From Planctomycetota bacterium (lineage in GTDB: Bacteria; Planctomycetota; UBA8108; SXIK01): a stretch of 64,000 nt of DNA. Below, one piece after another: positions 1-64,000 of this stretch; position 1 is the stretch's first letter; each line of letters starts with the position of its first letter. Under the pieces are notes generated by a model. The model was not told where the DNA came from and ran no database searches. It worked only from the letters and a program-made list of their open reading frames with translations. The stretch covers positions 5,888,001-5,952,000 of the forward strand of contig OZ244999.1 in the NCBI GenBank assembly GCA_965223265.1, read 5' to 3'. The position numbers and the translations under genes are program-made.

Positions 1-256
1 TCTTCGAGAAGTCGATACCGTTCTGACGGATCCTTTCTTCGCGGGAGACGCGGAGTTAGCAAAAGAGGGATCAGCTTCTCGGAGAAGTCGATACCTTTTT
101 CGTTCGTGGCGGCTTTGATCGACGAATGCACGATCTTCAGATTCGGTGGAGAGATCAACGGGGGAGATTGAGGATTCGGAGCTCGGGTCTCGGCAGCGGA
201 TCCGACTCACTCTGCGGGTCGAGGCCGAGAATCGACACTACTGCGTTCTGGGTCGG

Positions 257-940
257 CTATTTCTCGCGGAGCCGCATTGCCGACATCTGCGACCCGCTCA
301 GGGAGTAGTGGTACTCGATACCGGCCTTGTCGATCGACCGCAAGATTTCGAACGGCTCATCCAGTTGTTGGTCGAAGGACACGCGATCTCTGATCAGAAC
401 GGCGTCTTTGGTCGAAACGCCGAGCAGCTTCGCGTCCTCGCTACTGGGCCGATCGATCTTCAGAGACTCCTCGGCGCGCACCAATACTACTCCGTACTCC
501 CTTTCATACAGTCGCATCAATCCCGAGATGTCCTTCTCCAGAATCCCCGGGCACCGACGCGGAAGCAGATAAACCTGCTGAATCGCGAATGGCACTCCGT
601 TGCCTCGACGAAGGCGTCGAATGCTGATCACCTTTGATCTCCGCGGAATCCCAAACGTCTCTCCTACCGAAGGGGGAACTTCCCCGGCGGAAGCCAACTC
701 GCAACGCAGCACCTCGTTCTCCGGTCGTATCCCCTGCGACGACAGCTGCTCCTGAAATGACAGGATCTCACCCGCGTTCTTCCTGAACAGGGGCGCGCCG
801 CGCCGGACGAACGTCCCCTTCGCAGGAATTCGTTCGATCAATCGGTCCGCCTCCAAGTCGTCCAATGCCCTCCGGACGGTGCCGCGCGAAGCCGAGTGCT
901 GTTTCTGGAGGTCCTCCTCTGTGGGCAGTTGGTCGCCCAC
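257..940 (-). CDS. GntR/HutC-family regulator with UTRA domain (N-terminal helix apparently missing)
   Basis: GDQLPTEEDL..SRGTVRRAL..L...LIERIPAKGTFV winged HTH plus UTRA-like C-terminus. An in-frame TAG shortly upstream removes the usual first helix. Confidence 0.85.
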   Translation of the reverse strand: MGDQLPTEEDLQKQHSASRGTVRRALDDLEADRLIERIPAKGTFVRRGAPLFRKNAGEILSFQEQLSSQGIRPENEVLRCELASAGEVPPSVGETFGIPRRSKVISIRRLRRGNGVPFAIQQVYLLPRRCPGILEKDISGLMRLYEREYGVVLVRAEESLKIDRPSSEDAKLLGVSTKDAVLIRDRVSFDQQLDEPFEILRSIDKAGIEYHYSLSGSQMSAMRLREK

Positions 941-1177
941 CTGGAGTCGCCTGTTGTCTGTGCCGTCGCGACGCTATTCTGTCGTTCGGAGGGTAAGTCG
1001 TGGTTGCGTCTCATGCTGAGCTCCCTCGATGAGATCATGCAACGCATGGCAGCGGGGAACACAAAGCCCCCCATGGGACAAGGGACGAGTTACGGATGAC
1101 GACGCACGCGAGTCCACTGCCACACTAGCGCGTGCATCGTGGCCTTGAAGCGGAAGCGTCCGGTTCGACAGTCTCTA

Positions 1178-1325
1178 TCAGCGACCCGCAGCGTTCCGCC
1201 GATCGCGGCACCGATACTGAATCGCCTCCGCAACGAGGATGGCAGAGACGTGTTCCTCGCCCGCCAGGTCGGCGATGGTGCGGGTGACCTTGAGGGCTCG
1301 GTGTACGCATACGCGCTGGGAGCGC
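1178..1325 (-). pseudogene. comM: 3' remnant of ComM/YifB Mg-chelatase-like ATPase
   Basis: (SAYAY)/HRALKVTRTIADLAGEEHVSAILVAEAIQYR matches the ComM C-terminal motif SARAYHRILKVARTIADL...EAIQYR. There is a 1-nt frameshift near 1305 and the rest of the gene is absent. Confidence 0.8.
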
Positions 1326-1953
1326 GCGGGCGAAGCCGGAGCGCTTGGTTGATGCCGCCGCGCTCTGGAGAAGCCCTCGCTCCAGTGCGCCGTCGCAGGG
1401 TATTCAGTCTGGATGGAAGGGTCTGTTCCCGCAGGGACGAGAGACAAGACGGACACTGGCTTAAGCCAGCAGAGAAGCCCGGAGTTTTTCCGCTCTCCCG
1501 AAAACACAACAGTTGTCTTACCCCGCGAAGATTGCGCGGTTACAAGTTCGGGACAGGTCTGACGTCCGTTCTTCGAGAAGACGCTGCCGCTCTATTCCTA
1601 TCTCTCCCACAGCGTTAGAGATTCGGATATTCTCTCTCCGCTCTCTCGATCACTTCGCTCGTCTATCCCCACGAACGACCTCGAGATAATCGAAGAAATC
1701 CAGGTGACATTCCTCACTAGGTGAGGATGGATCACTTCGAGGGAGACAAGTTTTTCAGATCAACGAGCTTGGAGATTCTGATTTGCAATCTCGTCCTGAC
1801 AGGTTGGGAGGGAAGGTCGATCGGGGCCAGGTGAATCTCGCCGGACTGGAGACGTCGTCCACTTTCGGTATAAACGACGTCTTTGGTAATCCCCGGCGGC
1901 GCTCCATCTGAAACCCATGTTTCACGGAGGCAGTTCGGATCCAGGAGCGCGCC

Positions 1954-2562
1954 CTATGTCAGGAGCCGCCGGATCCGCCGCCTTAGGTAAGGCAGAACCT
2001 CGCTTTCAAACCAAGGGTTGTTCTTGAGCCAAATGTTGTTCCGAGGGCTAGGGTGAGGCAGTGGGATGCGGGCGGGTCTGTACTCCTTCCACGAACGCAC
2101 CGTTTCCGTAAGCGTCTGTTCTCGTCGCCCGAGATGCCAATCAGTGGCGTACTGCCCAATAACGAGCGTTACCTTCACTGAGGGCAAGCGCTCGAGTACA
2201 GACTCTCTCCATGCCTCAGCGCACTCCGGCCGTGGGGCCAGGTCTCCGGATTTCCCAGTGCCGGGGTAGCAGAACCCCATCGGCAGGATCGCGATTTTCC
2301 TGGCGTCATAGAACGTGGCCTTCGATACCCCCATCCACTCACGCAAGCGATCGCCGCTCGGATCAGCGAAGGGCACCCCGGATTCATGCACCCGGCGACC
2401 TGGGGCTTGACCGGCAATCAGTACCGGAGCTTCGGAATGCACCTGGAAGATGGGGCGTACTCCATCCTCCAGGTGCTCTTCGCAGAGGCGGCATGCACGA
2501 ATGTCGCGCAGAAGTTGCGTCAGGCGCTGGTTCGCAGCTCGTGATGGCTTGCTGTGTTTCAC
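1954..2562 (-). CDS. Uracil-DNA glycosylase superfamily protein
   Basis: CRLC N-terminus, GQAPG motif A, PF.DPSG.RL, LPHPSPRN motif B. Confidence 0.9.
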   Translation of the reverse strand: MKHSKPSRAANQRLTQLLRDIRACRLCEEHLEDGVRPIFQVHSEAPVLIAGQAPGRRVHESGVPFADPSGDRLREWMGVSKATFYDARKIAILPMGFCYPGTGKSGDLAPRPECAEAWRESVLERLPSVKVTLVIGQYATDWHLGRREQTLTETVRSWKEYRPARIPLPHPSPRNNIWLKNNPWFESEVLPYLRRRIRRLLT

Positions 2563-2597
2563 TTGCGACGCGTCCCGTGGCTAGCGTCCGCGACGGA

Positions 2598-2948
2598 CTA
2601 CGCCTGGTAGAACTTTTCGGAAACTACCCGCCCGTCATTCCAGCGTCGAACGAGGACCTCTTTCCAGACAATTGGCTCGCCGCCTGCGCCGGTCATGTCG
2701 AAGGTGAACTCGCTCATTGTGAGGTCATCACCCACGCTGTTGCCGTGGAGCGTGGCGCCGTTGAAACTCTTGAGAGACGCGAAGAAGCCACTGAGGTGAT
2801 TGTGCTGAGCCTGCCGACTCTCGCGACGAGAGCCATCGGGTTCCTCGAACACACACTGATCTGCATAAAATTTCTCGAGGGCCGCAAGGTTTTCGCCTTT
2901 GGCAGTCAACTCATCCAACGCAACAACTCTTTGCTCGAGATCACTCAT
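2598..2948 (-). CDS. SnoaL/NTF2-like protein
   Basis: 116 aa; ALEKFYAD...EP pattern and C-terminal RRWNDGRVVSEKFY. Confidence 0.8.
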   Translation of the reverse strand: MSDLEQRVVALDELTAKGENLAALEKFYADQCVFEEPDGSRRESRQAQHNHLSGFFASLKSFNGATLHGNSVGDDLTMSEFTFDMTGAGGEPIVWKEVLVRRWNDGRVVSEKFYQA

Positions 2949-3041
2949 GTGGGGTTCCTCTCGTATAGGTTGGGTGTTACTAAAACATCCGCTGCTTCGT
3001 TCCGGATTGACGGAGCCGGGGATCGCGAGCGCAATTCTCGC

Positions 3042-3416
3042 TCAAGGGACTTCTACGATCTCTGGCTTTAGGCTCTCGGTAAAGCGCAGCACCTCGCCTT
3101 TCTCCCGTTCTGGGACTTCGAAGGTCTCCAGAGCTGCGGTTAGGTGGTCGACCGCGCGCCTCCAGTCTTCTTCGGCGATGCGCATCCCAATATGCGCGGT
3201 CTTCATGTCACGGCCCGTGTAAACCATCGGTCCGCCCGACGATGCGCACAGAAAGTCGACCAACAATTGCTGCTCGCGCGCGATCCCGTCCGCGCCCCGG
3301 TGATCGTAGGAACGGCGCAGTTTGTCGTCATCTTTGATCCGCACCATCAACGCGTCTGTGACGGCAGCAATGGCGTCATACCCGCCCAGGCGTTCGTAAA
3401 GAGACGTGTTCGACAT
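3042..3416 (-). CDS. Group I truncated (2/2) hemoglobin, cytoplasmic
   Basis: SLYERLGG, GGPMVYTGRDMKTAH (proximal His); GGAGG RBS before ATG 3416. Confidence 0.9.
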   Translation of the reverse strand: MSNTSLYERLGGYDAIAAVTDALMVRIKDDDKLRRSYDHRGADGIAREQQLLVDFLCASSGGPMVYTGRDMKTAHIGMRIAEEDWRRAVDHLTAALETFEVPEREKGEVLRFTESLKPEIVEVP

Positions 3417-3483
3417 GCTGGTATCCTCCCTAAGACGGCTGGTCCGGCCAGATCGAGATGATCGCACCATGGCTCATCCCGAA

Positions 3484-5130
3484 TCACTTGAGTGGGTAAT
3501 CGGTCAACACGTAGTCGTGGCCGACGGAATGGCATCCAAAGCAGCGCGCCACGCCGTTACTGCTAGCACGTGGTGCGCTGGAATCAGTGGTGCTAGTCAC
3601 TTCGTACCAAAACCAGCCCTTGCCACCGTCGCTTTCGTCCTGCGTCTTCAGCATGACGGCCCAGCCTTCGAGCTTGCCGCTAGCATCGAACATCTCCTTC
3701 ACAGCTCCTGCACCCTTGGGGAGCGCTTTCCTGCCAGCCTTGAGCGCGTCGTTCATCCTTGCGTTCATGAAAACCTTCACCGGGCGCCCGAACTTGGAGT
3801 GCGGACCGCTCGAAGGGTGCATTTTCGATTCACTGGCCGGGAAGTTCTTGTACTTCCCATCGACAAGGAATTGGAACAGCGGCTCTTTCCCGGTCGGAAC
3901 GCCTCCGACTGAGCCAACCGGCGTTTCTGAACTGGGTTGTCTCGCCATCTCGCCAGCCATCCTGAGCCGGCGCATGGCTTCTTTACACTCCTTGCATGTA
4001 TTCCTGTCGTGCGACTTAGCTCCTGGTTTGGCTGCTCTCAGGACAGGGTAGTACTGAGTGAATACAAAGTCCTCCGCCGCAGCCTTCTCGTGACACTGGT
4101 TGCAGGCGAGGCGCGACTGCACTTTCGTTGTATTCGCCAGGGGATACTCATGGCCGAAACTAAAGTAGGCCCAATTGCCGGGCTGGTCGGGGAAGTGCTC
4201 CTTGCTCTTGATGGTGACCTCCAGGCCGATGAAGTCCCCCATGAAGTAGCCCGCGCCGCTAACGGCCTGCTTGCTGCCGACGCTGATCAGTTCTTTGATC
4301 AGAGTCGTCCCTTCGCGAAACTCACCTGTCTTCGTATAGTGTGCCCACGAACCACGGTCTATATAGACAGCGTGAAACTCCGGGAACGGTGCTGCCCCGG
4401 CGTTCATATCGTGTGGGGTGAGGGGCGTCCCGACGTAGACCCATTCGCGATAGCCCTCAGGGCGAACAAGCTGCTTGTTCCCGTCGAACTTCGGCCCTTT
4501 CCATTCGGTAGAGGCCGCCTTCGAGCCCTTTGCGGCTCGTAGAACGGGGTAGTACTGTGTGAATACGAAGTCGTCAGACGCCGAGCCCGCATGGCACGCG
4601 TTGCATGCTTGCGACGGGAATCGCTTGGCCGTGTCGGCCAGCGGATACTCATGGCCGAAGCTGAAGTAGGCCCAATTGCCGGGCTCGTCGGGGAAGCGCT
4701 CCTTGCTCTTGACGGCAGCCTCGAGCCCGATGAAATCGCCCATGAAGTAACCTGCTCCGCTAGTGGCCGCCTTACTGCCGACGCTGGTCAGCTCCTTCAC
4801 GAGGACTGTACCCTCGCGAAACTCACCCGTGTTCTTGTAGTGCTCCCAGGACCCCGGGTCGATGTAGACGCTGTGGAACTCCGGGAACGGAGCGTTACCG
4901 TCGTTCATATCGTTGGGAGTGTGCGGCGTGCCCACGTACACCCAGGAACGATAGTCCCTCGGACGGAAGAGTTCCCCTGCCGTGGTAAACTTTCCCGGGA
5001 AACCTACACCCTGGGCGAGAGCCGCCGTGTTTTGTCTGTGATCGACGGTCAGAGCGGCGACGACCAGGGCCACGGCGGCACAGGTCGACAGCACCCACAG
5101 CGATAGACGAATTGTTCTTCGATGGAACAT
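3484..5130 (-). CDS. Exported multi-domain cytochrome P460-family protein (3 CxxCH)
   Basis: Signal/TM N-terminus. Two repeats of YR.WVYVGTP.TP.DMN.G.APFPEFH.VYID...GEFREGT...KEL.SVG...GYFMGDFIGLE...CNxCH...DFVFTQYYPVLR. A third P460-like domain has AVKEM, GWFWYE and CFGCH. AGGAG RBS. Confidence 0.9.
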   Translation of the reverse strand: MFHRRTIRLSLWVLSTCAAVALVVAALTVDHRQNTAALAQGVGFPGKFTTAGELFRPRDYRSWVYVGTPHTPNDMNDGNAPFPEFHSVYIDPGSWEHYKNTGEFREGTVLVKELTSVGSKAATSGAGYFMGDFIGLEAAVKSKERFPDEPGNWAYFSFGHEYPLADTAKRFPSQACNACHAGSASDDFVFTQYYPVLRAAKGSKAASTEWKGPKFDGNKQLVRPEGYREWVYVGTPLTPHDMNAGAAPFPEFHAVYIDRGSWAHYTKTGEFREGTTLIKELISVGSKQAVSGAGYFMGDFIGLEVTIKSKEHFPDQPGNWAYFSFGHEYPLANTTKVQSRLACNQCHEKAAAEDFVFTQYYPVLRAAKPGAKSHDRNTCKECKEAMRRLRMAGEMARQPSSETPVGSVGGVPTGKEPLFQFLVDGKYKNFPASESKMHPSSGPHSKFGRPVKVFMNARMNDALKAGRKALPKGAGAVKEMFDASGKLEGWAVMLKTQDESDGGKGWFWYEVTSTTDSSAPRASSNGVARCFGCHSVGHDYVLTDYPLK

Positions 5131-5281
5131 CGCGACGTTCTCCTGGAAGCGGTTCCTTGTCCCGACTGTTGTCCCGGGAGTCGGTAGTTGCGCTGCTCTT
5201 CTTGGGCCCAGAACTGACGAAGCGCTCAGCACCTGCCAACTGCGGATTCAGCCGAGATACGTGCAAAAACTGCCGCGCGAG

Positions 5282-5803
5282 CTACGTACGCTCAACTATG
5301 TCTGGCTTGAGCGTGCCGATGATCGAGAGCAGTTCTCGCTTTTCTTTGGCGGGCACTTCGAACCTGTCCAGAGTATCCACCAGGTGGTTCACAACGACGT
5401 TGAAGTCTGCTTCCGTGATTCCCAGCCCTCCGTGAACGGTTTTGGCAGGTCTGCTGAGGATCTTGCACGGCCCGCCCGTGACGTTGCAGACCAGATTGAT
5501 GTTTTTCTGGATGAACGACTGACGGGTGTCCGTACCCATCCCCTTGAAGAAGGGTCCGACCTGGGGATCGATGAAGAGCTTCGCGGCGAAGTCGTTCACA
5601 ACCGCCGAGACGGCGTCGTAGCCGCCGAGTCGCTCATAGAGCGTGCGGCCGGTCGCGGACGCGCTTGGCTTGGCCGCAGGTGGTACATCCTGGACCGCGG
5701 ATTTGGCGAGGCGCGAGTGGCTCGAGCAGCCTAGCGCCGCCAGAACGACGGCTATGGCTCCGAGGGGCAGCACGAGGCAGCGAGAACGAGTGATCCGGGA
5801 CAT
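5282..5803 (-). CDS. Group I truncated hemoglobin with lipoprotein signal peptide
   Basis: Lipobox-like VLAALG-C, then TLYERLGG...TGGPC...KTVH (proximal His). Confidence 0.85.
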   Translation of the reverse strand: MSRITRSRCLVLPLGAIAVVLAALGCSSHSRLAKSAVQDVPPAAKPSASATGRTLYERLGGYDAVSAVVNDFAAKLFIDPQVGPFFKGMGTDTRQSFIQKNINLVCNVTGGPCKILSRPAKTVHGGLGITEADFNVVVNHLVDTLDRFEVPAKEKRELLSIIGTLKPDIVERT

Positions 5804-5942
5804 GGAATTGGTTTCCTTTCTGAGGTTTGACGTCGCGAGCTGGGGTTGATCCAGATGCCGAGCGGATTGCCTTCACTACCTATAGCTGCGAGAATGGTGG
5901 TCGGATTTGGACAACCACTTGCAGGGTTTCTTGCGGATTTCT

Positions 5943-6551
5943 ATGCGGGATCGTCAATCGAACCAGGTGACAGTTCTTTTGGAAGCGATTCGCCGTGGCG
6001 AGTCGCCGGCAGCAGCTGAACTCCTGCCACTCGTCTACGACGAGTTGCGTAGACTTGCAGAGCGTGAAATGGCGAAGGAGCGCCGAGGGCACACGCTTCA
6101 GCCGACGGCTCTCGTCCATGAGGCCTATTTGCGCCTCGTAGGCGGCGCGGAAGTGCGCTGGGAGGGACGCGTGCACTTTTTTCGTGCTGCGGCTCAAGCG
6201 ATGCGACGGATTCTGGTCGATTCTGCTCGCCGACGGGCGACCCTGAAACACGGGGGCGCGGCCCGGGTACCGCTGTCGGAAGCCAGTGCCGTTGCCGATG
6301 AACCGCGCCCAGCCGAGCTGCTAGCACTCGACGAGTCCCTCGACCGACTGGAACAGCGAGACCCGAGGAAGGCGGATGTTGTGAAGCTGCGCTACTTTGC
6401 AGGGCTGTCCATAGAAGACACGGGGGCAGCCCTGGGCGTGACTCCCCGGACCGTCACCCGTGATTGGACCGCGGCCAAAGCATGGCTATTTCGTGATATC
6501 ACAGGAGATCACGAGCAGGCACACAAAGGGTCCCCGACTAGTGGACGCTGA
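5943..6551 (+). CDS. ECF sigma factor (planctomycete kinase-associated type)
   Basis: LLPLVYDELRRLA..HTLQPTALVHEAYLRL; region 4 with RDW..AKAWL. Confidence 0.93.
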   Translation: MRDRQSNQVTVLLEAIRRGESPAAAELLPLVYDELRRLAEREMAKERRGHTLQPTALVHEAYLRLVGGAEVRWEGRVHFFRAAAQAMRRILVDSARRRATLKHGGAARVPLSEASAVADEPRPAELLALDESLDRLEQRDPRKADVVKLRYFAGLSIEDTGAALGVTPRTVTRDWTAAKAWLFRDITGDHEQAHKGSPTSGR

Positions 6552-9180
6552 TCGCTGGGAACGTGTCTGGTCCGTCTTCCACGCTGCACTGGAACGAGTC
6601 GAGCGGGATCGAGCCGGATTCGTCGAAGAAGAGTGCGGCACTGACAAGAGTCTGCGCATCGAAGTTTTCGCGCTGCTACGCTCGCATGAGAGCGCAAAAA
6701 CGTTCCTCGAAGACCCACTGAATCCACGCCCGGCTTCACCGCAGGCGATGATTGGTCAGCTCGTTGATCGGTACCGACTACGCTCGGTGATCGGTTCCGG
6801 GGGGATGGGCACAGTCTTCCTCGCCGATCAGGAGGAGCCGATCAAACGCGCCGTAGCATTAAAGGTCGTAAAGCTCGGAATGGATACAGCGGAGGTCGTC
6901 GCGCGATTCGAATTGGAGCGTCAGAAGCTGGCAGAGCTTAACCATCCTAACGTCGCTCTAGTGTTCGACGCTGGTGCAACAGAGAACGGTCGACCGTACT
7001 TTGTGATGGAGTACATTCCGGGGATTCCAATCACGGATTATTGCGACGCGAACAGCTTGGGGATCGGCGATAGGATAGAGCTCTTCCTCCCCGTCTGCGA
7101 GGCCCTTGAGCACGCACACCGACGGGGGACTCTTCATCGTGACATCAAGCCGTCGAACGTTCTTGTTGAGGTCGTCGATACTCGAGCGGTCCCGAAAGTA
7201 ATTGATTTTGGCCTCGCGAAAGTCGTCGACGGTCGGACGCGCGTTGCAGCTCCTGATACCGGCTACGGGAGGATGATCGGAACGCCTGAGTTCATGAGTC
7301 CGGAACAGGCATTGGGGGTCTCCAACATAGACGGAAGGACTGACGTCTACTCTCTCGGCATGCTTCTCTACGTGCTACTCGTTGGTAGCCACCCCCTTGT
7401 CAAAGAGCTGCAGAAGGAGTTCCCGGAGGATCTGCGTCGCAAGATTCGGGATTTCGACACTCCACGGCCGAGTGCTCACCTCAAGCAACTTTGTGAGGAC
7501 AGTATCGGAATTGCTGAACGTCGAGCGACGAACGTTCAGTCGCTCGACCAGCAGATCCGTGGTGACCTTGATAACATCGTCATGAAGGCGACGGCCAAGG
7601 AAAGGAACCATCGGTACGGATCGGCATCGGAATTCGCAGCGGACCTGAAACGGTACGCGAACTCAGAACCAGTTCTCGCGGTCCGCAGAGAAAAACGACC
7701 GGCGAGGCTGGCGGTCATCGTGGCTGTCGCTGTACTTGCCGTCCTCGTTGGTGGAGTTGCTGTTGCCATCTTCAAGTCGTGGTCGAGCGAAAGAGTTGCT
7801 CTGGCGGTACTTCCCTTCGCCACCGTCGGAGGAGATTCACGGCAAGATTACTTCAGTGACGGACTCACCACAGAGATCATCTATCGCCTGGGGAGAGTCG
7901 CCCCCGAAGATCTTGTGGTCATCGGTCATACAACGATGCTGCGGTACAAAAACAGCGAGAAATCGACCGACGAAATAAGCAAGGAGTTGAAAGTCGACTA
8001 TCTACTTGAAGGTAGCGTGAAATATGAAGGTGACCGTCTCTGGATCAATGCTCAACTCATCCGAACAAGCGATCAGACTCACTTGTGGGCCGAGAGTTTC
8101 GAGACAACGACCGCTGATGTCATTACGACGCAGCTCAAGCTTGCCCTCAATGTCGCACGGAACCTCGCTGTCGAGGTGCTACCGAAACGAAGTCGGATTG
8201 ATAAGTCTGCCGTCGTCGATCCACTGGCATACAAGGCGCATCTCAATGCGCGCCACTTTCGATCCATGGTCTCCGAGAACGGGCTTCGGAAGGCCATCGA
8301 ACACTTTCAGATCGCACTCGATCATGATTCGAGTTTCGCAGACGCATACGCCGGAATGGCTGCCTGCTACTGCCTGCTTTCGGGTCACGGCCTCGAGGTC
8401 GATCAGCCAAGCGCCTTAATGCCGAAGGTGAAAGACATGGCAGAAGCTGCTCTTGCCTTGGACGATGAACTTTCGGAGGCGCATGGAGCGCTTGGCATGT
8501 CCAAGCTAAAGTACGAATGGGACTGGGAAGGGGCGCGAACGCGGTTCCAAAGGGCAATCGAGTTGGATCCGAACAACCCCTTGTCTCGCATCTGGTATTC
8601 CTTCTACCTGTCCTCCCACGGGCGGCATGACGAAGCCATCGCCCAAGTCGAAACGGCCAGAGAGCTTGATCCGTTTTCAAAGGTCTCCAACGTCAACCTC
8701 GCCTGGCAGTACTACATGGCACGGCGGTACGAGAAAGCGCTCGAAGAGTTCAATCATAGCCTGGAGCTGTTTCCGGAGTTCTGGGTCGCCCTCTGGGGGC
8801 GTGGCCTCGTATATGCCCAACGCGGTCTCAGCAAGGAGGCTGTTGCCGACCTCAAGGGTGCGGTTGAGCGATCCCGAAACGACCAATCAGCTCTCGGCGG
8901 GTTGGGCTTGGTTTTCGCTAAATTCGGAGAGCGAGAAGAGGCTGAAAGAGTTGTCGAGTCGCTGACAGAACTGTCGCAGAACACGCATGTTCCACCGACG
9001 AGCGTTGCTGCGATCTATGGCGCTCTCGGCGATATCGATGAGGCGTTCCAATGGCTCGAGAAGGCTTACAGGATTCGCTCCAGGTCGATGGTCTGGCTCA
9101 GAGTCGGCCACGAGTTCGACCCCTTTCGTGGTGACCCTCGGTATCAAGACTTATTGCGGCGCATGAGACTGAATGACTAG
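6541..9180 (+). CDS. Ser/Thr protein kinase with TM helix, TolB-like domain and TPR repeats
   Basis: GSGGMG, VALK, HRDIKPSN, DFG, GTPEFMSPEQ; AVLPF..DYFSDGLT; TPRs. Overlaps the sigma-factor stop. Confidence 0.93.
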   Translation: MDADRWERVWSVFHAALERVERDRAGFVEEECGTDKSLRIEVFALLRSHESAKTFLEDPLNPRPASPQAMIGQLVDRYRLRSVIGSGGMGTVFLADQEEPIKRAVALKVVKLGMDTAEVVARFELERQKLAELNHPNVALVFDAGATENGRPYFVMEYIPGIPITDYCDANSLGIGDRIELFLPVCEALEHAHRRGTLHRDIKPSNVLVEVVDTRAVPKVIDFGLAKVVDGRTRVAAPDTGYGRMIGTPEFMSPEQALGVSNIDGRTDVYSLGMLLYVLLVGSHPLVKELQKEFPEDLRRKIRDFDTPRPSAHLKQLCEDSIGIAERRATNVQSLDQQIRGDLDNIVMKATAKERNHRYGSASEFAADLKRYANSEPVLAVRREKRPARLAVIVAVAVLAVLVGGVAVAIFKSWSSERVALAVLPFATVGGDSRQDYFSDGLTTEIIYRLGRVAPEDLVVIGHTTMLRYKNSEKSTDEISKELKVDYLLEGSVKYEGDRLWINAQLIRTSDQTHLWAESFETTTADVITTQLKLALNVARNLAVEVLPKRSRIDKSAVVDPLAYKAHLNARHFRSMVSENGLRKAIEHFQIALDHDSSFADAYAGMAACYCLLSGHGLEVDQPSALMPKVKDMAEAALALDDELSEAHGALGMSKLKYEWDWEGARTRFQRAIELDPNNPLSRIWYSFYLSSHGRHDEAIAQVETARELDPFSKVSNVNLAWQYYMARRYEKALEEFNHSLELFPEFWVALWGRGLVYAQRGLSKEAVADLKGAVERSRNDQSALGGLGLVFAKFGEREEAERVVESLTELSQNTHVPPTSVAAIYGALGDIDEAFQWLEKAYRIRSRSMVWLRVGHEFDPFRGDPRYQDLLRRMRLND

Positions 9181-9189
9181 TTGGCGCAA

Positions 9190-9367
9190 ACTCATGCCGC
9201 CGACCCACCTCCACGGCGATCAGATCGTTCTCGGCCGCAAGGGGACATCGGCGCAGGTTGTCGGAGAGCGTTCGAAGAGCTTCTTCAAAACGATCGAGCC
9301 AGTGCGATGCCGTCATCGGCGCAGTCGCGGCAGCACGAAGGTAATCGCTACGCAGATTCGTTCTCAC
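9190..9367 (-). pseudogene. ParE/RelE-like toxin fragment
   Basis: DYL...APMTASHWLDRFEEALRTL...RCPLAAEND, truncated at both ends. Confidence 0.6.
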
Positions 9368-9389
9368 GTTCGCCGTAACGACGACGCGC

Positions 9390-9421
9390 TCGGCCGAATG
9401 ACGTTTTCAACGGGCTGCTAG
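9390..9421. mobile_element. Isolated right end of the MITE family seen at 43075-43234
   Basis: TCGGCCGAATGACGTTTTCAACGGGCTG is 27/28 identical to 43207-43234 and is followed by CTAG. Confidence 0.75.
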
Positions 9422-9571
9422 GCCAGCCTTGATCCCGGCTACAGCCTCATCCTGATCTCGCTGGAAGAGGCGCAAAGGGTGTTCGAGCACAGCCTCACGA
9501 TTCGCAAATCGACCGCTCTCGATCTCTCTCTGAACGAACTCCTCGAGCTCTGGTGAAATGCTCTCTGCCAT
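9407..9571 (-). pseudogene. ParD-like ribbon-helix-helix antitoxin, C-terminally truncated
   Basis: ISPELEEFVQREIESGRFANREAVL..LRL..AGIKAGLA ends at an IS-type terminal repeat. Confidence 0.7.
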
Positions 9572-9870
9572 GCCGGGATACCTCTTCAGTCGCAGTGGCG
9601 ACGTATCACTGGCGCTCATCGTAACACTCGGGAGCGTTGACTGCCCCGTTGGTGTCGCGTCGCAAAGCCTTCCGTGCCGCGCCACGACTTAAGGCATCTC
9701 GCGATGAATTTTGCGAAAAATGCGGGTTAGGATGGTCGTAGCAGATCGCCCCGTTTCGCACTGGATCGCATCGGGTTCCGCCGTAAAATGAAACTTCCGC
9801 CTTCCACTGCGTCCTCTCTTCAGCAACGACTTCGGCGGTGTAGGCCGGGAAGGCGACGCAGGGTTGACTC

Positions 9871-12800
9871 ATGTTGCGATGCGGCATTCTCCGGCGCTGG
9901 GGCTTGGTTGTTGGGATTCTGCTCGGCGGTCTCGTCGGCCGACCGGTGGTGGGAGACGAGGTCACGTTCTTCGACTTCGGCAGTGAGTGGAAGTACCTCC
10001 CCGGCCTCACTGAGGCGTCGGAGCCCGACCCCACCGCATGGCGCGAGCCGGACTTTGACGACTCCGCCTGGGCGAGCGGCCGCGCTCCGTTCGGCTACGG
10101 CCGCGGGGGACCGTGGGGTACCGATCTCTCCGAGCTCGACCCGCCGATGTCCGGGAACTATTCCTCGCTCTTTCTTCGCAGCCGATTCGATCTCGCGAAT
10201 CTCGAGCGGCTCATCGAGCTTCACTTCGAAGTCACCTATGACGACGGCTTCATCCTTTGGGTCAACGGGGTCGAGGTGGCGCGGGCGCGCATCCTCGAGA
10301 AGCCCGGGGTCTTCGTCCCGTACGACGCCATCGCTGCATCCGGAACTCCTGGGACCGTCGACGTCCACCTGACGTCCCCCGACGTCCCGATCGCGGCCGA
10401 AGGGAACGTCATGTGCATTCAGGTGTTCAACCGCGGCCTCAGGAACAACGATCTCAAACTGGATGCGCGCGTCTTCGATCCCCTCCACCCGGACCTCGAG
10501 CCTCCGGCGATCGCGCACGTCATCCCACTACCCGGGACGACGGTGCGGAGGCTCTCGCAGGTCGAAGTCTCCTTCGACGAGCCGGTCGAGGGAGTCGACG
10601 CGAGCGATCTCGATATCAACGGCAGAGCGGCCCGCGAACTGACGGAGGTCGACGCCAGCCGCTACCAGTTTACCTTTACCGAACCGCCGGTCGGCACTGT
10701 CCGCTTCGAGTGGATCTCAAACCACTCCATCACCGATCGCGCGGTGGATCGAAATCCGTTCGGCGGCGGAAACTGGTCCTACGACTTCGATCCCAGCGCT
10801 CCCGTCCCGTCGATCTCGATCAGCGAATTCGTCGCCGCAAGCGATGGCTCGCTGGTCGACGAAGAGGAGAGCGAGGAAGACTGGATCGAAATCTCGAACG
10901 ACGGCAGCGAGGCGGTCGCTCTCGGCGGCTGGACTCTGACCGACGACGCCACTGAACCGGACAAATGGCTCTTCCCCGACGTCGTTCTCGCGCCGCAGGA
11001 GCGCCTCATCGTCTTCGCTTCGGGGAAAGATCGGCGCGACCCCGAGGCGGAGCTCCACACGAACTTCAAGCTCGACGCCGAAGGCGAGTACCTGGGCATC
11101 TATCCCGCGGAAATCCCGCGCGTCGCGATCGAAGAGTTCACTCCGAAGTACCCGCACCAGCGGAGCGGTGTTGCCTACGGCAGACAAGATGGCGAGATCG
11201 GCTACCTCGATGCGCTAACGCCCGGCGAGACGAACGATGCCGCGCGGCGCTACTCAAACTTCGCCACCCCACCAAGTTTTAGTGCCCGGCGCGGTTACTA
11301 CGAGCAGCCGTTTCTCCTAGAGCTCTGGGCGCGAACGCCGGGCGCGTCGATCTATTACACGCTCGACGGTGCGACCCCATCGCCCGATACGGCACTGCTC
11401 TACCGCGGCCCGATCGAGGTGCACGGCGAGTCCGAACTCGGTATGGTCATGGTGCGTGCTGCCGCCTTCCGCGAGGATCTTCTCCCCTCGGCGGTCGTGA
11501 CCCACTCCTACTTGTTCCCACGGGACGTACTCCGTCAGCCAGACGATCCGCAGGGGTTCCCGGACCGCTGGGGAAACCAGCCCGCAGACTACGAGCTCGA
11601 CGCGGAGATCATCGACCCGAACCGTGAGATGGCGATCGAAGGTCTCAGGTCGATCCCGAGCATCTCCATCGTCACCGACATGGAACACCTTTTCGGCTTC
11701 GGTACCGGGATCTATACCCGGCCCTCACTCAGTGGTCCCCTGTGGGAACGGCCGACGTCGGCCGAGCTCCTCTTCGCCGACGGCCGCAGGGGATTCCAGA
11801 TCGACTGTGGCATCCGCACGCAGGGGGGAAGCAGCACGAACGATTGGAAGTCCCGCAAGGTGTCGCTTCGTCTTCTCTTCAAGGAGAAATACGGCGCCAC
11901 CAAACTGCGTTATCCGCTCTACGAGGGCTCGACGGTGACGCGCTTCGACACGCTCGTCCTGGACGCCGGTCTGAACTACACCCTCAACCATCCGGGTCAC
12001 TCCGAACGCATTCGAGCGCAGAACGTGCGCGACCAGTTCGTCGCCGACCTGCAGAATGAGGCGGGCGGCTTCGCACCACGCGGCAAGTTTGTGCATGTGT
12101 TTCTGAACGGCGCTCACTGGGGAGTGTACTACATTCACGAACGCCCCGATGCCTCCTACGCGGCCGAACACTTCGGCGGCTCGAAGGACGACTACGACGC
12201 CATGCGTCACCGTCCGACGACGGTGGTGGATGGGGACAACCTCGCGTATCTCGAGCTGACGCGACTCCGCGACCTGGATGACCCAGTGCAGTATGCGGCC
12301 CTGGAGGCACTTCTCGACATCCAAAACTTCGCGGACTACATACTGATCAACAACTACGTCGGCAATACGGATTGGGCGCACCAGAACTGGTACGCCACCA
12401 GGCGTCGCGATCCGCCGGGTCCGTTTCGCTTTCACAGTTGGGATGCGGAGATCGTGCTCCTGAGCCCGACCGAATTTGTCCTCAACAAAAACGACGGCGG
12501 GGGTCCCACCGGCATCTTTACATTCGTGAAGCGCAACCCGGAGTTTCGCGTCCTCTTCGGCGACCGGGTCCACAAGCACTTCTTTGAGGGTGGTATGCTC
12601 TTTGTGAACCCCGACGCGCCGGAGTGGAATCCGGATGAGCCGACCAGCAACATGCCTGCGATGCACTACATGAGGCGCATCGAAGAGATCTATAGCGCGA
12701 TTCTCCTCGAATACGCGCGCTGGGGAGACAATTGGCGGATGCAGTACACGCGCGACGACTGGCTCAATGAACTCGACTGGCTGCTGGTGAACTACTTTCC

Positions 12801-14844
12801 CGTGCGCTCGGCGCGCGTTCTCGACCAGTTTCGCGGCCAGAACCTCTATCCGAGCGTCGAGGCGCCGGTCTTGAGTCGACACGGGGGCGCGATCGAACCG
12901 GGCTTCGAGCTCACCATACAGCTACCGGCGGGCTCGACCGGCACCATGTACTACACGACCGACGGTACCGACCCGCGAGAGGTCGGCGGCGAGGTCTCGC
13001 CCGCGGCGAGCGCGTATACCGGCGCGCTCATCCTCAGTGAAGAGACCGTCGTCAAAGCGCGGAACCTCGGTCTCGATGCGAACGAGGAGATGGGATGGAG
13101 TGCGCTGAGTGAGGCTCGGTTCACGGTGCCGGCCGCTTCTCCGCGGCAGCTCGCCATCACCGAAATCATGTTCAACCCTCGCGGCGGCGGTGACTACGAG
13201 TTCATCGAGATCTCGAATCCAGCGGCCGCTCCGGTCCGCCTCGGGGGCATATCGTTCACTGATGGAATTGGGTTCACCTTCGACGAGGGCGCTTCGATCG
13301 CACCAGGTGGGTCCATCGTCCTGACGAGAAATCCGCAGGCGTTCCGCGATCGCTACCCCGGGGTGAAACCGCTGGGAGCTTACACGGGGAAACTCGCCAA
13401 CGAGGGAGAGCGCGTCGAACTCTCAGGGGCGGATGGAGAGTCGATTTTCGTCGTCAGGTTTCGTGACTCGGGGTTGTGGCCGATCGCCGCGGATGGCTTT
13501 GGGTTTTCACTCGTCCTCGAAGATGTCGCGGCGCCGCCAGAGGACCCACTGTCGTGGCGCGCCAGTGCGCTTGTCGACGGTTCGCCGGGCGCCGCGGACC
13601 CAGCGGCCGAGGTCGGCGGCATTCTGATCAACGAGGTGGCGACAGATGGCGGCGGTGCGGAGCCTGGAGTCGAACTGTTCAATTTCGGCGCCGCAGCCGT
13701 CGACCTGAGCGGCTGGTGGCTGAGCGGAAATCGAGGCGATCTGGAAAGCTTGAAAGCCTTTCGCATGCCGGCGGGAACGAGGATTGAGGCCGGGGGCTAC
13801 GCGGTCGTTCGCGGCGGCGCCGAGTCGTTACCCGTGAGCGCAGGCGGTGGAACGTTATTTCTTACGGCCTTCGATAGCACCGACGAGTTCACCGGCTTCA
13901 TCACGAGTGCCGATTACGGCATCGCAGAGCTCGCGGGTTCGTTTGGTCTCCACCTCACGAGTAACACACTCGATTTCACTCCGCTGCGCACGCCGACGCT
14001 GGGGACGGCGAATGACATTCCCATGGCGGCCGCGGTGGCGATCAACGAAGTTCACTACCACCCGCGGGGAAACGGCACCGAGTTCATCGAACTCTATAAC
14101 CCAAGCGGGGACGCGGTCGACGTTGGCGGCTGGAAGCTGAGCGGCGTCTCCGGCTCCGAGGCGGGGGAGGACTACGTGATCCCGTCCGGCTCCATCATCG
14201 CCCCGCACGGGTTTCTTCTCGCCGTTCCCATGGCACCCGAGCTCTTCCGAGATTTTTATCTGGTTCCGGACGCGGCGCCGATCGTCGGTCCGTACGCCGG
14301 CGCGCTCGATAACGGCGGCGAGAGGCTTGCGCTCTGGATGCCGTCGGCGCGCATCGCAGGATCTTTCGTGCGGGTGGATATGGTTCGCTTCGACGACCGC
14401 ACCCCATGGCCGATCGCGGCGGATGGCGACGGTTATTCCCTCGAGCGAGTTTTGGCGGCTGAGTACGGCAACGAAGTCGAGAACTGGGAGGCGTCCGAGC
14501 TTGAGGGCGGCACTCCTGGTTTCCTCAACAGCGTGACGCCGATCTCCGGGGAAACTCCGAGCGGTCGGCAGGTGCCGGGGGACTTCAATCAGGATGCGCG
14601 GCTGAACATCTCCGATGCGATCGCGCTCCTCCGCGAGCTCTTCTCTGGCGCGATGCCGTTCGTTCCCTGCGGCGGCAGCCTCGAGGCCGAGGGAGCTCGC
14701 GCGCTCCTCGACCAGGACGGCGATCAGGAAGTCGCGCTCTCCGATGCCCTCTTCCTCCTGAGTCACCTCTTCGAGGGCGGGGCGCCTCCGGCACTCGGCA
14801 GGGACTGCACGCCGATCGTCGGGTGCCCTGAGATCTGTCCGTGA
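9871..14844 (+). CDS. Secreted lamin-tail-domain / CotH kinase / Fn3-associated protein with dockerin-like tail
   Basis: Signal peptide; repeated I(S/N/T)E...(D/E)(W/F)IE LTD motifs; IYYTLDG; CotH-like GNTDW..NW and WDAE; C-terminal GDFNQDARLNISDAI. Confidence 0.88.
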   Translation: MLRCGILRRWGLVVGILLGGLVGRPVVGDEVTFFDFGSEWKYLPGLTEASEPDPTAWREPDFDDSAWASGRAPFGYGRGGPWGTDLSELDPPMSGNYSSLFLRSRFDLANLERLIELHFEVTYDDGFILWVNGVEVARARILEKPGVFVPYDAIAASGTPGTVDVHLTSPDVPIAAEGNVMCIQVFNRGLRNNDLKLDARVFDPLHPDLEPPAIAHVIPLPGTTVRRLSQVEVSFDEPVEGVDASDLDINGRAARELTEVDASRYQFTFTEPPVGTVRFEWISNHSITDRAVDRNPFGGGNWSYDFDPSAPVPSISISEFVAASDGSLVDEEESEEDWIEISNDGSEAVALGGWTLTDDATEPDKWLFPDVVLAPQERLIVFASGKDRRDPEAELHTNFKLDAEGEYLGIYPAEIPRVAIEEFTPKYPHQRSGVAYGRQDGEIGYLDALTPGETNDAARRYSNFATPPSFSARRGYYEQPFLLELWARTPGASIYYTLDGATPSPDTALLYRGPIEVHGESELGMVMVRAAAFREDLLPSAVVTHSYLFPRDVLRQPDDPQGFPDRWGNQPADYELDAEIIDPNREMAIEGLRSIPSISIVTDMEHLFGFGTGIYTRPSLSGPLWERPTSAELLFADGRRGFQIDCGIRTQGGSSTNDWKSRKVSLRLLFKEKYGATKLRYPLYEGSTVTRFDTLVLDAGLNYTLNHPGHSERIRAQNVRDQFVADLQNEAGGFAPRGKFVHVFLNGAHWGVYYIHERPDASYAAEHFGGSKDDYDAMRHRPTTVVDGDNLAYLELTRLRDLDDPVQYAALEALLDIQNFADYILINNYVGNTDWAHQNWYATRRRDPPGPFRFHSWDAEIVLLSPTEFVLNKNDGGGPTGIFTFVKRNPEFRVLFGDRVHKHFFEGGMLFVNPDAPEWNPDEPTSNMPAMHYMRRIEEIYSAILLEYARWGDNWRMQYTRDDWLNELDWLLVNYFPVRSARVLDQFRGQNLYPSVEAPVLSRHGGAIEPGFELTIQLPAGSTGTMYYTTDGTDPREVGGEVSPAASAYTGALILSEETVVKARNLGLDANEEMGWSALSEARFTVPAASPRQLAITEIMFNPRGGGDYEFIEISNPAAAPVRLGGISFTDGIGFTFDEGASIAPGGSIVLTRNPQAFRDRYPGVKPLGAYTGKLANEGERVELSGADGESIFVVRFRDSGLWPIAADGFGFSLVLEDVAAPPEDPLSWRASALVDGSPGAADPAAEVGGILINEVATDGGGAEPGVELFNFGAAAVDLSGWWLSGNRGDLESLKAFRMPAGTRIEAGGYAVVRGGAESLPVSAGGGTLFLTAFDSTDEFTGFITSADYGIAELAGSFGLHLTSNTLDFTPLRTPTLGTANDIPMAAAVAINEVHYHPRGNGTEFIELYNPSGDAVDVGGWKLSGVSGSEAGEDYVIPSGSIIAPHGFLLAVPMAPELFRDFYLVPDAAPIVGPYAGALDNGGERLALWMPSARIAGSFVRVDMVRFDDRTPWPIAADGDGYSLERVLAAEYGNEVENWEASELEGGTPGFLNSVTPISGETPSGRQVPGDFNQDARLNISDAIALLRELFSGAMPFVPCGGSLEAEGARALLDQDGDQEVALSDALFLLSHLFEGGAPPALGRDCTPIVGCPEICP

Positions 14845-14941
14845 GGGACAACCCGAAGCAGCACGGAAGAAAAACGCAGCGCGGGCTCCGCCCGCAACCC
14901 AAACGTCGGAAGATCTCATAGGAAAAGACGGCAGAGTCGTA

Positions 14942-14982
14942 CCGATGGAGTCAGCGGCGAAAACCGCCGCTTACTCCATCGG
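14942..14982. terminator. Strong hairpin between convergent genes
   Basis: CCGATGGAGTCAGCGGCG-AAAAC-CGCCGCTTACTCCATCGG; no U-tract. Confidence 0.45.
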
Positions 14983-15095
14983 ATCAGTCGAGAGCTGAGA
15001 TCCCAAGGTCAAATCTCCCCGCCAACGTCTCCGTGTTCTCCTATCCATTCGAAGAGAAGATCGAACGGAAAGGAGAGAGTCGCGCGATCACTCCG

Positions 15096-16193
15096 TCACG
15101 CCGCGTGAACCTCTTGCCGGCTGGGCGCAGCCCGATCGATGGCTTCCTTGACCAGCGCGGCAAAGCGCCGCGCGGCCGTGAATGACGCCCAGGCGAGGAT
15201 GCGCACGAACCTTGCTTCGTCAACGTCGACGAGATCTTCGACGAGATCCTCGGACACCTGGTAGGGAGCCTTCGCGAGCACGAGCGCCAGTCTGGCGATT
15301 GCTCGCTCTTCTCCCTCCAGGTCGCACACTTCTTCTTCCACCCAGCGGCGACTGATCGGCATGCGCTCGTTTCGCCAAGCGCTCAGATTCTTCGCCACGC
15401 AGTCGCGTACAGCTTGGGAGATGACGCCGTCCGTCTCGCGCGCGACAGTCGCCGTCCAGCGCGCGATCGCGTCGGCGATCCGTGGATTCGGCGCGGCCCA
15501 TGCCAGGTCGTCCGGCAACTCTGCTGGTGGAAGGAGTTCGAGGGCGAGGGCGGGCGCGGCCGAATGTGTCTTCGTACCTTTGAGCTCGACGCCGAACCTC
15601 CGAAGAGCAGCTCCCTTCAGCCCCTGCGGTGTGGCGACAGGTGAACCGTCCATGACAACATGGCTGAAGCGATTGATATCGGCCATAGCCATCAGAGATC
15701 CCAGAACTTCGGGCAATTCGTCGGCGGTGAACGGACTCGGAGGAATGTCCGTCTCTCCTGGCGTCCCGACTGCCTCCACCCATGCGAGACGCTCTCGAAG
15801 TATCGGGTCTTCGATGTCTTCGATGGAACGCTTCAAGATGGCGGAGGCAGCTCGATGCCGATCGCCTGCATGCACCAGGCTGACCAACATGTCCCCACAG
15901 TAAGGACAGTCATTCAGATCGGAGAGGACAGCGCAGATCGCTTCCTTCGTGGTTCGATCAAGGTGATCATCGACCAGCATGGTCTCCCGACCGCCCGTCC
16001 AGATCGCGGCAAGCAAATTCGGCACGCGCGAACGACTCGTCAGAGAGCCGTTGACGAAGAAGTCTTCGTCAATCATGTCATAGACTCGTCTTGTGAGCCC
16101 TGTCGCCTCGCCCCGTGGCACCGCGCCGACGTACCGCATCGTCTTGACCGACAGAGAATCGAAGAGCCAAAGTCGTAGCTTTCTGGGCAGCAT
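15096..16193 (-). CDS. AhpD/carboxymuconolactone decarboxylase-family protein
   Basis: TKEAICAVLSDLNDCPYC redox motif; AGGA RBS before ATG 16193. Confidence 0.75.
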   Translation of the reverse strand: MLPRKLRLWLFDSLSVKTMRYVGAVPRGEATGLTRRVYDMIDEDFFVNGSLTSRSRVPNLLAAIWTGGRETMLVDDHLDRTTKEAICAVLSDLNDCPYCGDMLVSLVHAGDRHRAASAILKRSIEDIEDPILRERLAWVEAVGTPGETDIPPSPFTADELPEVLGSLMAMADINRFSHVVMDGSPVATPQGLKGAALRRFGVELKGTKTHSAAPALALELLPPAELPDDLAWAAPNPRIADAIARWTATVARETDGVISQAVRDCVAKNLSAWRNERMPISRRWVEEEVCDLEGEERAIARLALVLAKAPYQVSEDLVEDLVDVDEARFVRILAWASFTAARRFAALVKEAIDRAAPSRQEVHAA

Positions 16194-16357
16194 GGTTGAG
16201 TCCTTTCTCGAATGGACTTTGTACCGCGCGACGGTCGCGGTTGGTTCGAAGGGGAATGGATCGCAGCGCAAGTTCAGATCCCTTGAGCTTGCGCGGAATC
16301 CGTCTTGCACCCTTCAAGGCGTGAGGGCGGACCTCACGATGTGAGGCGGCGCCGGGT

Positions 16358-18165
16358 TCACAGCTCCCATGCAGTCGCCGTTTCCGGAGAGTAGACGCAG
16401 AAGTGGCCTGTTCGGATAGAGTTAGACAGATGCTGTCCGAGGCGGGGATGGGCGGCGAGGATCTTTTTGATCGCACTTCGAATGCGCCATGTAACCGCCG
16501 ATCTCGCCCGCTCCCCCGCGTCGCCAAGCCGGCGTGATCTCCCGCCCAGACCGGTGGCCTTGACCAGCTCGTCGATGACGGCGTCCAGTTCACTGCGGAT
16601 CCGATCTGTTCGGCCGGGATCGTGGTCGGCCTCCGCGTGCTCGAGCTCGCTCTGCAGCTCCTCGATGCGTCGGCGATACTGTTGACGGGCCTTCGAGTCA
16701 AGCACCTCGAGCGAAGGTTCACTCTTGCGCGGTGCGCCCGTCAACTCGAGGCAATGGATCGATTCACCGGGCTGCGCCAGTAGGCGAGCCAAATCGTGAA
16801 AGCCTTTCAGTTCGATCAGTCTCGCACCTTTTCCTTCGTACGCGATCGACCAGACGTTGCCCTCCTTGAGGAATCGGTTGCCGGGTGGCATGGCGATCGC
16901 AGCGGGACGGACCATTGGTCGCTCGCGCGACCTGAGAGCTTCGTCGACGTCGACTTCGGCAACGCCTGCATCACGCAGAGCGTTGGGCATGTGCTTGGAG
17001 TCTCTGATTCGACGAAACGGCTCGACTTGAACGACCCAGCGGAGCGGCTCGCCTGGTTCTGGCTCGCGTCCGAAAGCGATCTTGTCGCGATACTCGCCAA
17101 GAAACACTTCGTACTCACGCTTGGCACCGAGCAAATCTCCAGCGATCGCGGCGCAGGCGGCGCGATACGCCGCAAAATTGACCACGGTCTCGCCAGCTCG
17201 TGCCAGACACTGAAGCGCCTCTTCATATCGCTTCATTGCGAAGAGATTCCACCCGACGAATCCGAGGTACCAATCAGGGTGCAGCGGGTTCAGTCGGATC
17301 GCCTTTCGAGCCAGCTTGCAGCCTTCCTCAGGTTCACCGTTAAACAGCGTCGCGATGGCGACCTGAATCAACACGTGGGGATCGTTTGGATTCAGAGCCA
17401 TCGCGCGCGCAACGTGCCAGTCGGCCTGCTCGTGTTGATGTCGGAAACGATGAACTCGCGCGAGAACGGCGTGTACCATCGCGTCAGAATCGTCCAGGTC
17501 CACCGCTTTGGCCGCGCAATCGAATGCGTTCCTCTCGCTCTGGTCCCATAGGTGCCACGCCTGACAGGACCACTCATTGAAATAAGAGAGCGAAAGCCCG
17601 GCGTACGCGCGTAGTGTGAGTCGATTTGCAGCGCCTGCTGAAAGAGAGATCGTGACTCTTCGTCGGCTTCGAGAGTACCGCGCTTCAGGTGATGCATCCC
17701 CCGCAGCCAGCAATCGTAGGCGGGCAATTGATCGATCGACCTGCGTTGAGCTCGTGCGAGCTCAACGTCGTCGATCTTGACAGCTAGATTTCCAGCGACG
17801 GTGGCCACAATCTCATCCTGAATCGAGAAGACCTGATCCAGAGCGGCATCATAGCGTTCTGCCCACACAGTTTGCCCGCCATTGACACGGATGAGTTGAG
17901 CGCTGACGCGAATGGTCGAGCGGCTGCGGCGCACGCTGCCTTCCAGAATGTACTGTAGGTCCCACTCGCGTACGACTTCATCAACCGAGCGACCGGCCTC
18001 GCTCAGCGCAAAGGTGCTTTGACTTGCCAAGACTCTCAAAGATCGGAAGCGGGTCAATTCCGCAATCAAGTCTTCCACAAAGCCATTCGAGAAGAACTCA
18101 GTGTCTGGCTCCGAAGACAGATTCCGGAAGGGCATGACGGCGATCGACACAGAGTGCTCTTCCAT
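16358..18165 (-). pseudogene. TolB-like/TPR protein with C-terminal regulator domain, frameshifted near 17605
   Basis: IAVMPFRNLS..YILEGSVRR N-half joins RAYAGLS..TPR..ERARSAVTWRIR in another frame. TACGCGCGTAC is 4 nt short of encoding YARAY. Confidence 0.75.
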
Positions 18166-18617
18166 CTAACCTCGCTCAAACGATCCGCTTCTCTACGCCA
18201 CCCTATTTCGCTGCTATCATCGCAGGCACTTCGCGGTCTGCCAAGAGGCTCCAAAGAGGTGCTCTGGCTTTCACGGCGATGCCATACCGAGTGTTCGGTG
18301 AGCGCCAGGTCTCGCGTGGCTGAATAGCCCGTCGAAAAAGTCAGTCGGCCGAGAACTGGCCTCTTCCCCCCCAGGTCGGCCGCATCAATACTCGCGATCA
18401 CACTTTGAAGAAGACGGCGCGGAGATGACCTGCGCTTGCCGCGGCCAATCTGGACGCGAAGAGATCAGTTCTCGGTTCGAAGGGCCTTTTGATAGCTTGT
18501 TGAAGTCAGCGACCACCGAGAGCCGCTGGCCGAAATCCTTGTTGTTGCGATTGGTGTACCGCTGTCTAATGTTCTGAAGGGCGAAACACGCCGGATGGCG
18601 CTGCTCAGGAGTCAGTT

Positions 18618-21164
18618 TTGTTTTTCCTTTTTTCTTCCCTTCCGAAGCTTCATCGACACGCCTCAGTCGCGTGTCTGTTGTGTGTTTGTGTTTGGCAGAT
18701 CTCAGTGGCGTCTCCACTGGACCACTCGTTGAGGAATTCCCGAGATCGTCACCTAGAAAGCCGGGAGGACTTCTTCGAAAAGCGCATCCGCCCAGTTCTC
18801 ATCGAGCACTGCTACGAGTGCCATGGTGAGAAGAAGGCGAAGGGCGGCCTGAGGCTTGACCTGCGCGATGCACTGCGGCGTGGTGGCGACAGTGGGCCGG
18901 CGATCGTTCCATTCGAGCCCGAGCGCAGCCGACTGATCGACGCGGTACGCTACGGAACTCTCGAGATGCCTCCGAGCGGCAAATTGCCAGAGCGCGTCAT
19001 CAACGATTTGGTGACGTGGGTGCGTCTGGGTGCGCCCGATCCGCGGACCGCCGAGGTGGCGGCCAACGCATCTCGAGAGACCGCGACGGAGCTTGCAGAT
19101 CCTCTCGACCATTGGGCTTTTCGTGCCGTCGAGGCTCCCGAACCGCCGCGCGTTCGCGACGTGACTTGGCCACTCACGAGTGTCGATCGATTCATTCTGC
19201 GACGACTTGAGGAAGCGGGAGTAACGCCAGCGCCCGATGCTGATCGTTACACTTGGCTGCGTCGCGTCAGCCTCGACCTCACCGGGCTGCCGCCGACCGT
19301 CGAAGAGCTGCGTGATTTCCACGCCGATCCTTCGCCCGATGCGTTCGAGACCGTCGTCGACCGACTCCTCGGTTCGCGTGCCTTCGGTGAGCGCTGGGCA
19401 CGGCACTGGCTCGACCTCGTTGGCTACGCCGATCAGATAGGCACCTCCAACAACGTCTTCGCCGAGCACGGCTGGCGCTATCGCGACTACGTGATCGACT
19501 CCCTCAATGCGGACACACCGTTTGATCGTTTCATCCGCGAGCAAATCGCCGGTGACTTGCTGGCAGCGGAATCGGTCGAGCAGCGCGCAGCGGGCGTCAC
19601 GGCGACTGGATTTCTCCTCCTCGGCGATCTCGAAATCGTCGAAGCGGACAAGGCCAAGCTGCACGTCGATGTCATCGACCAGCAGATCGATAAAATAGGT
19701 AAGGCATTTCTCGGCCTGACCGTCGGCTGCGCGCGCTGCCACGACCACAAGTTCGATCCCATCCCGCAGCGCGACTACTACGCGCTCGCCGGCATCTTTC
19801 ACAGCACGCGCTCCATCTACAAAACCGCGCGCGGCGTCTGGAGCGACGTCACTGCCGTCGAGATTCCTGAAACCGAAGATCAGAAAGAAGAACGCCTTGA
19901 GCGTGTTCGTCTTCACGGCGAGAGAGTTGCTGCACTGAAGGACGAGCGCAAGCGCTCCCTAAAACGCCAAGGCGAGCTCGACGAGGTGTTGGAGCGTACG
20001 GACGATGCGGCGACAAGCGCCGACGACCTCAAGTCCTTGCGTGCACAGCGAACCAAAGAGCGCGACGCGCTTGCCACGCAGATCAAACAGATCAACCGCA
20101 GACTCGAACACGCCGAATTCTTCGCACCGTCGCTGCCGCGCACCTACGCGGTCAGTGACCTCGACGATCCGAGCGACATGAGGATCACGATTCGTGGCAA
20201 CCCTCGCGCTCTTGGAGACTCGGTACCGCGCGGCTTTCTGACCGCCGTGTCGACGGTATCTCCGCCACAGATTCCTCCGAACGAAAGCGGCCGCAGACAA
20301 CTCGCCGATTGGATCGCTAGTGCGAGGAACCCACTGACCGCGCGCGTCGCGGTCAACCGCATATGGCAGAAACTTTTTGGGCGCGGACTCGTACCCTCCG
20401 TCGACTACTTCGGCATCCGTGGCGAGAAGCCGTCGCACCCCGATCTCCTCGATGCTCTCGCCATAGCGTTTGTCGAGCAAGGTTGGTCTCAAAAGCGGCT
20501 TATTCGCGACCTCGTTCTCAGTCGAACCTACCGGATGAGCAGCGGGCACAACGCCCGCGCACACGACATCGACCCCGATAATCGACTCTGGTGGCGCATG
20601 CATCGTCGCAGGCTCGATGCGGAATCGATCCGCGATGCCATGCTCGCGGTGAGCGGCCAGCTGCAGCGTTCGCATGGCGGCCCAGCCTTACCGCTGGAGT
20701 ACATAGAGAACGTCGGCAACATAGATCCGAAGAACGTCAACCCGCCGTCGTTTTCCCTCAAGAAGTGGCGGCCATCGCAGGAGTATTTGCGGACAATCTA
20801 TCTGCCGGTGATTCGTTCCGGCCTACAGCCAGGACCGGCAGAACTACGCAACGTGTTCGACTTCACGCAGCCCGCTCTGTTCGCTGGAAAGAGACCGACG
20901 ACGGCCGTGCCGACGCAGGCACTCTTTTTGATGAACAGCGCAGCGGTGAAGAAGCGCGCCGTGGAGCTTGCCGAACGCATCATCCGTGAGAAACTCACCC
21001 GCCCTGAGCGGATCGATTTGCTGTGGCTTTACGCGTTCAGCCGTCCGATCACCACGAAAGAAAGAGAAGATGCTGAGGCGTTCCTTGCCGCGGCGGGCGA
21101 CGAGGCGTGGAAGGAACTGTGCCATGCGATTCTCGGCTCGAACGAATTCTTGATGCGGCTTTAG
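18618..21164 (+). CDS. Planctomycete cytochrome c (PSCyt1) / DUF1549 / DUF1553 (PSD1) protein
   Basis: FFEKRIRPVL..CYECH, HWAF, WARHWLD, CARCHDHKFDP, PSHPDLLD, VPTQALFLMN. Start uncertain. Confidence 0.93.
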   Translation: MFFLFSSLPKLHRHASVACLLCVCVWQISVASPLDHSLRNSRDRHLESREDFFEKRIRPVLIEHCYECHGEKKAKGGLRLDLRDALRRGGDSGPAIVPFEPERSRLIDAVRYGTLEMPPSGKLPERVINDLVTWVRLGAPDPRTAEVAANASRETATELADPLDHWAFRAVEAPEPPRVRDVTWPLTSVDRFILRRLEEAGVTPAPDADRYTWLRRVSLDLTGLPPTVEELRDFHADPSPDAFETVVDRLLGSRAFGERWARHWLDLVGYADQIGTSNNVFAEHGWRYRDYVIDSLNADTPFDRFIREQIAGDLLAAESVEQRAAGVTATGFLLLGDLEIVEADKAKLHVDVIDQQIDKIGKAFLGLTVGCARCHDHKFDPIPQRDYYALAGIFHSTRSIYKTARGVWSDVTAVEIPETEDQKEERLERVRLHGERVAALKDERKRSLKRQGELDEVLERTDDAATSADDLKSLRAQRTKERDALATQIKQINRRLEHAEFFAPSLPRTYAVSDLDDPSDMRITIRGNPRALGDSVPRGFLTAVSTVSPPQIPPNESGRRQLADWIASARNPLTARVAVNRIWQKLFGRGLVPSVDYFGIRGEKPSHPDLLDALAIAFVEQGWSQKRLIRDLVLSRTYRMSSGHNARAHDIDPDNRLWWRMHRRRLDAESIRDAMLAVSGQLQRSHGGPALPLEYIENVGNIDPKNVNPPSFSLKKWRPSQEYLRTIYLPVIRSGLQPGPAELRNVFDFTQPALFAGKRPTTAVPTQALFLMNSAAVKKRAVELAERIIREKLTRPERIDLLWLYAFSRPITTKEREDAEAFLAAAGDEAWKELCHAILGSNEFLMRL

Positions 21165-21233
21165 CAAGCGACGTGAAGGAAACAGAAAGATGACCGGTCA
21201 ACACGTGCAGACCTGGCAGGAACGAGGTTCCTC

Positions 21234-22667
21234 ATGAAGAGAGTCCACCGTGCGCTCGACCTGAACGGCTGGAGTCGCCGGCGCTGGCTGCAAACGGCAA
21301 CGTGTGGTTTTGGTGGCGTCGCGCTCCAGAGTTTGCTGGCAAGAACCGCCATGGCTCAGAGCGCCGATCTCGCATCGCGGCCTTCACACCATCCAGCGCG
21401 CGCGAAGCGCGTCATCTTCCTTTTCATGGCTGGAGGGCCTTCACAGGCAGACCTCTTCGATCCGAAGCCGCTGATCATGAAGAAACACGGGCAGACCGTC
21501 GAAGCGCCGGTCGACGACCGTCAGATCCGCGTCGGCGTCGACAAGTTCCTCGCCATGGGGCCAGTGGCGCCAGTGCGCCCGCGCGGCGACTCGGGCATGA
21601 TGATGTCAGACCTCTTACCGAACCTCGCGCGCGTCGCAGACGAGCTCTGTCTGCTGCGAGCGGTGCACACGGACAACAAGGCACACGCGCCGGCAACGCT
21701 GCAGTTTCACACGGGGACGCTCTTTGCAGCCCAGCCGTCGATGGGTGCCTGGATCAGCTATGGTCTTGGTAGTGAGAACGACGACCTGCCGAGCTTCATC
21801 ACGATTCATCCGCCCGGCGACGGTCGCACGTATGGCTCGTCGTTTTTGCCCGCCGCGCACCAAGGGACGCCACTCCGCGTGCCCACAGATGAACGCGCCT
21901 CCGCGATCAAGTATCTCGAGGACCACGACGCGGACACTCGAGCGCAACGACGACGTCTCGACTTCCTGCAGCGGATGAATCGACGCCTTCTCGATCGGCT
22001 CGGCACCGACGCTCAAATGGAGGGGATCATCGAATCGTTTGAGCTGGCGTTTCGCATGCAAACGGAAACTCCCCAGCTCGTCGATCTCGCCGGGGAATCT
22101 CAAGAGACGCTCGGCCTCTACGGTGTCGGCGAGAAGAACTCCGACCGCAATGGTCGGGCCTGCCTGTTGGCGCGGCGCCTCAGCGAGGCAGGAGTCCGGT
22201 TCGTACAAGTCACCGTGGGCGGCTGGGACCATCACGGTGGCATCCGTGACGCCCTGCCAAAGAGCTGCGCTGGCGTCGACAAACCAATCGCCGGGCTGCT
22301 CACAGACCTGAAGCGCCGCGGCCTCTTGGAAGAGACCCTCGTTCTCTGGTCCGGGGAATTCGGGCGCTCGCCCTGGAGTCAGGACATATCAGGGACGTCA
22401 CCGATCTCCAAGCACGGACGCGAGCATCAACAGGAAAGCTTCTGCGCTTGGATGGCAGGTGGCGGTGTCAAGCCGGGTTTCGTCCACGGCGCTACCGACG
22501 ACTTCGGTTTCCTTCCCGTGGCCGGCAAGGTGCATCTGCACGACCTTCACGCAACGCTCCTTCACCTCTTGGGACTGGACCACGAACGTCTCACGTATCG
22601 CCACGCCGGGCGTGACTTCCGGCTGACCGATGTCTACGGAAACGTCGTGGACGAGATCATTGCGTGA
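21234..22667 (+). CDS. DUF1501 protein
   Basis: SRRRWL Tat-like leader, AKRVIFLFMAGGPSQ.D.FDPKP, GWDHH, GEFGR, RDFRLTDV. Confidence 0.93.
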   Translation: MKRVHRALDLNGWSRRRWLQTATCGFGGVALQSLLARTAMAQSADLASRPSHHPARAKRVIFLFMAGGPSQADLFDPKPLIMKKHGQTVEAPVDDRQIRVGVDKFLAMGPVAPVRPRGDSGMMMSDLLPNLARVADELCLLRAVHTDNKAHAPATLQFHTGTLFAAQPSMGAWISYGLGSENDDLPSFITIHPPGDGRTYGSSFLPAAHQGTPLRVPTDERASAIKYLEDHDADTRAQRRRLDFLQRMNRRLLDRLGTDAQMEGIIESFELAFRMQTETPQLVDLAGESQETLGLYGVGEKNSDRNGRACLLARRLSEAGVRFVQVTVGGWDHHGGIRDALPKSCAGVDKPIAGLLTDLKRRGLLEETLVLWSGEFGRSPWSQDISGTSPISKHGREHQQESFCAWMAGGGVKPGFVHGATDDFGFLPVAGKVHLHDLHATLLHLLGLDHERLTYRHAGRDFRLTDVYGNVVDEIIA

Positions 22668-22807
22668 CCACTCAGTAAAGGGTTCTCGCTCCGATACACC
22701 GTGCGTCGGAACTCTCGTTCTGCGCAAAGCCGGGGCAGAGCCGCGCGTTCGTGGTGTACAATCGAGAGAAGTTCGCCGTCCATCCGCCCCCGCGTCCCGA
22801 GGCTGCT

Positions 22808-24667
22808 ATGGTGCTCGACACGAACAGGATCGAGAGGCTGATCGCCGAGCTCGAGGCGATTCGCTTGAGCGCGTTCCTCCTCGAAAGTGAGTTCGATGCG
22901 GAACTCGCTAAGGTTGCGGAAACCTCACGCGACGGTAGTAGGAATTTGCTGCACTATCTGGCGCTGCGCCGACGAGATCTCCGTCCGCTTCAGGAAGAGC
23001 TAGCGGTCCTTGGGCTATCTTCTCTTGGGCGCGCCGAGGCGCACGCGATGGGCACCATCGAGTCAGTGCTGACGATCCTCTACCGGCTCGTCGGTAAAGA
23101 GTTCGACCCCAAGGCCGACGGCATGCGAGCGGTTGGTTTCCTCGATGGCAAACGTCGACTCGAAGCACACGCGGACTCACTGTTTGGCACAGCCAAGACT
23201 CTTCCTATCATGGTCACCATGCCGAGAGAAGCAGCGACGACCTACGAGGTGGTTCGCGATCTCGTCGCCGGCGGCATGACGTGCATGCGCATCAATTGCG
23301 CGCATGACGATCGCAACGCCTGGGAAGGTATGATTCACCACCTCCGGCGCGCCCGGGAGGAAACGGGACGCGAGTGCCGTCTGTTCATGGACCTCGCCGG
23401 GCCGAAGATACGCACGGGTGAGATGGAACCCGGCTCGCGCATCATCCGCTGGGAGCCGAAGCGCGACGAGCTGGGACGAATCGTCGCCCCGGCGTCGATC
23501 TGGTTGACACCCGCGGAGACGCCCGAGTTACCGCCTCGAGGGACAACACGTACGCTGCCGATCGCTGGCGACCAGCTCGCGCGGCTCGAGCCTGGATGTC
23601 GCCTGCGATTCAAGGACCTGCGCGGCAGATCGCGCAGCTTGAGGATCGTTGAGCGTGTGGGCAACTCCCTCATGGCGGAGTCGAACCAGATTACGTACAT
23701 AGGGGCCGAGTCCATCCTCTTTCCGCATCCCAAGGGTGCGAAAAAGGAAGAGTCGCCTCCGGGCTTCCGCGCCGACGGCATTCAACCGCATTCGCAGTAC
23801 CTGCGCCTCGGTGCCGGAGACACGCTCGTCTTGACGAAGGATCAGACACCAGGAAAGCCCGTCGTCAGAGATGCTACCGGCCAACTCGTGGAAGAGCCGC
23901 GGATCGGCTGCACGCTTCCCGAGATCTTTCAAACGGTGAAGGAAGGCGAACGCGTACGTTTCGACGATGGCAAGCTCGGCGGCGTGGTGACGTCGGTGAC
24001 GCCCGATACTTTGAGGATTCGCATCACGGAACCGATCTCTGGCTCCAGAAAGAAGCTGAGAGCGTCAAAAGGGGTGAACTTCCCAGACACGGAGCTGCGC
24101 ATCCCAGCGCTGACCAAAAAGGATCTGGAGGATATTCAGTTCATCGTTCAGTACGCAGACATTGTCGGGTTTTCCTTCGTCAATCGCATCGAGGACGTCG
24201 AGCACCTGCAGCGCGAGATCTACCGCGCCGCCTCTCGACCGATCGGTATGGTCCTGAAGATCGAGACGCGCCGCGCCTTCGAAAGCCTGCCGCGTCTCCT
24301 ACTAGCAGCCCTACGCAGCGATCCGGTCGGCGTCATGATCGCACGCGGCGACCTCGCCGTCGAATGCGGCTTTGAGCGCATGGCCGAGCTGCAGGAAGAG
24401 ATTCTCTGGGTCTGCGAAGCGGCGCACGTTCCGGTGATCTGGGCAACGCAGGTGCTCGAGACGTTGAACAAAAAAGGTATGCCTTCGCGTGCGGAAATCA
24501 CGGACGCAGCCATGGCGGAGCGCGCCGAGTGCGTCATGCTCAACAAGGGTCCCCACATCTTGGAGACGGTGCGCGTCCTCGACAACGTGATCGGCCGTAT
24601 GCGGTCCCACCAAGACAAGAAGAGCCCGACGCTGCGTGCCCTGAAGATCTCGCGGCTTGATTCCTGA
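22808..24667 (+). CDS. pyk: Pyruvate kinase (long form, no C-terminal regulatory domain)
   Basis: MRINCAH, MDLAGPKIRTG, LKIET, MIARGDL, WATQVLE, PSRAEITD, ECVMLNKG. Confidence 0.9.
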   Translation: MVLDTNRIERLIAELEAIRLSAFLLESEFDAELAKVAETSRDGSRNLLHYLALRRRDLRPLQEELAVLGLSSLGRAEAHAMGTIESVLTILYRLVGKEFDPKADGMRAVGFLDGKRRLEAHADSLFGTAKTLPIMVTMPREAATTYEVVRDLVAGGMTCMRINCAHDDRNAWEGMIHHLRRAREETGRECRLFMDLAGPKIRTGEMEPGSRIIRWEPKRDELGRIVAPASIWLTPAETPELPPRGTTRTLPIAGDQLARLEPGCRLRFKDLRGRSRSLRIVERVGNSLMAESNQITYIGAESILFPHPKGAKKEESPPGFRADGIQPHSQYLRLGAGDTLVLTKDQTPGKPVVRDATGQLVEEPRIGCTLPEIFQTVKEGERVRFDDGKLGGVVTSVTPDTLRIRITEPISGSRKKLRASKGVNFPDTELRIPALTKKDLEDIQFIVQYADIVGFSFVNRIEDVEHLQREIYRAASRPIGMVLKIETRRAFESLPRLLLAALRSDPVGVMIARGDLAVECGFERMAELQEEILWVCEAAHVPVIWATQVLETLNKKGMPSRAEITDAAMAERAECVMLNKGPHILETVRVLDNVIGRMRSHQDKKSPTLRALKISRLDS

Positions 24668-24927
24668 GAATTTGTCGTTGCCGCGCTGGCTCGAGTTGGC
24701 CATTTCGCGTCGAGCCTGGGAAGGCCAGAAGCGTCGAGGCCAAGGAGCGACTCGGGCGCGATCCGCTGGATCGTGGCGGAGGACGGGCGCAGGCATCGGC
24801 GCTCCTGGCCTTCCCCGAAGGGCCGGACAGGAGTCTTTGAACATGCACAAGGGTTCTCAGGATACGAAGAAGTTCGAAAGGCCTTTGAAACCCCGGCAAA
24901 CTCGTCCGGCCAGGCCGGCGCGAAATG

Positions 24928-26915
24928 GTAGAGTCGAGAGGTGGCGCAGTGGTTTAGGCCAAGGACTTTCCGTTTCCGGCTCTTTCGTCTGCCGGTGCCA
25001 AATAGCCTCAGACCGTGCCCTGTTTCCACCTCCCGCTCATCAAACCGGACGTGCGGTTTTCCCGCATCCGGCTTTCGGACAAGGTTCATACTTTCGCCCA
25101 CGGAAAGTTGCGCGTCCGTTCAGTGAGTCGGACTAGACCGAGTACGCGGTGCAGGTATGTGTCGGGAAATCGTGACGTTCCTCGACTCGGCACTTTGTGT
25201 TTACGGCACAACCACTGACGCAGCCGGTTGCCGGCGTGGAAATCCACGGTGGCATAGGCCTTGCTAACAGGCCCAAGGCGGAAGTAGTTGGCCCATCCGA
25301 TCATGGTTCGGTTGAGTTCAGCTACGAGCTCCTTGGCGTCGCGGGCACTCCAGCGACGGCTGGTCTTTTCACTAATCGTGCGGCAAAGCCCCACGACCTT
25401 CTTCTTGGACGGGCGTGTGCCGATGTAGGCTCGACCCGTCTTAGGCGACCAGCACCTTCCCAGCGTGTAGCCCAGAAAGTCGAACGTTTCGTCCGGGACG
25501 CTGCATTGACGTGTCTTTGACTCGTTCACCGTCAGCTTCAGCCGTTGCATCATGTTCCTCATCACGCGCATGGCCTCGTCGGCACTGTCGCGACAGCAGA
25601 TCACGAAGTCGTCGGCGTAGTTGACAATTCGGGCGCGCAAGCGCCTTTGGTACCCGAGCACCTTCCAACCCACGATGAATCGTCGCATGTAGAGGTTACT
25701 AAGCAGCGGTGAGATCGGAGCGCCTTGCGGACAGCCCCGGCCCTCGTCCTTATTGCGCGTCGTTCGATGTTTTCGACCCCGCTCGTCCGTCTCTTCTACC
25801 GGCGCGACAAGCCACATCTTGATCAGATGCAGTACCTGTTTATCACTGATGCGACGTGCCACCGATTTCATGAGCTCGGTGTGTGGGATCGTGTCGAAGT
25901 AGCCGCTTAAGTCTGCGTCGATGACCTCTGTGTGGCCAGTATTCAGTAGCGAGTGGATCTTGCCTATGGCCTCCAAAGCGCTACGGTTGGGACGGTAGGC
26001 GTACTGCTCCGGCTGCAGGTCTGCCTCGAATATCGCTTCGAGGATCAGCACGGCTGCCGTCTGCACGACACGGTCGCGGATCGTTGGGATACCCAACGGC
26101 CGCTGCTTACCATTCGCCTTCGGAATATACACCCGGCGAACCGCTTGCGGACGATACCTCTTCTCTTTGAGCTCCTTCGTCAGTTCGTCCAACCACCGTT
26201 CGAGACCTTCTCTCTCGATGTCTTCGAAACGCTCGCCGTCCACTCCTGTGGCTCCACCGTTGGCACGGCAGCAGCGGTAGGCGTGTTCGAGAACGTCCGG
26301 TCGATACACCTTGTCGTAGAGGGCATAGAAACGAAAGTTGGGCGATTCCTTCGCTTTGGTATGTAACGCCGCCTGCAGCGTCCGAACCTTTGGTGGGGTT
26401 GGTAGGCTCATGCCAATCTCCCGGCTCTCATGGCTTCTGACGTTAACCTTGAACTAAGGCCCCTTCCCTCAACCGGCATTACCCGGCGTCTGCGGTACTA
26501 CGGGCCTATCCGCCGCCCCGGACGGCCCGGCCGGCTCCTCGCGGAGTTCCGGTTTGGCGCTCACGCCGCGCCACCGTCGGGGTTTCCCGTGTTGCATCGA
26601 ATCTCCGTTGGCACGCATGCCATCGCCACTACCCCGGCAGGAACCATTGGATGCTGTCGCTCTTCTCGTCCATTGGTTGGCAGCCTTCCCCTGTTTAGCG
26701 GAGGGTCGGCTCCTGCATTGACTCTTTCGAGGCCTGCTCGGCGTTCACTCACGTTACGGCCTGCGTGCTCGCTGGGTCGCCCAGCGACCCTTTTCCTGAA
26801 GTACTTCGACGTAGGTCGTTACCTCCCTCCGTCGCTCCGGGTGCTACCGGCTGGAGCGACCAGTTGCCGGGTGGGATTCTCACCCACTGAGGATTCGTGC
26901 CTTTTCACGGCGTAC
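24928..26915 (-). mobile_element. Group II intron (IIB-like), about 1988 nt
   Basis: 5' GTACGCCGTGAAAAGG; domain V AAGCCGGATGCGGGAAAACCGCACGTCCGGTTT; domain VI ending CTCGACTCTAC; internal RT. Confidence 0.9.
25086..26411 (-). CDS. ltrA: Group II intron reverse transcriptase/maturase (no endonuclease domain)
   Basis: [44 protein letters not shown] domain X. Confidence 0.96.
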
Positions 26916-26928
26916 GCCAAACTCGAGG

Positions 26929-27885
26929 CTATAGGTCTTCGTTTCGCGACAAGAAGTATTGTCGGACGTACTCCTGGAGCTCAGGTTTCTCCGTGTTCCA
27001 GCACCAGGCGCCAGTGTCGGTCTTCGCGATGTCGCGGCGCGGGTCGAAATCGAACGGCCTTAAACTCTCGTGCCGCTCCAGGTATCTACGATCCTTCATC
27101 CTGCCGTGCCACAGGTGAAAAACGTCGCAATCGACGACAGAGACGCGCCCCTGAACGGACGCGAAGTACTCTCGAGCCCACGAAAGGAAGAACTCCGTTT
27201 GACGTTCATTCATCCTGTGCGAACGCACAGCGTCATCGAACCGTCCGAACGCCGCGCACGCCATGACCGTGTCAGCACCGCCTAGGATGCAGCCATCGTA
27301 GAGGCCATGGCGGTCAAGTACGTCTCGTCGGTAGGCCCAGGCGACCCCTCTGGAGCACGTCGCCTGCTGACGTTGCCTGACCGTTCGAAAGTCGCCGTCA
27401 TCCGCCCTGCCTTGAGTAACGCGAGAGAGCAGTGACTCCTCTCCAAACTCGGAATCGGTCCGTCGAGCGGGTCGCACAGTGTGGCCGCGCGGTAAGTGGT
27501 AGATATGCTTGAAGAGTTGGACGACCGCGAAGTGATCGAGCGCTTTGCAGGCTCGGTCCGCCCAGCGATCGTGGTCAAAAAGAACATCGCTATCGACCCA
27601 CGCGATCTTCTCGCACTCAGCCGGAACTGACCGAAGCGCGACGTTGAGCAGACGCTCCTTTTGCCACATGACGTCACCGCCGCGAAGCTGCACAAGGATC
27701 TCGGCGTCGTCGCTACAAAGCTCAAAATTCCCATCGAAGGAGAGCTCCACGGCAACAAGCGGCACTCCGAGATTCTGTCTGAAGACGCGATAGTTCTTGA
27801 GCCGGCTCTCGTAGCGGACAGGATTGAAATGGCAGGTAATCGCCCAAAGAGGACTGTTCGGTCGATCGGGTGGCGGTCGCGGCAT
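26929..27885 (-). CDS. Glycosyltransferase-like (GT-A) protein
   Basis: WQKERLLN, IAWVDSD (DxD), GGAD, HLWHG. Confidence 0.65.
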   Translation of the reverse strand: MPRPPPDRPNSPLWAITCHFNPVRYESRLKNYRVFRQNLGVPLVAVELSFDGNFELCSDDAEILVQLRGGDVMWQKERLLNVALRSVPAECEKIAWVDSDVLFDHDRWADRACKALDHFAVVQLFKHIYHLPRGHTVRPARRTDSEFGEESLLSRVTQGRADDGDFRTVRQRQQATCSRGVAWAYRRDVLDRHGLYDGCILGGADTVMACAAFGRFDDAVRSHRMNERQTEFFLSWAREYFASVQGRVSVVDCDVFHLWHGRMKDRRYLERHESLRPFDFDPRRDIAKTDTGAWCWNTEKPELQEYVRQYFLSRNEDL

Positions 27886-28212
27886 CTCACCTATGAGTTC
27901 ACAGAATTGGCCGTTAGCTTTGAGTCGATTCTACATCGGCTCCCATCGAACGGGCACTTTTTCGCACATGTCTCTCCGGAGCATCGGGAGGAATCTCGCT
28001 TGCGCCTGTCGCGGCCGCGGCGCCGCGCGGTGGAGCGATCAATTCGATTGCGCTGCTCGTCAGCGGCACGTAGGATGGGTGCTGTCTCCTGTGACTGAAG
28101 GCGAGCGAGCAGGCGACGAAGGGTAGCTGGAGACCTGAGCGCCGACGCCGGCGGCGCGCCATCGACAGAGATGGACGACCTCGCGGCATCACGCGCGAGC
28201 GGAGGGACTTTT

Positions 28213-31200
28213 ATGTTGCGCCTCCCTGAGTTTCCCGCTGTTCTGTCTGTTTTTGCCCTCAGCGTGACCACCGCGTACACGGTTCACGCTGCCGACTGCA
28301 ACGGCAATCTCATCGACGACGCCGATGAATTAGCCGCAGCGACAAGCGAAGACTGCAATCGCAACGGCCTGCCGGACGAATGCGAGACACCGCTGCCGGC
28401 GTTCACAATCGACCGCGAGAATCTCTTTCAATCGCGAATTCTGCAGCTCTTCAGCGCCGACTTCGACGGCGATGGCATCGTCGATCTCGCTGCCGGCCGT
28501 CTAGACCAGTTCACGCTCAGACTTCGGGCTCCTGAAGGAGGACCTCGCGAGGTGGAGACACACCCTCACTTCCACCGCTCGTTTCGCATTCAGGCCTGGG
28601 CCATCGGTGACGTTGACGGCGACGGCGACAAGGATGCTCTCGGACTCACCCCTCTTGGACTGTGGCTGCTGCGCAATCGCCTCGATGGTACGTTCGACCC
28701 CATTGTGGAGATCGATGGAACAAACGGCGGCACACATCTGACGCTGGGTGATGCGAACGCCGATGGACTCGACGACGTTTTCGTCGTCAACGGCCGTACG
28801 CAAATTGTGAGGATTCTACTGGTGCGACCGGATGGAAGCCTCGACGCTCAAAGAGAGATGGCCACTGGCGACGGCCCAACGCGGCCCATCGTCGGGGATG
28901 TCAACGGCGATGGAACCATCGATCTTCTCGTTCCGAACCTTGCAAGCCGCGACGTCTCCGTTTTCCTGGGAGCCGGCGACGGCACCTTCTCGACACAAGC
29001 GCCGCTGACGATCGGGCATCGCCTGACGATGATCATCGCTGCGGACTTCAACGGCGACGGCCGCGACGACGTTGCCGTGGCGCATGCAAGGTTCGCGCGG
29101 GTCTACTTTTCGCTCGCTGCCGGTGGTTTCTCCGCTGCTCGAGACCTCGTCGCTTCGAACTCAACGGGTGCATGGATCGCTCCGGTCGATCTTGACAATG
29201 ACGGCGACGTCGACATCGTCGGTTCGTTCACCTCACCGCAAGGAGCTCTCATTTATCTCAATCGCGGCGGTGGCGCGTTCAATGCGGCCCAGCGAATCCC
29301 CCGTTCGACGCTCTCGGGTCCCCTGACCGTCGGGGACTTCGACGGCGATGACCGCGACGACGTTGCCGTCGTCGGATCGCTCAAACGATCTACGGTCGAA
29401 ACCTCCTGGAACGATGGCAGTCAAACCAACGGAGATTCGTTCCTCTTCAAAGAGCGGCGCACTTTGTCGGTCAACGGCATGCCTCATACGATCGCAGCTG
29501 GCGACGTCGATGGAGATGGGGACATCGATTTGGCGACCGGAAATGGAGGCGATGGCAGAGTCTTCACCTTGGTCAACAATGGTGCAGGCGAGTTCCGATT
29601 GGAGCCTCATGCCCTGTTCCCGGCACGTTTCGTGCTTCTCGAAGATCTTGACCACGATGACGACCTGGATCTTGTCGCCCTGTCGGCCGCGAGGACACCC
29701 GCAGGCAGTAACATGCGAATCTATGTCAATGACGGCAAGGGAGCGTTTACACAAAATGGGCCCGGTTTTTACGTCGGGTGCACTGACAACGCGATGGCCG
29801 CGGACTTGGATGGTGACGGGTTCGTAGACTTGATAGCCGGTTTTAACCACTTGGTTGGTAGTGGTGACGCAACTTTCTCTGCCCAAGATACCTTTGAAAG
29901 TTGCAGGTCAGTGACCATCGCTTTCGATGCCGATAGCGATTCGGACAACGACGTGGCGGTTCTCAATCGACACAATCGAATCACCGTCGGCCTGAATGAT
30001 GGTGACGCGGTGTTCGAGTCGACGGCGTTCGACGTTGAAGGCGTCGACTTGGCCGCTGCGGATCTCGACCGCGACGGTTTCCCGGATCTCGTGACGGATC
30101 GAAGCATTCTGTGGAATCGCGGCAACGGAGAGTTCGAGCAACCGGTTCCGCTCGACGAGTCGATGGACTTCACCGCGTTTTCGCTCTTGACGGCGGACCT
30201 TGATCTCGATGGATTCCCAGACGTGGTTGTGACAAGTCAAGCCGGAGAGGCCGCGTATGTCCTCATCAATCGCGGTGATCGCTCGTTCGCAGAGGCAACA
30301 GCCTTCTTTACCGGTTCCGGGCCGCGATTTTCGGTCGTCGCCGACATCGACGGTGACGGCGCCCCCGACTTGATCACGGCCAACCGCGTCGGCGAATCGC
30401 TCACCATCCACCACGGCATCGCAACACACGTCCAACCGACCGACGACTACGTCGAACGTCTCTGCCTCGAGCACGACTTCCGCCGCCTGTCCGCGCCGAC
30501 GTCGACGGCCGCCTCGAGCCCGCGCGCAACGAAGTACATCATCCCAGCACGTGACGACTCGGAGCTGCTGCCGTCGCTCTTTCAAAACGTCAACCGCTTT
30601 CAGCTCCACGAGGAGTTTCTGCGCCGCGCGTTTCCGGATCGGTTTCCGACGCTCTTTCGTGACGAGTTCGAGCGTCTCGTCGGCCGGCGGGCGACGCGCG
30701 ACTATTATGTGGGCGTGCTCCAAGAACGGCCGGAAGACCCTGAGCGGCCAGAGTTTTCCTTCACCGCCTTCGCCGACATCGGTTTCGACCCGCGGGAGAC
30801 TCTGACGCGCGGTGAAGTGACCGCGGTTTATGAACGGCTGCGCCTAGCGTTCACGCTCGGCGAGCTCGTCTACCGCCCCGACTCCGACCCGGCCAGGCGC
30901 GAAGCGGAAAACTGGGGCGCGACGCCTTTCGCGATCGACTTCACTGGCGACGGCGACTCGGCCGCTGCGTACGAGCCGTACACAACCGGGGTGAGCTACG
31001 GCCACGTCCACGTACTCACGCTCGAGGAGTTCGACTCGAGGAGTCGAGGCGGTAGTTTCACGTTCCGCGACATCGTCGTCGTCGATGCGGCGCCGCGCGA
31101 CATCGATAGCGTCGTCGCCGCGCTCGTCACCGCCGCGCCTCAGAACCTGCTCAGCCACACCGCGGTGCGCATGGCGAACCGCGGCACGCCCAACGCCTTT

Positions 31201-33603
31201 CTGGCGAGTGCCCGCTCCCTCTTCGCCCCGCACGCCGGCGAGCTCGTCCGTCTCGAGCTCGGTTCAACCGACTTCTCCCTCGAACCTGCGAGCCTCGAGG
31301 AGGCCGCAAGCTTCTGGGAACGCCGCCGCCCGTCGCTCCCACCACTCCCAGCCGTAGACGCACGCTACGGCGAGCTCGACGCACTGGAGACGATCGTAGC
31401 CGCCGGCGAGCGAGACGGCGTCCCGCTCGAGACACGCGTCGGCGGCAAAGCCGCAAGCTTCGCGCGCCTGCAAGAGACACTCGTGGGCGACTCTGCGTTA
31501 TACCGCGAAGCAGGGTTCGCCATTCCGCTCCGCTACTACCTGGAGTTCATGCGCGACAACTCCGTGGTTCTCGGCGGCGTTCGCCTCAGCTTTCAGCAAA
31601 TCCTCGACACGCTGCTGAACTCACGAGAGCTCGCTGCGGATGCCGCGCAGCGATCGGCTGCCCTGGAATCGTTTCGAGATCTCGTTCGCGCCGAGGGAGT
31701 GGTTGATCCGGCACTGGTCGCCCGCGCCGCGGCAAAGATCGAGGCCGTCTTCGGCTCTACAGCGCGCATGGTCCGCTTCCGTTCGTCGTCGAACGTCGAG
31801 GACCTGCTCGAGTTCAACGGTGCCGGTCTCTATGAGTCGACGTCAGCCTGCGCCGCCGACACACTCGACGGTGTGGTGCGTCCGGGTTCCTTTTGCGACC
31901 TCGAACGCTCGAACGAACGGACGATCGAGCGCGCACTCAAAAAGGTTTGGGCCAGCCTGTGGACGACGCGAGCCCATGAGGAGCGTACCTTCTTCGGTAT
32001 CTCCCCCGATGCCGTCGCCATGGGTGTGCTCGTGACGCGCGCCTTCCTCGACGAGGAGGTGAACGGCGTCGCGTTCACGGGCGATCCGCGCAACCACCTC
32101 GATCGGCGTTACGTCGTCACCGCACAGGTCGGCGAGCTCAGCGTCGTCAGCCCCGAGCCCGGGGTGCGCAGCGAGCGCAGCCTGCTCGAAATGCGAAACG
32201 GGGAAGTCGTTCGCATCATCCGTGATCGCAGCTCATCGGAGGTCGCAGCCGACGCCGTGGTGATGTCGGATGCGCATCTGCACAAACTCGGAGCTCTCAT
32301 GGCGCACGTCGACACGACAATGCCGATCAACGTCGGCAACCGCACCCGAGGATCGGTGCTTCTCGATTTCGAATTCAAGGTCGAGCGCGATGGGTCGCTC
32401 GCCGTCAAACAAGTACGCCCGTTCCTCGTAGCAAGCGAAGTAGGACCTTCACCATCCTTCACACTTCGCGTCGCTGACGACGTTTCCGCCTGTACGCTCT
32501 TCTCGAAGAATGACATCGGACGCCCACCTTCTGCGCTCCTCGCTACCAAGAGCCGCGTCCGACTCCGCGCCGGTGACATCGAACTGCCCAGCGCGATCGA
32601 CACCTTTTCGGGAGAACTTTTCGACGAGGTCGTCTTCGGCCCCGAACGCGAGCTCGCTGTTCCCGATGAACCGGGCCGCTTTCGCGTCGTCCGTCTCGCG
32701 GATGCTGGGGATCGCACGATCTATCGCTTCACGTTCGAGCAGACGTTTTCTCTCACCGACGGCAGGAGATTCACTCTCCACGTCCGCGACCTTCGATTTC
32801 GCGGCCGCGGCGGCGTGGCGATCGATGACGTGCTGCTGCTCGACGACGCCTACGTAGCTGACGGACTCACGATGTCCGCTGAGGTCGACGGTGAACGTGC
32901 GCCGACGTACGGCCCGTGCTCTCCCGACCATGACCCGCTTTGGCAAACGGAGATCGCCCTCGACGATGGAGCGAGCATCCGTCTGGTAGAGCGTTACGAC
33001 GCGGCCGTGAGCGCGTTCTCGACGGCGCCCGCCAGCTTGGTGGAGGCGAATCTCCGCAGTGGAAGTGCAGACGTCGTCGTCAAAGATTACTGGCGCCTGG
33101 TGTACACCGCGCGCCTCCACAACAGAAACGTCCGCTACTGGATCGTCCTGGAACCCGCTCTCGAACTTGACGGCATCAGGGAGCCCGTGCACGTGATCGA
33201 CGTGATCGCACCGGAGCCGCTGACCAACTCTGGACCAGAAGTCCACTACTTGGGCGACGACTTCAAGCCGCTCGCCTCGGTCCCCGTGCGCATCTATCGG
33301 CGCACGGAAATCAATCAAGGCACGGAGTTTGAGCGCGGCGACGTCAACGGCGACGGGCGTGTCAATCTTAGCGATGCGATCGCACTCTTGCTGCACCTCT
33401 TTCGCGGCGCGGCAGCGCCCGATTGCCGCAAGTCCGCCGACACGAACGACGACGCGCTCGTCGACCTCGCCGATGCGGTCACTCTCCTCCGGCACCTCTT
33501 CGGCGGCCAGGCCGCCGTGGCGGCGCCGGTGGGTAGCTGCGGGACGGACCCGACGGCGGACACGCTCGGCTGCGCGTCAGCGCCGACTTGTGGAATGCCG
33601 TAG
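28213..33603 (+). CDS. Secreted FG-GAP/VCBS repeat protein fused to a PEP/pyruvate-binding (PPDK_N) domain and a dockerin-like tail
   Basis: Signal peptide, DCNGN repeats, many D(F/L/V)DGDGxxD repeats, GGKAA, RFRSSSNVED..FNGAGLYES, KKVWASLW, DFEFK..VKQVRP, RGDVNGDGRVNLSDAI. Confidence 0.88.
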   Translation: MLRLPEFPAVLSVFALSVTTAYTVHAADCNGNLIDDADELAAATSEDCNRNGLPDECETPLPAFTIDRENLFQSRILQLFSADFDGDGIVDLAAGRLDQFTLRLRAPEGGPREVETHPHFHRSFRIQAWAIGDVDGDGDKDALGLTPLGLWLLRNRLDGTFDPIVEIDGTNGGTHLTLGDANADGLDDVFVVNGRTQIVRILLVRPDGSLDAQREMATGDGPTRPIVGDVNGDGTIDLLVPNLASRDVSVFLGAGDGTFSTQAPLTIGHRLTMIIAADFNGDGRDDVAVAHARFARVYFSLAAGGFSAARDLVASNSTGAWIAPVDLDNDGDVDIVGSFTSPQGALIYLNRGGGAFNAAQRIPRSTLSGPLTVGDFDGDDRDDVAVVGSLKRSTVETSWNDGSQTNGDSFLFKERRTLSVNGMPHTIAAGDVDGDGDIDLATGNGGDGRVFTLVNNGAGEFRLEPHALFPARFVLLEDLDHDDDLDLVALSAARTPAGSNMRIYVNDGKGAFTQNGPGFYVGCTDNAMAADLDGDGFVDLIAGFNHLVGSGDATFSAQDTFESCRSVTIAFDADSDSDNDVAVLNRHNRITVGLNDGDAVFESTAFDVEGVDLAAADLDRDGFPDLVTDRSILWNRGNGEFEQPVPLDESMDFTAFSLLTADLDLDGFPDVVVTSQAGEAAYVLINRGDRSFAEATAFFTGSGPRFSVVADIDGDGAPDLITANRVGESLTIHHGIATHVQPTDDYVERLCLEHDFRRLSAPTSTAASSPRATKYIIPARDDSELLPSLFQNVNRFQLHEEFLRRAFPDRFPTLFRDEFERLVGRRATRDYYVGVLQERPEDPERPEFSFTAFADIGFDPRETLTRGEVTAVYERLRLAFTLGELVYRPDSDPARREAENWGATPFAIDFTGDGDSAAAYEPYTTGVSYGHVHVLTLEEFDSRSRGGSFTFRDIVVVDAAPRDIDSVVAALVTAAPQNLLSHTAVRMANRGTPNAFLASARSLFAPHAGELVRLELGSTDFSLEPASLEEAASFWERRRPSLPPLPAVDARYGELDALETIVAAGERDGVPLETRVGGKAASFARLQETLVGDSALYREAGFAIPLRYYLEFMRDNSVVLGGVRLSFQQILDTLLNSRELAADAAQRSAALESFRDLVRAEGVVDPALVARAAAKIEAVFGSTARMVRFRSSSNVEDLLEFNGAGLYESTSACAADTLDGVVRPGSFCDLERSNERTIERALKKVWASLWTTRAHEERTFFGISPDAVAMGVLVTRAFLDEEVNGVAFTGDPRNHLDRRYVVTAQVGELSVVSPEPGVRSERSLLEMRNGEVVRIIRDRSSSEVAADAVVMSDAHLHKLGALMAHVDTTMPINVGNRTRGSVLLDFEFKVERDGSLAVKQVRPFLVASEVGPSPSFTLRVADDVSACTLFSKNDIGRPPSALLATKSRVRLRAGDIELPSAIDTFSGELFDEVVFGPERELAVPDEPGRFRVVRLADAGDRTIYRFTFEQTFSLTDGRRFTLHVRDLRFRGRGGVAIDDVLLLDDAYVADGLTMSAEVDGERAPTYGPCSPDHDPLWQTEIALDDGASIRLVERYDAAVSAFSTAPASLVEANLRSGSADVVVKDYWRLVYTARLHNRNVRYWIVLEPALELDGIREPVHVIDVIAPEPLTNSGPEVHYLGDDFKPLASVPVRIYRRTEINQGTEFERGDVNGDGRVNLSDAIALLLHLFRGAAAPDCRKSADTNDDALVDLADAVTLLRHLFGGQAAVAAPVGSCGTDPTADTLGCASAPTCGMP

Positions 33604-33730
33604 CGCCGTACCTGTTGAACAGGCGAGGGCTGCTGACCATTCGCGGCTGCCGCACCGTTGGCGCTCGTCCGCTGCTGAGGTCACCGGTCACACGTTTGAA
33701 TTCCTAACGGTCTCCGGTAGCATTATTTCG

Positions 33731-33991
33731 ATGAATTCGCTTTCAAGAGACACCCACCCTGAAGCCGAAGCCGTCCAGATTCGGATCTGGCGATCGTGGA
33801 CGCCACAAGAGCGGCTGCAGGCTGGGTGTCAACTGACCGAGTTTCTCCGGCGTCGCGTTCGCCAGGCCATTCGAGAACAGCATCCGAACCTTTCAGACGA
33901 CGAAGTCCGCATCCACTTTCTCCGCCGCGCCTACGGCGATGACCTTGCCGCTCGGGTCGCACAGCATCTCGGCATCTCGATCGATGCTTGA
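33731..33991 (+). CDS. Small helical protein, putative antitoxin (MenA1-like)
   Basis: 86 aa, DTHPEAEAVQ..W...TPQERL..IREQHPNLSDDE; overlaps the downstream NTase by 8 nt. Confidence 0.6.
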   Translation: MNSLSRDTHPEAEAVQIRIWRSWTPQERLQAGCQLTEFLRRRVRQAIREQHPNLSDDEVRIHFLRRAYGDDLAARVAQHLGISIDA

Positions 33992-34571
33992 CCCCACCAC
34001 GCGCGACGTCCTGGAACCGGTGATCCGTCTCCTCGACACCTGTGGCATCGACTATTACATCGGCGGATCCCTGGCCAGCATGGCGTACGGTGAACCGAGG
34101 ACCACCATGGATGTGGACCTCGTTGCAGCTCTCAAGGAGTCGGATGCCGCGACAATCCACTCGGAGCTGCGCGAAGATTTCTACATCGACGTTGGACAGA
34201 TTCGAGACGCGATACAACGCAGATCGTGCTTCAATTTGGTCTCTCTCTCGACATCGTTCAAGGTGGACATCTTCGTACGGCAAGAACGCCCCTACAGTTT
34301 GAATGAATTCACCCGCCGAGTGCGCATCAAGGTCGGAGCCGACCCAGATCTGTTCGGTTGGTTCGCTTCGGCGGAGAACATCCTACTCAACAAACTGGAG
34401 TGGTATCGCTTGGGCGGCGAAACGTCCGACCGACAATGGCGCGATGTCGTCGGGATCCTGAAGGTGCAGCTGGACTCGCTCGAGCAGGCCTACCTTTCTG
34501 AGTGGGCTCGAGAACTCGGCGTCGCGGATCTTCTCGAACGAGCCAAGACGGACGCCGGGCTCATCTCCTGA
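33984..34571 (+). CDS. Nucleotidyltransferase, putative toxin (MenT1-like)
   Basis: GGSLAS..GEPRTTMDVDL Pol-beta NTase motif; LLNKL..R..D. Confidence 0.75.
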   Translation: MLDPTTRDVLEPVIRLLDTCGIDYYIGGSLASMAYGEPRTTMDVDLVAALKESDAATIHSELREDFYIDVGQIRDAIQRRSCFNLVSLSTSFKVDIFVRQERPYSLNEFTRRVRIKVGADPDLFGWFASAENILLNKLEWYRLGGETSDRQWRDVVGILKVQLDSLEQAYLSEWARELGVADLLERAKTDAGLIS

Positions 34572-34670
34572 TGCACTGGCTGTGCGATGGGAAGAAACGT
34601 TTGAACAATGCGCCGGGCTCTCGTCGACGGGGGAGGGAGAACGTCGACAACTGCCCGAGACGATTCGAGC

Positions 34671-37013
34671 TCAGCCGCGGATCAACCATGCCTCCGCGAG
34701 CCGCGACTTGACGCGCCAGTTCAGGTGGCTCTCGTCGAGCTCGTCGAACGTGATTTCGACGACACCATCTTCGCTGAGCATCTGCGGCACAACGAACTCT
34801 TTGATCGCGCCCTCCTCCTTGCCGTAACGCGTCGGCGTGAGGGGCACGCCGTCGGCGCGCGGTTTGGCCTCGCCGAAGCCGGTGAGGCGAAAGGTGTACG
34901 TCGCACCCGGATCGAGTTCCTGGTAGAGCAGCTTGTGAGGCCGCCTCAGAGTCACGAGCCACGCTTGCCGAAGGCGACTGAAGCCGCCGGCGCGTGACCA
35001 AAACGTTGGGTTCGGTCGACGCTGGACGATGGGATGGGCGTTGGGCGCTTCGGGAAAGACAACGCGCGGCGAGCGGCCGACGTGACCGAGATCGTCGTAG
35101 AAGCTCCCTTCTCCCGGGTCCTCCCACGTCGCCAGCTCGCGCAGACGCCGTGCGCGCGCATCGTCCTCGGGCAGAGACGCGATCTTGTCGAGCTCATCCT
35201 CAAGCCACCAGCGATCACTCAAGGGAACGTCGAGATAGTCGAGCACGGCGCCGCGATGTCCCGTCGCCGCGCCGTACTTCTTGACGCTCGATTGGAAACC
35301 GATCGACTTCCAGAGATCCTCGCCGAGCTGGACGATGCGAGCGCGCAGCGACGCCATCTCGTCTGAAGGCTCGTCCGCTCGCTTCAGGATCGAGCGTGCG
35401 GACTCGACCGCCTTGTCGATGGATCCGCGCGCGAGATGTGCAAGAATCGCCTCGTTCGCCTCGGCTTCGAGTGCATTGTCACGGAGAAGACGAAGCCGCG
35501 TGAACTCGTCAAGGTTGGCACGGAGAACAAGCAGCTGCCAGCGCCAACTCTCACCTCGGTTGACGTTACCCGTGACGCCGGAACGCGTGAAGAGATCATT
35601 CCAGCGCCGCGCCACGGTCGACACCCCGCCGTTCAACTCAAGCGGTCCGTCCCAGTTGCGCTCGAGCGCGAGAAGCAGATCGCCGAGCTCCGTGGCGTCT
35701 GCGGCACTGAGAAAGAGCCGCGCGTAGTCGGCCAAGACCGTACGCAGGCTCTGCTCCGGATCCCATGCGAGCTGGCTCCAAACGCTCTTGTTGACGTCGT
35801 CGTGAACACCATCGGAGTAGGCGAGAAAGCCAACGGAATAACGTGCAAATGCATTGTGAATGAACTGCTGAAACCGTGGCCTCACGGTCACCGGCTCGCG
35901 TGTGTGCGTCCGTGCGTAGGCAGGATCCCAATAGGAGACGGGATACTGACAGCGGACGACGTGATTGATGTCGGGGTAGAGTCGCAGACCGTAGTGCTTC
36001 GCCAAACGCGCGCGTGTCTCGGGTATCGGCGGACTGCTTGGCCCAGCGACGAGCCCACCGAGCCAGTCGCGCGGATCGTGCTTCTTCAGCCAGTCGAAAA
36101 CGTAATCGACTTCCTCGGAACCGAAACCCTGCATCGAGAGCCAAATCATAGCGCGCGGATGCGACGCTTTGAGCACCTTTGCGACGTCGGCGAGGTAAGG
36201 CATAACGTCGCGCGGATGGTTGTCGCCCGGATCACCGCCAGGAAAAAATATGTGACTGACGAGCGGACAGGAACGATAGAGCGCCTCGTGCTCAGCGAGC
36301 CCCGCGGCGCGCTTCTCTTTGTCGGTTAAGTCGAACGTCGCTGGAATCCACATCCAAAAATCGAGTCCATACTGCGCACAGATCTCACTCAAGCGTACGT
36401 TCATGGCCTGGCGCGACATGACCATGTGATCGCTCGCGCGGCCGCCTTCGTTCGGAATGTTCTCAATGGCGTTGGCGCCAAAGAGCGCGAGCTCGCGGAT
36501 GTACTGCTCGTACTGCGCGCCGTCCCACTTGTCGTAGCTGTTGGCGCGGTGCCGATAGCCGAGTTGGTGCCCGCGGATCGCGGACTTCGGCGCCGTCTCG
36601 GTCTGTGCCGAGAGTGGCACGTCAAGGCGGCCGCTGCGCCAGTAGCTGCGCCTGAGCAGATGACCAACACCGAACAGGGCACCCCGCGGACTACGCCCAA
36701 CGATCCGAATCGAGGAGTTCGCCGGCGCAACTGAAAGGCGAAAGCCTTCGGATCCCATACCATCCTCGCGCGGCTCAACCCCGATCTCGACCCTCGCGCC
36801 TTTGGCTGGGGACTCCCGCATCACCCGCCAGGTAAGTCCGGTGCGTTTCGCAACCTCTTCAGAAAGAACCCGGGCGGCGTTAGCGGCGACGGGATCGTTC
36901 GATTGCAGCACGATGACGGCGTCGGCCAAAGAAATCGAGTTTTCACTCGCGGCGGACGAGTTAGCAACGAACAAACAGAGACAAAGGAACGAGGAATTGA
37001 GATACGAATTCAT
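34671..37013 (-). CDS. Secreted protein with GH20/GH67-like N-terminal domain
   Basis: Signal peptide; EGFRL..IVG...RGALFGVGHLLR; IRGHQLGYR catalytic-barrel-like region. Confidence 0.65.
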   Translation of the reverse strand: MNSYLNSSFLCLCLFVANSSAASENSISLADAVIVLQSNDPVAANAARVLSEEVAKRTGLTWRVMRESPAKGARVEIGVEPREDGMGSEGFRLSVAPANSSIRIVGRSPRGALFGVGHLLRRSYWRSGRLDVPLSAQTETAPKSAIRGHQLGYRHRANSYDKWDGAQYEQYIRELALFGANAIENIPNEGGRASDHMVMSRQAMNVRLSEICAQYGLDFWMWIPATFDLTDKEKRAAGLAEHEALYRSCPLVSHIFFPGGDPGDNHPRDVMPYLADVAKVLKASHPRAMIWLSMQGFGSEEVDYVFDWLKKHDPRDWLGGLVAGPSSPPIPETRARLAKHYGLRLYPDINHVVRCQYPVSYWDPAYARTHTREPVTVRPRFQQFIHNAFARYSVGFLAYSDGVHDDVNKSVWSQLAWDPEQSLRTVLADYARLFLSAADATELGDLLLALERNWDGPLELNGGVSTVARRWNDLFTRSGVTGNVNRGESWRWQLLVLRANLDEFTRLRLLRDNALEAEANEAILAHLARGSIDKAVESARSILKRADEPSDEMASLRARIVQLGEDLWKSIGFQSSVKKYGAATGHRGAVLDYLDVPLSDRWWLEDELDKIASLPEDDARARRLRELATWEDPGEGSFYDDLGHVGRSPRVVFPEAPNAHPIVQRRPNPTFWSRAGGFSRLRQAWLVTLRRPHKLLYQELDPGATYTFRLTGFGEAKPRADGVPLTPTRYGKEEGAIKEFVVPQMLSEDGVVEITFDELDESHLNWRVKSRLAEAWLIRG

Positions 37014-37193
37014 GGCAATTCTGGATGTAGACGCGAAACTCTTGGCCAGTTGGTGCGACAAAGTAGACCAACAACAATTCAATTGTGCACGCTGCTCAAC
37101 TGCACTCAAGACTCATCCCAAAGTACTCTTCGCGCGTTCAGCCGACGTACGACGTACCGCGGAGAACGCCGCTAAAAAAGCCAATGCGGAGGA

Positions 37194-38003
37194 CTATGGC
37201 ACTTCGTCAAGCAGCTTGGGCGTTTCTCCGGAAAAGTCTATCCAGGGATTCTTGTTCAGCATGCTAGCTCCCATGACACTTGGTTCTTCATACCGCATAA
37301 CGAAGCTCTTCGGACCGTGAGCGTAGGCGACAACTAAGCCATACTCGCAATCCAAGAATCCGCCATGAGGGCCCAATCCGGGGTAGCTGAGACGCCAACC
37401 TGGACCCTCCAATCCCACATGACCCAGAGTCAACTTGCCGACGACATCATCCGGCAACAAGAAAAACCACGTCCATGGACCGCCTGAGACGATGGTCATG
37501 ACTTCGTCAATTCCAGTGCCGTCATCTGAGCTGTTGACGTGGAGCTTGCCGAACTTGACTTGCAGCTGAGCCTCTACCTGCGGGCTCAAAGCCTTCATGT
37601 CATAGACCTTTGGATACGGCGGCACGCCATCTTCAGACGTCGTCAAATACCCACCGCGGTGGGATTCCGGCTCTCGCCCCGCCTTGCGAATTTCGTCGAG
37701 TAACTGGCCTCGATGCAGAGAGAATAAGGACAGCAGCTCTGCGGTTTCTTCGGAGTTGAGAGCCCTTGCTTTTGATGTCATCAGAATCGGCTTCGACGAT
37801 TCCGGCAAGGGCACCCGACTGACGCGGACCCCGACATGGTGTAAGACTGCATTGACCTTGTCGACGCCGGTTGTGTCTGGTCTACCATCACTGTAGGAGA
37901 GCTTGAGCTGCACCTCCTTGTCGACACTCGCAGTCGTCAAGCACCCAGAGAGGTGCAGAAGTGGTAGAAGGAGCAACGAAACAGTTAGGACGTGTCGGTC
38001 CAT
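37194..38003 (-). CDS. Lipoprotein with cupin/acireductone-dioxygenase-like motif
   Basis: Lipobox LSG-C; FGKLHVN...DEVMTIVSGG; later GPHG. Confidence 0.5.
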   Translation of the reverse strand: MDRHVLTVSLLLLPLLHLSGCLTTASVDKEVQLKLSYSDGRPDTTGVDKVNAVLHHVGVRVSRVPLPESSKPILMTSKARALNSEETAELLSLFSLHRGQLLDEIRKAGREPESHRGGYLTTSEDGVPPYPKVYDMKALSPQVEAQLQVKFGKLHVNSSDDGTGIDEVMTIVSGGPWTWFFLLPDDVVGKLTLGHVGLEGPGWRLSYPGLGPHGGFLDCEYGLVVAYAHGPKSFVMRYEEPSVMGASMLNKNPWIDFSGETPKLLDEVP

Positions 38004-38227
38004 CGTTCTAAAACTCCCGGAGGGCCTATGGCTCGCGCTTGGCTGGCGGCGCCGGTGATGCAAGTCCGTCGAGCGCGTCGGACGAGGACAAGGAGAATGA
38101 AGCAACTTTTACGATTCGCTAAGATTCCATCATGCGCGCAGTTTACCAGAATCTATCGTAACAAGCCGCCGACCGTTCTCGGAGTCACCGCAGATGATGG
38201 GCTCCTTATTGACCAATCCAATCGTCC

Positions 38228-38848
38228 GTGAACCGCGACGATCGTAGGAGACCTCAAGAGGCTATGTCAGGCACCAAGAAATCACAACTCCAAGCATTGC
38301 TCGAAGTCGACAACTTTGACACCGATCGTCTGAGTCTTCGCTCAGCGAAGCCAGAAGACGCCTCCGTGGTGCGCCCCATCTACGTAGAGAACGGAGAGCT
38401 TTTTCGACGCATCGGCATCGCGGCAACCCCCGACAGCATGGCACGCGACGTGGTACAAAACGAGACACTCCCGCCCGGAGGTGCTCGGGAGAGGGCTCGG
38501 TCGTTTGTCATCGACGAAAGGGAGCGCCCGGAGGCCGTTGGCGTGCTCGGGTTCTACGTCGGCTATCCGACGGCATCGACTCTCTACATTGGCGCTCTCT
38601 TCCTGCGGCCAGCGTGGCATCGACGAGGGCTCGGTCGAGAAGTCATCGAGGAGATGGAGCGGCGGGCGCGCGAGAGCTCGGTCACCGACATCCGTCTTGC
38701 CATCGACTCGGGTAACTGGAGCGCTTTCCGGTTCTGGGTACGACTCGGCTATGACCGAATCTCCAAGATCGTCGACGTGAGTGAAAGCGCGGCTGACCCG
38801 CCCCGAATCGAGCTCAAAAAGCCCTTGTCGAGCCGAATGGATGCATAG
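38228..38848 (+). CDS. GNAT acetyltransferase
   Basis: LFLRPAWHRRGLGRE acetyl-CoA loop, N.SAFRFW.RLGY; start may be 38264. Confidence 0.85.
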   Translation: MNRDDRRRPQEAMSGTKKSQLQALLEVDNFDTDRLSLRSAKPEDASVVRPIYVENGELFRRIGIAATPDSMARDVVQNETLPPGGARERARSFVIDERERPEAVGVLGFYVGYPTASTLYIGALFLRPAWHRRGLGREVIEEMERRARESSVTDIRLAIDSGNWSAFRFWVRLGYDRISKIVDVSESAADPPRIELKKPLSSRMDA

Positions 38849-38878
38849 CATCGCCGTCGAATCGATACCCCCTGCCGT

Positions 38879-39631
38879 TCACTTGCTCTTCGTGCCCACA
38901 ATCAGTGGCTGAAAAAAAAGATCGTCCAGTCGCCGAACGTCTCGATACCCCGCGTCGCGCGCGAGCTCAATGAGCCGGTCCGTTGAGATCGCATAATACT
39001 TCGTTCGCATGACGCGCGTCTTGCACTCCTCGCCGTCGTCCTCAACGAGGTACATGTGGACGTCGTAGATGCAGCCAGAGACGTCCCACACTTGGAAGAC
39101 CAAGTAACGCCTACCGTTTTCGACGCGCAGCCCGTAGGGAATCACTTGGTTTTCGCTCAGATTCATGGACGCATAGTCGCGCACGGAAACGACGAGCCCG
39201 CCCTCGGCGCGAGTGCAGTGGTAGAGCTCCGTGAGCGCCTGAAAGATCTCGTCGTCACTCAGGAGGTGAGGCAAGGAGTTATCGCACGAAATCGCCACGT
39301 CGAACTCGCGCCCATAAAAACGGGAGAGGTCGCGAACGTCCGCGACGGAAAGGTCGATGCGGACGCCTCGCGCGGCAGCTTCACGCTCGGCGCGAGCGAC
39401 AGCGCCCGCCGAGATATCTGTCGCGGTCACCTCGTATCCAATCTGGCTCAGACCGAGCGCCTGCGTACCGATTCCACAGGTCGCGTCAAAAACGCGCTTG
39501 GCTCTCTGTCCCCAGAACTCGCGAACGACCGAGTTCAATTGGCCTGCTTGGCGAGCGATGCTCTGATCCCAGTCTGGGTAAACGAGGTGAAAGTACGGTG
39601 TTAAGGTGTTGTAGAAATCGTCGACAGACAT
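38879..39631 (-). CDS. Class I SAM-dependent methyltransferase
   Basis: VFDATCGIG, DIS, NSLPHL. Confidence 0.9.
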   Translation of the reverse strand: MSVDDFYNTLTPYFHLVYPDWDQSIARQAGQLNSVVREFWGQRAKRVFDATCGIGTQALGLSQIGYEVTATDISAGAVARAEREAAARGVRIDLSVADVRDLSRFYGREFDVAISCDNSLPHLLSDDEIFQALTELYHCTRAEGGLVVSVRDYASMNLSENQVIPYGLRVENGRRYLVFQVWDVSGCIYDVHMYLVEDDGEECKTRVMRTKYYAISTDRLIELARDAGYRDVRRLDDLFFQPLIVGTKSK

Positions 39632-39640
39632 GCGGTGTTT

Positions 39641-40537
39641 CTACCCCATCCTACGCTCACCCATCCAGCTCGAGCGTTGAGCGCACCAAAGGATCTTCGA
39701 ATACGCGCGCGAGCGTGCGTGCGATGTCGGGTGGATCCAGAAACGGCTGCTGACGCTGCAGCTCGGCGTGCCGCCGGTCGACGTGGACTTCGAGCTCACC
39801 GACGCGGCTCTGTGCCACTTCCCGCACTTGCTGGAGACGAAGTGTAGGTTCTCGGGATCGACGTACCCGGCCTCCATGAACGCCCGCGTCTTCTTGTGAC
39901 AGCGACACGGATTGGCCGCGTTGATCAGACCACACTTCTCGTTCATGAACTGATAGAGGTCTCGGCGGGACCGAGAGAGAAGCTGGCGAAAGTTAGCAGG
40001 AGAGGTCTCGAGAATCTCAGCACCAATCTGGTCCGTGGCACCGAGGAGCTCCCCGAGCACGAAGACGACGCGCTGGCGCCGGTCGAGGCAGAGAAGCATA
40101 CCGGCGAGGCAACCGATCTTCGCCTCTTCAACGAGTAGCGGCACATCGACCGGCACGCTCTTGGGATCTGGAAGGTCTCGATCGGGCGCGCAATCGAGAG
40201 CGTCGCCATACTGGACGAAGGTAAGGCTCTCTGGCTCGATCCGGCCTCGCTTCATGTTGAGCACGTGGTTGGTGACGATGCGGTAAAGCCAAGTGCGGAA
40301 TTGTGATTCGCGGCGAAACGAGTGCAGGCGCGTACAGACTTTGATCAAGACTTCTTGAGTCGCTTCTTCAGCGTCCTGAGGGTGCCACAACATGCGCTGG
40401 GCGATGCTGTAGATCCACCCCTGGTGACGCTTGACGAGTTCTTCAAGGGCTGACTTGCTGCCCTCGGCCGCACGCTGGGCGAGTTCTTCGTCAGAAGTGT
40501 CGGATGTGCTCTGGTCGCTGAACGGGTTGTGCATCAT
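39641..40537 (-). CDS. ECF sigma factor with Cys-rich C-terminal extension; probable frameshift near 39835
   Basis: DAEEATQE, FRTWLYRI, CGLINAANPCRC. The protein-like tail LQQVREVA..PFLDPPD lies in the alternative frame ending at 39657. Confidence 0.85.
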   Translation of the reverse strand: MMHNPFSDQSTSDTSDEELAQRAAEGSKSALEELVKRHQGWIYSIAQRMLWHPQDAEEATQEVLIKVCTRLHSFRRESQFRTWLYRIVTNHVLNMKRGRIEPESLTFVQYGDALDCAPDRDLPDPKSVPVDVPLLVEEAKIGCLAGMLLCLDRRQRVVFVLGELLGATDQIGAEILETSPANFRQLLSRSRRDLYQFMNEKCGLINAANPCRCHKKTRAFMEAGYVDPENLHFVSSKCGKWHRAASVSSKSTSTGGTPSCSVSSRFWIHPTSHARSRAYSKILWCAQRSSWMGERRMG

Positions 40538-40556
40538 AGGCTACCTCACGTCGAGT

Positions 40557-41922
40557 TTAACGACTCGCCGCACCAAAGTAGCAGGCACACTCCCGTGTGC
40601 CGTCCACTCCTCGCTCCAGCAACGGCACGCGGAGCGTGCCTGCTACTTTGCGTGAGCGTGCACAAGGTTTTCTCGAAAAACAGAAAATCGCCAGCTTAAC
40701 GACTCGCCGCACCAAAGTAGCAGGCACACTCCCGTGTGCCGTCCACTCCTCGCTCCAGCAACGGCACGCGGAGCGTGCCTGCTACTTTGCGTGAGCGTGC
40801 ACAAGGTTTTCTCGAAAAACAGAAAACCGCCAGCTTAACGACTCGCCGCACCAAAGTAGCAGGCACACTCCCGTGTGCCGTCCACTCCTCGCTCCAGCAA
40901 CGGCACGCGGAGCGTGCCTGCTACTTTGCGTGAGCGTGCACAAGGTTTTCTCGAAAAACAGAAAATCGCCAGCTTAACGACTCGCCGCACCAAAGTAGTA
41001 GGCACACTCCCGTGTGCCGTCCACTCCTCGCTCCAGCAACGGCACGCGGAGCGTGCCTGCTACTTTGCGTGAGCGTGCACAAGGTTTTCTCGAAAAACAG
41101 AAAACCGCCAGCTTAACGACTCGCCGCACCAAAGTAGCAGGCACACTCCCGTGTGCCGTCCACTCCTCGCTCCAGCAACGGCACGCGGAGCGTGCCTGCT
41201 ACTTTGCGTGAGCGTGCACAAGGTTTTCTCGAAAAACAGAAAACCGCCAGCTTAACGACTCGCCGCACCAAAGTAGTAGGCACACTCCCGTGTGCCGTCC
41301 ACTCCTCGCTCCAGCAACGGCACGCGGAGCGTGCCTGCTACTTTGCGTGAGCGTGCACAAGGTTTTCTCGAAAAACAGAAAACCGCCAGCTTAACGACTC
41401 GCCGCACCAAAGTAGCAGGCACACTCCCGTGTGCCGTCCACTCCTCGCTCCAGCAACCGCGGAGCGTGCCTGCTACTTTGCGTGAGCGTGCACAAGGTTT
41501 TCTCGAAAAACAGAAAACCGCCAGCTTAACGACTCGCCGCACCAAAGTAGCAGGCGCACTCCCGTGTGCCGTCCACTCCTCGCTCCAGCAACCGCGGAGC
41601 GTGCCTGCTACTTTGCGTGAGCGTGCACAAGGTTTTCTCGAAAAACAGAAAACCGCCAGCTTAACGACTCGCCGCACCAAAGTAGCAGGCACACTCCCGT
41701 GTGCCGTCCACTCCTCGCTCCAGCAACGGCACGCGGAGCGTGCCTGCTACTTTGCGTGAGCGTGCACAAGGTTTTCTCGAAAAACAGAAAACCGCCAGCT
41801 TAACGACTCGCCGCACCAACGTAGTAGGCACACTCCCGTGTGCCGTCCACTCCTCGCTCCAGCAACGGCACGCGGAGCGTGCCTGCTACTTTTGCGGAAC
41901 GGCACGCGGAGCGTGCCTGCTA
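40557..41922. repeat. Tandem array of 139-bp units (9 full + 1 partial), each a GTAG-type REP doublet plus a constant spacer
   Basis: Units start at 40557, 40696, 40835, 40974, 41113, 41252, 41391, 41526, 41661 and 41800. Core: CAAAGTAGCAGGCACACTCCCGTGTGCCGT..ACGGCACGCGGAGCGTGCCTGCTACTTTG. Confidence 0.97.
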
Positions 41923-41993
41923 CAAAGTGCTGCTAACGCGCTCCTATTTACGCCGTTGCATTGCATGGATTCTACTGCGCCCGCAGCCGACGA

Positions 41994-42395
41994 TCACGCC
42001 GCCGCTGTCTCGAGGAGTCTCTTGAGCTGAACGATTTCCTTCTCGAGGCCTCGGATGCTCGCTGCGAACGTCTCCTCATCTTCGTCTGGCGCTTGCAGCA
42101 GCAGAAAGTGTACGAGCGTGAGACCGTTCGGGAGCGCGACGACGCGAGCCGGAAGGATCCCCATACGATCCGTGGATGGACCGGCCCAGAGATCGACGAC
42201 GCCAGACTCTGCGTGACTCGTGATCGCCAGAATCAACTCGCCTCCTTTGGTACGAACGATGTACTCGTCTCCGGTCGTGCGCATCGACTGACAAAATTCA
42301 GTCGCCCAGACCGAAACATTCTCGGGCTTCTCCAGAAACCGGAAGACGCTGTCGGTCGGGGCTGAGATCAATGTCGCGATGCTGTGGGTTTTCAT
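41994..42395 (-). CDS. SRPBCC/START-like protein
   Basis: ISAPTDSVFRFLEKPENVSVWA; C-terminal helix LKRLLE. Confidence 0.8.
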   Translation of the reverse strand: MKTHSIATLISAPTDSVFRFLEKPENVSVWATEFCQSMRTTGDEYIVRTKGGELILAITSHAESGVVDLWAGPSTDRMGILPARVVALPNGLTLVHFLLLQAPDEDEETFAASIRGLEKEIVQLKRLLETAAA

Positions 42396-42790
42396 GGATG
42401 ACTCCTCTCCGGCTGTGCTTCGTGCTTGAGAGCACGGATCTGTAGAATAGCGAAACCCGCGACGACAAACGCCACCGCGAAGACGACGCTACGGCCAAAC
42501 GAGTTGAAGAGCTGCGGCCAGACGAACAAGGCTAGCAGGCTTCCAAAGACCCAACCGACATCGCTCGCGACAACCAGCAACGCCCGAGACTTCGCGATCG
42601 GAGTTCGTCGCGAGAGCAAAGCGAGATCGACAGCGAAGACGAGTAGCCCAGCGCCCACGAGCATGAGGACCCACGGCCGCTCGAAACCGAGCCTCTCGGC
42701 GACAAAACGGGCCAAAACCAGGAGAATGGCGCCCGCGGCTGCGGAGAAGATCGCGTTCGCACGCAACGTCGACGCTAATTGAGATTTCAA
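42392..42790 (-). CDS. Four-TM membrane protein
   Basis: LRANAIFS..D.GWV.GS hydrophobic pattern; ATGA overlap with the SRPBCC gene. Confidence 0.75.
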   Translation of the reverse strand: MKSQLASTLRANAIFSAAAGAILLVLARFVAERLGFERPWVLMLVGAGLLVFAVDLALLSRRTPIAKSRALLVVASDVGWVFGSLLALFVWPQLFNSFGRSVVFAVAFVVAGFAILQIRALKHEAQPERSHP

Positions 42791-42915
42791 GATCGGCCTC
42801 CTTTCTGATCCGACGACCCCTCACTCACCAAGACTTCCGATCGAGGCACGAGCGAGAGTTCCTCGAGTTTCCGGTGCTTGATGATCAAAGAGCGCTTTTC
42901 CGTGTCTCTCCACCC

Positions 42916-42944
42916 TTAGACACGGGCTCGGCGCGACTGTGACA
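42916..42944 (-). promoter_or_regulatory. Candidate ECF promoter
   Basis: TGTCACA-N15-TGTCTAA upstream of the membrane/SRPBCC/ECF gene run. Confidence 0.55.
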
Positions 42945-43074
42945 GAAGTCCGCGATTTTTTCGAAGTGCTTGGAGCCCATGCGCTGCGGGGCTGGGAGGG
43001 ATCGACGGGTTCCTGGCGACCCGAGTCGAGCAGGACCGCAGAGGCTGTTATGCGGCACCGTCGTCACCGGTTAA

Positions 43075-43234
43075 CAGCCTGTTGAAAAAGTGCTTCGAGC
43101 CGAAAACTGGTCTCTTCGCGTCCAGATCGGCTGCGGCAAACGGAGGCAATCTTCGGGATTTTCGAGTATTGACGCGGTCGAGCTGGGCGTGAAGAGGCCA
43201 GTTTCTTCGGCCGAATGACTTTTTCAACGGGCTG
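43075..43234. mobile_element. 160-bp MITE with 17-bp TIRs and TTAA flanks
   Basis: TTAA|CAGCCTGTTGAAAAAGT...ACTTTTTCAACGGGCTG|TTAA; extended internal palindrome; a second CAGCCTGTTGAA follows at 43239. Confidence 0.85.
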
Positions 43235-43370
43235 TTAACAGCCTGTTGAAGACCTCGATCGGGAAGCTAGTCGTCTCACGCGTCCGAGGCACCTCACCGA
43301 TCCGACCACCCTACGGCTCGGGCCGCTGACCTCCGGACCGCGAGTCGAAAATCTGAAGGGAGCGCCTTTG

Positions 43371-43692
43371 ATGGATCCTGCAGCAACTTACACCGTGTGG
43401 AGCTATGTCGTTTATCTCGCCCTCAGCCTAGCCCTGACGGTCTGGGTAGCGCGCACGCTTTCAAAGAACGGTCGGTTCTTCCTCGTTGACGCCTTTGGCG
43501 GCGACACGAAACTCGCTGACTCGGTGAACCACCTGCTCGTGGTTGGGTTCTACTTGATCAACATCGGTTACGTCACCCTGGCGCTCAAGTACGGCGACAA
43601 GCCGGCCGATCTCACGAGCGCCTTCGAATTCTGTGCCACCAAAGTTGGGCTGGTACTCGTCGTCCTTGGGGTCATGCACTTTTTCAACGTTC
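43371..43692 (+). pseudogene. Conserved small membrane protein truncated by an IS91 fragment
   Basis: LSKNG..FL.D.FGG...LADSVNHLLVVGFYLINIG..KVG...LG.MHFFN, then the antisense of the transposase. Confidence 0.7.
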
Positions 43693-43988
43693 ACTCTAGC
43701 GACAAAGACTCGCACCTCGTGGAGGGAGACGGCGCTTTGCGGACTGAGGAATCCGTAGTGACGCACCTTCTGTAGCCCCCGAGGTAGGACGTGCTGGAGG
43801 AAGCGGCGGATGAACTCCAGAGCATCGAGCTCCATGGTCCGCCACCGCCGACTGCCCGACTTCTTCCAGCGAAAGCGAACGCGACCATCGTCGCAGGAGA
43901 CGATGCGGGCATTGGAGATCGCTACGCGAAAGACGTAGCGTGATAGATACGTGAGTGTCGATTCGCCGTCACCGACGGCGCGCGAGTC
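43690..43988 (-). pseudogene. IS91-family (Y2) transposase C-terminal fragment
   Basis: DSRAVGDGESTLTYLSRYVFRVAISNARI...EFIRRFLQHVLPRGLQKVRHYGFL. Confidence 0.88.
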
Positions 43989-44144
43989 GCCGCTGCCTCT
44001 CCCTCTGACCTCGCCGTCAAATCGAAGCGTTTCCCATCACGTCCGACGGTCGCTCCTGCGGCCAACGAGGAGCCGCGAGGCTCCTTGAACTCAGGATTTG
44101 GACTCGGCTTCGCTCGCCCAAATCCTCGCGAGTTCCGACGGCTG

Positions 44145-45539
44145 CTATACCAGCTCGCGCAGCGGAACGATCCCTTCGGCGATGGGCGCCTGCGGCCGTC
44201 CCCGAAGGTCGAAGAGGCGGTCACGCGCGGGTGCGTCGAGGAGTCCGAGGTTATGAAAGAGTGTCGCGAAAACCTCGTGGAACTTCACCGGCCGGTCCTT
44301 GGGCTCCGCCGCATGGCCATCGGTCGAGCCGATGACCTGGCCGTGTTTCATGCCGCCGCCAGCCAGAATCGAAAAGTTCGCTTTCGGCCAGTGATCGCGT
44401 CCGGCATTGCCGTTGATCTTTGGGGTGCGTCCGAACTCGCCCCAGCAGACGACGGAAACGTCTCGGTCGAGTCCGCGGGCATGAAGGTCGCTCACGAGAG
44501 CGGTGAGCGCTTGATCGAGTAGCGGCACATCCTCACGGGCCCGGCGGAAGTTGTTCCCATGCCAGTCCCAACGGCTGAAGTTGAGCGTCACGTAGCGAGC
44601 GCCGGCCTCGATGAGCCGGCGAGCGACGAGAAAGTTCGTCGTCACACGAGGCGCTCCGTCGGCGACGAAGTCGGCGTTCGGTGGGCCGTAACGCTCTATG
44701 ACCTTTGGGTCTTCGCGGGAAATATCAAGAGCATCGGCAAGCTTCGACGACGTGAGAATGCCCAGCGCCTGCGAGGTGAACTCGTCGAGCGCGACCATAC
44801 CACCCGCCGCATCGGCGTCGCGTCGAAAACGGTCGAGCGAGATGCGAAGGCGGTTGCGATCTTGCAGCCGATCCAACGAGATGCCCTTGAGCACCATGTC
44901 TTGCGCAGATTCGGCCAGACCCTTTCCGTCCCGGCCCTTTTTGCCATCGACGAGCCGAAACGGGCCATGTGCAAACCCCAGAAAGCCGCCAGTTCCCGGA
45001 TCGCCCCAGCGTCTTTCGATGGTGGGATACATCAGCGACAGGTGGGGTGGCACCTCCGGCGTCGCGGGACCGGCCCAGCGCGAGATCCACGCTCCGATCG
45101 ACGGTCGCCCGCCGGCCGGCGGGTTGTTCTCCTCGCGTGCGTAACCAGTGACGCACTGATAGAGATCGTGGCGCGGCTGCGAGTCGGCCATGGAGCGGAT
45201 GATCGTGAACTTGTCCATCATCCTCGCCAGACGCGGCATGAGCTCGCTGATCTGGACGCCGTCGACGTTGGTGTCGATCGGCTGAAACTCGCCGCGCACT
45301 TCTGACGGCGCATCCGGCTTGAGGTCCACCATATCCTGATGTGGCGCCCCACCCGGGAGGAGGACGTTGATGATCGATTTGTGAGAGCTCCCAACGCCGG
45401 AGCGAGCCTCGGCCCGCAGGAGAGCAGGAAGCGACGCGCCGAGACCAGCCGACGCCAAGGTACCTACGCGAATAAAGTCACGACGCGAGATGCCGTCGCA
45501 AAAGTTACCCGAAGTCGCCGGACCGAGGATCGTAAGCAC
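44145..45539 (-). CDS. DUF1501 protein
   Basis: CDGISRRDFI, GGAPHQDMVDLKPDAP, WDWH, WGEFGRTP, GRDHWP. Confidence 0.93.
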   Translation of the reverse strand: MLTILGPATSGNFCDGISRRDFIRVGTLASAGLGASLPALLRAEARSGVGSSHKSIINVLLPGGAPHQDMVDLKPDAPSEVRGEFQPIDTNVDGVQISELMPRLARMMDKFTIIRSMADSQPRHDLYQCVTGYAREENNPPAGGRPSIGAWISRWAGPATPEVPPHLSLMYPTIERRWGDPGTGGFLGFAHGPFRLVDGKKGRDGKGLAESAQDMVLKGISLDRLQDRNRLRISLDRFRRDADAAGGMVALDEFTSQALGILTSSKLADALDISREDPKVIERYGPPNADFVADGAPRVTTNFLVARRLIEAGARYVTLNFSRWDWHGNNFRRAREDVPLLDQALTALVSDLHARGLDRDVSVVCWGEFGRTPKINGNAGRDHWPKANFSILAGGGMKHGQVIGSTDGHAAEPKDRPVKFHEVFATLFHNLGLLDAPARDRLFDLRGRPQAPIAEGIVPLRELV

Positions 45540-45819
45540 GAGCGTCGTACCTCCTGTGCTGGATCGAAGACACACCTTGGTAGAACCCAGGGCATCTTAA
45601 CCGAACGGTTCTCTCGATCAAGCGGGGAGAAGGCTTGGAGCCGGCTTCTGCGTCCCTGCAAAATCAAGGTCTTTGACAATTCCGTCGACTGATCTTGGTT
45701 CCAGGAGATCTCTTCTGAGCCGGCGCCGGAGCCGAGACCGGATCATCCGGGCTCTCGGAGAAGAGCGGATCGAATCGAGGAAGAGATCTCCTGGCAATGT
45801 GGCTCGCGTGAACGTTCGC

Positions 45820-46740
45820 TCACCTGACCGCGACATCTCTGCTGCCAAACGCCTCGCCGAGCGCCTTCACGGCCACGTCCGTTGTCACGACAGCACTCGC
45901 CATATAGCGGAAGTTGGTCAACGCTGCCTGGTAGCCGTCGCCGGCCGGGACCTTCGCCGCAGCGCTGGCGTCCTCGACAACCGCCACCTCAAAGCCCTGC
46001 TCCAGCAACGCGCGCATGTGGGATTCCGTGCAGAGGTTGGCGGACATGCCGGCGAGAATGACCTTGTCGATGCCCTGCTTCCTCAGCTGCAGGACGAGGT
46101 CGTTGCTATCGGGACCGTAGACCTTGTGGGGACTCGTCACTGTCGTCCCCCGATTCTGGATGTACGGCTTGTATCGTTCGAGCCAGTCGGCGCCCGACCC
46201 TTCGAAGCCCTCCAGGCTCAGCGGATCCTCGCGGTCGAACATCTGGATGTTGTGCATCAGCGCCTCGAGCGCACCCTCGAACTTCCAGCCGTGGTCGTGG
46301 GGATAATAGTAGTGCGGCGACACGAAGACCGGGATGTCGAACTTCTTCGCCACCTTGAAGAGAGATTCGATGTTCTCGACCGTGTGGTTCTCGGTGACAC
46401 TTTCGCCAACCACTCCCCAGCTGACACCTTCGGGACTGAGGAAATCGTGCTGCGGATCAGTGATCACGATAGCGGTCCGCCCCGGATCGAGAACCATCCC
46501 CGGCTTCGGCAGTCCGAGGTCGCCTGACGTGATCAGTTTCACTGCGCGGTTCGCGTCGACCGACGTGGGTGCCGTTCCAGATTCTTCGGAAGGCCTCGCG
46601 CCGGGCGCTTTCATCGCTTCACTCCGCTCCATCGCTACAGAAGGCGCGTTGGTTTCCTTCGTGACTGCGCAGCTACTCCCGAGAAGGCTCATACCGACGA
46701 TGCTGACCGTGAAAGCGGTGGAGAACGTCTTCGTGAACAT
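45820..46740 (-). CDS. Isochorismatase-family cysteine hydrolase with lipoprotein signal
   Basis: LLGSS-C lipobox-like; TDPQHDF (Asp), PHK (Lys), GMSANLC (Cys). Confidence 0.85.
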   Translation of the reverse strand: MFTKTFSTAFTVSIVGMSLLGSSCAVTKETNAPSVAMERSEAMKAPGARPSEESGTAPTSVDANRAVKLITSGDLGLPKPGMVLDPGRTAIVITDPQHDFLSPEGVSWGVVGESVTENHTVENIESLFKVAKKFDIPVFVSPHYYYPHDHGWKFEGALEALMHNIQMFDREDPLSLEGFEGSGADWLERYKPYIQNRGTTVTSPHKVYGPDSNDLVLQLRKQGIDKVILAGMSANLCTESHMRALLEQGFEVAVVEDASAAAKVPAGDGYQAALTNFRYMASAVVTTDVAVKALGEAFGSRDVAVR

Positions 46741-47271
46741 GAGACGGATCCTTTCTATTTGTGGGCGAATCACCCGAGTCGACCTTTCGTTCGTACCTTG
46801 CCAAGCTTCGCGAGGGCTGTCCGGGAACCCGTTTGTTCGCGGGTCGCGATGCTCGGATCGAAGGCTTTGAAGTGTGGGATGCACGCCTCCTTTCGTTTCG
46901 TCACTCTGATGGACCAATCAAGGCGGCTGTGGCGGCTGTCCCAAGAAGCACGGTTCGTGCCATCCAACCTCACACTTCGTAAGCCACCGCCGAGACGAGG
47001 CTTGTGGGCCCGTCCGTACGCCCACGGCGTGACGTGAGATTCGAAGTTCCATGAAAAGCCGTTGAAGGAGCACGAGATTTCATGGAATCTGTGCCGTGAA
47101 CATCGAGGCGGAACTGGAGTTGGAATCACTGACCTGCCTGCTCACGGAGTCGGGAGCGGATCCGTTGCCGTTGATCTTCCTCATGCGGCTTCGCCACCCG
47201 AGGCACCGGGAACTCAGCTTAGGTCCGATTCCATTCCGCGAGCATCTCGACTCAAAAGGAGGAACGGCAGA

Positions 47272-48384
47272 ATGAACTACGAGCGGTGGAGTCGGTTAGA
47301 AAGTGCGGCGCTTGTCGTCGTCACTGGACTGTTTTTTTGCGGCGTCGTCGTGGGCGAAGAAGCTTCCCCGTGGGAAAAAGCCAACCCCATTCTGCCGATC
47401 CCGGCTCCCCCACTCGGAATCGGCACCGATGAGGGCGCGCCCGCCAAGCTGACGGACTTTTCCGATCCGCCGACACCCGAGCGTGTCCGCCTGGGCCGCT
47501 GGCTCTTTTTCGACAAGCGTCTCTCTGCGGACAACACCATCGCCTGCGCCACGTGCCACAAACCCGAGCACGCCTTCTCCGAACCCACGCCCGTGTCAAC
47601 CGGCATCGACGGACAGAAAGGCGGACGCAAAGCACCCTCGTTCGTTAACCAGGCGTGGACGCCGCTGCCGCACTTCTTTTGGGATGGACGCGCCGCCTCG
47701 CTAGAAGAGCAAGCCGGCGGGCCGATGATTAATCCCATCGAGATGGGCAACAAGAATCACGATGTCGTCGTTGCCAAGATCGCCGCCATTTCCAGCTATC
47801 CGAAGTACTTCAAAGAGGCATTCGGCAGCGAGGAGGTGACGATTGAGCGTATGACGAAAGCGATCGCGGACTACGAGCGCACGCGCATGAGCGGCAACTC
47901 AGCTTGGGACCGATGGCGTGCGGGCGACGACAACGCCGTATCCGATGACGTCAAGAAGGGACACAGGCTCTTTTTCGGCAACGCTTTCTGTAGCAACTGC
48001 CATCTGGGCCAGAACCTGACGGACAGCAAGTTTCACAACCTCGGCGTCGGCTGGGATCCTCAGGCAAAAAAGTTCGCCGACGAGGGCCGCTATGCCGTCA
48101 CAAAGATGCCAGCTGACAGGGGCGCCTTCAAAACGCCCTCGCTCCGGGACGTCAGCAAACGCGCTCCCTACATGCACGACGGATCGGTGAAGACGCTGGA
48201 GGAGGTGGTGAAGTTCTACAGCAAAGGCGGCCAGCCGAATCCTCACCTATCGCGAAAGATCGACCGACGCTTCGCCGAACAGCTGGACTTCAGCGATCAG
48301 CAGGTCAACCAGCTCGTCAAATTCATGGAGGCGCTCGATGGCGAAGGTTATCAAGACACCGCGCCAGCGGCGTTTCCGCAGTAG
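47272..48384 (+). CDS. Di-heme cytochrome c peroxidase (bCcP/MauG family)
   Basis: LFFDKRLS..CATCH, FFWDGRA, CSNCH, FKTPSLR, PYMHDG. Confidence 0.93.
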   Translation: MNYERWSRLESAALVVVTGLFFCGVVVGEEASPWEKANPILPIPAPPLGIGTDEGAPAKLTDFSDPPTPERVRLGRWLFFDKRLSADNTIACATCHKPEHAFSEPTPVSTGIDGQKGGRKAPSFVNQAWTPLPHFFWDGRAASLEEQAGGPMINPIEMGNKNHDVVVAKIAAISSYPKYFKEAFGSEEVTIERMTKAIADYERTRMSGNSAWDRWRAGDDNAVSDDVKKGHRLFFGNAFCSNCHLGQNLTDSKFHNLGVGWDPQAKKFADEGRYAVTKMPADRGAFKTPSLRDVSKRAPYMHDGSVKTLEEVVKFYSKGGQPNPHLSRKIDRRFAEQLDFSDQQVNQLVKFMEALDGEGYQDTAPAAFPQ

Positions 48385-48447
48385 GGACACGATATCGCGG
48401 GACTCGGTCCCCGCTTGCATGACAGCGTCGAGGATCTGAGGGTAAGG

Positions 48448-49707
48448 ATGCGCTTTTCGCTTTTTTCAGTGATCGTCGTCAGTGCTACGCTCTCGCTCTC
48501 TGCGGACGACCATTGGTCGCAATTTCGCGGGCCTGCGGGAGACGGTCACGCTCGAGCGGCCGAACCTCCTCTGAAGTGGAGCGAGACCGAGAACGTCGTC
48601 TGGAAGACTCCCATCCATGACCGAGGCTGGTCGTCTCCAGTGATCTGGAAAAGTCAAATATGGATGACGACAGCGCTTCGGAGCGGGCACAAGCTTTTCG
48701 CCATTTGTGTCGATCGGGATTCCGGCGAGATCGTCCACGACATTCACCTCTTTGATGTCGAGGACCCCCAGCGCATCGCGGCCATCAACTCCTTCGCCTC
48801 CCCCACACCGGTCATCGAAGAAGGGCGGGTGTATGTTCACTATGGAACGTATGGCACCGCGTGCCTAGATTCTTCCACAGGAGACCTCCTCTGGAGTCGT
48901 CGCGACCTGAAGTGCGATCACGAGGCGGGGGCAGGGCCGGGTAGCTCTCCCTTTCTTGTCGGCGATCGACTGGTCATGAACGTCGACGGACGTGACGTCC
49001 AGTACGTGATCGCGCTCGACAAGACCACTGGAGACACCGCGTGGAAGACAACACGCTCGGTCGACTACAGCGACACGGCGGTCAACCAGCGTAAGGCCTA
49101 TTGCATGCCAATCCTCATCCCTCGGGGAACCGGGAAGCAGCTCGTCAGTACAGGCGCTAAGGCGGTGATCGCATATGACGCTGCGACGGGCAAAGAATTG
49201 TGGAAGGTGCGCCATCGCGGCTGGTCGATCGCGCCGCGTCCGGTTTTCGGTTTCGGACTGGTCTTCGTGATCATGGATCACGACCATCCGGAGCTCTGGG
49301 CTATTCGGCCTGACGGCAGCGGCGACGTGACGGAGAGCCATGTCGCTTGGAAGGAGAAGCGAGGCATGCCTTCGCGAGCGTCGCCGCTACTTGTCGACGA
49401 CCTTCTTTTCCTCGTCAACCATAACGGCATCACAAGTTGCCTTGAGGCCAAGACTGGAGATCTTGTCTGGAAGCGCCGGCTCGAAGGCGACTATTCAGCG
49501 TCTCCCATTTACGCCAGAGGGCGCATCTATTTCTTCAACGAAAATGCTGTCTGCACCGTGATCAAGGCGTCGCGGCAGTTTGAAATCTTGGCCGTCAATG
49601 CGGTGGCCAAAGAAGAGCTCATGGCGAGTCCTGCAGCCGCCGGCAAGTCGCTCTTCATCCGCACAGAGAAGCATCTCTACTGCGTCAAGGGCTCGTCTTC
49701 GTTCTGA
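48448..49707 (+). CDS. PQQ-binding-like beta-propeller protein
   Basis: WSQFRGP, WSETENVVWK, WSSPV, repeated D..TG..W, ASP motifs. Confidence 0.9.
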   Translation: MRFSLFSVIVVSATLSLSADDHWSQFRGPAGDGHARAAEPPLKWSETENVVWKTPIHDRGWSSPVIWKSQIWMTTALRSGHKLFAICVDRDSGEIVHDIHLFDVEDPQRIAAINSFASPTPVIEEGRVYVHYGTYGTACLDSSTGDLLWSRRDLKCDHEAGAGPGSSPFLVGDRLVMNVDGRDVQYVIALDKTTGDTAWKTTRSVDYSDTAVNQRKAYCMPILIPRGTGKQLVSTGAKAVIAYDAATGKELWKVRHRGWSIAPRPVFGFGLVFVIMDHDHPELWAIRPDGSGDVTESHVAWKEKRGMPSRASPLLVDDLLFLVNHNGITSCLEAKTGDLVWKRRLEGDYSASPIYARGRIYFFNENAVCTVIKASRQFEILAVNAVAKEELMASPAAAGKSLFIRTEKHLYCVKGSSSF

Positions 49708-49960
49708 GCTTGGGGGCCGTGTCATCCGACGAGCACCGAATGGGGCTCCTGCGAGCACTCCGCTGCCTGCGACGTGAAACGGCGAACCCAACAGCGTCGT
49801 TCTGACCTCGGGGGCGCGCGAACGAAAAGCCGACGTCAGGGATCAGCGCCGCCGTCACTGTCGTTCAGATGACGGCTAAGGCCGACCGATCATTTCACCC
49901 TGCAGATCTGTCACGACGCTGAAAAAAATCGAAATAGAGTTTGACTTCAGAACAGCCTGA

Positions 49961-49974
49961 GTTGTATATACAAC
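49961..49974. promoter_or_regulatory. MarR operator 1, overlapping the -10 region
   Basis: Perfect palindrome GTTGTATATACAAC; TTGACT at 49941. Confidence 0.8.
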
Positions 49975-49975
49975 C

Positions 49976-50458
49976 ATGTTGATTCAGGAGCGACTTATGG
50001 CACGGACAAGACCTCAATCCAAACAATCAGCAGCCGACGTGATGGCGAGCGAATGCCTCGCCGTGCGCGTCCGACTGTTGAATCGCACCATCACTGGGAT
50101 CTATGACGACGCTCTGCGCCCACTGGGTGTGACGGTGGGGCAGCTGAACGTTCTCGTCGCGGTCGCAAGGCTAGGGCCGATTTCACCGGGCGCGGTGGCA
50201 CGGCGATTGAACATGGAAAAATCGACACTCAGCCGTAACGTGGACCGCATGCGCGGTCACGGGTGGCTTGTTGTGACGCGACAGTCCGGTCGCAACCAAA
50301 CTCTCGAGGTCAGTCCCAAGGGTCGCAAGCTGCTCGAGAAGGCCGCCCCGCTTTGGGAGGAAGCACAGGAGGAAACCAAAGCGGTTCTGGGCCAGCGCGG
50401 TGCTCGCTCGCTTCATCGCGCTGCTGATTCGGTCTGGACACAGATAGGAACGGAATGA
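49976..50458 (+). CDS. MarR-family regulator
   Basis: ECLAVRVR..R.IT.IYDDALRPLG.T.GQ..MEKSTLSRN; start may be 49997. Confidence 0.9.
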   Translation: MLIQERLMARTRPQSKQSAADVMASECLAVRVRLLNRTITGIYDDALRPLGVTVGQLNVLVAVARLGPISPGAVARRLNMEKSTLSRNVDRMRGHGWLVVTRQSGRNQTLEVSPKGRKLLEKAAPLWEEAQEETKAVLGQRGARSLHRAADSVWTQIGTE

Positions 50459-50479
50459 TTCGATTTTTTTTTCACCTAT

Positions 50480-50495
50480 AGTTGTATATACAACT
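50480..50495. promoter_or_regulatory. MarR operator 2
   Basis: AGTTGTATATACAACT, identical core to 49961-49974. Confidence 0.8.
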
Positions 50496-50542
50496 TATCA
50501 GTGTTGCAAGTCGAGAACTCGAAGTCGATGGGAGGTGAACCC

Positions 50543-51286
50543 ATGTCGATCACACCATTCTTGATTGTAGCGCAGCTCGCGTTCATTGCCGTGATCGTGC
50601 AGCGCGCGCGTCGTTCAGGCGCCGTGTCGGCCCAGGCGGTGACGGCGCTCGTTTCACTCGTGTGGATCGGACTTGGCGGCTGGTCGCTCGCCACTTCGTT
50701 TATCGGTGCGACGGGCGGCTATGAATCGGAGAGCTTCTACACAGCGTGGGGTGGACTTTGGCTGCCCGCAGTTCCGATCCTCTTACTGCTGGGTCCGGTC
50801 TTCTCAGTCGCGCGCCTCCGGCGGGCGCTCGAAGCGGTGCTGGCTGCGACTCCGGTTCATTGGCTGACGGCCGTGCAGGCGCTCAGGATTTCCGCGATCG
50901 GCACCGCCTACAAAACCCACCTCGGGCTCTTTCCGACGTACTTCGAGTTCGCTGTCGGCGTCCCCGATCTTCTCTTCGGCATCTCGGCATTGGCGATGAC
51001 GCGCCTGGCCCGACGCGGACGAGTCAGCGCACGAGCGCTCGTGATCTGGAATGTCATCGGCATCGCCATCGTTGTGCCGACCGCACCCATCTTGATTCAA
51101 CTCGGCCTCCCGGGCCCTCTTCAAGTCTTCGACACCGCACCGACAGCTACGGCCGTCTACGCGTTCCCGATGTCGCTCGCGCCAACCATGGTCGTGCCGA
51201 CGTTCGTACTGCTCAACGTTGTCGCTGTTTGGCGTCAGCTCCGCATTCCCGCCGACAAGGCGGCCGAGTTGAAGTTAGCGTCGTAA
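50543..51286 (+). CDS. Multi-pass membrane protein
   Basis: About 7 hydrophobic segments; GGAGG RBS. Confidence 0.75.
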   Translation: MSITPFLIVAQLAFIAVIVQRARRSGAVSAQAVTALVSLVWIGLGGWSLATSFIGATGGYESESFYTAWGGLWLPAVPILLLLGPVFSVARLRRALEAVLAATPVHWLTAVQALRISAIGTAYKTHLGLFPTYFEFAVGVPDLLFGISALAMTRLARRGRVSARALVIWNVIGIAIVVPTAPILIQLGLPGPLQVFDTAPTATAVYAFPMSLAPTMVVPTFVLLNVVAVWRQLRIPADKAAELKLAS

Positions 51287-51320
51287 CTGTCATGCTACAA
51301 CCCCGCTAAGGAGTCCTACG

Positions 51321-52430
51321 ATGAAACCGCGAATCCTCGTCACATCTGCTGCTGGACACACGGGATCAATCACCGCCATGCAGCTCCTCGAGAGAGGCTT
51401 TCCCGTTCGTGCGTTTGTTCGTCGAGACGATTCACGCGCCGACAACTTAAGGAAGGCAGGGGCCGAAATCTTCGTTGGAGATCTGCTCGACATGCGAGAT
51501 CTTCGCAAGGCTCTCGCCGATGTTCAGCGCGCGTATCACTGCCCACCGTTCGCCCCGAATCTTCTGCATGAGTCCATGCTGTTTGCTGTCGCCGCCGAAG
51601 AGGCGAAGCTCGAGGTCGTAGCACTGATGACCGCGTGGAATCCTCACCCGACGCATCCGTCGATCCACCAGCGCGAGCACTGGCTCGCCAACAATCTCTA
51701 TCAATGGATGCCGACCGTCGGCGTCGTGTACCTCAACCCCGGGGTGTTCGCCTTCACGTATTTCTTTGGCCTTCCAGCGGCTGCGCACTTCGGTAGATTG
51801 ATGCTCCCTTTCGGCGAAGGGTTGAACGCACCGCCCGCCAACGAGGATATCGCCGCGGTCGCGGCCGAAATCTTGGCTGCACCAGAGGAACACGTAGGCA
51901 GAGTCTATCGTCCCACCGGGCCAAAGATCCTCTCCGGCCACGATGTCGCGGAGGTTTTCAGTCGCGTCCTGGGGCGCAACGTCCGCTACCAGAACGTTCC
52001 GACCCGGATGTTCACCAAGTCTGCCAAAGCGCTCGGTTTCTCAGATTTCGAGATCGCCCAGCTACGCCACTACGCCGCAGAGGTTCGAGGCGGGGCGTAC
52101 GCCGTCAGCGCGCCGACGGATCACGTCGAGCGTGTTTGTGAGCGCCCGGCAGAAGCCTTCGAGGTGACCGCGCGGCGCTACATCCAAAATCCGCAGCTGG
52201 TCTTTCCCCACCTCAAGGTCGGCAGCAAGCTGGGCGCGCTGCGCCTGATGCTCAAGACGATGCTGACGCCGGCCCCCCAACTCGATCGCTGGGAATCCGA
52301 GCGCGGATACCCGCTGCTCACAGCGCCGGTACTGGCCCACAACAGCCAAGAGTGGCTGCGCGCCGCTGAAGAGACGCGGCCGGTCTTACTCGCACCGGGC
52401 TCCGCGCGAACCTCGGCGCTGCTGAGCTGA
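51321..52430 (+). CDS. NmrA-family NAD(P)-binding protein
   Basis: ILVTSAAGHTG, VRAFVRR, GDL.D, EDIA, TGP. Confidence 0.88.
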   Translation: MKPRILVTSAAGHTGSITAMQLLERGFPVRAFVRRDDSRADNLRKAGAEIFVGDLLDMRDLRKALADVQRAYHCPPFAPNLLHESMLFAVAAEEAKLEVVALMTAWNPHPTHPSIHQREHWLANNLYQWMPTVGVVYLNPGVFAFTYFFGLPAAAHFGRLMLPFGEGLNAPPANEDIAAVAAEILAAPEEHVGRVYRPTGPKILSGHDVAEVFSRVLGRNVRYQNVPTRMFTKSAKALGFSDFEIAQLRHYAAEVRGGAYAVSAPTDHVERVCERPAEAFEVTARRYIQNPQLVFPHLKVGSKLGALRLMLKTMLTPAPQLDRWESERGYPLLTAPVLAHNSQEWLRAAEETRPVLLAPGSARTSALLS

Positions 52431-52434
52431 ATCC

Positions 52435-52755
52435 AAAGTAGCAGGCACACGCCGCGTACCGTCCGCTCTTATCTACGTTGTCCTAAAGTAGCAGGCACAC
52501 GCCGTGTGCCGTCCGGTCTTCTCTGCGTTCACGTTCGCGTTCCGAAAGTAGCAGGCACACGCCGTGTGCCGTCCGGTCTTCTCTGCGTTCACGTTCGCGT
52601 TCCGAAAGTAGCAGGCACACGCCGTGTGCCGTCCGGTCTTCTCTGCGCTCACGTTCGCGTTCCGAAAGTAGCAGGCACACGCCGTGTCCCGTCCGGTCTT
52701 CTCTGCGTTCACGTTCGCGCTCACGTTGGCGCGAGGTCTCGCCGTGTGCCGGTCG
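52435..52755. repeat. Tandem 60-bp units containing a single REP
   Basis: AAAGTAGCAGGCACACGCCGTGTGCCGT-like copies at 52435, 52485, 52545, 52605 and 52665. Confidence 0.95.
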
Positions 52756-52832
52756 CTCTTACGAGCACAGTCGGCAAGTGAGCGCCTCGACAAAAACGGC
52801 AAACCCGAGGCGCTCACTTGCGACCCAACGAA

Positions 52833-52994
52833 TCACTCGCAGCCCAGCAACTCGCAGCCCAGACTCGCAGTCGGCTGAGGGTCAACCCCGCAGCCCGGAT
52901 GCGGTGGCGGTGGCGCCTCGCTGCCAGCGACGAAAAGGAAGTTGAACATGAAGATGGCGTCGGAAATGTCGCTTGAGTCATCGTCGTTGAACAG
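52833..52994 (-). pseudogene. Orphan dockerin-like C-terminal remnant
   Basis: Manual translation FNDDDSSDISDAIFMFNFLFVAGSEAPPPPHPGCGVDPQPTASLGC resembles the tails of the 9871 and 28213 proteins. Confidence 0.7.
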
Positions 52995-53258
52995 ACTTTG
53001 CCCGCGGTGACGTCGCCGTCGTCATACTTCATGACCTCTAAGTGACTTGTTACCTCGTCCCTTGCCCGGATTCAGGGCCAAGACTCTACACGAAGGTCGT
53101 TAGCAATAGCAAGATCGAGCCCGTCCAGGGTTGGACACCCCAACAGACACAAAAAACCTGGCGCGCTGAATGTTCGTGGTACGTTCAAGCAAGGGGCCGA
53201 AGTATAGAAACGGTAGCAACGATGCACTTGAAAAAGATCACGACGAGAAAGGAAACTC

Positions 53259-53546
53259 ATGCCACAGACTCGACGCCAAGAAATCACTGAGCTCTTACAC
53301 CACGGCGCTCTCAGCGTTGAAGAGATCGCCGCGCGCGTCGCTGCCGATGCGAAGTCGGTGCTCGCCGACCTCGAACACGTGCGCCGCAGCCTCAAACCGC
53401 CTGAGAGCTGGCGCAAGCACGCCGCTGCGTGCCTCCGCTGCGACTTCGAGTTCACTGGCCGCGACAGGTTCACAACGCCGTCGCGCTGCCCGAAATGCCG
53501 CAGCGAAGAAATCCGCGACCCGCTCTTCGAGGTCGTCGGCGAGTGA
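53259..53546 (+). CDS. HTH + Zn-ribbon putative regulator (COG3357-like)
   Basis: TRRQEI..LL..DLEHV..SL; CLRC..F..PSRCPKCRSE. Confidence 0.75.
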   Translation: MPQTRRQEITELLHHGALSVEEIAARVAADAKSVLADLEHVRRSLKPPESWRKHAAACLRCDFEFTGRDRFTTPSRCPKCRSEEIRDPLFEVVGE

Positions 53547-53714
53547 AGACCGCGTGACGATCGATCGTACCAAGTCCGTCGCGACCCGAGCTTTCGAGTA
53601 GCCGAGACACCCTCTCCTGTGAACGATGAACGCAAGTCAAGGCGAATGGTCTCGTGGACCCACCAACTGTAGTCCGGCACAAACACCATTAAGCAGTGAG
53701 GGAATCGTCGAAGA

Positions 53715-54491
53715 ATGCTCTTCACCTGGCTGCGCCGTAGGCGGCGCCGAAAACTGCTCTCGCGTCCTTACCCTGCTCAGTGGGATCCGCACTTCGCGGC
53801 ACTGCCGTTCTATCTGCAGCTGGATGCGAAGCGTCGCGACGCCATCCGCGACATTACGCGCGTTCTTGTGACCGAAAAGAACTGGGAAGGGTGCGGCGGC
53901 CTGTCGATCACCGAGGAGATGCAGGTGACGATCGCGGCGGGAGCGGCGCTTCTGCTGCTCGGCCTCGAGCACGAATACTACCGTCACGTCGACTCGATCC
54001 TCGTCTACCCGACGACCATCATGGCACGTCACCGCCAAGCGGGCCCAGGCGGCTTGGTCCGAGAGGGAAAACAAGCTGTGATTGGACTCGCCCACTATCG
54101 TGGACCGATTGTTCTCGCGTGGGACTCGGCCCGCCATGGCGGGGAAAACTGGGAGGATGGCCGCAACGTCATCCTGCACGAGTTCGCGCACAAACTCGAC
54201 ATGCTCGACCACTTCGCCGACGGAACGCCGCCGATTCACGAACGCGAGCAGTACGACGCTTGGGTGCAGATCATGACGCGCGAATACGAGCTTTTGGTGA
54301 AGAAAACGGAAAAGGGCAGGCGCACGCTCATGGACAAGTACGGTGCGACAAATCCGGCGGAGTTCTTTGCCGTCGCAACGGAGTGCTTCTTCGAAAAGGG
54401 CCGAGCCATGAAGCGGAAACACCCGGAGCTCTACGAATTGTTGAAGACGTACTATCGTCAGGATCCCGCCGGCTGGCGTGCTTCCTCGTAG
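53715..54491 (+). CDS. MtfA-like zinc peptidase (M90)
   Basis: ILVYP, DGRNVILHEFAHKLD, YGATNPAEFFAVATECFFE. Confidence 0.92.
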   Translation: MLFTWLRRRRRRKLLSRPYPAQWDPHFAALPFYLQLDAKRRDAIRDITRVLVTEKNWEGCGGLSITEEMQVTIAAGAALLLLGLEHEYYRHVDSILVYPTTIMARHRQAGPGGLVREGKQAVIGLAHYRGPIVLAWDSARHGGENWEDGRNVILHEFAHKLDMLDHFADGTPPIHEREQYDAWVQIMTREYELLVKKTEKGRRTLMDKYGATNPAEFFAVATECFFEKGRAMKRKHPELYELLKTYYRQDPAGWRASS

Positions 54492-56167
54492 CGGACGCTC
54501 ACGCCCGCTTCGTTTGGACTAACCTGGATCCGAAGGTGGTCGACTCGGGAGGCCTGCTTCTCCGCTTCGCGACGCCACGTTGCATCGGGGCCAAACCGAT
54601 GGCGCTCCTTGCCGTCCTCCCTTCGCCAAGGACCGTCCTCTATCTTCAGTGCGATCGCACTTGCGATGCAGATATGGAGTGGCACCCAGGCCCACACCGC
54701 CCAGTACCTCCAACCCAACTTCCAGCTCGGGTCGGCCGCAGATTTCGGCGCGGCAGTCGGCTCTCGCGCGCGCAGCGCGTCACCGGAGCGCGCGATAAGC
54801 ATCCACGTGGCGATCGCAGCCAACGCCAAAAAAGAGAAGCCCGACATCATCGCACTCGGATTCTTGTAGTCCGCGACACGTTTGGCGATCACGGCGGCAA
54901 GACTGACCCCGGTGACAACCAGAAACAGCAGCGCGCCTTTGCCATACGCACTCGCAGGCGCCAACGCCAAAGAGCCGCGGCGGTAGAGCCTGAGGCCGTA
55001 GAGCACCGGCAGCGTCCACAGGATTCCAGCGATGAGGAAATAGGCCCACGGTTCGAACTGCGGAAACGGCTCCTTGAAGTAGGCGAGGGGCTCAGCCGGG
55101 AGCACATCCGAACGCACGCGCCAGTGCCAGGCGTTTTTCTTCAGGTTCATCCAACTCATCACCACCACCAAAACGAATCCTGCAAAGACGTCTAAGCGGC
55201 GGCGATCGACATCCTCAGATGGAGGCTCGAGGTTACCCTGGATCAGTCTTCCAGCTCCCATGGCGACGCCGAATCCCATGAAGAACCCAAAACTCTCCTC
55301 GGCATGCTTCCACGCGGACAACGGCGCGAAGTAGCCCCAACCGGTGGCAAACGGGACATGAATCTGCAGCGCCAGAATGAACCCGATGCAGCCTGCGAGC
55401 ATGGCGTAAGCCGTGAACACGACAGCGGCGCGGTCCCGCTGCCGCCAATGGTGCAGGAGAAGCGCCACGAGAATGCCGATGACACCGGCCCAAACCTCAC
55501 TGCGGTATGGCGGCGCTAACTCGATGCCTCCGAACTTGGTGAGCGCAAGGTAGCCGATCCACCATGCAGCGGTGCATTCGAGGATCAGCCGCGTCGCCGG
55601 ACGATCCCCTCTGCGGATGAACCAATACGGCACGAGGACAATCGGGATCGTCAGCGCCGCCAGCCATTCTCCGTCGTGCCACTCCTCTTCGGTGTAGGCG
55701 GCATACGCCTCAAAAGCCGCCGGGCGAAAAAAGAAATACAAATACGTTAACAGGAACGCGGTGCCAACGACCGTGAGCGGTCCGATGAATCGATTCAATT
55801 CGCTGCGCGGACGCGTGAACGCCAGAGCCAGGATCGCCCCACCGATGCCCGACCAAAGCAGGCCGACCAGTCCAATGCAAGCAAAGCCATAAACCACGTC
55901 TACGGGCGTATCGGAAAGAATGTAGAGCCGGTGCTCCATGTTGGTCAGCGTGCCGCCCCACGCCCAACCGATCGCTCCGCAAAGGCCGGCGACTGCGCAG
56001 CGACGGTACCAACCCGGCCGCGCTGAACCGAGACACACCGCCATGGCAACAAGCGCGCCTGGCACCATGGCACCCGCTTCATGCCCGTAGGACCCGCGCC
56101 ACCCCCAGCCGTAGCACATGGCGACGGCAGAGAAAAGAAAGAGGCTCAGGAGGCGGGGTGATTCCAC
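54458..56167 (-). CDS. Multi-pass membrane protein of unknown function
   Basis: GWGWRGSYGHEAGAMVPGAL N-terminus; many TM segments. Confidence 0.75.
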   Translation of the reverse strand: MESPRLLSLFLFSAVAMCYGWGWRGSYGHEAGAMVPGALVAMAVCLGSARPGWYRRCAVAGLCGAIGWAWGGTLTNMEHRLYILSDTPVDVVYGFACIGLVGLLWSGIGGAILALAFTRPRSELNRFIGPLTVVGTAFLLTYLYFFFRPAAFEAYAAYTEEEWHDGEWLAALTIPIVLVPYWFIRRGDRPATRLILECTAAWWIGYLALTKFGGIELAPPYRSEVWAGVIGILVALLLHHWRQRDRAAVVFTAYAMLAGCIGFILALQIHVPFATGWGYFAPLSAWKHAEESFGFFMGFGVAMGAGRLIQGNLEPPSEDVDRRRLDVFAGFVLVVVMSWMNLKKNAWHWRVRSDVLPAEPLAYFKEPFPQFEPWAYFLIAGILWTLPVLYGLRLYRRGSLALAPASAYGKGALLFLVVTGVSLAAVIAKRVADYKNPSAMMSGFSFLALAAIATWMLIARSGDALRAREPTAAPKSAADPSWKLGWRYWAVWAWVPLHICIASAIALKIEDGPWRREDGKERHRFGPDATWRREAEKQASRVDHLRIQVSPNEAGVSVRYEEARQPAGS

Positions 56168-56228
56168 GCAGTTTCTCGCTCCGGTCGGTCAGCCAATGTC
56201 GCATGTTACGAGAATATACGAAATCGTG

Positions 56229-56255
56229 CGTCACGTTTTCCGTGCCTATTTCGTC
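56229..56255 (+). promoter_or_regulatory. Candidate ECF41 promoter
   Basis: CGTCACG-N16-CGTC compared with the ECF41 consensus TGTCACA-N16-CGTC. Confidence 0.6.
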
Positions 56256-56402
56256 TTCACTCCGGAGCCCCACCGAACGACGAGCTCGGCTCGTAATCGC
56301 GCTCAGGCGTTCCAGACCATGTCCTCTGATCGCGGCAGCACAAACAGCTGTGTGGTGTCCGAATGGCCAAAACCGTCAAGACTGAAGAAAGGAACCTCCC
56401 CC

Positions 56403-57395
56403 ATGAACATCTTTATCGCAGGTGCGACCGGCGTCATCGGGCGATCACTCGTACCGCAACTGCTCGAACGAGGGCACTCCGTCACGGCGATGACGCGCGA
56501 TGAGAAGCGGGCCGACCGGATCGCACGCCAAGGCGCCGAACCCGTCGTTTGCGACGTCTACGACGCCGCCCGGCTCGATCGTGTTGTCGGTGACGCAGCT
56601 CCAGACGTCGTCGTCCACCAACTCACGTCCCTACCTGCCGCTATTCATCCACGCCACATCGCAGAGCACCTAGCTGCCAACGACCGCATCCGCACCGAGG
56701 GCACCCGGAACCTCTTGCGTGCTGCCCGAAGGGCAGGCGTCCGCAGAGTCGTCGCGCAAAGTATCGCATTCGCCTACACACCGCACGGCAGCCTCGTCAA
56801 AGACGAGACTGCGCCGCTCTGGCTCGACGCGCCGTGGCCTTGGCAGCGCACGGTACGCGCCGTAGAGGATCTGGAAGCGCAAGTGACTTCGAATCGGGAC
56901 ATCGAAGGCGTCGTCTTGCGTTACGGCTACTTCTACGGCCCGGGCACAGCGTACGCCGCGGACGGCTCGGTCGCTGCGCTCGTCCGTCGACGCCAGTTTC
57001 CGCTTGTCGGGGCTGGCTCCGGCGTCTTCTCATTCGTTCACGTGAGCGATGCTGCTGCCGCGACGGTCTTGGCGCTCGACAACAGCGCCGCGGGAATCTA
57101 CAACATCGTCGACGACGAGCCGAGCCCCATGCGCGACTGGCTGCCTGTTTACGCCGACGCTTTGGGTGCACGCGGACCGCGTCGGGTCCCTCGCCTGCTG
57201 GCGCGGTTCGCCGCCGGTCGTTACGGCCTGTACATGATGACGGATCAACGCGGGGCCTCGAACGCGCGTGCCAAGAAGGAGCTAGGCTGGTCGCCATGCC
57301 CGGCGTCGTGGCGCACGGGATTTCGAGACGCGCTCGCCGGCGAAGCAGGCCGGAGCGTTCAAGCTCACGGTGCGGAGGCAACGACAGGTGTGTGA
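56403..57395 (+). CDS. NAD-dependent epimerase/dehydratase
   Basis: IFIAGATGVIG, VHQLT, LRYGYFYGPG, FVHV.DAA. Confidence 0.9.
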   Translation: MNIFIAGATGVIGRSLVPQLLERGHSVTAMTRDEKRADRIARQGAEPVVCDVYDAARLDRVVGDAAPDVVVHQLTSLPAAIHPRHIAEHLAANDRIRTEGTRNLLRAARRAGVRRVVAQSIAFAYTPHGSLVKDETAPLWLDAPWPWQRTVRAVEDLEAQVTSNRDIEGVVLRYGYFYGPGTAYAADGSVAALVRRRQFPLVGAGSGVFSFVHVSDAAAATVLALDNSAAGIYNIVDDEPSPMRDWLPVYADALGARGPRRVPRLLARFAAGRYGLYMMTDQRGASNARAKKELGWSPCPASWRTGFRDALAGEAGRSVQAHGAEATTGV

Positions 57396-58308
57396 CGACA
57401 CGAAACCGCACACAGATAGCACGGCCGGAGATGGTCGTGCCCGAGATCTCGCGGCGGCATTCGCAGCGCACCGTGCCTATCTCTTTGCGGTCGCCTATCG
57501 CATGGTCGGCGTCGCCGCGGATGCGGAAGACATACTCCAAGAAGCGTGGCTGCGTTTTTCGTCCGCTCGTCTGGACAACATCGACAACCTTCGATCCTAT
57601 CTGGTCACGATCGTCACACGACTCTGTGTCGACCTCATGCGATCGGCGCGGCGTCGACGCGAACACTATGTCGGCGTCTGGCTTCCGGAGCCGGTCCCAA
57701 CGCCGGAGGCTCTTCCCGACGCCCTCGAAGCAGCTGAGTCGGCATCGTTCGCCTTTCTGCTTCTTCTCGAAAGACTGAGTCCGCAGCAGCGAGCCGTCCT
57801 GCTCCTGCACGACGTCTTTGACTACTCGCACGATGAAGTCGCGGATGTGATGGGGTGCTCAACGGCAGCGAGCCGTCAGATGCTCCACCGTGCACGACAG
57901 CGACTCGGCGAGGCCTCGCGCCCGAAGAGTCCGCCGACGGCTGAAGTGAACGAAATCGTCTCGCGCTTCTTTTCGGCGGCGCAGACAGGTGACGTCGATG
58001 CGCTCATCGCGGCGCTGGCACCGGACGTCGTGCTCATGAGCGACGGCGGCGGCAAGGTCGCGGCGGTCAATCGCCCACTCGCTGGGAGTACGCCCGTGGG
58101 CCGATTCTTCGGCGCCGTCGGGCAACACAGCGCCGGCAGCTCGGCCATGCCGTTTCACCTCAACGGTCAGCCAGCGGCGCTGATCTACGAGGGCGGCGAG
58201 CTCACAAACGCCATGGTGTTCGACGTCACAGGCGCGGGGATCACCGCGATCTACGTCGTCCGTAATCCCGACAAGTTGCGGCGCCTGCAAGCAGCGGCGA
58301 GCTCGTGA
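57388..58308 (+). CDS. sigJ: ECF41 (SigJ-like) sigma factor with SnoaL extension
   Basis: WLPEP, DGGGK and NPDKL signature motifs. Confidence 0.92.
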   Translation: MCDDTKPHTDSTAGDGRARDLAAAFAAHRAYLFAVAYRMVGVAADAEDILQEAWLRFSSARLDNIDNLRSYLVTIVTRLCVDLMRSARRRREHYVGVWLPEPVPTPEALPDALEAAESASFAFLLLLERLSPQQRAVLLLHDVFDYSHDEVADVMGCSTAASRQMLHRARQRLGEASRPKSPPTAEVNEIVSRFFSAAQTGDVDALIAALAPDVVLMSDGGGKVAAVNRPLAGSTPVGRFFGAVGQHSAGSSAMPFHLNGQPAALIYEGGELTNAMVFDVTGAGITAIYVVRNPDKLRRLQAAASS

Positions 58309-58360
58309 CGACGTAGCCGGCACGCACCAGTTTGCGTTTGCGTTTGCGTGGGCGCCTCTC

Positions 58361-58690
58361 AAAGTGGCAGGCACTCTCCGAGTGCCGTGGCCGCAAAGAA
58401 GACCCGACGGCACTCGGAGAGTGCCTGCGACTATGGGGCGCCTGACTTTTCCTCTGACGTGCTGTTGCGTGGGCGTGGGCTGTCCGATCTTGTGAGCGTG
58501 CGTGGAGGACACAGCACAAACGCCGATCGAATTTGAGGACAAGGGTTTCCGAGCCTTCCGCGAAGAATTTGTGCAGCTGTAGAGACAGGGTCGGAGACAG
58601 ACGGCACACGGCGTGTGCCTGCTACTTTAGGAAGCGCAAACGGCTACGCGCGCAAGACCGGACGGCACACGGCGTGTGCCTGCTACTTTG
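58361..58690. repeat. Further REP copies (one doublet and two singlets)
   Basis: AAAGTGGCAGGCACTCTCCGAGTGCCGT..ACGGCACTCGGAGAGTGCCTGCGAC; ACGGCACACGGCGTGTGCCTGCTACTTT twice near 58601 and 58662. Confidence 0.85.
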
Positions 58691-58728
58691 GAAAACGCAA
58701 GCGCACCGTCTGCGGCGTGCGGACTACG

Positions 58729-59982
58729 TTAGGGCTCGAGTTCGGCGAGATCGAAACGATAGAACGTGATGGCGCCGTAGCGCGCGCCTTCGTCGTTGAC
58801 CGTTTCGACGACCAGGCCGATGCTGCCGTCCGCCAAGCGCTGGAGAACCGAATAAGCCGCGAAGCCGGCGTGGATGCGCACCGGGCCGCCGAACGTTTTG
58901 CCCTCGTCGTAACTCGTCCAGACGGTGAGGTCGTTGCGATTGAGGCCGTCCCGCCCACGCGGCGCCGAGAAGAGGATGCGGTCTTTGTCGTGCCCCTCCC
59001 GCTTGGCGGAGTAGCGCAGGAGGGAGGCATCCACCTCCGCGACCCGCGTCGACTCGGGCGTGTTCGGCCCCCACGTCGCGCCGCCGTCGCGGCTGACGTG
59101 CCGGCGACGATGTTCGCCGCCGTTTTGACGCGCGTCGAGAAGTAGCGTGCCGTCGGTCAGCTCGATGACTTCATCCTCGTTACCTTGCGGGCCCGGCGTC
59201 ACGCCACCGACCTGCCACGACTTTCCATGATCGTCGGAGAAGTAAACGAACGGCGCGACAGTCGCCGGACCGTCCGGCGTCTTGGAACCGCTTCGCTTCG
59301 CTGGGACCACGAGTCGCCCGTTCCTGCTGGCGTCGCTCTGCCACTGGAGCTGGATGCCGTGCCCCGGACCAGGCTCGGCCTGACGCCAGTAGAGACCATC
59401 CGAGGTCCCCTTCGGTTCGTCCGGATAGACAATCTGCTGACGCTCCGACCATGTGCGTCCGTTGTCGGTGCTCGACCGCACCCAGACGACGTGGTTGCTG
59501 TCCGCCGAGTCCGGGTTTTGGCCGTAGCTGACGATGTTGGGTGCCTTGTCCGGCCACTGGCCGTAGAGGAGAAAGATCGTCTTCGTCCCGACATCGAGTA
59601 CTGGCGTCGGGTCGCCAAAGTCAACTCGACGTCCGTTGGCGCGAAAACCCGAATCGATCACGACGAGAGGCTCCCAGGTGCGGCCGTTGTCGGTGCTACG
59701 GCGCATCACGAGATCGATCGGCGCGTTCTCATCGTGACGCGGATCGCTGCCGTCGCCTCGGCGTCCTTCTGCGAAGACCAAGATCGTCCCGTCGGGTGCG
59801 GCGATCATGCCAGGGATACGAAACGTGTGATAGCGTCCCTGCTCCGTCACATAGTCTCCCTTAGGCGCGGCGAACGGACGCGACACCGTCAACACTTCAG
59901 CTGCGAGTGGCACGTGAACGATCAACATCGAGACAACTGCGACCATCGCGACTTGATCCATCTTCAATTGCGTCTTCGACAT
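58729..59982 (-). CDS. Sialidase (GH33/BNR)
   Basis: FRIP motif, five S.D.G.(T/S)(W/F) Asp boxes, AYS catalytic Tyr. Confidence 0.9.
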   Translation of the reverse strand: MSKTQLKMDQVAMVAVVSMLIVHVPLAAEVLTVSRPFAAPKGDYVTEQGRYHTFRIPGMIAAPDGTILVFAEGRRGDGSDPRHDENAPIDLVMRRSTDNGRTWEPLVVIDSGFRANGRRVDFGDPTPVLDVGTKTIFLLYGQWPDKAPNIVSYGQNPDSADSNHVVWVRSSTDNGRTWSERQQIVYPDEPKGTSDGLYWRQAEPGPGHGIQLQWQSDASRNGRLVVPAKRSGSKTPDGPATVAPFVYFSDDHGKSWQVGGVTPGPQGNEDEVIELTDGTLLLDARQNGGEHRRRHVSRDGGATWGPNTPESTRVAEVDASLLRYSAKREGHDKDRILFSAPRGRDGLNRNDLTVWTSYDEGKTFGGPVRIHAGFAAYSVLQRLADGSIGLVVETVNDEGARYGAITFYRFDLAELEP

Positions 59983-60041
59983 GTCAGTTCCTATGATCAA
60001 TGGCCAAAGCGGCAAAAAAGATCTCCAAATTTCCTCTCTTC

Positions 60042-60086
60042 CTCTGCGCCACTCTGCGAACTCTGCGAACTCTGCGAACTCTGCGG
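60042..60086. repeat. Short tandem CTCTGCG(AA) repeat
   Basis: Five CTCTGCG copies at 9-10 bp period, intergenic. Confidence 0.8.
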
Positions 60087-60333
60087 CCAAGAATACTGCC
60101 GGAAGATTTCTAACCACAGAGTCCGCGGAGGAACGCAGCGATCCTCACAGCGAATCAGGCTTCCGTAAAGCAGCTCCTCGCCGCCGCATAGAAAAATGTT
60201 TGCGCGAGAACAAGACTTTCGAGGTTAGCAGTGCAGAGTTGTTGATCGAAAGATCTTCGCTCTCGCACCCTTCTCCAGTGCATTCTGCGGCGGGAGATTC
60301 TTCAGGAAGATTCTCCACCACGCAGCCAATGCG

Positions 60334-62901
60334 TCAATGCGTTTCGCGACATCTCTCCACGAAAGCATGGCCGCAGACCTCAGGATCCGCTAGCGGTAGA
60401 AAGTAGAGCCAATCCGCCGCTTCGTAGAGGATCACCTCGCCCACCTCGCGCTCATGCGCGAGTACGGAGCAGATGAGCTCTTCGCGGCGACGACGAACGG
60501 CTTGTCGATCTTGCGCGCGCAGCGTCGCTTGTGCCTCGTGGAAAAAGCTTCGCGGTCCGCGAAACGACGAGCCGCGATTGTCGCGTAGATCTGCCAACGA
60601 ATGCTGCAGGTAGAGCGCGAACGGCTCAGCGTCGGGGAGCCCGCGCACGCCGAAGAGGACAGGCTCGGCGGCGAGGCCGTGGAGATCCACCATCGCCATA
60701 CCCTCGCCGATGCTGCGGATGTGATTGATCGTTGACCAAACGCCGCCATAGTTGCGGCCGTAGGGTGTGCCATCGCTCCGCTTCATCGTCTCAAGACCGT
60801 CCTGCACAGCGCGCGCCGCTTCTTCGCGCATGGGTAGGACGACGCGCGTGCGCACTCCTGGAAACGCGGCCTTGAGGTCTTCGAGAAAACTTCGCACACC
60901 ACGAGCCACTTCACGGTTGCGGACGTAGCGCCAGCGAAACGGTGACGCGTCGGACTGACAGCGCTCGTCCCACTCACCGCGCTGCCACGTGGTGACGTTC
61001 TCGACACGTTCGCGATCGGCAGCCAATTCCCGCAAGACAGGATCGTCCGCGGCAGCAAGCGGTGCGTACGCACGGTCGATTCCTAGGTGAGCATAGCGCT
61101 CTCGTCGTATTCGGTACTGGTGGAGTGGCTGGATGCCTTGCGCGCCGTCCGCCTGATACGCCGCCAGCTGTACGTGCGAGCGCGTGTTGATAAAAAGTTC
61201 GTCAAATGCTCCCAGCGACAGAAGCGTCGCGAGCTCCTTGACGGCGTTCGCTCGCATGGCAGGACGGTTGAGGTCCATCATCTCGACGGACCACGGGGCG
61301 CCGAGATCGATCACCAGCTCATGCCCGCGCAGCGGCAAATGCTCCGGGCCGCTGCGCAGGAGAGCGTAGCAAGCTTCGGTAGCGTAGAACTCGGTGTGCG
61401 TTCCACCATCGAGCGGGATGCCCGCGACACGCGTACGACCGTCCGGGTCGAGTGAGGCGTCCAATGCCCAGAAAACGTTCTCGCGGCCGAGGCGATTTCC
61501 TGCCTGCGACCAGAGACGTATCGGCTCAAGGGCCCGCAACTCGAGCGCGTCATCAGCTGCCGACGGGTTCGAAAGGATGAGGAACCGCGCGTCGAAAGGC
61601 ACCTTCAACCCAGTGATGCGGACGCGACCTTCGTCGTGCTCGATGTCGTAGCCCGACAACACTCGCTGCTGCGCTTGCACCTGTGCTCGCAGCTCACGAA
61701 ATGGGCGCAAACGAAAGTCTCCAGTCCTCTGTCGCTCTAGTACGAACGAGTCCTCGTTCAGCGGCGCGTGGCGGACGGCCACGATGCGCAGGTTGTCGCG
61801 ACGCTCTCTGAAACGCGCGACGAAGCGAGCCGCATCGACGACGCCGACGCATTCGATCGTCCCGAGTCGCCCCTTCGCCTCCACTCCCGCCCGCAGCTTG
61901 TTCATCTCGCGAAGAATGGTACGGTAGTGTGCGAAGCACGTCTCCTCGGGGCGATAGTTCACAGGCGGTGTCGCCAACGGCAAAAACCCCCAAAGAAACT
62001 TACCGTCGTGATCGAACGCCGGGATCTCGTAGTACTTCGTCAGCGCGGTCTCGAACGGACGAAAACTCGCGGTCAAGCGAATGCCGTGCTCGCGTGCACT
62101 CGCCGCCAACATCGCACCGAAGTCTCGCTGCAGACGGATGGCGCAGAGCTGGCGGATCCATCCCCACGGCACGTGCAGCCCCCACTCACCGGCTGCGGCG
62201 CCGCGCTTTCTTCGCGCGATGAGGTCTTCGAGCAGATCGCTCTCAACAATCGCTTCTGCCTGCGCCGCGTAGCGCCCCCATTCCTCAGTGCTGTAGCTTT
62301 TCGGGTCGCAGGCGTAGGGAAACGGACTCAGCCACACGATGAGCCGAGTGACGCCGTGCGCCTGGCAGCGGCGGAAATACTGATCGAAGCCACTCTTCGT
62401 GATCGGGCGCCACCTCCCATCGCGGCTGTCCATAAAGATGCGGATGAGGTCGTCGCCAAAGTCGGCAACGTACGAAATCGGCCGCACCGGTGGCGCCGCT
62501 CGCACACTTAACTCCTGCCTCTCGACGCCGCCGTCTGGCAGGGTCAGGGAAACCTCGAGGGTGAACGAAGAAACGGAACGGCTCGCCTCGGCAGCGATCG
62601 AAAGCTTCTGATCGGACCCGACGCCGACCGACAGCCCAGAGAACGCAAGTTCCGCACCCGCCGCCAGTGTTTCACCGTCGCGACGCGCAACGAAGCGAAA
62701 GCGAGCGCCGGGCGGCAGCTCACGCTCCAGGAACGGCCAACTGCGTTCGCCGCCCGCCAGGTAACAAAACGGCGCCTCACTGTTTCGCACCGAGAGATAC
62801 GTGGATTCAGCGCGCGCACCAGTCGTGAGAGCGAGGCAAAGGAGGACGCTGCAGGCTCTCAGCTCGTGGGATCGGCGAACAGCTCTCGCTATCGGGATCA
62901 T
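60334..62901 (-). CDS. Secreted hypothetical protein (855 aa)
   Basis: Signal peptide (..TTGARA-E), long ORF; no confident family. Confidence 0.65.
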   Translation of the reverse strand: MIPIARAVRRSHELRACSVLLCLALTTGARAESTYLSVRNSEAPFCYLAGGERSWPFLERELPPGARFRFVARRDGETLAAGAELAFSGLSVGVGSDQKLSIAAEASRSVSSFTLEVSLTLPDGGVERQELSVRAAPPVRPISYVADFGDDLIRIFMDSRDGRWRPITKSGFDQYFRRCQAHGVTRLIVWLSPFPYACDPKSYSTEEWGRYAAQAEAIVESDLLEDLIARRKRGAAAGEWGLHVPWGWIRQLCAIRLQRDFGAMLAASAREHGIRLTASFRPFETALTKYYEIPAFDHDGKFLWGFLPLATPPVNYRPEETCFAHYRTILREMNKLRAGVEAKGRLGTIECVGVVDAARFVARFRERRDNLRIVAVRHAPLNEDSFVLERQRTGDFRLRPFRELRAQVQAQQRVLSGYDIEHDEGRVRITGLKVPFDARFLILSNPSAADDALELRALEPIRLWSQAGNRLGRENVFWALDASLDPDGRTRVAGIPLDGGTHTEFYATEACYALLRSGPEHLPLRGHELVIDLGAPWSVEMMDLNRPAMRANAVKELATLLSLGAFDELFINTRSHVQLAAYQADGAQGIQPLHQYRIRRERYAHLGIDRAYAPLAAADDPVLRELAADRERVENVTTWQRGEWDERCQSDASPFRWRYVRNREVARGVRSFLEDLKAAFPGVRTRVVLPMREEAARAVQDGLETMKRSDGTPYGRNYGGVWSTINHIRSIGEGMAMVDLHGLAAEPVLFGVRGLPDAEPFALYLQHSLADLRDNRGSSFRGPRSFFHEAQATLRAQDRQAVRRRREELICSVLAHEREVGEVILYEAADWLYFLPLADPEVCGHAFVERCRETH

Positions 62902-63133
62902 GCGGGTCTACCTGGTGGGATCATTCGACTGACCCGTTGATCCAAAAGTCCAACGGGCGTTTCGCACAAAGAAACATGGATCGGGGCTCCGGGCGCTTCC
63001 GCCAAGATTGTAGCGGCGGCTACAGGAGGTTCGCGCAACAATAGTGAACCGTGTTTGAAGAACGATCGAAGATCGTCAGTGACTGGTCGGCGGAGATCGC
63101 GGCCATCAACTCTCAGACGATGGAGCGCGAAAA

Positions 63134-64000
63134 GTGGTTCTTAAGACATTGCGTCGTAAAAGGCGAGCCTCAGAGATCTCACGGCTACTGCGACAGCACT
63201 TCGCGCCGGAACCGCTCGACAATCTTACAGTCACGGAGCGAACGTTTCCGTTGCGAGTCCGCGCTGATCTGCAGAAGGCCGTCGAGCAGCTGCTTGCAGA
63301 GAGGAAAAGAGTCGTGCACTTCTGTGGCGTCAGGCCAAGCTTTGCCCATGAGCAACTCGACTTTCAGGGATTGATCACTCCAGGTCACAACCCCACGTTC
63401 TCCGTTCCGCCGCAGTACGAGGAAGTAGACATCGGGGAGCAGCGACCAGTGCGCTGCCTTAGCAGTGGGCTTTGGCTTCTCGAAGACGGCGCGTCGAAGT
63501 TCAGTGCGCTCCTTGCCTACTCGATGCGTTACGGCCACTCGGCAGGTGTGAAAGTCCAGATCGCGACGCTGAACGACACTGAAGGGACCCGCATCACGCA
63601 GGAGTTCTTCGAGCGGTTGGAGAATCTCGTTCTCAAGTCGGAGTCGTACCGCGGAAAAACTCTCTCACTCGAGGCCGCCGAGCACTACTCGGGTGTCTCC
63701 ACAGGTCTCTTGGTGCATCGTCTGCGCGAAGTCGACCGCAACGATGTCATCCTGCCCAGGAAGACGTTGGACCTGCTGGATCGCAACGTCATCGAATTCA
63801 CGCGCCAGCGACGACGGCTCGCCGAATACGGCCTCGCGACGAAGAAAGGGCTCCTGTTCTACGGTCCCCCTGGGACCGGGAAGACCCACACGATCCACTA
63901 TCTCGCGAAAGCTCTCGAAGGACACACAACGTTTCTGATTTCCGCTGAGCAGGTCGGCCAACTTGGCGAGTACATGACACTCGCACGGCTTCTTCAGCCG
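63134..64000 (+). CDS. AAA+ ATPase (runs off the window end)
   Basis: Manual translation is open to the window end and contains KKGLLFYGPPGTGKT (Walker A). Confidence 0.88.
   Translation, partial: MVLKTLRRKRRASEISRLLRQHFAPEPLDNLTVTERTFPLRVRADLQKAVEQLLAERKRVVHFCGVRPSFAHEQLDFQGLITPGHNPTFSVPPQYEEVDIGEQRPVRCLSSGLWLLEDGASKFSALLAYSMRYGHSAGVKVQIATLNDTEGTRITQEFFERLENLVLKSESYRGKTLSLEAAEHYSGVSTGLLVHRLREVDRNDVILPRKTLDLLDRNVIEFTRQRRRLAEYGLATKKGLLFYGPPGTGKTHTIHYLAKALEGHTTFLISAEQVGQLGEYMTLARLLQP

Follow-up and report, generated by a model that had tools for sequence, protein, structure and literature searches.

Gene neighbourhood of an exported globin and a three-domain cytochrome P460 in a planctomycete: a candidate module for reactive-nitrogen handling

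Described relatives and organisation of the locus

Characterised cytochromes P460 are single-domain homodimers of nitrifiers and methanotrophs, such as those of Nitrosomonas europaea (CytL, here NeP460; 2je2/2je3) and Nitrosomonas sp. AL212 (6amg), and according to a 2025 review of the family the known sequences come from proteobacteria (PMC11928373). That review does not mention tandem arrangements, fusions, globins or operons, and no paper connecting P460 to globins was found in the literature. A periplasmic truncated globin next to c-type haem domains is described for the cable bacteria protein lPHCtX, where the globin is fused to a multihaem (pentahaem) electron-transfer cytochrome and has been proposed to be a terminal oxidase, reacting with O2 via cytochrome electrons (PMC11976967). 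In the planctomycete locus analyzed here the globin is likewise adjacent to c-type haem domains, but is a protein of its own whose gene is linked to that of a P460.

The window (the whole 64,000-nucleotide stretch of DNA analyzed) contains five co-directional, closely spaced genes on the minus strand at positions 1954-5803 (Table 1), which confirms the gene content and arrangement reported in the preliminary description. Its author knew of no described operon of such composition, and searches of the literature yielded none. In the direction of transcription they encode an exported globin, a three-domain P460, a cytoplasmic globin, a SnoaL_2 protein and a member of the uracil-DNA glycosylase (UDG) superfamily, separated by gaps of 151 nt (49 with a GTG start), 67 nt (13 with the globin frame, which is open to 3470), 93 nt and 35 nt. 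Inside the cluster no terminator-like site was detected on the minus strand, the nearest being located at 1086-1066. Internal promoters could fit into the gaps of 93-151 nt, which counts against reading the genes as a single module.

A PF16694 profile search revealed this to be the sole P460 locus in the 9.18-Mb host genome, and two of the three Bac_globin genes of the host flank it. Since these pairings also recur in other phyla (see below), the co-occurrence exceeds what chance would give. Divergently oriented with respect to the cluster, and absent from the preliminary description, are an ECF sigma factor gene and a kinase-sensor gene whose start the former overlaps by 92 nt; the sensor is conserved beside globin-P460 modules.

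Table 1. Features of the P460 locus, with positions in the window
Feature	Position	Strand	Length	Supporting data
Exported group I truncated globin	5282..5803	-	173 aa	PF01152 E 5e-10
Exported three-domain cytochrome P460	3484..5130	-	548 aa from ATG	PF16694 x3; NeP460 2je2 E 4.5e-58
P460 domain 1, canonical N. europaea type	4495..4998	-		PF16694 99.2 bits; CNACH; alignments to 2je2, 8gar, 6amg, 6e17
P460 domain 2, canonical	3985..4494	-		PF16694 96.5 bits; CNQCH; Lys and Glu as in domain 1
P460 domain 3, divergent P460/c'-beta fold	3487..3933	-		PF16694 31.5 bits; CFGCH; 12-residue loop missing
Cytoplasmic group I truncated globin	3042..3416	-	124 aa	Start MSNTSLYERLGG (MSNTS); PF01152 E 2.3e-15
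SnoaL_2/NTF2-like protein, cytoplasmic	2598..2948	-	116 aa	PF12680 34.4 bits (cut-off 27)
UDG-superfamily protein, uncharacterised family	1954..2562	-	202 aa	PF03167 E 1.6e-23; motifs GQAPG, HPSPRN
ECF sigma factor, divergently transcribed	5907..6551	+		PF07638 E 2.1e-58
Ser/Thr kinase fused to sensor region	6460..9180	+		Pkinase and TPR matches
Sensor region of the kinase	7786-9165	+	residues 443-902	unassigned ~230-aa part and TPR repeats

Sequence features of the encoded proteins

The P460 reading frame is open upstream to a GTG at 5232, and the protein collection, in which 565 homologues of 301-959 aa were found, contains exactly the 548-aa form. Its N-terminus is signal-like as judged by eye (MFHRR...AALA/QG) and each domain carries a CXXCH motif, as expected for a periplasmic c-type cytochrome. 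All three domains score above the PF16694 cut-off of 27 bits and thus belong to the superfamily. The triple P460 of the preliminary description is to be qualified, in that the third domain lacks the catalytic carboxylate.

Domains 1 and 2 are 71% identical to each other (hhalign, E 1e-113) and share the fold and ~55-60% identity with the N. europaea and AL212 enzymes. Domain 1, which aligns to NeP460 with E 4.5e-58, displays VKEL (cross-link Lys), GLE (distal Glu, equivalent to NeP460 Glu96/97) and APF (capping Phe), as well as FPEFH, in which His occupies the Arg44 position. The VKEL of both domains aligns with that of NeP460, in which the cross-link residue is Lys70, and both retain the distal carboxylate (GLE), whereas domain 3 has Ala at this position. 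The Lys, Glu and Cys/His columns show no or almost no variation across 36 P460 homologues, the cross-link Lys columns being invariant in 36 and 45 homologues. The P460 of AL212, inactive as wild type, has Ala at the distal Glu position in the alignment with domain 1. Roles of these residues follow PMC6457333 and PMC11928373, which report that Glu97Ala abolishes NH2OH oxidation and that Ala131Glu restores activity. Judged by their residues, domains 1 and 2 thus bear every known determinant of NH2OH oxidation (Lys, the Glu96/97 equivalent, capping Phe and CXXCH) and, like NeP460, are predicted to be periplasmic, in agreement with the earlier assignment of the protein to the hydroxylamine-oxidising type.

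What distinguishes the protein from characterised P460s is the fusion of three domains in one chain, the last of which is a divergent Methylococcus capsulatus/c'-beta-like module without carboxylate. Domain 3 found no match in a sequence-only search of the PDB, and its VKEM was matched to the cross-link Lys by hhalign against domain 1 (91% probability). AlphaFold2 modelling gave a pLDDT of 77.4 for the P460 and 93.3 for domain 3, and Foldseek confirms the fold of the latter: P460 or c'-beta proteins account for all 18 chains listed among ranks 1-21, with 6hiu at the top (E 2.4e-4).

Both globins belong to group I, given their PF01152 matches, top PDB matches that are all group I and the proximal His F8, which is invariant in 38 sequences. 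The best solved relatives of the exported globin are the M. tuberculosis HbN chains 1idr and 5ab8 (E ~1e-16; 1.4e-16 for 1idr), with which it shares the proximal His and Gly-Gly motifs. Its N-terminus has a charged stretch, a hydrophobic stretch and LAALGC, which is lipobox-like by eye; among its orthologues the signal peptide either is plain, with an Ala-x-Ala-type end, or carries a twin-arginine-like motif (the latter in comparison loci L078 and L033), and the lipobox Cys is absent. A Cys pair, C-x3-GG-x-C, is also present. Among 60 globin homologues the hydrophobic N-terminal extension occurs in 47 and the Cys pair in 48, the two features co-occurring. The predicted signal peptide or lipobox and the Cys pair set this globin off from HbN, which is not known to have a cleavable signal peptide. 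The second globin matches PDB group 1 truncated haemoglobins (E 2.5e-15) and has neither signal peptide nor hydrophobic N-terminus, so that the two-compartment layout first proposed is upheld.

In the NO dioxygenase HbN, TyrB10 and GlnE11 form the distal hydrogen-bond pair. The exported globin has Ala in place of TyrB10, Asn in place of GlnE11 and Phe in place of LeuE7 (1idr numbering), and the cytoplasmic globin has Met at B10, Leu at E11 and Glu at E7. Judged by this pair, neither qualifies as an HbN-type NO dioxygenase, and since neither sequence implies NO dioxygenation, the NO buffering attributed to them in the preliminary description is not established.

The SnoaL_2 protein matches PDB 3hk4 with E 3.8e-5. 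The UDG-like protein aligns over its full length with 3ikb, an "uncharacterized conserved protein" (E 5.7e-51) sharing its GQAPG and HPSPRN motifs; the PDB entry has no assigned function and no paper on it was found in the literature. Its match to the family-4 UDG of Thermus thermophilus is just E 8.7e-6, and membership in family 4 (UDGa) was rejected (TIGR00758, 19.8 against a cut-off of 125.3 bits; NF040953, 20.4 against 250), leaving it as a superfamily member only. This family differs from family 4 and also from the DR0022 family, in which motif 1 is LEAP. Motif 1 here is without the acidic residue that is present in families 1 and 4. With this motif and a score far below the family-4 cut-off, uracil excision, and with it the repair role originally ascribed to the gene, is an assumption.

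Recurrence of the gene pairings in other genomes and metagenomes

The occurrence of the cluster was assessed in 80 P460-centred genome loci (neighbours within 8 kb) and 80 globin-centred metagenome loci, designated by L numbers. The five genes were together in none of these 160 other loci; it is the partial pairings that recur, so that the conservation of gene neighbourhood suggested earlier stands for pairs and not for the full set. Globins occur beside multi-domain P460s at 11 of the 80 genome loci, in four phyla (labelled Acidobacteriota, Gemmatimonadota, Marinicaulis and Planctomicrobium). The exported type accounts for nine of them (58-82% identity), mostly directly upstream of P460, and orthologues of the exported globin adjoining P460 in other phyla reach 65-84% identity; at the remaining 69 loci no globin lies within 8 kb of P460. 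Reciprocally, P460 is the commonest recurring real neighbour of the metagenome globins (12/80 by tblastn, 13/80 with clustering), being present at 8 of 19 loci with globin identity of at least 60% and at 1 of 35 below 50%. Of 14 close globin orthologues flanked by 1 kb or more of sequence, 8 are without P460. The globin-P460 link is thus frequent, not obligatory.

In L032 and L022, P460 has an orthologue of the cytoplasmic globin downstream of it (63-86% identity), and in L085 and L096 such orthologues adjoin exported globins (64-82%). SnoaL-like genes are found near P460 at eight of the 80 loci, and in L023 and L058 a homologue of 55-63% identity precedes P460 by 129-159 nt. UDG-like genes occur within 8 kb of P460 at five of the 80 loci (two Flavobacteriaceae, a "delta proteobacterium", Pirellulaceae and Planctomicrobium), where by rough estimate random placement would give ~0.3, and are single-copy in each of these genomes (4.9-7.6 Mb). 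L078 has sigma-54-like sites ahead of the UDG-like gene as well as of P460, beside a sigma-54 activator (background 0.056 sites per kb). Five such activators beside P460 elsewhere were considered as NorR and rejected (NF003451, 354-385 against a cut-off of 476 bits); they have in common with NorR just the GAF, AAA+ and HTH_8 architecture.

Proteins encoded next to globin/P460 in L010, L012, L014, L023 and L032 match almost the entire sensor region of the divergent kinase at 36-44% identity; in L083 and L060 most of the region is matched (40-42%), in L033 and L051 just a part (31-33%). Matches total nine of the 80 P460 loci, including seven of the 11 globin loci, and in the matching proteins the sensor-like region is joined either to a kinase or to a DNA-binding domain (Trans_reg_C). 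Among the most frequent genes near P460 elsewhere are those for methionine sulfoxide reductase, at 15 of 80 loci, and for a glutaredoxin-thioredoxin-reductase fusion, at 7 of 80.

Proposed function and alternative explanations

Searches of the host genome recovered neither ammonia monooxygenase (AMO), HZS nor NirK, and only marginal d1 and NrfA fragments, which takes up the earlier suggestion to look for amo and hzs and makes a respiratory or nitrifying role unlikely. Unlike the hosts of characterised P460s, this organism is thus without ammonia monooxygenase, and its P460 gene is paired with that of an exported globin. The genome yielded no endogenous source of hydroxylamine, which would therefore have to be supplied externally or by assimilatory nitrite reduction.

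Taken together, the cluster most likely serves hydroxylamine/NO handling in the periplasm, with accessory genes for cytoplasmic proteins. To its being a reactive-nitrogen defence or detoxification module built around a periplasmic enzyme pair we assign a probability of about 0.5, and the original interpretation is partly supported. The exported P460 would bind hydroxylamine at its two canonical domains and oxidise it, through an iron-nitrosyl, to NO or N2O, with domain 3 (Lys, no proton-relay carboxylate) probably acting in ligand binding or electron passing and not as a catalyst. The exported globin, encoded immediately upstream, would be a dedicated periplasmic partner of P460, most likely trapping or dioxygenating released NO, taking electrons, or both. 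The cytoplasmic globin may handle NO crossing the membrane, the UDG-like glycosylase may excise deaminated bases and the SnoaL-like protein presumably has some accessory role. The kinase-sensor is a candidate regulator of the module, and together with the ECF sigma factor it probably controls expression. Of this scheme, gene content, catalytic residues, export signals and the pairings that recur across phyla are observed, while substrate, products, globin chemistry, regulation and a common transcript are inferred. The globin-P460 pairing, partly recurring in several phyla, points to overlooked reactive-nitrogen handling in ordinary bacteria.

The functional unit could be smaller, consisting of P460, the exported globin and the sensor/regulator alone, with the other three genes being historical neighbours that share no operon or pathway with it. 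This is possible, if on the unlikely side: the five-gene set is absent from the 160 other loci, the UDG-like and SnoaL-like genes accompany few P460s at varying distance and strand, and the cytoplasmic globin and SnoaL genes are set off from the gene before them by 67-93 nt, yet P460 is accompanied by a single-copy UDG-like gene in four or more separate lineages besides the host, in L078 that gene has sigma-54-like promoter elements in common with P460, cytoplasmic-type globins adjoin P460 or exported globins in the four loci named above, and the cluster has no internal terminator-like site. An unlikely reading is that of a general oxidative or chlorine stress module, in which P460 would act on peroxide or another periplasmic oxidant with the globin as its O2- or peroxide-handling partner. 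Against it, domains 1 and 2 keep the Glu needed only for NH2OH oxidation, which natural P460s inactive in this reaction have lost, and the literature searched gave no indication that P460 acts as a peroxidase; in its favour are the frequency of methionine sulfoxide reductase and the reductase fusion near P460, the lack of nitrifier or denitrifier genes in the host, and the dependence of the P460 cross-link on peroxide.

This last property, namely that formation of the haem-Lys cross-link needs peroxide and not O2 alone (PMC11928373), would also suit an exported globin acting as maturation factor and not in catalysis, supplying O2-derived peroxide in the periplasm for cross-linking in the three P460 domains. 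Its gene is directly upstream of P460 in many loci. A globin distal pocket without TyrB10 would favour autoxidation. Such a role is nevertheless improbable, as a globin is missing from the surroundings of most P460 loci (69 of 80) and NeP460 cross-links on aerobic expression without a partner (PMC11928373).

The methionine sulfoxide reductase and thioredoxin-reductase context of P460 in other phyla, which did not figure in the preliminary description, fits oxidative as well as nitrosative stress.

Gene cluster and domain make-up of the P460 protein

The ORFs and profile matches between 1954 and 5803 confirm that five co-directional genes occur there, and that they belong to the families named in the preliminary description (see table). 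From 5' to 3' the intergenic gaps measure 151, 67, 93 and 35 nt. No minus-strand terminator-like sites were found within the cluster, nor a sigma-70-like promoter in a scan of positions 900-6300, a sigma-54-like motif upstream of any of the five genes, or an Rfam match at E up to 0.1 in positions 1-7000. The GC content of the cluster (0.59) falls inside the range of the window (0.575-0.648) and gives no compositional sign of recent transfer. Four sequencing runs contain the whole stretch on long, flat and near-identical contigs, which probably represent source DNA; among the runs listed for the stretch none is an RNA run. About 1 kb (941-1953) separates the UDG-like gene from a GntR/UTRA regulator gene (257-940, minus strand); ORFs in this interval are unconvincing, an Rfam match is absent, and a terminator-like hairpin is located at 1086-1066 on the minus strand.

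Features of the cluster, its divergent neighbours and the HAO-family gene row; positions refer to the window or, where indicated, to L165, a locus elsewhere on the same contig (G000:C1:5727000-5735000)
Feature	Position	Strand	Remarks
Exported group I truncated globin	5282-5803	minus	173 aa; charged then hydrophobic N-terminus up to LAALGC; Bac_globin E 5e-10
Cytochrome P460	3484-5130	minus	548 aa, ORF open to 5232; signal-like N-terminus; PF16694 x3
Cytoplasmic globin	3042-3416	minus	ORF open to 3470; hydrophobic N-terminus absent; E 2.3e-15
SnoaL_2 protein	2598-2948	minus	profile match
UDG-superfamily protein	1954-2562	minus	profile match
ECF sigma gene	5907-6551	divergent from exported globin	overlaps kinase gene by 92 nt
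Ser/Thr kinase gene	6460-9180	divergent from exported globin	residues 443-902: region without family plus TPR repeats
Rieske protein	L165 6359-6880	minus	in row with cytochrome b
Cytochrome b	L165 5284-6342	minus	between Rieske and HAO-family genes
HAO-family multihaem cytochrome	L165 3624-5231	minus	535 aa; PF13447 E 8e-23; PDB 4qo5 7e-37

To our knowledge, work on cytochrome P460 has dealt almost exclusively with single-domain enzymes from nitrifiers and methanotrophs. In the window protein, domain 1 (D1) matches Nitrosomonas europaea P460 with an E-value of 4.5e-58, VKEL aligning with the cross-link Lys and GLE with Glu97, while domain 2 (D2) is 71% identical to D1 and has the same residues at the Lys and Glu positions. 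In the same alignment, the Glu97 column holds Ala in wild-type AL212 P460, a protein unable to oxidise NH2OH, and Glu in its engineered active variant; according to passages of two publications, Glu is required at that site (PMC6457333; PMC11928373). Domain 3 (D3) gave no meaningful match against the PDB by sequence alone and scores 31.5 bits against PF16694. Its hhalign alignment with D1 (91% probability) places VKEM on the Lys and Ala in the Glu column, with a 12-residue loop deleted. The D3 model (pLDDT 93.3) has M. capsulatus P460 as its top structural match, and all 18 chains among the listed ranks 1-21 are P460 or c'-beta. The Lys and Glu of D1 and D2, and the Ala of D3, suggest a protein with two predicted catalytic domains plus a divergent 'halfway-house' domain.

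Homologues of this protein number 565 in the protein collection (301-959 aa), with labels including Planctomycetota, Pirellulales, Arenicella, Kofleriaceae and Latescibacterota. The species-representative genome collection contains at least 574 P460 loci, the best 80 of which were used for neighbourhood counts and, together with the window, yielded 104 P460 ORFs. The commonest form among these loci is multi-domain, a canonical domain being combined with the divergent one (canonical-D3) in 56 ORFs. Single canonical domains account for 40, often as two adjacent genes, followed by canonical-canonical-D3 (4: the window, L005, L006 and L007), D3 alone (2), canonical-canonical (1) and canonical-D3-D3 (1). 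With only 4 of 104 ORFs sharing its layout, the window protein represents a rarer fused variant of a widespread and unstudied family. Multi-domain P460 is present in Acidobacteriota, Gemmatimonadota, Bacteroidota, Planctomycetota, Myxococcota and other groups; in Flavobacteriaceae a canonical-D3 gene is followed by a canonical gene. In many loci two adjacent single-domain canonical genes replace the fusion (L097:5230-6566, L096:1893-3180, L070-L080). Such pairs are consistent with an origin of the fused forms from tandem genes. The window genome has one P460 locus in all, and no P460 homologue was found in 40 of its relatives (family to class level, completeness 55-96%).

Linkage of exported globins, P460 and a candidate sensor

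When the window proteins were compared by tblastn with the best 80 of the at least 574 P460 loci, globins were recovered in 11, SnoaL in 6 and the UDG-like protein in 5; the GntR regulator gave no match. Exported-type globins make up 9 of the 11 globin loci; they are 58-82% identical to that of the window, lie mostly directly upstream of P460, and occur in loci labelled Acidobacteriota/Bryobacterales, Gemmatimonadota/Longimicrobiales, Marinicaulis and Planctomicrobium. A cytoplasmic-type globin is found downstream of P460 in two Gemmatimonadota loci. In one Bryobacterales locus (L014:5503-7727) the exported globin gene upstream of P460 is split by an opposite-strand ORF of 443 aa (6090-7421), a member of a 5-locus cluster and insertion-element-like in appearance.

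The reciprocal set consisted of 80 metagenome loci centred on relatives of the exported globin. P460 was located on the same contig in 12 of them by tblastn, or 13 with clustering, counts that are lower bounds because the median contig is 3.1 kb, and was the only real family in more than 6 of the 80 loci. Linkage was detected for 8 of 19 globins that are at least 60% identical, versus 1 of 35 below 50%. A hydrophobic N-terminal extension was found in 47 of 60 globin ORFs whose start is of the LYERLGG type, and a Cys pair (C-x3-GG-x-C) in 48; in ORFs lacking the extension the Cys pair is mostly absent too. Twin-arginine-like motifs occur in the L078 and L033 globins, and both Cys are missing in the former. 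Extension and Cys pair would agree with a disulfide-bearing periplasmic globin, and that of the window looks lipid-anchored (LAALGC, judged by eye). Relative to M. tuberculosis HbN (1idr), it keeps His81, with Tyr33, Leu54 and Gln58, which we take to be B10, E7 and E11, replaced by Ala, Phe and Asn; Met, Glu and Leu occupy these positions in the cytoplasmic globin. A third Bac_globin gene in the genome is unlinked (G000:C1:4843636-4843983).

The ECF sigma and Ser/Thr kinase genes overlap by 92 nt (6460-6551), suggesting a coupled sigma/kinase pair. Over almost their whole length, residues 443-902 of the kinase share 36-44% identity with products of globin/P460 neighbours in L010, L012, L014, L023 and L032. 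Matches cover most of the length in L083 and L060 (40-42%) and are partial in L033 and L051 (31-33%). Its fusion partner in these relatives is a kinase in some and a Trans_reg_C DNA-binding domain in others. Of the best 80 P460 loci 9 contain the region, and 7 of the 9 belong to the 11 loci with globins; metagenome loci L093 and L101 carry it too. As a candidate for the sensor of the module it ranks first.

These data show genetic linkage between multi-domain P460 and a subclade of exported truncated globins, together with a conserved candidate sensor. The three constitute the conserved core, and the cytoplasmic globin, SnoaL-like and UDG-like genes are recurrent but optional companions. The five genes had been proposed to act as one integrated hydroxylamine/NO module. 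That proposal is partly supported. Parts of the arrangement recur (globins, in 11 of the best 80 loci); all five genes together, and all companions with the core, were found in the window only, among the loci examined.

Nitrogen metabolism and possible role

Of the amo, hao and hzs markers named in the preliminary description, AMO and hydrazine synthase alpha have no match in the window genome, and one HAO-family gene is present, 157 kb from the window. As evidence for nitrification this gene was rejected: it follows Rieske and cytochrome b genes, its best PDB matches are 4qo5 and 6h5l, and the row resembles a bc-type complex that includes an octahaem-like subunit. Copper nitrite reductase was not found in the genome, cytochrome d1 and NrfA gave marginal fragments only, and a NosZ propeller search returned no match, its control being silent as well. 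On these results the organism is no evident nitrifier, anammox bacterium or denitrifier, and hydroxylamine or NO would reach it from outside or from assimilation. One hybrid-cluster protein gene (G000:C1:1287118-1288350; Prismane, 365.6 bits) possibly encodes a cytoplasmic hydroxylamine/NO reductase.

The most likely role of the module is periplasmic hydroxylamine or NO handling, with cytoplasmic back-up. Less likely alternatives are a general oxidative-stress role for the module and a maturation role for the exported globin. A predicted complex between residues 43-548 of P460 and the exported globin in its mature form, each protein having its own alignment, scored 0.02 against a mark of 0.32. 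A more specific reading of hydroxylamine or NO handling, to which we give as a whole a chance of roughly one in four, is that in non-nitrifying bacteria the physiological partner missing for P460 is an exported truncated globin. Globin and multi-domain P460 would then form a self-contained, O2-linked periplasmic hydroxylamine/NO-oxidising system, in which the globin takes electrons, NO or both (for example NO to nitrate), under control of a dedicated TPR sensor. Gene transfer would have carried the system into soil and marine heterotrophs of at least five phyla. If so, such heterotrophs would be a hydroxylamine sink so far overlooked, fed by leakage from nitrifiers, and might act as a source of, or a control on, N2O. 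The locus and its relatives supply specific candidates for P460's partner and for its regulator. They also provide a testable pathway for possible hydroxylamine or NO consumption, with N2O release, by heterotrophs.

The view that no such operon has been described agrees with our literature search (P460 with truncated haemoglobin, gene neighbourhood, 'P460 domain', Planctomycetes with hydroxylamine), in which no description of a globin-P460 pairing was found. In the full text of a 2025 review of the P460 family the terms tandem, fusion, globin, operon and planctomyc- are absent (PMC11928373), and known P460 sequences come from proteobacteria according to a passage of that review (PMC11928373). 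One metagenome study counts PF16694 as 'hydroxylamine detoxification' in Isosphaeraceae. Periplasmic truncated-globin domains of cable bacteria, as presented in part of one report (PMC11976967), provide a precedent for exported globins; those domains are fused to pentahaem cytochromes and proposed to be oxidases, whereas the window globin is free-standing. Free-standing, predicted Sec-exported and disulfide-bearing globins would join the few known periplasmic globins.

Companion genes and regulators in other genomes

Unbiased clustering of 1178 ORFs from the best 80 of the at least 574 loci placed methionine sulfoxide reductase (15 loci) and AraC regulators (13, Flavobacteriaceae) among the most recurrent neighbours. 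Further clusters comprise ECF sigma factors (11), globins (9, window included), SnoaL-like proteins (8), a Haem_bd protein (8), a glutaredoxin-thioredoxin-reductase fusion (7) and UDG-like proteins (5). A 'NorR-like regulator' label for activators beside P460 was rejected as a membership claim; five sigma-54 activators score 354-385 bits against a profile cut-off of 476. A 14-locus cluster of such regulators takes in histidine kinases as well, and its count is disregarded here.

PDB 3ikb, which matches the UDG-like protein at E 5.7e-51, is uncharacterised, and no publication on it was found in the literature. The UDG-like protein scores far below the family-4 cut-offs, and motif 1 of the DR0022 family is unlike its own. 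In each of five genomes (4.9-7.6 Mb) the gene is single-copy and has P460 within 8 kb. Proximity to P460 in 5 of the best 80 loci compares with about 0.3 expected under random placement, a rough estimate, and two of the five are not independent because both are Flavobacteriaceae. Through this association, a UDG-like family that is still uncharacterised is connected with loci for nitrosative or oxidative stress. In L078, the UDG-like gene and the first P460 gene are each preceded by a sigma-54-like -24/-12 site (TGGCAC-N5-TTCGC; 5609-5624 and 6456-6471), at 89 and 62 nt respectively, against a background of 0.056 sites per kb; a GAF-sigma-54 activator gene (3103-4707) adjoins them. The motif was seen in L078 only and is absent from most other loci.

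In Marinicaulis and in a Phycisphaerae genome, homologues of the SnoaL protein (55-63% identical) immediately precede P460; small proteins directly upstream of P460 in Flavobacteriaceae, considered as SnoaL relatives, reach hhalign probabilities of only 69% and 28%. A conserved Flavobacteriaceae island was also observed in L054, L055 and nine other loci (e.g. L054:2741-11688). Its layout is unlike that of the window and a globin is absent: SnoaL-like, YHS-like, sometimes UDG-like, two or three AraC regulator genes and a gene for a 115-128-aa protein are followed by P460 canonical-D3, P460 canonical, a gene for a 160-180-aa protein and two methionine sulfoxide reductase genes.

Follow-up and report, generated by a model that had tools for sequence, protein, structure and literature searches.

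A conserved, apparently undescribed architecture of cytochrome P460 with two catalytic-type domains and a divergent third domain in one chain

Characterised cytochromes P460 are single-domain proteins, whereas the family described here joins an active-type domain (type A) and a Glu-less P460 domain (type B) in one chain. The gene under study encodes two A domains and one B domain. It occupies positions 3484..5130 on the minus strand of the window, i.e. the whole stretch of 64,000 nucleotides that was analysed, and is read from 5130 to 3484 with an AGGAG ribosome-binding site located 5' of the ATG codon. The deduced protein of 548 amino acids (P0001) was matched by the PF16694 profile in three stretches with 99, 97 and 32 bits (31.5 bits for the last one; cut-off 27), and this HMM scan of a single open reading frame bears out the original prediction of a single-chain cytochrome P460 with two catalytic-type domains and a divergent third. 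The three domains D1, D2 and D3 were the sole P460 matches of the PF16694 search across the 9.18-Mb host genome. According to a hydropathy scan, residues 1-39 (positions 5014..5130, minus strand) contain the sole hydrophobic segment of the chain, which may serve as signal peptide or anchor; Sec export is predicted, with A-L-A as a possible cleavage site. NCBIfam assigned no family to this protein, to either of the two globins encoded beside it or to the adjacent SnoaL-like protein, and a promoter and terminator scan of the locus yielded no promoter-like and five terminator-like sites, which corresponds to chance level.

The A-type domains D1 (residues 47-203; positions 4522..4992, minus strand) and D2 (residues 214-370; positions 4021..4491, minus strand) were delimited by alignment and structure match. 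They form a direct repeat with a spacing of 501 nt and a nucleotide identity of 79% over 300 nt. Although this spacing is the predicted one, the two domains are not near-identical as had been claimed, since 114 of 157 residues agree (72.6%); the identity at third codon positions is 52%, and the duplication is therefore old. The predicted motifs were all present at their positions, namely APF (80 and 247), PEFH (83 and 250), VKEL (111), IKEL (278), IGLE (134 and 301) and CxxCH (176 and 343) in the A domains as well as VKEM (477) and CFGCH (530) in D3. In terms of single residues, D1 carries the capping F82, H86, K112, E137 and C176-C179-H180, and D2 the equivalent F249, H253, K279, E304 and C343-C346-H347. 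All of these were retained in D2 of the 36 full-length proteins (36/36) and likewise in D1, apart from one Asp in place of Glu in P0034; the lysines at the cross-link position, K112 and K279, were each found in 36/36.

Both domains align with the cytochromes P460 of Nitrosomonas europaea and Nitrosomonas sp. AL212, with the Lys, the Phe cap, the Glu and the CxxCH motif kept. AlphaFold models were built from alignment A2 (the window sequence and 118/119 homologs) and alignment A5 (128 rows), and the solved structures closest to the D1 and D2 models were variants of the AL212 protein (PDB 6amg; A131E variant 6e0x/6e17), with Z-scores of 19-22.5, rmsd values of 1.7-1.8 A and 50-54% identity. Compared with the A131E variant, D1 gave a Z-score of 19.0 and an rmsd of 1.7 A and D2 a Z-score of 22.5 and an rmsd of 1.8 A, each over 158 residues. 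The equivalents of Lys70, Phe41, Glu96/97 and the CxxCH motif of N. europaea P460 (PDB 2je2/2je3, 8gar) are all present in D1 and D2. That protein is the single-domain homodimer of an ammonia oxidiser and carries Arg44, whereas the A domains have His at this position; the replacement exists as predicted but is not unusual, since AL212 P460 also has the PEFH motif. According to a 2025 review, AL212 P460 with its PEFH His is cross-linked, and the activity of cytochromes P460 goes along with a cross-link Lys, a distal carboxylate and a capping residue (PMC11928373). D1 and D2 possess the beta-sheet fold described by PF16694, the distal carboxylate and capping residue of Table 2 of that review (E137/E304 and F82/F249) and the CxxCH motif for haem c attachment, for which the host encodes CcmE and two cytochrome c assembly proteins of a Ccm-type maturation system. 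The exchange A131E is reported to lend AL212 P460 about half of the N. europaea activity (PMC6457333). Because the PEFH His is common to AL212 P460 and a Glu is present in addition, D1 and D2 resemble, at the level of sequence, the active A131E variant in natural form and likely oxidise hydroxylamine.

The third domain (residues 411-548; positions 3487..3900, minus strand) is of type B. It contains H438, H444, V451 and K478 and has A491 where the A domains carry the Glu, besides a short beta-hairpin and C530-C533-H534. It belongs to the P460 superfamily according to its PF16694 match, its CxxCH motif and the Lys at the cross-link position, and B domains fall among P460-family clusters in the Atlas. 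An HHalign comparison of the B profile (alignment A3: the window sequence and 56/57 locus B domains) with the A profile (alignment A4: the two window domains and 83/91 locus A domains) placed K478 onto K279 and A491 onto E304 with a probability of 71%, an E-value of 3.6e-5 and 20% identity. In this alignment, B lacks the 12-residue insert of the beta3-beta4 hairpin of A, and the Lys is separated from the base position by 13 residues in B versus 25 in A. When the alignment is extended without gaps, the invariant Val451 falls at the Arg44/His position. Among 176 B domains from proteins and loci, two sets that share some duplicates, K478 was found in 176, A491 in 175, H444 in 175, H438 in 172 and E510 in 174. 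Among 120 short B proteins taken as an independent set, the Lys occurs in all, the Glu position is occupied by Ala (118) or Ser (2), and H444 and E510 are found in 117 and 120, respectively. A passive binder would have no obvious need of the invariant H444 and H438; the original prediction had overlooked A491 at the catalytic Glu position. The B profile had no significant match among PDB sequences (best P460-family hit with an E-value of 0.55), and the P460 hits in model-to-structure comparisons align to the A domains, in models that span more than one domain.

With Ala instead of the carboxylate of the Glu96/Asp102 position, D3 differs from active cytochromes P460, and with its Lys it differs from cytochromes c'-beta; B is thus neither of the active P460 nor of the c'-beta type. 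The structurally characterised cytochromes c'-beta (McCP-beta 6hih, TtCP-beta 7ead, NeCP-beta 7s5o) share the fold family, the missing distal carboxylate and the short beta3-beta4 loop inferred for D3, but have Phe, Met or another residue at the Lys position. By its sequence, B represents a 'halfway house' type in which histidines are conserved, and the predicted status of D3 as a distinct accessory domain is supported by the profile alignment, which makes it a Glu-less, Lys-bearing P460-fold domain. Cross-linking of its haem is uncertain, since Val451 occupies the Arg44/His site and the Arg44Ala variant of N. europaea P460 is deficient in the cross-link on purification (PMC10411619). D3 is likely a non-catalytic haem domain that merely binds NO or hydroxylamine.

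We tentatively favour the following reading, in which our confidence falls somewhat short of even. The gene product would be a predicted-exported tri-haem protein in which D1 and D2 form an internal dimer that oxidises hydroxylamine and D3 acts as a non-catalytic NO- or hydroxylamine-binding haem, so that a non-nitrifier could detoxify nitrogen oxides. Following Sec export, the Ccm system of the host would attach haem at the three CxxCH motifs, and Lys-haem cross-links would form at K112 and K279. The long beta3-beta4 hairpin of each A domain would contact the haem of the other A domain, as in the solved dimers. Glu137 and Glu304 would serve as proton relay while hydroxylamine is converted via {FeNO}6 to N2O, and the electrons would pass to an external acceptor that is not encoded next door. 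D3, base-less like wild-type AL212 P460 and equipped with a short c'-beta-like hairpin, would buffer NO and hydroxylamine beside the catalytic pair, a role suggested by the missing base and the short hairpin. Neither AMO/pMMO, NirK nor NosZ was found in the 92%-complete host genome, and AMO/pMMO was also not found in five carrier genomes, whereas the methanotroph positive control scored. With no AMO and no NirK found, the host provides no detected source of hydroxylamine or NO, and the protein may defend the cell against nitrogen oxides produced by neighbours. A tie to hydroxylamine oxidoreductase (HAO) is likewise not indicated, since HAO-like PF13447 was not found in the five carrier genomes.

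The conserved residues of B also bear on two other views of D3. According to the first, which we consider unlikely, D3 would be a second catalyst with a Lys-cross-linked haem and His444 (or His438) as distal base that either releases NO in the manner of HAO or acts as a peroxidase maturing the A haems. The almost complete retention of K478, H444, H438 and E510 in the 176 B domains, and alike in free B proteins, would fit such a catalyst, as would the existence of free B genes with leaders, and the Asp/His pair employed by HAO offers a precedent (PMC10411619). On the other hand, Ala at the Glu position abolishes the activity of AL212 P460 (PMC6457333), and Val451 stands at the very position where the Arg44Ala exchange leaves N. 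europaea P460 cross-link deficient. According to the second view, which takes up one of the two options of the original prediction and appears improbable, D3 would be an electron relay with His444 as sixth iron ligand that receives electrons from the A haems. It draws on the invariant His, whose inferred position is in the loop above the distal side, on a redox partner not evident among the encoded proteins (no cytochrome c family match in the 69 of 151 neighbouring ORFs that were scanned) and on some packing signal between D2 and D3 in the models. The invariant Lys speaks against it, since solved Lys-cross-linked haems have potentials of -340 to -428 mV and are poor acceptors, and the characterised family members are described as haems that bind ligands and whose distal side is open (section 6 of PMC11928373). 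Electron transfer through D3 is consequently less likely if the Lys forms a cross-link, unless His444 is the sixth ligand, and on this comparison with potentials of about -340 to -430 mV, binding of NO or another ligand fits D3 better.

The original prediction treated the gene as a singular oddity, but it belongs to a widespread A-B family in which an extra A domain was added more than once. Among 7998 candidates that were scored, 556 homologs of 301-959 amino acids were obtained, the best 120 of which comprise 81 A-B, 36 A-A-B and 2 A-A proteins and one truncated A-A-B protein. A set of 80 genome loci was collected with patterns specific for A; the His forms part of these patterns, and its conservation in the loci is thus given by construction. 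The set contains 38 A-B genes, 12 A-B genes with a separate downstream A gene that has its own leader (all of them in Flavobacteriaceae, with Winogradskyella maritima and Leptobacterium flavescens as cultured carriers), 3 A-A-B genes, 7 solitary A genes, 13 A genes beside a different divergent P460 gene, one A gene fused to that gene, and a small number of cases that are broken or mixed. B patterns yielded 80 metagenome loci, which include 32 A-B, 15 A-B plus A, 5 complete A-A-B and 10 B-only loci, several of the latter being cut by contig ends, besides other arrangements. Accordingly, A-B outnumbers every other form (81 of the 120 best proteins and 38 of the 80 genome loci) and a ratio of two A to one B is not obligatory, which stands against the tentatively favoured reading. 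The same applies to unfused B genes that encode a signal-like leader of their own, in some loci without an A gene in the sequence covered (L126, L127, L133 and L142); the best 120 short B matches consist of 76 proteins with a signal-like leader, 5 fusion fragments and 39 proteins without a clear leader. A search with the A profile among proteins of 287-2000 amino acids identified the natural A-A proteins P0058, P0068 and P0241, and no A-A-A protein occurred among the best 120. P0243, a seeming read-through between two genes, and P0242, which is cut within the second A domain, were not counted as A-A proteins. Split A and B genes were likewise not accepted as natural: L052 has an in-frame stop and no leader, L042 is interrupted by 1.5 kb, and the frames of L092/L093 overlap. 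These cases resemble disrupted A-B genes or errors in the sequence.

The comparison of these architectures, together with the models, indirectly favours the pairing of D1 with D2 as a covalent pseudo-dimer inside the chain. The linker between D1 and D2 (residues 204-213; positions 4492..4521, minus strand) is ordered in the model with pLDDT values of 94-96 (model blocks 161-180), and the D1:D2 pairing is favoured because this linker is short, fixed in length and predicted with high confidence, because natural A-A proteins exist and because no A-A-A protein was found among the best 120 matches, A domains occurring one or two per chain. The spacing between the first and second haem motifs amounts to 161-170 amino acids in 36/36 proteins versus 170-199 between the second and third (170-202 for A to B overall). 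Moreover, the hairpin residues V117, A122, S124, G127 and F129 are invariant in 241/241 domains over all four A classes, and the A domains of solo, A-B and A-A-B proteins keep the dimer hairpin equally strictly. In solved P460 dimers the beta3-beta4 loop contacts the haem of the partner, and it is short in cytochromes c'-beta, as stated in PMC11928373.

The linker between D2 and D3 (residues 371-410; positions 3901..4020, minus strand) contains, according to the homolog comparison and the model, the motif His374-Asp-x3-Cys379-x-x-Cys382, with the sequence CKECK at residue 379, and a predicted helix. The motif, which had escaped the original prediction, was detected in 34 of the 120 homologs, the His-Asp pair preceding the CxxC in all of them, and it is probably a disulfide or metal site, as judged from the sequence. 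A fourth haem at CKECK was considered and rejected, since the residue following the CxxC is variable (14 Gln, 12 Lys, 3 Met, 2 Arg and one each of Ala, Glu and Leu); weak Pfam matches to c7 and MtrC remained below the cut-off. An NrfA-type CxxCK haem site, which would have a conserved Lys after the CxxC, is not indicated either, since Lys stands at the fifth position in only 12/34 proteins.

The predicted models are silent on which pair of domains forms the dimer, because both pTM values lie between the estimates for free and packed domains: the three-domain model has a pTM of 0.77 (rough estimates of 0.62-0.65 with one domain free and 0.91 with full packing) and the D2-D3 model alone a pTM of 0.72 (rough estimates of 0.52 for free domains and 0.88 for full packing). 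The latter value reveals some packing signal, and B may dock on A; a complex prediction with D2 and D3 (score 0.01, mark 0.32) counts neither for nor against such docking. This signal is one argument for an A:B pseudo-heterodimer of D2 and D3 as the ancestral A-B unit, in which case D1, as an additional catalytic unit, would pair with its counterpart in a second chain; we give little credence to this arrangement. The prevalence of A-B proteins agrees with it, and the second Glu-less P460 type found beside (13) or fused to (1) an A domain in the 80 genome loci suggests recurrent hetero-pairing. In opposition to this, the 12-residue hairpin insert responsible for contacting the haem across subunits is missing from B, the hairpin is no less strictly conserved in the A domains of A-B proteins than in solo A domains, and the A-B spacing varies over 30 amino acids (172-202) versus 9 for A-A.

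The history of the two-to-one set was traced with a quick IQ-TREE analysis (LG+G4) of 69 domains selected from 248 A domains and with a FastTree of all 248. A branch with 98% SH-aLRT support sets the two copies from each of eight sampled A-A-B proteins (P0014-P0036 group), along with the Flavobacteriaceae pairs, apart from both copies of the group to which the window's protein belongs; most of the remaining branches were weakly supported. In the FastTree, the nearest neighbours of D1 inside the window's group are further D1 domains, and those of D2 are further D2 domains. Since both copies of each A-A-B group fall on the same side of this branch, the data suggest that A was duplicated at least twice or that the copies were homogenised by gene conversion. 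Counting the A-B plus A operons of Flavobacteriaceae and P0034, in which a divergent A domain is fused ahead of A-B, the sequences suggest that the two-to-one set was reached by several routes. A-B or A-A-B proteins occur in about ten phyla, yet 40 relatives of the host gave no match, and the distribution is thus patchy and suggests probable horizontal spread.

Such a distribution, reminiscent of a mobile stress cassette, and the coexistence of A, B, A-A, A-B, A-B plus A and A-A-B forms might also be explained if the domains were beads on a string, the fusion merely co-exporting independent haem proteins and raising their dose while A and B remain uncoupled. This appears to be a poor prospect in view of the retention of the A-B fusion over about ten phyla and of the recurrence of two A per B by several routes. 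The least probable alternative, an assembly artefact or missed stop codons, is refuted by the divergence of D1 and D2 at third codon positions, by the missing hydrophobic leader inside the 548-residue chain, by 35 independent full-length homologs and by public contigs from two runs of one study, possibly the source of this DNA, which cover positions 3000-5900 singly with 0 differences and 0 gaps, so that the check for misassembly called for by the original prediction was negative.

Returning to the favoured reading of a catalytic A:A pair with an accessory B domain, the A-A-B form is real and conserved, an architecture within a known enzyme family that appears not to have been described. Whereas AL212 P460 is a single-domain protein that shares the PEFH motif, the Phe cap and the Lys with D1 and D2 and, as wild type, the Ala with D3, the chain described here unites a pair of A domains with a B domain that is very remote from them, in a host without detected AMO. 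HAO, the only other known P460-haem hydroxylamine oxidase, is also a multihaem single chain, but has an unrelated fold, a Tyr cross-link and seven electron-transfer haems instead of three P460-fold domains. According to PMC6427953, the genes for cytochromes P460 and c'-beta do not lie near one another in 14 organisms having both; here, the partner is fused to the A domains. The words 'fusion', 'fused', 'domain' and 'heterodimer' never occur in the main text of the 2025 review (PMC11928373), which leaves open why P460 coexists with gas-binding relatives and what role the 'halfway house' members play. No description of a multi-domain P460 was found in the literature searched, which covered only a minority of subscription journals.

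A bolder proposal, which we regard as doubtful, views the P460 of non-nitrifiers as a two-component system in which the Glu-bearing catalytic dimer is joined by B (Lys present, carboxylate missing, distal His invariant) as the long-missing physiological partner that takes up electrons or NO or oxidises the substrate by a new His-based chemistry, both components being repeatedly fused in a ratio of two A to one B. Coupling of A and B is testable with one gene and single-domain deletions, and with an A:A pair that occurs naturally in a single chain, mutations could be introduced into one active site of the dimer independently of the other. If active, these proteins would convert hydroxylamine to N2O in bacteria that do not nitrify, a route that has gone uncounted.

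The P460 gene is flanked on the same strand by a globin gene upstream and by globin, SnoaL-like and uracil-DNA glycosylase (UDG) family genes downstream, with consecutive gaps of 151, 70, 93 and 35 nt. The upstream globin (positions 5282..5803, minus strand) has a lipoprotein-like leader and Ala in place of the distal Tyr of HbN, and the one located 70 nt downstream of the P460 gene (positions 3042..3413, minus strand) lacks a leader. Both are closest to group 1 truncated haemoglobins by sequence match and lack the Tyr of the HbN 'FYVRV' motif, a residue with a role in O2 stabilisation; an NO-dioxygenase role is doubtful for this reason. In favour of the preferred reading, globin homologs were present in 11 of the 80 genome loci from 4 phyla, with about 0.3 expected at the density of the host genome and with related genomes that are not independent, and in 7 of the 80 metagenome loci; against it, 69 of the 80 genome loci have no such globin. 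A Pfam scan covering 69 of the 151 called neighbouring ORFs detected AraC regulators and, in Flavobacteriaceae, DUF6787 as the only shared partners. The SnoaL-like gene (positions 2598..2948, minus strand), with homologs in 5/80 related genome loci, and the gene of the UDG superfamily protein (positions 1954..2562, minus strand), with homologs of 51-59% identity in 5/80 genome loci, probably belong to the same operon. NO and hydroxylamine damage cytosine, which would fit the presence of a UDG family protein.

Type A domains of cytochrome P460, which carry the cross-linking Lys and the distal Glu, are combined not only with the Glu-less, Lys-bearing type B. A second Glu-less P460 partner type, characterized by the motifs HLGSW, VKEL and WFVMVK, adjoins type A genes in several phyla (locus L056, positions 6520-7080; also L060-L062, L065, L066, L071, L074, L077, L079 and L080) and is fused to a type A domain in protein P0244 of L066. 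The second Glu-less partner beside or fused to type A is a parallel 'active plus divergent' pairing that is independent of type B. Additionally, the loci L129, L130 and L132 contain a pair of P460 genes and, transcribed divergently from it, a free type B gene with its own leader.

The linker between the second and third domains of the three-domain P460 protein P0001 contains a His-Asp-x3-CxxC motif (residues 374-382; window 3985-4011), which 34 of the 120 homologs share in their own A-B linker; most A-B proteins have a Met-rich helix in its place. In the Flavobacteriaceae, the operons consisting of a fused A-B gene and a separate A gene are preceded by an AraC regulator gene (L010, L017, L019, L020, L023, L027, L029 and L031) and often followed by DUF6787 (L017, L027 and L031).

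The P460 gene of the window is flanked by genes for divergent, group-1-like truncated haemoglobins (window 5282-5803 and 3042-3413) that share 38-39% identity. Both globins lack the distal Tyr of HbN, and one of them carries a lipoprotein-like leader. At 4.84 Mb of contig G000:C1 lies a third copy. The same contig encodes, outside the window, a 535-aa multihaem protein (about 5,730,600-5,732,200, reverse strand; L088:1198-2805) that matches PF13447 (HAO-like) and only weakly, far below the cut-off, the hydrazine dehydrogenase model NF052343. The ORF directly upstream presumably resembles the C-terminal part of cytochrome b.

The ECF sigma factor (PF07638; window 5907-6551) and the Ser/Thr kinase with TPR repeats (6460-9180), both encoded on the forward strand, are oriented divergently from the globin-P460 run, and we take the genes at 5907-9180 to be a planctomycete-like pair. 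In a short reverse-strand ORF at 1178-1507, PF13335 (Mg chelatase ChlI C-terminal) is represented by its C-terminal part alone; the ORF is probably a gene remnant. The forward-strand gene at 9871-14844 specifies a protein of 1657 aa in which lamin-tail, CotH kinase and Fn3-associated domains are combined.
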